This document shows positions 1 to 24,000 of a DNA stretch of 24,000 nt, one piece after another. The notes beneath the pieces are model-generated. The model had not been told where the DNA came from. It made no database searches and saw only the letters and a list, made by a program, of their open reading frames with translations. Both the position numbers and the translations under genes were made by a program. The stretch lies in contig NZ_BALG01000064.1 in the NCBI RefSeq assembly GCF_000315235.1, positions 1-24,000 of the forward strand, in the 5' to 3' direction. Source of the DNA: Paenibacillus popilliae ATCC 14706. GTDB taxonomy: Bacteria > Bacillota > Bacilli > Paenibacillales > Paenibacillaceae. Every line of letters begins with the position of its first letter. The first letter of the stretch is position 1.

Positions 1-1
1 C

Positions 2-353
2 GATGGAACGGATTCCTTTTTAAGCTTTGGAGGGTTGGCAGGTGCCTCGGTACTTTTGGCTGCAAAATTGAGCATTTTTCACTTGCAAAAAACATTGTGC
101 CCCGTATGATAAACAAGATGAACCTCATATTCGAATTGCAACAGGTGATTTTTATGATTTAGAAAAAGAGCATGGACGTAGAGACGCTATTTTATTGACT
201 TTACAAAGTTTAGCTCATGAATTGCAACACTATTATCAATGGTTAGATGATGATGAGTTTCTTGAAGATGAAGCGGAAGAAGGTGCAGGAGAACTTATTA
301 GAGAGTACCTCGAAGATAAATTTGAGGAGTTTTGGTCTTCGTTGAATGGGTAA
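2..353 (+). pseudogene. 3' part of a hypothetical protein gene, apparently frameshifted; contains an HExxH-like motif (HELQH)
   Basis: Frame 3 is open 72-353 (...IRIATGDFYDLEKEHGRRDAILLTLQSLAHELQHYYQWLDDDEFLEDEAEEGAGELIREYLEDKFEEFWSSLNG*) but contains no ATG/GTG/TTG. Frame 2 is open from the window edge to 106. The frame switch would fall at the A6 run 87-92. A strong terminator follows. Absent from the ORF track because it has no start codon. Confidence 0.35.
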
Positions 354-357
354 GCCA

Positions 358-385
358 GGGCTATCGTAGCGATAGTCCTTTTTTT
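358..385 (+). terminator. Rho-independent terminator
   Basis: Stem gggctatcg / cgatagtcc (9 bp including one G-U), 3-nt loop, then a T7 run. It starts 5 nt after the TAA at 351-353. Confidence 0.7.
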
Positions 386-429
386 GATACCCTCGTTTGT
401 AGGGTGGTGATACTGTGAACGAGACAAAT

Positions 430-681
430 AGACCCCACCTAGCAGTCAGAATGGGGCACGTGTATGATGAATGCAGATTTGTTCATGCGACAGGAGTCCG
501 GAAGGTACGACGACCATGGCATGAACGGCGCTAATGCCTGACTCTTGCAAGTCGGGGTGAGGAACATAGCTTGAGGCACTTCCCGTACGCTTGGTGCTGG
601 CTGTTTAGGATCACAAGGCGATCCCAGAACATTTCATTATTCAAGCGAGCTTTTAATAACAGCACTTTGTCAACACGCTGA
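430..681 (+). mobile_element. Decayed 3' end of an IS1182/IS5-like element (5' limit uncertain)
   Basis: 631-681 matches 1740-1790, the 3' end of the transposase remnant below, with 4 mismatches in 51 nt. The translation ...ISLFKRAFNNSTLSTR* parallels ...ISLCKRAFKNSALSTR*. The upstream frame (RFVHATGVRKV..R*CLTLA) resembles a transposase C-terminus but is broken by stops. Confidence 0.45.
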
Positions 682-682
682 T

Positions 683-1077
683 GGAATGTAATTCCTTGGG
701 TTTATCGCCTTCCAAGCGGGAATTGATAGGATATTCCGTTAAAGATGAGGGGGAGCTTCCAGGGAGCGGATTCGCAGGTAGAGCACGAGGAAAGCCCGTG
801 ATCCAGGCACAGACGCCAAGATTCACGGGCTTCGGCGTAGAGGTTAGTGCATTTGTACGTACTAACCAAAGATACGTTCGCCCACCACATGAAGAATCGC
901 TAATATCGCCAAGAATGCCATTTCAACCACTCCCGGATAAGAGATTCCAAGAAACTATAGCGTTCCTTGTACTATCTATATCGGCAATCTTTCTATCTTT
1001 TTGAACAATTGTTGAGAAAAAAAGAAAAAAAGTTCATGATGGAGCCATCCGTTCAGAGAATATCAAAGGGATGTGGA
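683..1077 (+). repeat. Copy 1 of a ~395-bp tandemly duplicated non-coding element; starts with palindrome GGAATgtaATTCC
   Basis: Direct repeat of 1078-1418. The first ~190 nt and last ~90 nt are clearly alignable by eye and the centre is divergent. It contains the hairpin 793-831 (agcccgtga...tcacgggct). Confidence 0.85.
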
Positions 1078-1418
1078 CGGAATGTAATTCCTTAGGTTTA
1101 TTACCCTCCTAGTAGGAATCGACAGGATATTCCGTTCAATCGTAGGGGCAGCTTTTTCAGGGAGCGGATTTGCAGGTAGGGCACGAGGAAAGCCCATGAA
1201 CCAGGCACAGATGCCAAGATTCATGGGCTTCGGTGTAGAGGTTAGTGCTTATCTGAGACTTGATATAGCAGTAATGAATTGAGGTAAAAGCTTTAATATC
1301 TCTAATGCCAATGCCGCCATCTCAATCACCCCTAGATAAGAATTCAAGAAACTGTAACGTTCCTTGTACTATCTATATCAGCAATCTTTCTATCTTTTTG
1401 AACAATTGTTTAGAAAAA
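1078..1418 (+). repeat. Copy 2 of the same element, running into the transposase remnant
   Basis: It starts with the same ggaatgtaattcc. Hairpin 1191-1229 (agcccatga...tcatgggct) carries a compensatory G-C to A-U change relative to copy 1. Indels relative to copy 1 break every reading frame. Confidence 0.85.
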
Positions 1419-1790
1419 GTGACGCCTTTATTGTGAAGGTAATGGACGGCCTTCGTTCTAAACGCCAGCTTGAACGGGAGGTTCAACTCAACGTAGCCTA
1501 TCGCTGGTTTGTCGGATTGGGTTTGACGGGACCGTGTTTCGGATCACAGCGGAGCTTCGAGGAGGCCAAAGAGCTCGTTGGACTTCGCTATTGCCGGTTG
1601 TACGGCAAGAAAAAAAGGGTTAGAGCAAGCGCTCATGTCCGCCATCTGCCAGAACGTCAAGCAGATCGCCAACCACCTGGCCAAGCTGGCCGGACAGGGC
1701 GATCTTCTTATTTTCGTATGCTCATTATTTCAAGATCTCATTTCATTATGTAAGCGAGCTTTTAAAAACAGCGCTTTGTCAACACGCTGA
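1364..1790 (+). mobile_element. IS1182/IS5-like transposase remnant with an internal deletion and a frameshift
   Basis: The N-terminal piece LFEQLFRKSDAFIVKVMDGLRSKRQLEREVQLNVAYRWFVGLGLTGP matches the DUF772-type transposase N-domain pattern (..SxRQLExxxxxNxAxRWFxGL..). It is fused directly to the extreme C-terminal pattern EEAKELxGLRYCRLYGKKK / GLEQALMSAICQNVKQIANHLAKL, which sits in a second frame. The whole DDE core is missing. Confidence 0.6.
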
Positions 1791-1818
1791 AAACACCCGC
1801 TAGGGGATTTTCAGCGTG
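1783..1818. other. Perfect 11-bp hairpin spanning the IS 3' terminus and its flank
   Basis: cacgctgaaaa-(14 nt, with inner ccc/ggg pairing)-ttttcagcgtg. The left arm is the last 8 nt shared by both IS 3' ends. Confidence 0.5.
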
Positions 1819-1943
1819 CTCTCACAGGTTGACTGCGTTTGGTTAGCCTGAACAGCGCAGAAATATCCCCGTCTCATCATCCATCATCGGTTGCATTCCC
1901 CACCCCCTGCCTCCTCGGCTTCCACACTCAGCCCTATATGAAC

Positions 1944-1976
1944 GAAGCCCCCGTGACGATAGGTCTCGGGGGCTTC
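1944..1976 (-). terminator. GC-rich hairpin downstream of cydC; possible terminator lacking a U-tract
   Basis: gaagcccccg-13 nt-cgggggcttc, a 10-bp perfect stem 36 nt after the cydC stop. No T-run on either side. Confidence 0.35.
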
Positions 1977-2011
1977 CCGTATGGGGGGCACAGCAACGAT
2001 AACCTGGCCCC

Positions 2012-3769
2012 CTATGGCCGCGACAAAAGCGCGGGCCGATCTAGACGGTACAGGTTATGGTAGCGCGGGTACCGCTCCAGCAGTTCCGCATGCGGCCCTC
2101 TCATCTCGATGCGGCCGTTCTCGATAAAGATGACTTCGTCCATCTGCTCCACGCCGACGAGATGGTGCGTAATCCAGAGCAGCGACTTGCCCTGCAGCGC
2201 GGTGAACATTGTGGCCAGCAGGGCGCGCTCGGTGTGCGGGTCAAGCCCGACGGTCGGCTCGTCGAGAATGACGATCGGCGTATCCTGGAGCAGGATGCGG
2301 GCCAGCGCGATCCGCTGCCGCTCCCCGCCCGAGAAGCGCCCGCCCGTCTCCAGCATCCGGGTGTCATAGCCGTCCGGCAGCGACTCGACAAGCGCATCCA
2401 GGCCGACCTGGCGCAAGACCCGGCGGATGTCCTCGTCCGAGGCATCGGGGCGGCCCAGCCGGATATTGTTCGCCACCGTCGTGTCGAATAGATGCGGGCA
2501 CTGGTTCAAGACGGCGATCATCTCGGGGATATGCTCCCCATACGAGGCCGCCGGGATGCCGTTCAGCAGGACTTGGCCTTCATCCGGAGCCAAGGCTCCC
2601 TGCACCAGCTTCAGCAGCGTCGATTTCCCCGCTCCGCTGCGGCCGATAACCGCGATGCGCCGTCCTTGCGGGATATCGAGCGACAAGCCGTCCAGCGTCC
2701 AGGCGGCCGCCTTGTCGTAGCGGTAGCGGACCTGCTCCAGCCGGATATGCGCCGCTCCGGACGCCAGGGCCGGCTGCAACTCCGCCTGCGCCGCAGGACG
2801 AACGGGCTGTTCGGCCGCCGGAGCGTCCAACTTCGCGAGCCGATCCAGCGAATCGTGATACTGCGGCAGCTTCTCCACCGCCTCCGATACGGGGAGGAAG
2901 CCGTCCATGAGCGGGAATACGACCAGGGTGAACGCCGCGATGAAGGTGGCGGCGATGCGCCCGTCCGCATATTGGCCCCCTGCCCAGCAGAGCATGCATA
3001 CCAGCACAGCTGCGACGACGCACTGCCCCAGCAGCATGCGAAGACGGGCCCAGCCGTTCAGGTGGCGCTCCATGCGGGCGACCGATTGCTCGCCCTCTTC
3101 ATATTCCGCTGTGAACCGGGAAGCGCCGCCGCTAATGACCCAGTCGCTCATCCCCATCACCGCATCGGTCAGCCGCTGGTACAGCACGTTCCGCTCCTGC
3201 TTGATGCGGGTCTGCCAGGTACGGGTAATCAGCAGAGACACCCCAGGCAGTACCGCGATCAGCAGGAGCAACAGCAAGCCGATAAAGAATGCGAACGGCA
3301 GATCGAACCAGCCGAGCGCCGCGATGCAGGCGGCATAGGCGACGAGCGCCACCGCCCCCGGGAACACCGTGCGCAAGTAGACATTTTGCAGCTGCTCGAT
3401 ATCATCCGCCAGCGTGCTGAGCAGATCTCCCGTCTGGAAGCGGGAGCGGAGGAACAGCGCCTGCGGCTCCAGAATGCGGTACATCCGCTCCCGCATCTGG
3501 GACAGCACGCGCAGTACCGCATCATGGCCGATCAGACGTTCGACATAATGGACGACAGCCCGCCCGATGCCGAACGTCCGGACCAGAACGATAGGCACGT
3601 AGACGAGCAAAATATTTTCCGGACGGAGCGCCGACTTCGAAATCAGATAGCCTGACGTGAAGGTTAAGGAGGAGGCGCATAGCACTGTCAGCACGCCAAG
3701 GGCGATAATGACAGCGAAGCGTCGGGCATAGCGCCGCATATACGGCATAATCCAGCCTTCGCGGTTCAT
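2012..3769 (-). CDS. cydC: Thiol reductant ABC exporter subunit CydC (second ABC gene of the cyd operon)
   Basis: 585-aa ORF with an N-terminal 6-TM domain and an ABC ATPase: Walker A GRSGAGKST, signature FSGGERQRIALARILL, Walker B IVILDEPTVGLD. Its start overlaps the cydD stop. Confidence 0.9.
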   Translation of the reverse strand: MNREGWIMPYMRRYARRFAVIIALGVLTVLCASSLTFTSGYLISKSALRPENILLVYVPIVLVRTFGIGRAVVHYVERLIGHDAVLRVLSQMRERMYRILEPQALFLRSRFQTGDLLSTLADDIEQLQNVYLRTVFPGAVALVAYAACIAALGWFDLPFAFFIGLLLLLLIAVLPGVSLLITRTWQTRIKQERNVLYQRLTDAVMGMSDWVISGGASRFTAEYEEGEQSVARMERHLNGWARLRMLLGQCVVAAVLVCMLCWAGGQYADGRIAATFIAAFTLVVFPLMDGFLPVSEAVEKLPQYHDSLDRLAKLDAPAAEQPVRPAAQAELQPALASGAAHIRLEQVRYRYDKAAAWTLDGLSLDIPQGRRIAVIGRSGAGKSTLLKLVQGALAPDEGQVLLNGIPAASYGEHIPEMIAVLNQCPHLFDTTVANNIRLGRPDASDEDIRRVLRQVGLDALVESLPDGYDTRMLETGGRFSGGERQRIALARILLQDTPIVILDEPTVGLDPHTERALLATMFTALQGKSLLWITHHLVGVEQMDEVIFIENGRIEMRGPHAELLERYPRYHNLYRLDRPALLSRP

Positions 3770-5493
3770 TGCGTCTCCCCCCCTTCCATGCGAATCATGT
3801 CGTAGTAAGCGCCCCGCTTGGCCAGCAGCTGCTCATGGGTCCCCGTCTCCACCACCTTGCCATCCTGCAGGACAATCATCCAGTCCATATCTGGCATCCA
3901 ATGCAGGCGATGCGTAGCCAAGAAGACGAGCCGATCCCGGAACAGCTCCAGCATCGTCGACTTCAGCTCATATTCGGTCTCGATATCCAGATGCGCCGTC
4001 GGTTCATCCAGCAGCATTATCGGTCGGCTGCTCAGAAATGCCCGCGCCAGCGCAACCCGCTGCTCCTGACCGCCGCTGAGCGAGCGGCCGCCGTTGCCAA
4101 TGCGTTCGTCCAGGCCGTTCGGAAGTTGTTCCGCCAACTGCCCCAGCCCCGCGGCGGCCATCGCCCGCTCGACCTCGTCATCGGTCGCGTCCGGCGCATA
4201 GAAGCGGACGTTATCCGCCAGCGAGGCGCTGAAAATGTACGGATGCTGCGGGATGTACGTCGTCTGCTTCCGCCAGTCCTCCCCGGTCAGCGACGCCCGT
4301 TCCTGTCCGTCCACCCGGATCGTCCCTGCGGTCGGGTCCAGGAAGCCGCCGATAAGATCGATCAGCGTTGACTTGCCGGCCCCGCTCGCGCCGATGATGC
4401 CGACCTTGCGGAAGCCTTGAATTTCCAGATCGATCTCCTGCAGCGAGGAGGGGCCCTCCTTCTCATGCCGCATCCCGATGCCGGTCATTTGCAGCACGCT
4501 ATCCTGCGTCCAGGCCGGCAGCGCCTGCGAGGCAGGCGCCGGCTCCGACTGCGCTGCCGCGCGAATTAGGGCCTGCATCGCCTCCCCTGCTTCCTTCCCG
4601 TCCAGCGTCGCGTGATAATCGGCCCCGACCATGCGCACCGGAAGGAAATATTCCGGCGCCAAGATCAGGATCGTCAGCGCGGTAACGAGCATCATCTCCC
4701 CGTTCACGAGACGCAACCCGAGGCTGACCGCTACAGATGCGACGGACAGCATCGTGAAGAAGTCCAGGGAGAAGGAGGACAAGAAGGCGACGCGCAAGGT
4801 GCGCAGCGTGGCCGAACGGTATCGGTCGCTCACCTTGGAGACGGTGGCCCCGTGCGATCGGCTACGTCCGAGGAACTTGAGCGTTTCCAGACCGCGCAAC
4901 GAATCGACGAAATGATTCGACAGCCGCCGGTACGACGCCCACTGCTGTTCGGTCTGCTTGCGCGCAGCCAAGCCGACCAGAATCAGAAACGCGATGAGAA
5001 TCGGCATCGTCACCGCCAGAATCAGGGCGGCGACGATATCCTGGGCCACAATGTACGCAAGGATAAGCACCGGTGTCACGGCGGTCCCGATCATGCGGGG
5101 CAGGAACAGCTCCATATATTTGCGGAACTTCCCGACCCCTTCAAGCACAAGCGTTACCGTGGTGCCCGTTCCCACTGTCCGGGTATGCCGCGGCCCAAGA
5201 CGGAACAGCGCCTCCAGCAGCTGGCTCCGCAGGCTGGCGCCGGTCTTCTCCGCGAAGCGGTAAGCCACCTTCTGCTGCAGCAGCGCCGTCAACTGGCGGA
5301 GGAGAAACGCAAGCAGGAACAACCCGATCTTGTCGGCTTGTTCCTGCCATGCCGCCCCGGCGAACAGAGCGGATATTGCTTCTGCCAGCCAGATGGCCAG
5401 CATAATAATAGATAGTGCGTGCACCAGGGCAAGGGCGCTCAGGCTGGCAAGAACCGGCTTGATCCCTTGGTAGCCGAATAGATTCTTGCCCAT
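3766..5493 (-). CDS. cydD: Thiol reductant ABC exporter subunit CydD (first ABC gene after cydB; named CydC in B. subtilis usage)
   Basis: 575-aa ORF with a TM domain and an ABC ATPase: Walker A GASGAGKST, signature LSGGQEQRVALARAFL, Walker B IMLLDEPTAHLD. Its start overlaps the cydB stop by 1 nt at 5493. Confidence 0.9.
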   Translation of the reverse strand: MGKNLFGYQGIKPVLASLSALALVHALSIIMLAIWLAEAISALFAGAAWQEQADKIGLFLLAFLLRQLTALLQQKVAYRFAEKTGASLRSQLLEALFRLGPRHTRTVGTGTTVTLVLEGVGKFRKYMELFLPRMIGTAVTPVLILAYIVAQDIVAALILAVTMPILIAFLILVGLAARKQTEQQWASYRRLSNHFVDSLRGLETLKFLGRSRSHGATVSKVSDRYRSATLRTLRVAFLSSFSLDFFTMLSVASVAVSLGLRLVNGEMMLVTALTILILAPEYFLPVRMVGADYHATLDGKEAGEAMQALIRAAAQSEPAPASQALPAWTQDSVLQMTGIGMRHEKEGPSSLQEIDLEIQGFRKVGIIGASGAGKSTLIDLIGGFLDPTAGTIRVDGQERASLTGEDWRKQTTYIPQHPYIFSASLADNVRFYAPDATDDEVERAMAAAGLGQLAEQLPNGLDERIGNGGRSLSGGQEQRVALARAFLSSRPIMLLDEPTAHLDIETEYELKSTMLELFRDRLVFLATHRLHWMPDMDWMIVLQDGKVVETGTHEQLLAKRGAYYDMIRMEGGETQ

Positions 5494-6509
5494 TAGTACT
5501 CGAGATGCTGCTTCTCGTTCACGCGCTTATGGAAGACGAAGTAGCTCCAAATCTGGTAGCCGAGCACGAACGGCAGCAAGGTCAACGCTACGATCGTCAT
5601 CACTTTGAGCGAATAAGCGCCTGAAGCCGCATTATGAATCGTCAGGTCAAATGCACTGTTGATGGAGCTGATCATCACCCGCGGGAACAAGCCGATAAAG
5701 ACGGATGCGATCGAGAGCAAAATAATGCCTCCGGTCATGCCGAACGCCCAGCCGTCCTTCTTCTGCTTCATGAAATATCCGGCGAGCAGAAAGATGATAA
5801 GACCAAGGACGGCGACGACAGCCAGGATGGCGCCGCGAACCTGGAACACATCGGTCATGAAATAGGTCATAACGGCGAACAAGACGAGCAGCGCGGCGAG
5901 CGGAATCATCAACTTCCGGCCGAGCCGGCGTGCGCGCGCCTGCAGATCCCCCTCCGTCCGCAGCGTCGTGAACATGAGGCCGTGCACGAGGCAGAGCACG
6001 GTGACGGTAATGCCGCCTACGAATGTATAGAGATTCACCATATCGAACAGGCTGGCTTTCATCTCCATGTGCTGATCGATTGGAAGGCCCTTGATCAGCC
6101 CGGCGAACACGACACCGAACAGGAACGGAGGCAGCAGGCTGCCTACGAAAATAGCCAGATCCCATGTTTTCTTCCAGCGCTCGCTGTCCACCTTGCCCCG
6201 GAATTCGAAAGCGACGCCGCGCACGATAAGCGCGAGCAGCACTACGACGAGCGGCACATAATAGCCACTGAACAAGGTCGCGTACCAGTTCGGGAAGGCG
6301 GCGAACATTGCCCCGCCAGCGGTCAGAAGCCAGACTTCATTGGCATCCCAGAACGGGCCAATCGAATTGATAAGCACTCGGCGCTCTCCGTCGGTGCGCG
6401 CCAGCAATTGAGTCGACATGCCGACCCCGAAGTCGAAGCCCTCAAGGAAGAAGAAGCCGACGAACAACACAGCGACAAGAACGAACCATAATTCATTGAG
6501 TGAGAGCAT
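5493..6509 (-). CDS. cydB: Cytochrome bd ubiquinol/menaquinol oxidase subunit II
   Basis: 338-aa polytopic membrane protein. The N-terminus MLSLNELWFVLVAVLFVGFFFLEGFDFGVGM is typical CydB. It overlaps the cydA 3' end. Confidence 0.95.
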   Translation of the reverse strand: MLSLNELWFVLVAVLFVGFFFLEGFDFGVGMSTQLLARTDGERRVLINSIGPFWDANEVWLLTAGGAMFAAFPNWYATLFSGYYVPLVVVLLALIVRGVAFEFRGKVDSERWKKTWDLAIFVGSLLPPFLFGVVFAGLIKGLPIDQHMEMKASLFDMVNLYTFVGGITVTVLCLVHGLMFTTLRTEGDLQARARRLGRKLMIPLAALLVLFAVMTYFMTDVFQVRGAILAVVAVLGLIIFLLAGYFMKQKKDGWAFGMTGGIILLSIASVFIGLFPRVMISSINSAFDLTIHNAASGAYSLKVMTIVALTLLPFVLGYQIWSYFVFHKRVNEKQHLEY

Positions 6510-7896
6510 GACGTTCCTCCTTATCGAATGGATCGTGAGACACGTGGACAGCTACATCCTTGTTCGGTCCTTTTTTGATCACGCGTACGAACAGGTAGAC
6601 CATCACAATAGCCAATACCGTGTAAATGGCGGAGAAGGCAATTAGGGAGAACAGCACCGAGCCTCCCGTGACGCTAGGCGATACACTGTCTTTCGTTGTC
6701 ATCAGCCCGAATACGGTCCACGGCTGGCGCCCAATCTCGGTCATAATCCAACCTGACGTATTGGCAATGAACGGCAGCGAGATGGCATACAGCATAAAGC
6801 GCATAAACCATGTGTTCTTCTGATCCAGCTTCTTGCGCGCCATCAGGTATACGCCATACATGCCGAGCCCAATCATCAGCGAACCGGCAGCGACCATGAT
6901 GCGGAAGCTCCAGAAGGTCGTCCGCACCGGTGGAATATAATTTCCGGGTCCGTAGGTTTGCTCGTATTCCGCCTGCAGCTCCTTCATTCCCCGGACATCT
7001 CCGGAAAATTTGCTATAGGATAGGAAGCTGAGTAAGTATGGAATACTCAATTCCATGTTGTTTTCTTGCTTATCTGGATCGATAGCCGCGATAACCGTCC
7101 AAGGCGCCGGGTCTGGACTCCGATCCCACAAGCTCTCGGCCGCCGCCATCTTCATCGGCTGTGTATGTACCAGGTACTGCGCTTGCTGGTGGCCGAAGAT
7201 CGCTACCAGGAACGACGAGATTAAGGCGACAACGATTCCCAGCTTGAACGATTTTTTGAAAAACTCAACGTCTTGGCGACGCAGCATCTTATACGCACTG
7301 ACGCCTGTAATAAGGAAGGCGCCTGTCGCAAATGCGCCCAGCACCGTATGTGGGAATTCCACCAGCAGTTGGCCGTTCGTAATCAGCGCGAGGAAATCAT
7401 TCATCTCGGCCCGGCCATTGTTTATTTCGAAGCCAACCGGACGCTGCATGAACGAGTTGGCCGCGAGAATCCAGAAGGCGGATATCGTCGTCCCGAGGGC
7501 CACGAGCCAGATGCACAGTAAATGCACCTTCTTGCTCAGCCGATCCCAGCCGAAGATCCAGAGCCCGATGAACGTAGACTCCAAGAAAAAAGCAAGCAGC
7601 GCCTCGATAGCAAGTGGCGCGCCGAACACGTCCCCCACGAAGCGGGAGTAATTCGACCAGTTCATGCCGAACTGGAATTCCTGAATGATACCGGTCACGA
7701 CGCCGACGGCGAAGTTGATAAGGAACAATTTACCCCAGAACTTGGCCATTTTCTTATACTCTTCCTTGCCCTTGACGACGTACATTGTCTCCATAATGGC
7801 GATAAGCAGCGCCAGCCCGATGGATAGTGGGACGAAGAAGAAGTGAAAAATCGTCGTCGTCGCAAACTGGATGCGGGATAAGATTAGCGTATCCAT
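6493..7896 (-). CDS. cydA: Cytochrome bd oxidase subunit I
   Basis: 467 aa. N-terminus MDTLILSRIQFATTTIFHFFFVPLSIGLA and a conserved EIGRQPWTVFGLM motif. RBS GGTGGA lies 8 nt upstream of the ATG. Confidence 0.95.
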   Translation of the reverse strand: MDTLILSRIQFATTTIFHFFFVPLSIGLALLIAIMETMYVVKGKEEYKKMAKFWGKLFLINFAVGVVTGIIQEFQFGMNWSNYSRFVGDVFGAPLAIEALLAFFLESTFIGLWIFGWDRLSKKVHLLCIWLVALGTTISAFWILAANSFMQRPVGFEINNGRAEMNDFLALITNGQLLVEFPHTVLGAFATGAFLITGVSAYKMLRRQDVEFFKKSFKLGIVVALISSFLVAIFGHQQAQYLVHTQPMKMAAAESLWDRSPDPAPWTVIAAIDPDKQENNMELSIPYLLSFLSYSKFSGDVRGMKELQAEYEQTYGPGNYIPPVRTTFWSFRIMVAAGSLMIGLGMYGVYLMARKKLDQKNTWFMRFMLYAISLPFIANTSGWIMTEIGRQPWTVFGLMTTKDSVSPSVTGGSVLFSLIAFSAIYTVLAIVMVYLFVRVIKKGPNKDVAVHVSHDPFDKEERHALTQ

Positions 7897-8065
7897 TATT
7901 TCGTTCCACCTTTCTTTATGATAGAGGCCCTGCCAGACGCTTCGGGTATCCGTCCTCGCCCTACGCGCATGGCATAAGCCGTTGACTGCGATACGAGGAA
8001 CAGCCTGATCAATGACAAACGTTACAGGTCTCAGTGTTATTTTGTCAGAAGGACATGCCGGCTAA

Positions 8066-8081
8066 TGTGATTTTTATCACA
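8066..8081. promoter_or_regulatory. Rex/Fnr-type palindrome TGTGA-N6-TCACA upstream of cydA
   Basis: aaTGTGAtttttaTCACAcc is a perfect inverted repeat 170 nt upstream of the cydA start. In B. subtilis the cyd operon is Rex-repressed. Confidence 0.45.
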
Positions 8082-8114
8082 CCTTATTAGAATAGAGTGA
8101 GCAAATTTCGAACT

Positions 8115-8132
8115 TTGTGCCATTGTTCACAA
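8115..8132. promoter_or_regulatory. Second, imperfect Rex-like box
   Basis: The minus strand reads TTGTGAAcaatGGCACAA. The left half is perfect; the right half has 2 mismatches to TTCACAA. Confidence 0.35.
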
Positions 8133-8281
8133 AAGCGTTGAACGTGGGGCAGATCCGGAAGAGAAAAGGCATTGCATTCCGGGTAAGGGAAGCTTTCGAT
8201 TTCTGCCTTTTATTAGATATTTCCTATAGAATGCCATATATTCGGAGCAGCGGAGCGAGGCTGCCTCTTGCCCTATAGACG

Positions 8282-9778
8282 TTAATGATTCTTCTTGCCG
8301 ACCTCCACAATCGTTCCGCTCTTGGTTGCATTGGCCGGCTGATCCTTGTTATACAGCCAGTAGGACGGCGTATCCGTCACTTGTTGAATCCGCAGGCGGA
8401 ATTCCTTCTTCGGCAGTCGAGCCCATTCGATAATCAACATATTACCGTCGACGGCAATATGCTCCGGAGAAACGGGTGTCTCCCCCGCTTCGGTTATCAT
8501 ATGCAGGCTGCCGGGAAGCTTGGCCGAGGGCTTATCGATTCGCTTCTGGAACGAAATGACCACCTTATCATACCGTGGACGGGCTACTGTGATCGGAGCG
8601 GGTGCTTCCTCGTACATATATTTGCCAAGATGATATTCATAGGCTGTCCATGTACGGAATCCCATCTTCGCGGCCTCCCGGCCGAACGAGTCGTGCCAGG
8701 CGCGGTCCTTCACCATTGCCGGCGACGAGCCGATATCAGCCTGCACGCCAAGCGGAACATTCGGGTGAACGGTGCGAATCTGATCGACGAAGCTCTGATA
8801 GTTATGGATATACTGCGGCGGAAGCGCGTCCTGGGGCTTCATCCAGTCGGGCCAGTGCGTCTGCAGGATATGCAGGTCCGGCCGGACCGCCGCTACCATC
8901 TCTGCGGCATCGAGTCCCTGCATCCCGCGCAGCATATCCACAGAATCCGGGCCGGCGTCGATTGCGAGCGACCAGGTCGCAACAAGAATATCCTTGTTCG
9001 CTTCCCGCACTCCGTCTGTCCCGTTCATCAGCTCATTGAGGAAGCGGTTGACGGCCTCGACCCGGAACTCGATCCAATCCTCATACAGCTCCACATTTGT
9101 CAGATAGAAATCGGGATCATCCGGATCGGTGAAATTCGGAATGCAGTCATGACCGTACTGCTCGCGGAAGGCCGCTTGGGCAAGCGGACCAACATCGCCG
9201 TATACACCGCGATCGATGCCGTCCCACTCCGGAAAGTATGGCTCTGCGACTTCAATGCCGTCGAACGGGATATCCCGGACCAGGCTAGCCAGCTTCTCCT
9301 TCTTCCACTGCATATAGGCCTCGCTATGGGGGGAGAAGCGGTAATATCCGTCATTTACCGGGGTCAACAGCTCCATCTGCCAGCTCGGCCAATCGGGGGG
9401 GAAGCCTTCCACAGCGTACGATCCGTTGCCAAGGACAAGCGCCCAGACGAACAGCCCTCTCTCCTGGAAGGCCTTGACCAGCTCGCGGTTGACATGGTTC
9501 TCATTGACGACGAAATACCGGACGGACGTATACCCGTTCTGTACAATTTCATCGGCGATGCTCGCTGCTGAGCGCTCTTGATAATAACGGAACCCCGGAT
9601 CGACCTGAATGGTCGGACCCGATAAGGCTGAAGCCTTGCGCAAGCCGAGGTCTGTGCTGTGCTCGCCTTGTTCGGCGGCCTGCCCGCTTCCAGAAGGAAG
9701 TACGAAAAAAAGAAACGTTAGTGCAGCCACACACATGCCCGGTTGCCGGAGCCATCGGTGTTGGCGGAATATGAACAT
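8282..9778 (-). CDS. Secreted glycoside-hydrolase-like (TIM-barrel, GHL10/DUF187-like) protein with a C-terminal beta-sandwich region; family uncertain
   Basis: Long ORF with signal peptide MFIFRQHRWLRQPGMCVAALTFLFFVLPSGSGQA|AEQ. The segment FDGIEVAEPYFPEWDG resembles the FDGIHLDY-type motif of putative glycosyl hydrolases. The ATG at 9778 (AGAGGTG 6 nt upstream) is preferred over the track's GTG start at 9787. Confidence 0.7.
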   Translation of the reverse strand: MFIFRQHRWLRQPGMCVAALTFLFFVLPSGSGQAAEQGEHSTDLGLRKASALSGPTIQVDPGFRYYQERSAASIADEIVQNGYTSVRYFVVNENHVNRELVKAFQERGLFVWALVLGNGSYAVEGFPPDWPSWQMELLTPVNDGYYRFSPHSEAYMQWKKEKLASLVRDIPFDGIEVAEPYFPEWDGIDRGVYGDVGPLAQAAFREQYGHDCIPNFTDPDDPDFYLTNVELYEDWIEFRVEAVNRFLNELMNGTDGVREANKDILVATWSLAIDAGPDSVDMLRGMQGLDAAEMVAAVRPDLHILQTHWPDWMKPQDALPPQYIHNYQSFVDQIRTVHPNVPLGVQADIGSSPAMVKDRAWHDSFGREAAKMGFRTWTAYEYHLGKYMYEEAPAPITVARPRYDKVVISFQKRIDKPSAKLPGSLHMITEAGETPVSPEHIAVDGNMLIIEWARLPKKEFRLRIQQVTDTPSYWLYNKDQPANATKSGTIVEVGKKNH

Positions 9779-10017
9779 ATTGAACACCTCTTGAACACCT
9801 TTTTTTGCAGGACTTTTACGGACCTAGAGCTACTTCCTGCACAGCAACTATGGCAACTAATCCACTTATTAGGTCGCTTGGCCGCCTATAAGCCATACTC
9901 GATCATGCTGATGATGGCGACAATCAATTCGGAAGGAACCGGGGCGCGTCCCGCCTTGAAGAACCTTAGAAATGTTATTTAGTTTCCCCAAATCGAGATG
10001 CTGCTCACTGCCAATTA

Positions 10018-10440
10018 ATGCTTAATTATTTAGACGATCCTTCACCAAGCAATGGACAAGTCCTTGATGAAGCTTTTCAGGAATTTTACTTGGAACTGCG
10101 CTTTACTACCTATATACTCTCTCTAATTCGTTATGCCGCAATCGACTTTGATAAAAAAGTAAGGAAGAATAACGATCGTAATGCTTTGCTTTTGGATGGG
10201 GATGTTCCCCTGACCTTTGCATCGGCTAGTGATCTACTGTCTGAAGTAAAATTTACTCGATTAGAGGATGTGGTAACAAGTCCAAAAATAAGGTTTCGCA
10301 GCAAGCGGTTTCAAAATTACGATCCCAAGCATTAAGCAGGACGCTGGGGATAGCGAAATGTGGTGAAGCTTGGAAGGGACTCATCGCATTTCTCCCCTTC
10401 CCTCTCTCTAGCGTTACAATTCGATTGTAAGGTGTGTTGA
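10018..10440 (+). pseudogene. Sigma-70-family (group 4/5 or phage ArpU-like) factor gene, truncated and frameshifted
   Basis: The frame 10018-10335 gives FYLELRFTTYILSLIRYAAIDFDKKVRKNN, which is region-2-like. The typical region-4 HTH ending (NKVSQQAVSKLRSQALSRTLG) appears only in another frame from ~10280. The region is AT-rich. Confidence 0.4.
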
Positions 10441-10680
10441 ATGTCACAAGCTAAATATGTAAGCACTACCCATAATGGTAGTGCTGTACGCTACATCGAA
10501 GCAGATTTAGACACCATTCAGATTGAATCCATTAAAGGGGAAAGTGTTGAAGATTCGGGAAAGTATAGAGTAAACGGTACGTTCTTTTACGAGACGAAAT
10601 TGACCGGTATCGCGGTGAATCGGAAGGCAGACGGAAAGAGCGCGCCTGTCCTCAAAGGCGGTGACAACACTTCCACATGA
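10441..10680 (+). CDS. Hypothetical 79-aa protein, possibly the first fragment of a decayed larger gene
   Basis: AAGGTG lies 6 nt upstream of the ATG. After the stop, two other frames stay open with protein-like sequence (MIELSVIKRNNDAQDLRGNF..., ..IAGFGFYGDIQGMILSSITDPFAADAGIEAIVKE..) up to ~10950. Confidence 0.3.
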   Translation: MSQAKYVSTTHNGSAVRYIEADLDTIQIESIKGESVEDSGKYRVNGTFFYETKLTGIAVNRKADGKSAPVLKGGDNTST

Positions 10681-11210
10681 TTGAACTGAGCGTTATCAAG
10701 CGAAACAATGATGCTCAGGACCTTCGGGGAAACTTCCGCCTGGCCGTGCTCTCTTTTCTTCAGTTGTCCCGGCTTATCTGGCAATCATCGCTGGATTCGG
10801 ATTCTACGGTGACATTCAGGGGATGATCCTGTCCTCCATAACCGATCCGTTCGCGGCTGATGCCGGCATAGAGGCGATAGTGAAGGAAAGCCTATTCCAC
10901 ACCTTGTATCGTTATCATGTGAGGATATTCAACACATTCCTACCTGTATAACGAGGGCTAGCCAGCACTCGTTATGATGAGTCGGTTTGAAAATATTACA
11001 GTTCTTCAACCTTTTCAGATCATTCTTATTCTATTATGGAGCTTATATGCATGAAAGCGAGGTCCAAGACCCGCCGAAGGTCCAGGATCACAGCCGCACT
11101 CCAGTCCATGTCCAGTCCGCCCCTTTTCGGATACGATAAGGGTAACAAATTCAGAGAGAAGAAGTAGCCAGAGATGGTGAAGTTATAAATAAAGGGAGAT
11201 GTTAGGAAAC

Positions 11211-12413
11211 ATGTATGATCGGGGTTACGGAAAACAGCCGAAGGAGAAGGTGCTCGTACTCGCAGGATCGCTCGGCCACGGCCATCTGCAGGCGGCTCAC
11301 GCGATTCGGGAAGCGGCCCGCACCTGGTGCCCGCAGGAAGCGGAAGTGCATGTCGTCGATTACCTGGAACAGGTGTCGCCGCATCTGCACACGGTCGGTT
11401 CGTACTGCTTCGTGCAATGGTTGAAAATGTTCCCGAATATGTACGGCTTACTGTTCGAGATGACACGCCGGGATCATCGCTTCTCCCAACTGATTAAGAA
11501 TGTTCCGCTGACGAGGCTGCGTCCGCTCATCAAGCTGATTCGCAAGCTGCAGCCGACGATTATCGTCAGCACGTTCCCGGCGGCGAGCGCGGCGGTATCC
11601 CGCCTGAAGGAACGCGGAGCTGTGCAATGCGGCCTGGTTACGGTCATTACCGACCATACCGATCACAGCTTCTGGATTCACCCCCATACCGACCGCTATC
11701 TCGTCGGATCGGAGGAGGCCCGGGCCAAGCTGGCCGGACAAGGCATTCCCGCCAGCCGGATCGAGGTATCCGGCATTCCGGTTCGTCCGGAGTTCTATGG
11801 AAGCTATGACAAAGCGGCGCTGCGCCGCCGCCACGGCCTGGATACGAAGCGGATGACCGTGTTGCTGATGGGAGGCGGCTGCGGTCTGCTCGATCCCGAA
11901 TTCTTCCGCGCTATGGAAGAAACTGACTGGGCTGCCGACATGCAGTTCATCGTCATCTGCGGCCGGAACGAGCGGCTGCGCCGCCACCTTGAGGAATGGG
12001 CGGCCTCGTCCCCGCTTCAAATCCGGGTCGAAGGCTACGTGCAGCCGGTCCATGAATATATGGCGATGTCCGATCTGTTGATTACGAAGCCAGGCGGGGT
12101 GACGACGACCGAGGCGGTCGTCCAGCGGCTACCGCTGCTCATCTACAAGCCGCTGCCGGGCCAAGAGATGGACAACATCCGCTATCTGGTCCGCAAGGGT
12201 CTGGCCTGCCAAGCCGAGATCCCGGAGGATCTCGTGTCTCAGCTCTCGTCCTTCGCTTCCCGGCCTGAAGCACTGCAATGGATGAGCGTCCGCGCCCAGG
12301 CGGAACGCCAGCATACGCACGCACGCGTGCTGGAAGCGATTCTGCAAGTTGAACGGCACCCGATTGTGCCGCGCAGGACGGCAAGACTCCGCTTTCGCCG
12401 CAACTACGTTTAA
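11211..12413 (+). CDS. ugtP: MGDG-synthase-family glycosyltransferase (UgtP/YpfP-like processive diacylglycerol glucosyltransferase)
   Basis: KVLVLAGSLGHGHLQAAHAI..., GIPVRPEF, LITKPGGVTTTEA and LLIYKPLPGQEMDN align with B. subtilis UgtP as I remember it (RVLILTANYGNGHVQVAK..., GIPIRPQF, MITKPGGITLTEA, ILYKPVPGQEKEN). The ATG at 11211 (GGGAGA upstream) is preferred over 11199. Confidence 0.85.
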   Translation: MYDRGYGKQPKEKVLVLAGSLGHGHLQAAHAIREAARTWCPQEAEVHVVDYLEQVSPHLHTVGSYCFVQWLKMFPNMYGLLFEMTRRDHRFSQLIKNVPLTRLRPLIKLIRKLQPTIIVSTFPAASAAVSRLKERGAVQCGLVTVITDHTDHSFWIHPHTDRYLVGSEEARAKLAGQGIPASRIEVSGIPVRPEFYGSYDKAALRRRHGLDTKRMTVLLMGGGCGLLDPEFFRAMEETDWAADMQFIVICGRNERLRRHLEEWAASSPLQIRVEGYVQPVHEYMAMSDLLITKPGGVTTTEAVVQRLPLLIYKPLPGQEMDNIRYLVRKGLACQAEIPEDLVSQLSSFASRPEALQWMSVRAQAERQHTHARVLEAILQVERHPIVPRRTARLRFRRNYV

Positions 12414-12433
12414 CCATACTAGGTAAAAAATAG

Positions 12434-12463
12434 CCGTCAGGGTGTTCGCCCTGGCGGTTTTTT
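12434..12463. terminator. Bidirectional rho-independent terminator
   Basis: ccgtcaggg-tgttcg-ccctggcgg, flanked by aaaaaata on the left and tttttt on the right. It lies between convergent ugtP and the GNAT-side genes. Confidence 0.7.
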
Positions 12464-12479
12464 GCGCGGGTTGAGACGG

Positions 12480-12566
12480 TCATTTATAAGAGCCGCCATG
12501 TTGAAAAAGAGGATCGCTAGAGGTGAACAGAGCGATGAAGATACGGTCCAGCGTATCGTCTTTCAC
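12480..12566 (-). CDS. Candidate 28-aa small ORF downstream of the GNAT gene
   Basis: GGGAGG lies 5 nt upstream of a GTG. It encodes VKDDTLDRIFIALFTSSDPLFQHGGSYK* and ends just before the bidirectional terminator. No homology is recognised. Confidence 0.2.
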   Translation of the reverse strand: MKDDTLDRIFIALFTSSDPLFQHGGSYK

Positions 12567-12588
12567 GCGTTCCTCCCGATTTATGGCG

Positions 12589-13428
12589 TCACATCGATAT
12601 GCTCAATATTGCGGAGATAATGACATCATTCATGATCAGCTTCTTCGCAATCTCGTTCTGCGGCAGATCCGTGTCGTAGATCCGAATGACCTGCTCGTTC
12701 ATCAACCGCAAGTTCGTGAGGTTCATCCGGACACCTTCACCGTCGTGTTGCGTTACGACATGGCTGTCGGATGCCCGGGACTCTCGTTCTGCCAAACCGC
12801 CGTTTCCAGGCAGACAGACCATGCAATATTGCTTCAGGTCGCTGTTCCGCATCTGGATCGTATCCACGATAGTGAAGCCGTAATGCTCGTACAACCCGAC
12901 ATTGCGTGGATTTTGCGTCTCCAGGGTACAGGCGATTCTCCGTTCACGACATTCGGCCAGCAGGGGGGACATTATCTTCCGCACCCAGCCCTGACCCCGG
13001 TATTGCGGCTGCACCACGAGCATGTCGAGATGCAGATAAGGCTGGTCGCCCAATGAGGCCAACCAGGCCGAGCTCATGCTGCGCAGGCCCGACAAGGCGC
13101 GCAGGAAGCCGGCGGGACTGATGTAGCGGCACATGCGAAGCGACTTCGCGATGGCCCGGGCAACGCCCCATGTGTAGCTCATGCGGGAAGCCCAAGAGGC
13201 TCCCACCCGCTCCGAGCGGAAGACGAGCGCGACGGCCTCCATCTTCTCGGATGTCGCATATAAGCCGCCGTAATCATACAGCAACTCGATATAATTGCGA
13301 AAAAACAGCTTCAACACTTCCACACGGGTGGACGGATCGGGCAGCAAGTGCACATACAATCCGTCTTCCTTGAAGTTATCGGCCATGACCGCAGCCACAG
13401 CTTCCATACGCTTGCGTTCCAAGAGCAA
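12589..13428 (-). CDS. GNAT family N-acetyltransferase with a ~75-aa C-terminal extension
   Basis: GNAT core LHLDMLVVQPQYRGQGWVRKIMSPLLAECRERRIACTLETQNPRNVGLYEHYGFTIV (acetyl-CoA Q/RxxGxG/A motif). The track start is a TTG at 13428, and the ATG at 13407 is an alternative. Neither has a good SD. Confidence 0.8.
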   Translation of the reverse strand: MLLERKRMEAVAAVMADNFKEDGLYVHLLPDPSTRVEVLKLFFRNYIELLYDYGGLYATSEKMEAVALVFRSERVGASWASRMSYTWGVARAIAKSLRMCRYISPAGFLRALSGLRSMSSAWLASLGDQPYLHLDMLVVQPQYRGQGWVRKIMSPLLAECRERRIACTLETQNPRNVGLYEHYGFTIVDTIQMRNSDLKQYCMVCLPGNGGLAERESRASDSHVVTQHDGEGVRMNLTNLRLMNEQVIRIYDTDLPQNEIAKKLIMNDVIISAILSISM

Positions 13429-13774
13429 CAGCTTGGCGCTACAAATAGTTCCACCCCAAATCTTTGGAATAAGGCTCCTGCGCTGCTCTACGGCGCCGGA
13501 ACTTCTGCTGTCATCTTACTGCGCTGGAGCGGATGTGTCAATTGTTCCCATCGTGAACTCAGGTGGATGCGAAGCCTTCAGAGGTGGCGGCCCAAGCCGC
13601 ATCGAAGGAGGATGACGCCCATCGAGCGCTCCCGCCTTATCGTGGTCCGGGCCGATGTGCCCCCTGATTGGCCGGTTATGCACGGTTGGAGTGCTCATGC
13701 TCCAGGATGGCTCAGGGCGAACGGAATGAAATCATTGGAGTTGGCAATAGTAAGTGCCTAAGGAGGTGCCAACG

Positions 13775-13906
13775 ATGGAAAATACGCATGATTATGTAGA
13801 GAAGCTGAAGGAGACGCGGGAGAAGGCGGAGCGCAATCAGCAGCGGCAGGGTAAAGGCTCGCCAGGCAACAAGCTGCCGAACAAGCAGCATAGTACGAAT
13901 AAGTAG
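13775..13906 (+). CDS. 43-aa highly hydrophilic small protein (composition reminiscent of minor SASP/YfhD-like spore proteins)
   Basis: AAGGAGG lies 8 nt upstream of the ATG. It encodes MENTHDYVEKLKETREKAERNQQRQGKGSPGNKLPNKQHSTNK*. It is below the ORF-track size cut-off. Confidence 0.45.
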   Translation: MENTHDYVEKLKETREKAERNQQRQGKGSPGNKLPNKQHSTNK

Positions 13907-14139
13907 AGGAACCTACTCCGACATCCATTCACAGCCAGGCGGGGTACCCTAGCGTCTAGCCCAGGTAGGTAGCCCGCCTATCCTCCGGCTTCATCCGCAG
14001 CAATTCGCCGGATTCGCATGCTCGATGAAGTACATGGTCCTGCACTTCATCCTTCATGAACGCGGGCTCATGGGAACCGGGGCGCGCGAAGAGAACGCTA
14101 TGAACATGATGGAACACCTCTCTCACGGATTGGGAATGC

Positions 14140-15093
14140 CTATATTAGGTTGAACAAAATCGCTGCGCCCAGAGCGGCAATTCGGGCCATATTCGTGATG
14201 ATGAAGTTTTTGACCGCCAAGACGAAGGTATGCTCCTTGGTCTGCTTCTGCTGGAAAGTGCGGATATTGCGCTGTACCGGTATCAGCGTGCTCAGGACAA
14301 GCAGCACAATAATCGGGTTGACCTTCAAGATAAACAGGACGATAAGATCCAGATAGGATGCGTAATAGACGATGCGGAACAAGGCAAGCGCACTCGCCTT
14401 CCCGATATAGACCGGTAGCGTATACCGCTTATTTTCCACATCGTCTTCCATGTCGCAAATATTGTTGGCCAGCATAATATTCGCGATGCACAGAATCGCC
14501 GGAATCGAGATCAGGAATACCAGCAGCACTTCGATCATATTGATATCAACCTTTATATGCCAGTCCTCCAGCCACAAGGCCACCAGCTGATGATCTTCCA
14601 CATGAATATACGTGGAGATGAAGATGATAACGAACCCCATGAACAACCCGGAGAACAATTCCCCCAGCGGCATGCGGGAGATCGGGACCGGCCCGAGCGA
14701 GTACAAAAAGCCGACCAAAAACGATATTCCGCCTAAAAGCAGGATCAGCAGGCTGGTCTGGAGGAACAGAACAACCCCCGTGCTTATCGCGATTACGAGC
14801 AGCGTCATAATAGTGGCGACGACAGTCGATTCCTTCAATTGGTACTGCACGATCGCATTATGGACCTCATAGCCGTAGCCATAGGTTTTGATCGCCTTCT
14901 TGTAATCGTAATAGTTGTTGATGGCCGTGGCCGCCATATCGAAGGACAGCAGAGAGGCCAGCATCAGCAAAAAATGGCCGACTTCGAAGGATTGGAACCG
15001 AAATACGGCATACAGACTGCCGATAAAGAAGGGGATCATGCTGGCTGTTTTGGTCTGGATCTCGACCAGCTTGAGAAAGTTTTTGATCGTCAC
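14140..15093 (-). CDS. menA: UbiA-family prenyltransferase, MenA-like (1,4-dihydroxy-2-naphthoate polyprenyltransferase)
   Basis: 317-aa polytopic protein with two UbiA motifs: a degenerate first one (NNYYDYKKA) and NNICDMEDD, compare MenA NNIRDxxxD. GTG start with AGGAG 8 nt upstream. Confidence 0.8.
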   Translation of the reverse strand: MTIKNFLKLVEIQTKTASMIPFFIGSLYAVFRFQSFEVGHFLLMLASLLSFDMAATAINNYYDYKKAIKTYGYGYEVHNAIVQYQLKESTVVATIMTLLVIAISTGVVLFLQTSLLILLLGGISFLVGFLYSLGPVPISRMPLGELFSGLFMGFVIIFISTYIHVEDHQLVALWLEDWHIKVDINMIEVLLVFLISIPAILCIANIMLANNICDMEDDVENKRYTLPVYIGKASALALFRIVYYASYLDLIVLFILKVNPIIVLLVLSTLIPVQRNIRTFQQKQTKEHTFVLAVKNFIITNMARIAALGAAILFNLI

Positions 15094-15257
15094 GTTTCAA
15101 GCTCCTCTGCATGTACAGCACCCGTAGGGGCATCTTTCTGTTTTACTTCTTTTCCTCTAAACTGTACCACCAGTTCCAAGGACCGTCCAGTTCCTTCGTT
15201 TCTCCCGAAAAACACAAAAAAAGCCCATAAAAATCTAGTCCGTGCACGCGGTTCATC

Positions 15258-15286
15258 TTGACAAGCCATTCTATCAATATTACTCT
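15258..15286 (+). promoter_or_regulatory. Candidate promoter for the PPEP leader
   Basis: TTGACA (15258-15263), a 17-nt spacer, then TACTCT, which is a weak -10. TATTAC at a 14-nt spacing is the alternative. Confidence 0.25.
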
Positions 15287-15334
15287 AAAGACAGATAAAT
15301 CGCTAGATTTTTCTTCCAATTGGATATCTATCCT

Positions 15335-15425
15335 AGTAATAAAAGCAAACCTATCGAAGGATGGGGACACAAGGCTACAGGGGTTTCAGCGAATGAGACT
15401 CGCTATGCCAGCCAGCTACCAAGAA
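15335..15425 (+). promoter_or_regulatory. Divergent GEMM-I (c-di-GMP-I-like) riboswitch aptamer in the PPEP leader
   Basis: aaaAGCAAACC-UAUC-GAAG-GAUG-GGGACACAAGGCUACAGGGG...CGCUAUGCCAGCCAGCUACC follows the GEMM-I order (GGCAAACC-stem-GNRA-stem-GGGACGCAAAGCC...UAUG.CAGCC.GG.U.CC). It has substitutions at several normally conserved positions. Confidence 0.5.
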
Positions 15426-15521
15426 TGAAGCAAGCTCCGAACTGCGCGATCAACTCTACCAATCCGGATGGAATGGAAGAGTCGCGGAGCAGAGACGCCA
15501 GGCTTAAGAGGAGAGATTGCG

Positions 15522-16178
15522 ATGAAATGGGACAAGCGTCTGTTGGGCATCTTTGTATTGACCGGTATCTTGTTCATGGTACCGGTCTATCCGGTTCATG
15601 CCAAGGATGCCATTATCGAAAAATTAGTCGTGCTGCCAAGCAGTGATTATAATGTCAAGGAAGCGGAAGCCATGAAGGAGCGGCTAGCCAAGATCCCCGC
15701 CCACATTCTGAACAAGCTGCATGACAAGGGTGTCAAAATCAAGCTGACGAACGATATTATTACGAACGAACCGGAGTTAAGTTATTTGAAGGGCGTTACG
15801 CCGCGAGGCTGGGAAGGCACCGGCAAGACGTGGGACGATGTTCCCGGCGTCAGCGAGCACGTAGTCGTTGCCCGTATCGGTTACAGCAAGCAGGGCCAGG
15901 GACACAATTCGTTCAATCTGGAACTTCACGAGACCATGCATGCGGTAGACTGCATCGTCTTCAATGAAATCAGCAGCACCAAGGAATTTAAGAACATCTT
16001 CAACCAGGAAGCGAACATCAACTATTACGAGGACGGCTACGTGTTGGCCTATCCAGTCGAATACTTCACGGAGACCGCCAGCTTGTATGTATATAGCGAC
16101 GCCACGCGGGAAGAGCTTAAGAAGACCACCCCGCTCACCTATGAATTTATGGACAAGCTGTTCACCAATCCATCATAG
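15522..16178 (+). CDS. Secreted Pro-Pro endopeptidase, PPEP-2-like (M34 / anthrax-lethal-factor-like zinc metalloprotease)
   Basis: AAGAGGAGAG lies 6 nt upstream of the ATG at 15522. Signal peptide MKWDKRLLGIFVLTGILFMVPVYPVHA|KD. YLKGVTPRGWEGTGKTWDDVPG, NLELHETMHAVD (HExxH at 15927-15941) and PVEYFTETASLY match C. difficile PPEP-1 as I remember it almost block for block. Confidence 0.9.
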   Translation: MKWDKRLLGIFVLTGILFMVPVYPVHAKDAIIEKLVVLPSSDYNVKEAEAMKERLAKIPAHILNKLHDKGVKIKLTNDIITNEPELSYLKGVTPRGWEGTGKTWDDVPGVSEHVVVARIGYSKQGQGHNSFNLELHETMHAVDCIVFNEISSTKEFKNIFNQEANINYYEDGYVLAYPVEYFTETASLYVYSDATREELKKTTPLTYEFMDKLFTNPS

Positions 16179-16183
16179 TCACA

Positions 16184-16220
16184 GAAGCTCCTTCTGGGCA
16201 GTTGCCGCGGAAGGAGCTTC
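16184..16220. terminator. Hairpin between the convergent PPEP and adhesin genes; likely a shared 3' end structure
   Basis: gaagctccttc-15 nt-gaaggagcttc, an 11-bp perfect stem centred in the 65-nt gap between the two stop codons. There is no clear U-tract. Confidence 0.5.
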
Positions 16221-16243
16221 ATGTTCATGCAGGCGAGCTTGCC

Positions 16244-24000: not shown

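Follow-up and report, generated by a model that had tools for sequence, protein, structure and literature searches.

A chimeric c-di-GMP-I aptamer upstream of a Pro-Pro endopeptidase gene in Paenibacillus popilliae, probably a relic of tandem OFF riboswitches

The DNA analyzed here, denoted as the window, is a stretch of 24,000 nucleotides from Paenibacillus popilliae ATCC 14706. On its plus strand (15522..16178) it carries a gene encoding a secreted metalloprotease of the PPEP type (Pro-Pro endopeptidase, ATLF family), with 218 residues, a HETMH motif and a match to Pfam PF07737 (190.8 bits, E 2.6e-56). The start codon is the ATG at 15522, and the protein is 100% identical to PPOP_1359 / WP_042227698.1. 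Adjacent and convergent, on the minus strand (16244..19519), lies the gene for the presumed PPEP substrate, a surface protein whose Pfam matches comprise VWA, Ig-like, MucBP and SLH domains and whose translation (...KPLLPLPPVPPKL...) includes PLPPVP. The substrate gene has a GEMM-I aptamer of its own (19624..19711, minus strand), which scores 62.6 bits against RF01051 (57-67 bits in orthologous substrate leaders) and served as an internal control. Located 4 kb from the PPEP aptamer of the window, it has kept all the invariant core positions as well as its intrinsic terminator (19593..19636, minus strand), which is recognizable in the sequence and forms in the minimum-free-energy fold. The aptamer's own 3' strand doubles as the 5' arm of this terminator, UCCGGCUGCG, and an ON-switch logic is therefore predicted for the substrate leader.

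A first-pass annotation, made from the letters alone, had placed a GEMM-I-like leader in front of the protease gene, and the covariance model agrees: when the whole window was searched with cmscan, positions 15334-15423 (+) matched RF01051 (c-di-GMP-I/GEMM-I) over the full model (1-87), with 54.6 bits, a gathering score of 35 and E=2.5e-08. P2 and P3 (in the naming of that annotation) both align to the model together with the conserved junction sequence, with non-canonical pairing flagged at C22.A45 and at one gap position of P3. Neither a second RF01051 aptamer nor a weaker upstream remnant was found in 14900-15700 at E<=10, 15334-15423 being the sole real match. A degraded aptamer upstream of 15334 was considered and rejected, as the sequence found there is a conserved promoter block. 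This putative sigma-70-like promoter (15258..15286, plus strand), read from the sequence, consists of a -35 element TTGACA (15258-15263), a 17-nt spacer and a -10 element TACTCT (15281-15286). A simple promoter scan missed it, since the -10 fits at just 3/6 positions, and the block TTGACA-17 nt-TA(C/A/G)TCT occurs in all sister-clade leaders, directly upstream of their distal aptamer.

Related genomes provide the frame in which this leader can be understood. Two canonical GEMM-I aptamers in tandem, with scores of 72-87 bits, precede PPEP in 16 other Paenibacillus loci, whose protein identities go down to 59%, and the same arrangement is present in a further 21 loci from sister-clade strains. 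The window aptamer lies 22 bits below the distal aptamer of one of these relatives (L001). If a doublet is taken as two complete aptamers, each with its own platform, the 16 orthologous loci have one and the window leader does not. Behind the distal aptamer (denoted here as a1) lies a conserved terminator, CCCUUCUUAyUUCGGUAAGAAGGG-U5, which points to an OFF-switch logic; it is kept in 16/16 orthologues and absent from the window. The tail of a1, UUACCGA, is complementary to UCGGUAA within this terminator, a pairing that would allow ligand-free RNA to be read through and ligand-bound RNA to terminate. The proximal aptamer (a2) abuts the ribosome-binding site, making the doublet a mixed one in most orthologues. 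In distant orthologues, RNAalifold gives a platform hairpin plus a GUCAA/UUGAC hairpin upstream of a2, and a covariation check of the sister-clade a2 platform met sequences that are too close, with pairing registers that shift between strains. Judged from these alignments, the tandem leader ancestral to the Paenibacillus PPEP genes was of a mixed type, with a terminator-type unit first and one abutting the ribosome-binding site second, which is a new observation of modest scope. The passages of PMC8610288 and the other literature searched make no mention of the tandem arrangement or of its collapse.

In leader alignments, the window corresponds to sister-clade a1 as far as 15406 and to a2 from 15416 onwards, with ~192 nt missing; the UbiA-PPEP spacer measures 428 nt in the window versus 623 nt in 22/24 sister-clade loci (those covering the whole spacer). 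The a1-derived part (15334..15406, +) comprises the 5' flank, P2 and P3 up to ...CGCTAT, aligns with a1 of P. dendritiformis, P. melissococcoides and P. thiaminolyticus, and shares with a1 both its specific P3 loop, GAATGAGACTCGCTAT, and the upstream promoter. Next comes the crossover zone GCCAGCCAG (15407..15415, +), which is the same in a1 and a2 of the relatives and marks the junction of the ~192-nt deletion. Diagnostic bases lie on both sides of it, the last ones specific to a1 at 15404-15406 and the first one specific to a2 at C15416 (CAGCTACC versus CAGTTACC in a1). The a2-derived part (15416..15521, +), consisting of the 3' tail CTACC (in which C92 is 15419) and the a2 platform up to the start codon, aligns with the sister-clade sequence downstream of a2. 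As read from these alignments, the window aptamer is a fusion, generated by deletion, of the 5' part of a1 with the 3' tail of a2. The fusion has a consequence for P1: the best duplex between the flanks reaches -1.4 kcal/mol in the window, whereas the sister clade has -6.1 to -8.7 (a1) and -5.5 to -6.2 (a2), a loss attributable to the mixed origin of the flanks, with a1 supplying the 5' one and a2 the 3' one.

The hybrid aptamer has also changed inside. [quoted passage not shown] The first-pass annotation had proposed an A at the equivalent of Vc2 G20 and named three columns for inspection in a covariance-model alignment. Both this alignment (model position 11) and the raw sequence have A at 15344, the position contacting one ligand base, while A47 (15371) and C92 (15419) are kept, as are A48, C44 and the G83 equivalent, a retention that counts against viewing the element as a relic. 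The invariant core ACGCAAAGC reads ACACAAGGC in the window, again as annotated, through A at 15369 and G at 15373. The former occupies the G45 position, where it turns the C22-G45 pair beside the pocket into a C.A mismatch (flagged 'v' in the alignment); the latter replaces A49, which in Vc2 stacks on G83 (PMC11705072). The A20 and A45 changes are common to the window and to a sister genome, L027. The annotated GAAG loop (15356-15359) is likewise present, and the G at 15359, the last base of the P2 tetraloop, by which the GNRA type is lost, is private to the window lineage. The 5' half of the receptor for GNRA docking is UUUCAG in the window versus CUUCAG in the sister clade, one base apart, and the equivalent of G14, which pairs with C93 in P1, has become A (15338). 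A change in the tetraloop lowers the affinity of Vc2, as illustrated by a GUAA variant, which binds at 2.2 nM (PMC5888326) versus the picomolar affinity of the wild type (PMC6140456).

The significance of these positions was assessed against 46 related aptamers, namely 32 from PPEP leaders (16 Paenibacillus species), four from C. difficile and 10 from substrate leaders. A20, G35, A45 and G49 of the window all fall in columns that are invariant in 46/46 (G20, A35, G45 and A49, respectively), which sustains the earlier claim that ligand-contact and core positions were altered. Both P2 and P3 are preserved; three of the stem changes allow wobble pairing and C15365G even mends a C.C mismatch, an observation that speaks against a relic.

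L027 was the only additional genome of the lineage recovered, through a cluster member; exact look-ups of the window PPEP and UbiA proteins returned no further genome of the P. popilliae lineage, and metagenome scans for lineage-specific leader patterns gave 0 matches. It contains a single aptamer (51.7 bits) with a junction other than that of the window and, besides A20 and A45, it has acquired A47U and, within P2, a G.G mismatch, features suggestive of decay continuing in a sister genome. The 59-nt a1 core does not vary at any column across 10 distinct sister-clade leaders, in spite of PPEP dS values of 0.09-0.27 between them, and it has accumulated 8 window-derived substitutions (13.6%) compared to 15/267 elsewhere in the leader (Fisher p=0.046). 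This corresponds to a near-neutral rate, with constraint on the window aptamer relaxed. Substitutions hit 4/16 invariant versus 3/30 variable columns (Fisher p=0.22), which indicates nothing beyond a loss of constraint. The PPEP gene itself is under purifying selection (dN/dS 0.2-0.3 versus relatives), and still the ~190-nt leader has not been purged, a point that weighs against a relic.

Downstream of the aptamer, a scan of the plus strand up to the ATG at 15522 found no terminator-like site, as had been annotated; rather than pointing to an alternative design, this absence is explained by the removal of the terminator when the two ancestral aptamers fused. The ribosome-binding site, AAGAGGAGAG (15506..15515, +), conserved among the relatives, precedes ATG 15522 with a 6-nt spacing. 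Folding recovered the long-range helix of the first-pass annotation as a leader hairpin (15434..15490, +) in which GCUCCG (15434-15439) pairs with CGGAGC (15485-15490) and CGCGA/UCGCG and CUCU/AGAG form the inner part, but its stability does not differ significantly from that of shuffled sequences (z -1.6), and neither does the fold energy of the aptamer (z -1.2). The outer helix is imperfect in the sister clade (GCGCCG / CGGAAGC), and becomes perfect through G>U at 15436 and the loss of one A, two changes that the window has in common with L027. These two helix-tightening lineage changes hint at continuing selection on leader structure, which would argue against a relic. In the folds, CUCC (15435-15438) can alternatively pair with the GGAG of the ribosome-binding site. 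The pyrimidine tract at 15309-15318, in the 5' part of the leader, was rejected as a designed anti-SD element, given a duplex z of -1.25 versus shuffles and no trend in 17 relatives; equilibrium folds do pair it with the ribosome-binding site. No expression platform overlapping the aptamer was identified, the a1 antiterminator and terminator and the a2 upstream element being deleted, and no competing pairing between aptamer and platform appeared in the window folds, which are of the equilibrium type and cannot demonstrate the absence of a switch.

All these observations can be integrated by assuming that the element is probably a recombinant relic of tandem c-di-GMP class I OFF riboswitches and does not represent a new ligand class. 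In this model, the ancestral leader would have been transcribed from one promoter through a1, an intrinsic terminator and a2, whose platform abutted the ribosome-binding site. A deletion running from one direct-repeat aptamer into the other, with GCCAGCCAG as the junction, would have joined the 5' part of a1 to the 3' tail of a2, taking out the 3' strand of a1 P1 along with the a1 antiterminator and terminator and, on the other side, the 5' strand of a2 P1 and the conserved GUCAACUCCGUAUUGAC element. P1 of the fused aptamer could no longer close and both known read-outs would be gone, after which substitutions would have built up, at a roughly neutral rate, at ligand-contact and tertiary-contact positions. 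The leader would then sense no cyclic dinucleotide any more, PPEP would be constitutively transcribed from the kept promoter, and its translation would depend solely on the static fold of the leader (~230 nt), in which the hairpin at 15434-15490 might partially occlude the ribosome-binding site. The substrate adhesin would remain inducible by c-di-GMP through its own intact ON riboswitch. Hence, PPEP is most likely uncoupled from c-di-GMP in P. popilliae. The opposite regulation of protease and substrate that had been anticipated finds support in the relatives, whereas in P. popilliae its protease side has most likely been lost.

A possible but unlikely alternative is that the hybrid aptamer still works, with a lower affinity and perhaps a dual specificity for c-di-GMP and 3'3'-cGAMP, as a translational switch in which the ligand shifts the anti-SD-like CUCC (15435-15438) between CGGAGC (15485-15490) and the GGAG (15510-13) of the ribosome-binding site. 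The match of 54.6 bits, well over the Rfam gathering threshold and thus counting against a relic, would fit such a switch, as would the intact P2, P3, A47 and C92 and the purifying selection that persists on PPEP. Folding of the platform alone pairs GCAA.CUCC with GGAG...UUGC with a probability of ~0.7, GCUCCG/CGGAGC being the alternative, and the G>U change at 15436, which L027 also has, creates both pairings. Moreover, the G20A version of Vc2 binds both dinucleotides with nanomolar affinity (Kd 53 nM for c-di-GMP and 120 nM for cGAMP; PMC6140456), so that residual binding by the window aptamer can be envisaged. However, P1 cannot form, which leaves the pocket unconnected to the downstream sequence, and inspection of the folds reveals no aptamer segment complementary to the platform so as to compete with it. 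Fold energies no better than those of shuffles, four altered invariant positions, the A47U change in L027 and the roughly neutral evolution of the aptamer also argue against a functional switch.

The A at position 20 had been pointed out as a reported signature of the GEMM-Ib/cGAMP subclass, and this substitution is indeed typical of cGAMP-responsive GEMM-I variants (PMC6140456, PMC9481103). That it denotes here a genuine 3'3'-cGAMP-selective riboswitch, retargeting PPEP to another second messenger, is nevertheless very improbable. A20 is limited to the window and L027, two very close genomes, with G in all 46 related aptamers; it comes along with pocket-adjacent and tertiary-contact damage and with the loss of P1 and both platforms, and L027 lacks the intercalating A47. 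In addition, A20 on its own confers bispecific, not selective, binding (PMC6140456), and the characterized GEMM-Ib members are concentrated in Geobacter (PMC8835794). A20 kept by selection within an intact pocket, P1 and platform, as expected of GEMM-Ib, is not what the window aptamer presents. A quite unlikely variant of the loss itself would make it adaptive. P. popilliae is an obligate insect pathogen, and in its lineage the two c-di-GMP OFF switches of the adhesin-shedding protease would first have been disabled by point mutations, namely A20/A45 in a1 and the changes in the 3' strand of a2 P1, all common to the window and L027. Deletion would then have collapsed them, either twice independently or once with heteroduplex segregation. 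PPEP would thus be made regardless of c-di-GMP and its substrate would stay inducible; a bolder version has the hybrid retuned to another or a dual ligand and read out via CUCC/GGAG. Finally, the single aptamer could be an artefact in which a draft assembly collapsed two tandem repeats, and it is true that both single-aptamer genomes are draft or short-read assemblies. This was rejected as scarcely credible, because the identity between a1 and a2 at the two junctions spans only 9 and 12 nt, far under assembler k-mer sizes, two independent assemblies have single aptamers with unlike junctions, and both genomes display many extra point differences from their tandem relatives.

Class I c-di-GMP riboswitches preceding Paenibacillus PPEP-type proteases and their substrates are already published, and the element as such is not new. 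According to passages of PMC8610288, the Paenibacillus 'group A' pair PPEP-2/VMSP has such riboswitches in both 5' UTRs and, as in the window, PPEP is convergent with a VWA/SLH surface protein bearing PLPPVP. What the window adds, with a modest scope, is a natural example of tandem-riboswitch loss, in which a product that appears collapsed, chimeric and decaying persists beside the intact riboswitch of the partner gene. It also calls for caution in annotation, as an Rfam match may exceed the threshold and show an 'A20 signature' and yet be a pseudo-riboswitch instead of a cGAMP sensor. If the element is a relic, the shedding of the adhesin would be uncoupled from c-di-GMP in P. popilliae.

A close characterized counterpart is the leader of C. 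difficile zmpI/PPEP-1, a class I c-di-GMP OFF switch, where, as in the window, a homologous protease (44% identity) follows a GEMM-I aptamer, scoring 73.8-75.1 bits (L019-L024), and the substrate adhesin is under opposite c-di-GMP control (PMC6366702). However, C. difficile has one canonical G20 aptamer before the protease gene and class II ON riboswitches on the substrates CD2831/CD3246, whereas in the window control of the substrate is predicted to be exerted by a class I ON switch, and the aptamer before the protease gene appears as a damaged fusion without a recognizable read-out. Compared to the GEMM-Ib members (Gs1761, Gm0970, Cbe 1-2) and to Vc2 G20A, the window shares the A at the contact to the ligand alpha base, but GEMM-Ib members keep the rest of the pocket, P1 and the platform intact, and many loci have conserved the variant, while A20 of the window looks recent and lineage-specific, one of several damaging changes. 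Tandem arrangements of c-di-GMP-I riboswitches are well documented, with 347 doublets and 12 triplets catalogued (PMC9481103) and Bc3-5 of B. thuringiensis as a triple tandem (PMC4759541). The ancestral Paenibacillus PPEP leader counts among such doublets, each aptamer having its own platform, and the 16 orthologous loci still have two tandem canonical aptamers. In contrast, P. popilliae has a single chimeric one, from which the a1 terminator and the 5' half of a2 are gone, as would be expected of the collapsed product of such a doublet.

A covariance-model scan of the whole window with RF01051 (c-di-GMP-I, GEMM-I; gathering score 35) yielded two matches. One, which covers the full model at 15334-15423 of the plus strand (54.6 bits, E 2.5e-08), lies in the leader of the PPEP protease gene, and the other, at 19624-19711 on the minus strand (62.6 bits), belongs to the substrate gene; a permissive rescan of 14900-15700 gave no further RF01051 match of note. 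Since the class I element of C. difficile zmpI is an OFF switch, the substrates being switched ON (PMC6366702), a GEMM-I match in a PPEP leader was to be expected, and only its peculiarities call for explanation. These had been described, together with the GEMM-I homology itself, in the first-pass annotation, and the alignment to the model agreed with it throughout: the equivalent of Vc2 G20 is an A (15344), ACACAAGGC stands in place of ACGCAAAGC (the C22-G45 pair is broken by an A at 15369, and A49 has become G at 15373), P2 is capped by GAAG instead of GNRA, and no terminator-like site is found between the aptamer and the PPEP start codon. A47 (15371) and C92 (15419), the other two columns singled out for inspection, are retained.

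The gene behind this aptamer encodes a metalloprotease of the ATLF/PPEP type (PF07737), with 100% identity to PPOP_1359 from Paenibacillus popilliae ATCC 14706. The gene starts at ATG 15522, preceded by the ribosome-binding site AAGAGGAGAG at 15506-15515, and purifying selection acts on its coding sequence (dN/dS 0.2-0.3). It is convergent with the gene for a VWA/SLH surface protein containing PLPPVP (16244-19519, minus strand), as in the PPEP-2/VMSP arrangement. The start at 15522 (MKWDKRLL...), 3' of the strong ribosome-binding site, is that of RefSeq WP_042227698.1 (218 aa) and of all orthologues; GenBank GAC42002.1 (236 aa) begins at ATG 15468, within the leader hairpin, and takes part of the 5' UTR (15468-15521) as coding.

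A total of 26 loci encoding PPEP homologues were fetched and scanned with Rfam. In 16 Paenibacillus-type loci (L001-L015 and L025; PPEP protein identity 59-87%), two RF01051 matches precede PPEP, a distal (a1) and a proximal (a2) aptamer, ~190 nt apart and scoring 72-87 bits, and a third (57-67 bits) precedes the substrate gene wherever the locus extends far enough; the C. difficile PPEP loci have one aptamer. A conserved intrinsic terminator, CCCUUCUUAyUUCGGUAAGAAGGG with a run of U, comes after a1 in 16/16 loci. The 3' tail of a1, UUACCGA, can pair with UCGGUAA, which spans the terminator loop and 3' arm, with only wobble-compatible substitutions at these positions among species, and folding of a1 gives either the antiterminator or the terminator. 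By analogy with zmpI, we infer an OFF-switch logic for a1. The second aptamer is preceded by an invariant GUCAACUCCGUAUUGAC element, able to form a GUCAA/UUGAC hairpin presenting CUCC, and in most species a short hairpin lies downstream of it and runs up to the ribosome-binding site. P. apiarius and P. profundus have a second terminator at a2, and in the sister clade of P. dendritiformis, P. thiaminolyticus and P. melissococcoides the a2 platform is ~100 nt long, without a U run. The two aptamers make the Paenibacillus PPEP leader a mixed tandem (~4610-5000 in these 16 loci, where PPEP starts at 5001). The matched passages of PMC8610288 make no mention of a tandem arrangement or a two-mechanism design; tandem c-di-GMP-I doublets are common in general, with 347 catalogued (PMC9481103).

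The window was aligned with 12 distinct sister-clade leaders, drawn from three species representatives and 21 further strain loci, and its PPEP-leader aptamer proved to be a1 fused to a2. Up to 15406 the leader is a1-like, comprising the putative promoter block (TTGACA 15258-15263, 17 nt, TACTCT 15281-15286, plus strand), the 5' flank, P2, and P3 with the a1-specific loop. From C15416 (CAGCTACC, then AAGAATGAAGCAAGC and onwards to the ATG) it matches the a2 tail and platform, and the junction falls within GCCAGCCAG (15407-15415), which is the same in a1 and a2. The window lacks ~192 nt relative to the sister-clade leaders, and the UbiA-PPEP spacer measures 428 nt, against 623 nt in 22/22 sister-clade loci covering the whole spacer (two contigs that end short upstream were left out of this count). 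The deletion took out the 3' strand of a1 P1 (GAUAGA), the a1 antiterminator and terminator, the 5' P1 strand of a2 and the conserved element upstream of a2. The missing terminator is explained by this loss, and the 5' and 3' flanks of the fused aptamer come from different units; their best duplex reaches -1.4 kcal/mol, whereas in the sister clade a1 reaches -6.1 to -8.7 and a2 -5.5 to -6.2.

In 46 related aptamers (32 from PPEP leaders, four from C. difficile and 10 from substrate leaders), the equivalents of Vc2 20, 35, 45 and 49 never vary (G, A, G and A), and the window carries A, G, A and G. Among 10 distinct sister-clade leaders, the 59-nt a1 core shows 0 variable columns at a PPEP synonymous divergence (dS) of 0.09-0.27; the window has 8 derived substitutions there (13.6%), versus 15/267 (5.6%) in otherwise invariant columns of the rest of the leader (Fisher p=0.046), its PPEP dS to the relatives being about 0.25-0.32. 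These figures indicate that the slowest-evolving segment of the relatives has evolved at a roughly neutral rate in the window, whose aptamer scores 54.6 bits versus 76.7 for a1 of L001. The changed positions are of recent origin, and their pattern suggests decay. The substrate-gene aptamer of the same window serves as an internal control: none of its invariant positions has changed and its terminator is present, so this genome has not given up c-di-GMP sensing as such. The two changes in P2, 15352 (C>T) and 15365 (C>G), match the a2 state (CCT...GGG) and may reflect a short stretch of a1/a2 conversion, not separate point mutations.

A close relative, L027, known from a public read-set assembly (Logan assembly of SRR24034862, 2819-2903; PPEP dS 0.063 versus the window), also has a single aptamer, with a junction unlike the window's: a1 up to GATGGCGAC, then an a2-derived P3, with the crossover near GACGCAAAGCTA. 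A20 and A45 are common to both genomes, as are the changes in the a2 P1 3' strand (CAATATTG to CAAGAATG), and all of these are therefore older than their split. The L027 aptamer scores 51.7 bits and has, in addition, A47U and a P2 G.G mismatch; the PPEP of L027 carries a C-terminal frameshift (303 aa). The tandem collapsed either twice, or a single time with an unrepaired heteroduplex segregating into two lineages, and comparison of the two indicates that both gained further changes at invariant positions after the collapse. Over the ~40 nt of shared a1-derived aptamer, they differ at 6 positions, ~2.5 being expected from PPEP dS (Poisson p about 0.04).

The leader retains the promoter block and an intact ribosome-binding site and start codon; transcription would read through constitutively, and the ~230 nt would act as a static 5' UTR. 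A relic with constitutive expression is the probable reading. The hairpin at 15434-15490 proposed in the first-pass annotation was recovered by folding, and in it the relatives' imperfect GCGCCG/CGGAAGC has become a perfect GCUCCG/CGGAGC via two lineage-specific changes, so the leader structure may still be under some selection. An alternative predicted partner of the hairpin's CUCC is GGAG in the ribosome-binding site, and that site is also predicted to pair at equilibrium with a 5' pyrimidine tract (15309-15318); neither pairing rises above chance, and nothing ties either to the aptamer. A residual translational switch, of low affinity or bispecific, seems rather unlikely.

The annotation had also pointed to the A at position 20 as the signature reported for the 3'3'-cGAMP-responsive GEMM-Ib subclass. 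Whereas the homology and the deviations were borne out, the GEMM-Ib inference is not supported, and a cGAMP-selective aptamer is highly improbable. A20 is needed for cGAMP recognition but does not by itself confer selectivity: the affinities of Vc2 G20A for c-di-GMP (53 nM) and cGAMP (120 nM) are about equal, and natural A20 aptamers include several bispecific ones (PMC6140456). Here, A20 is limited to two near-identical genomes with damaged aptamers, accompanied in the window by the broken C22-G45 pair, the lost GNRA loop and the changed A49, and in L027 by loss of the intercalating A47. A tetraloop change alone takes Vc2 from picomolar affinity to 2.2 nM (PMC5888326, PMC6140456), and Vc2 A49 stacks on G83 (PMC11705072). 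Characterised GEMM-Ib members have pocket, P1 and platform intact and are themselves conserved across loci (PMC8835794, PMC5888326), whereas the window aptamer has neither P1 nor read-out.

Between the -10 box and a1 lies the motif (C/T)AGAT(A/T)... TAGATTT(A/T)TTT(T)CC (window 15295-15318), conserved in orthologous loci across distant Paenibacillus species and often with two AGAT-containing half-sites, which could be a transcript start or a protein operator. The substrate gene contains 6.5 copies of a 42-nt unit at 98% identity (17380-17654, minus strand), encoding DDVVDSGIG(T/M)NIEG units, and a segmental duplication (17221-17410 versus 18562-18760, 85-86% identity) repeating part of the VWA-domain C-terminal region; its product has 1091 aa, versus 1685-1890 aa in full-length P. 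dendritiformis and P. thiaminolyticus gene calls. An ORF at 19854-20261 (plus strand, 135 aa) matches only positions 165-208 of 297 of the inosine-uridine nucleoside hydrolase profile and probably represents a pseudogene or a piece of a gene, as would be in keeping with a decaying genome in a host-restricted pathogen.

The PPEP leader element derives from a known kind of riboswitch and is both chimeric and decaying; it offers a natural case of tandem riboswitch collapse, as well as a caution that A20 is no ligand signature without phylogenetic context. PPEP is predicted to be uncoupled from c-di-GMP in P. popilliae, with the substrate adhesin still inducible. In the substrate-gene riboswitch (19593-19711, minus strand), the aptamer 3' strand UCCGGCUGCG doubles as the terminator 5' arm, an architecture with ON-switch logic, the reverse of how a1 is built in the protease leaders of the relatives. 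Protease and substrate are both under class I elements here, whereas the C. difficile substrates use class II.
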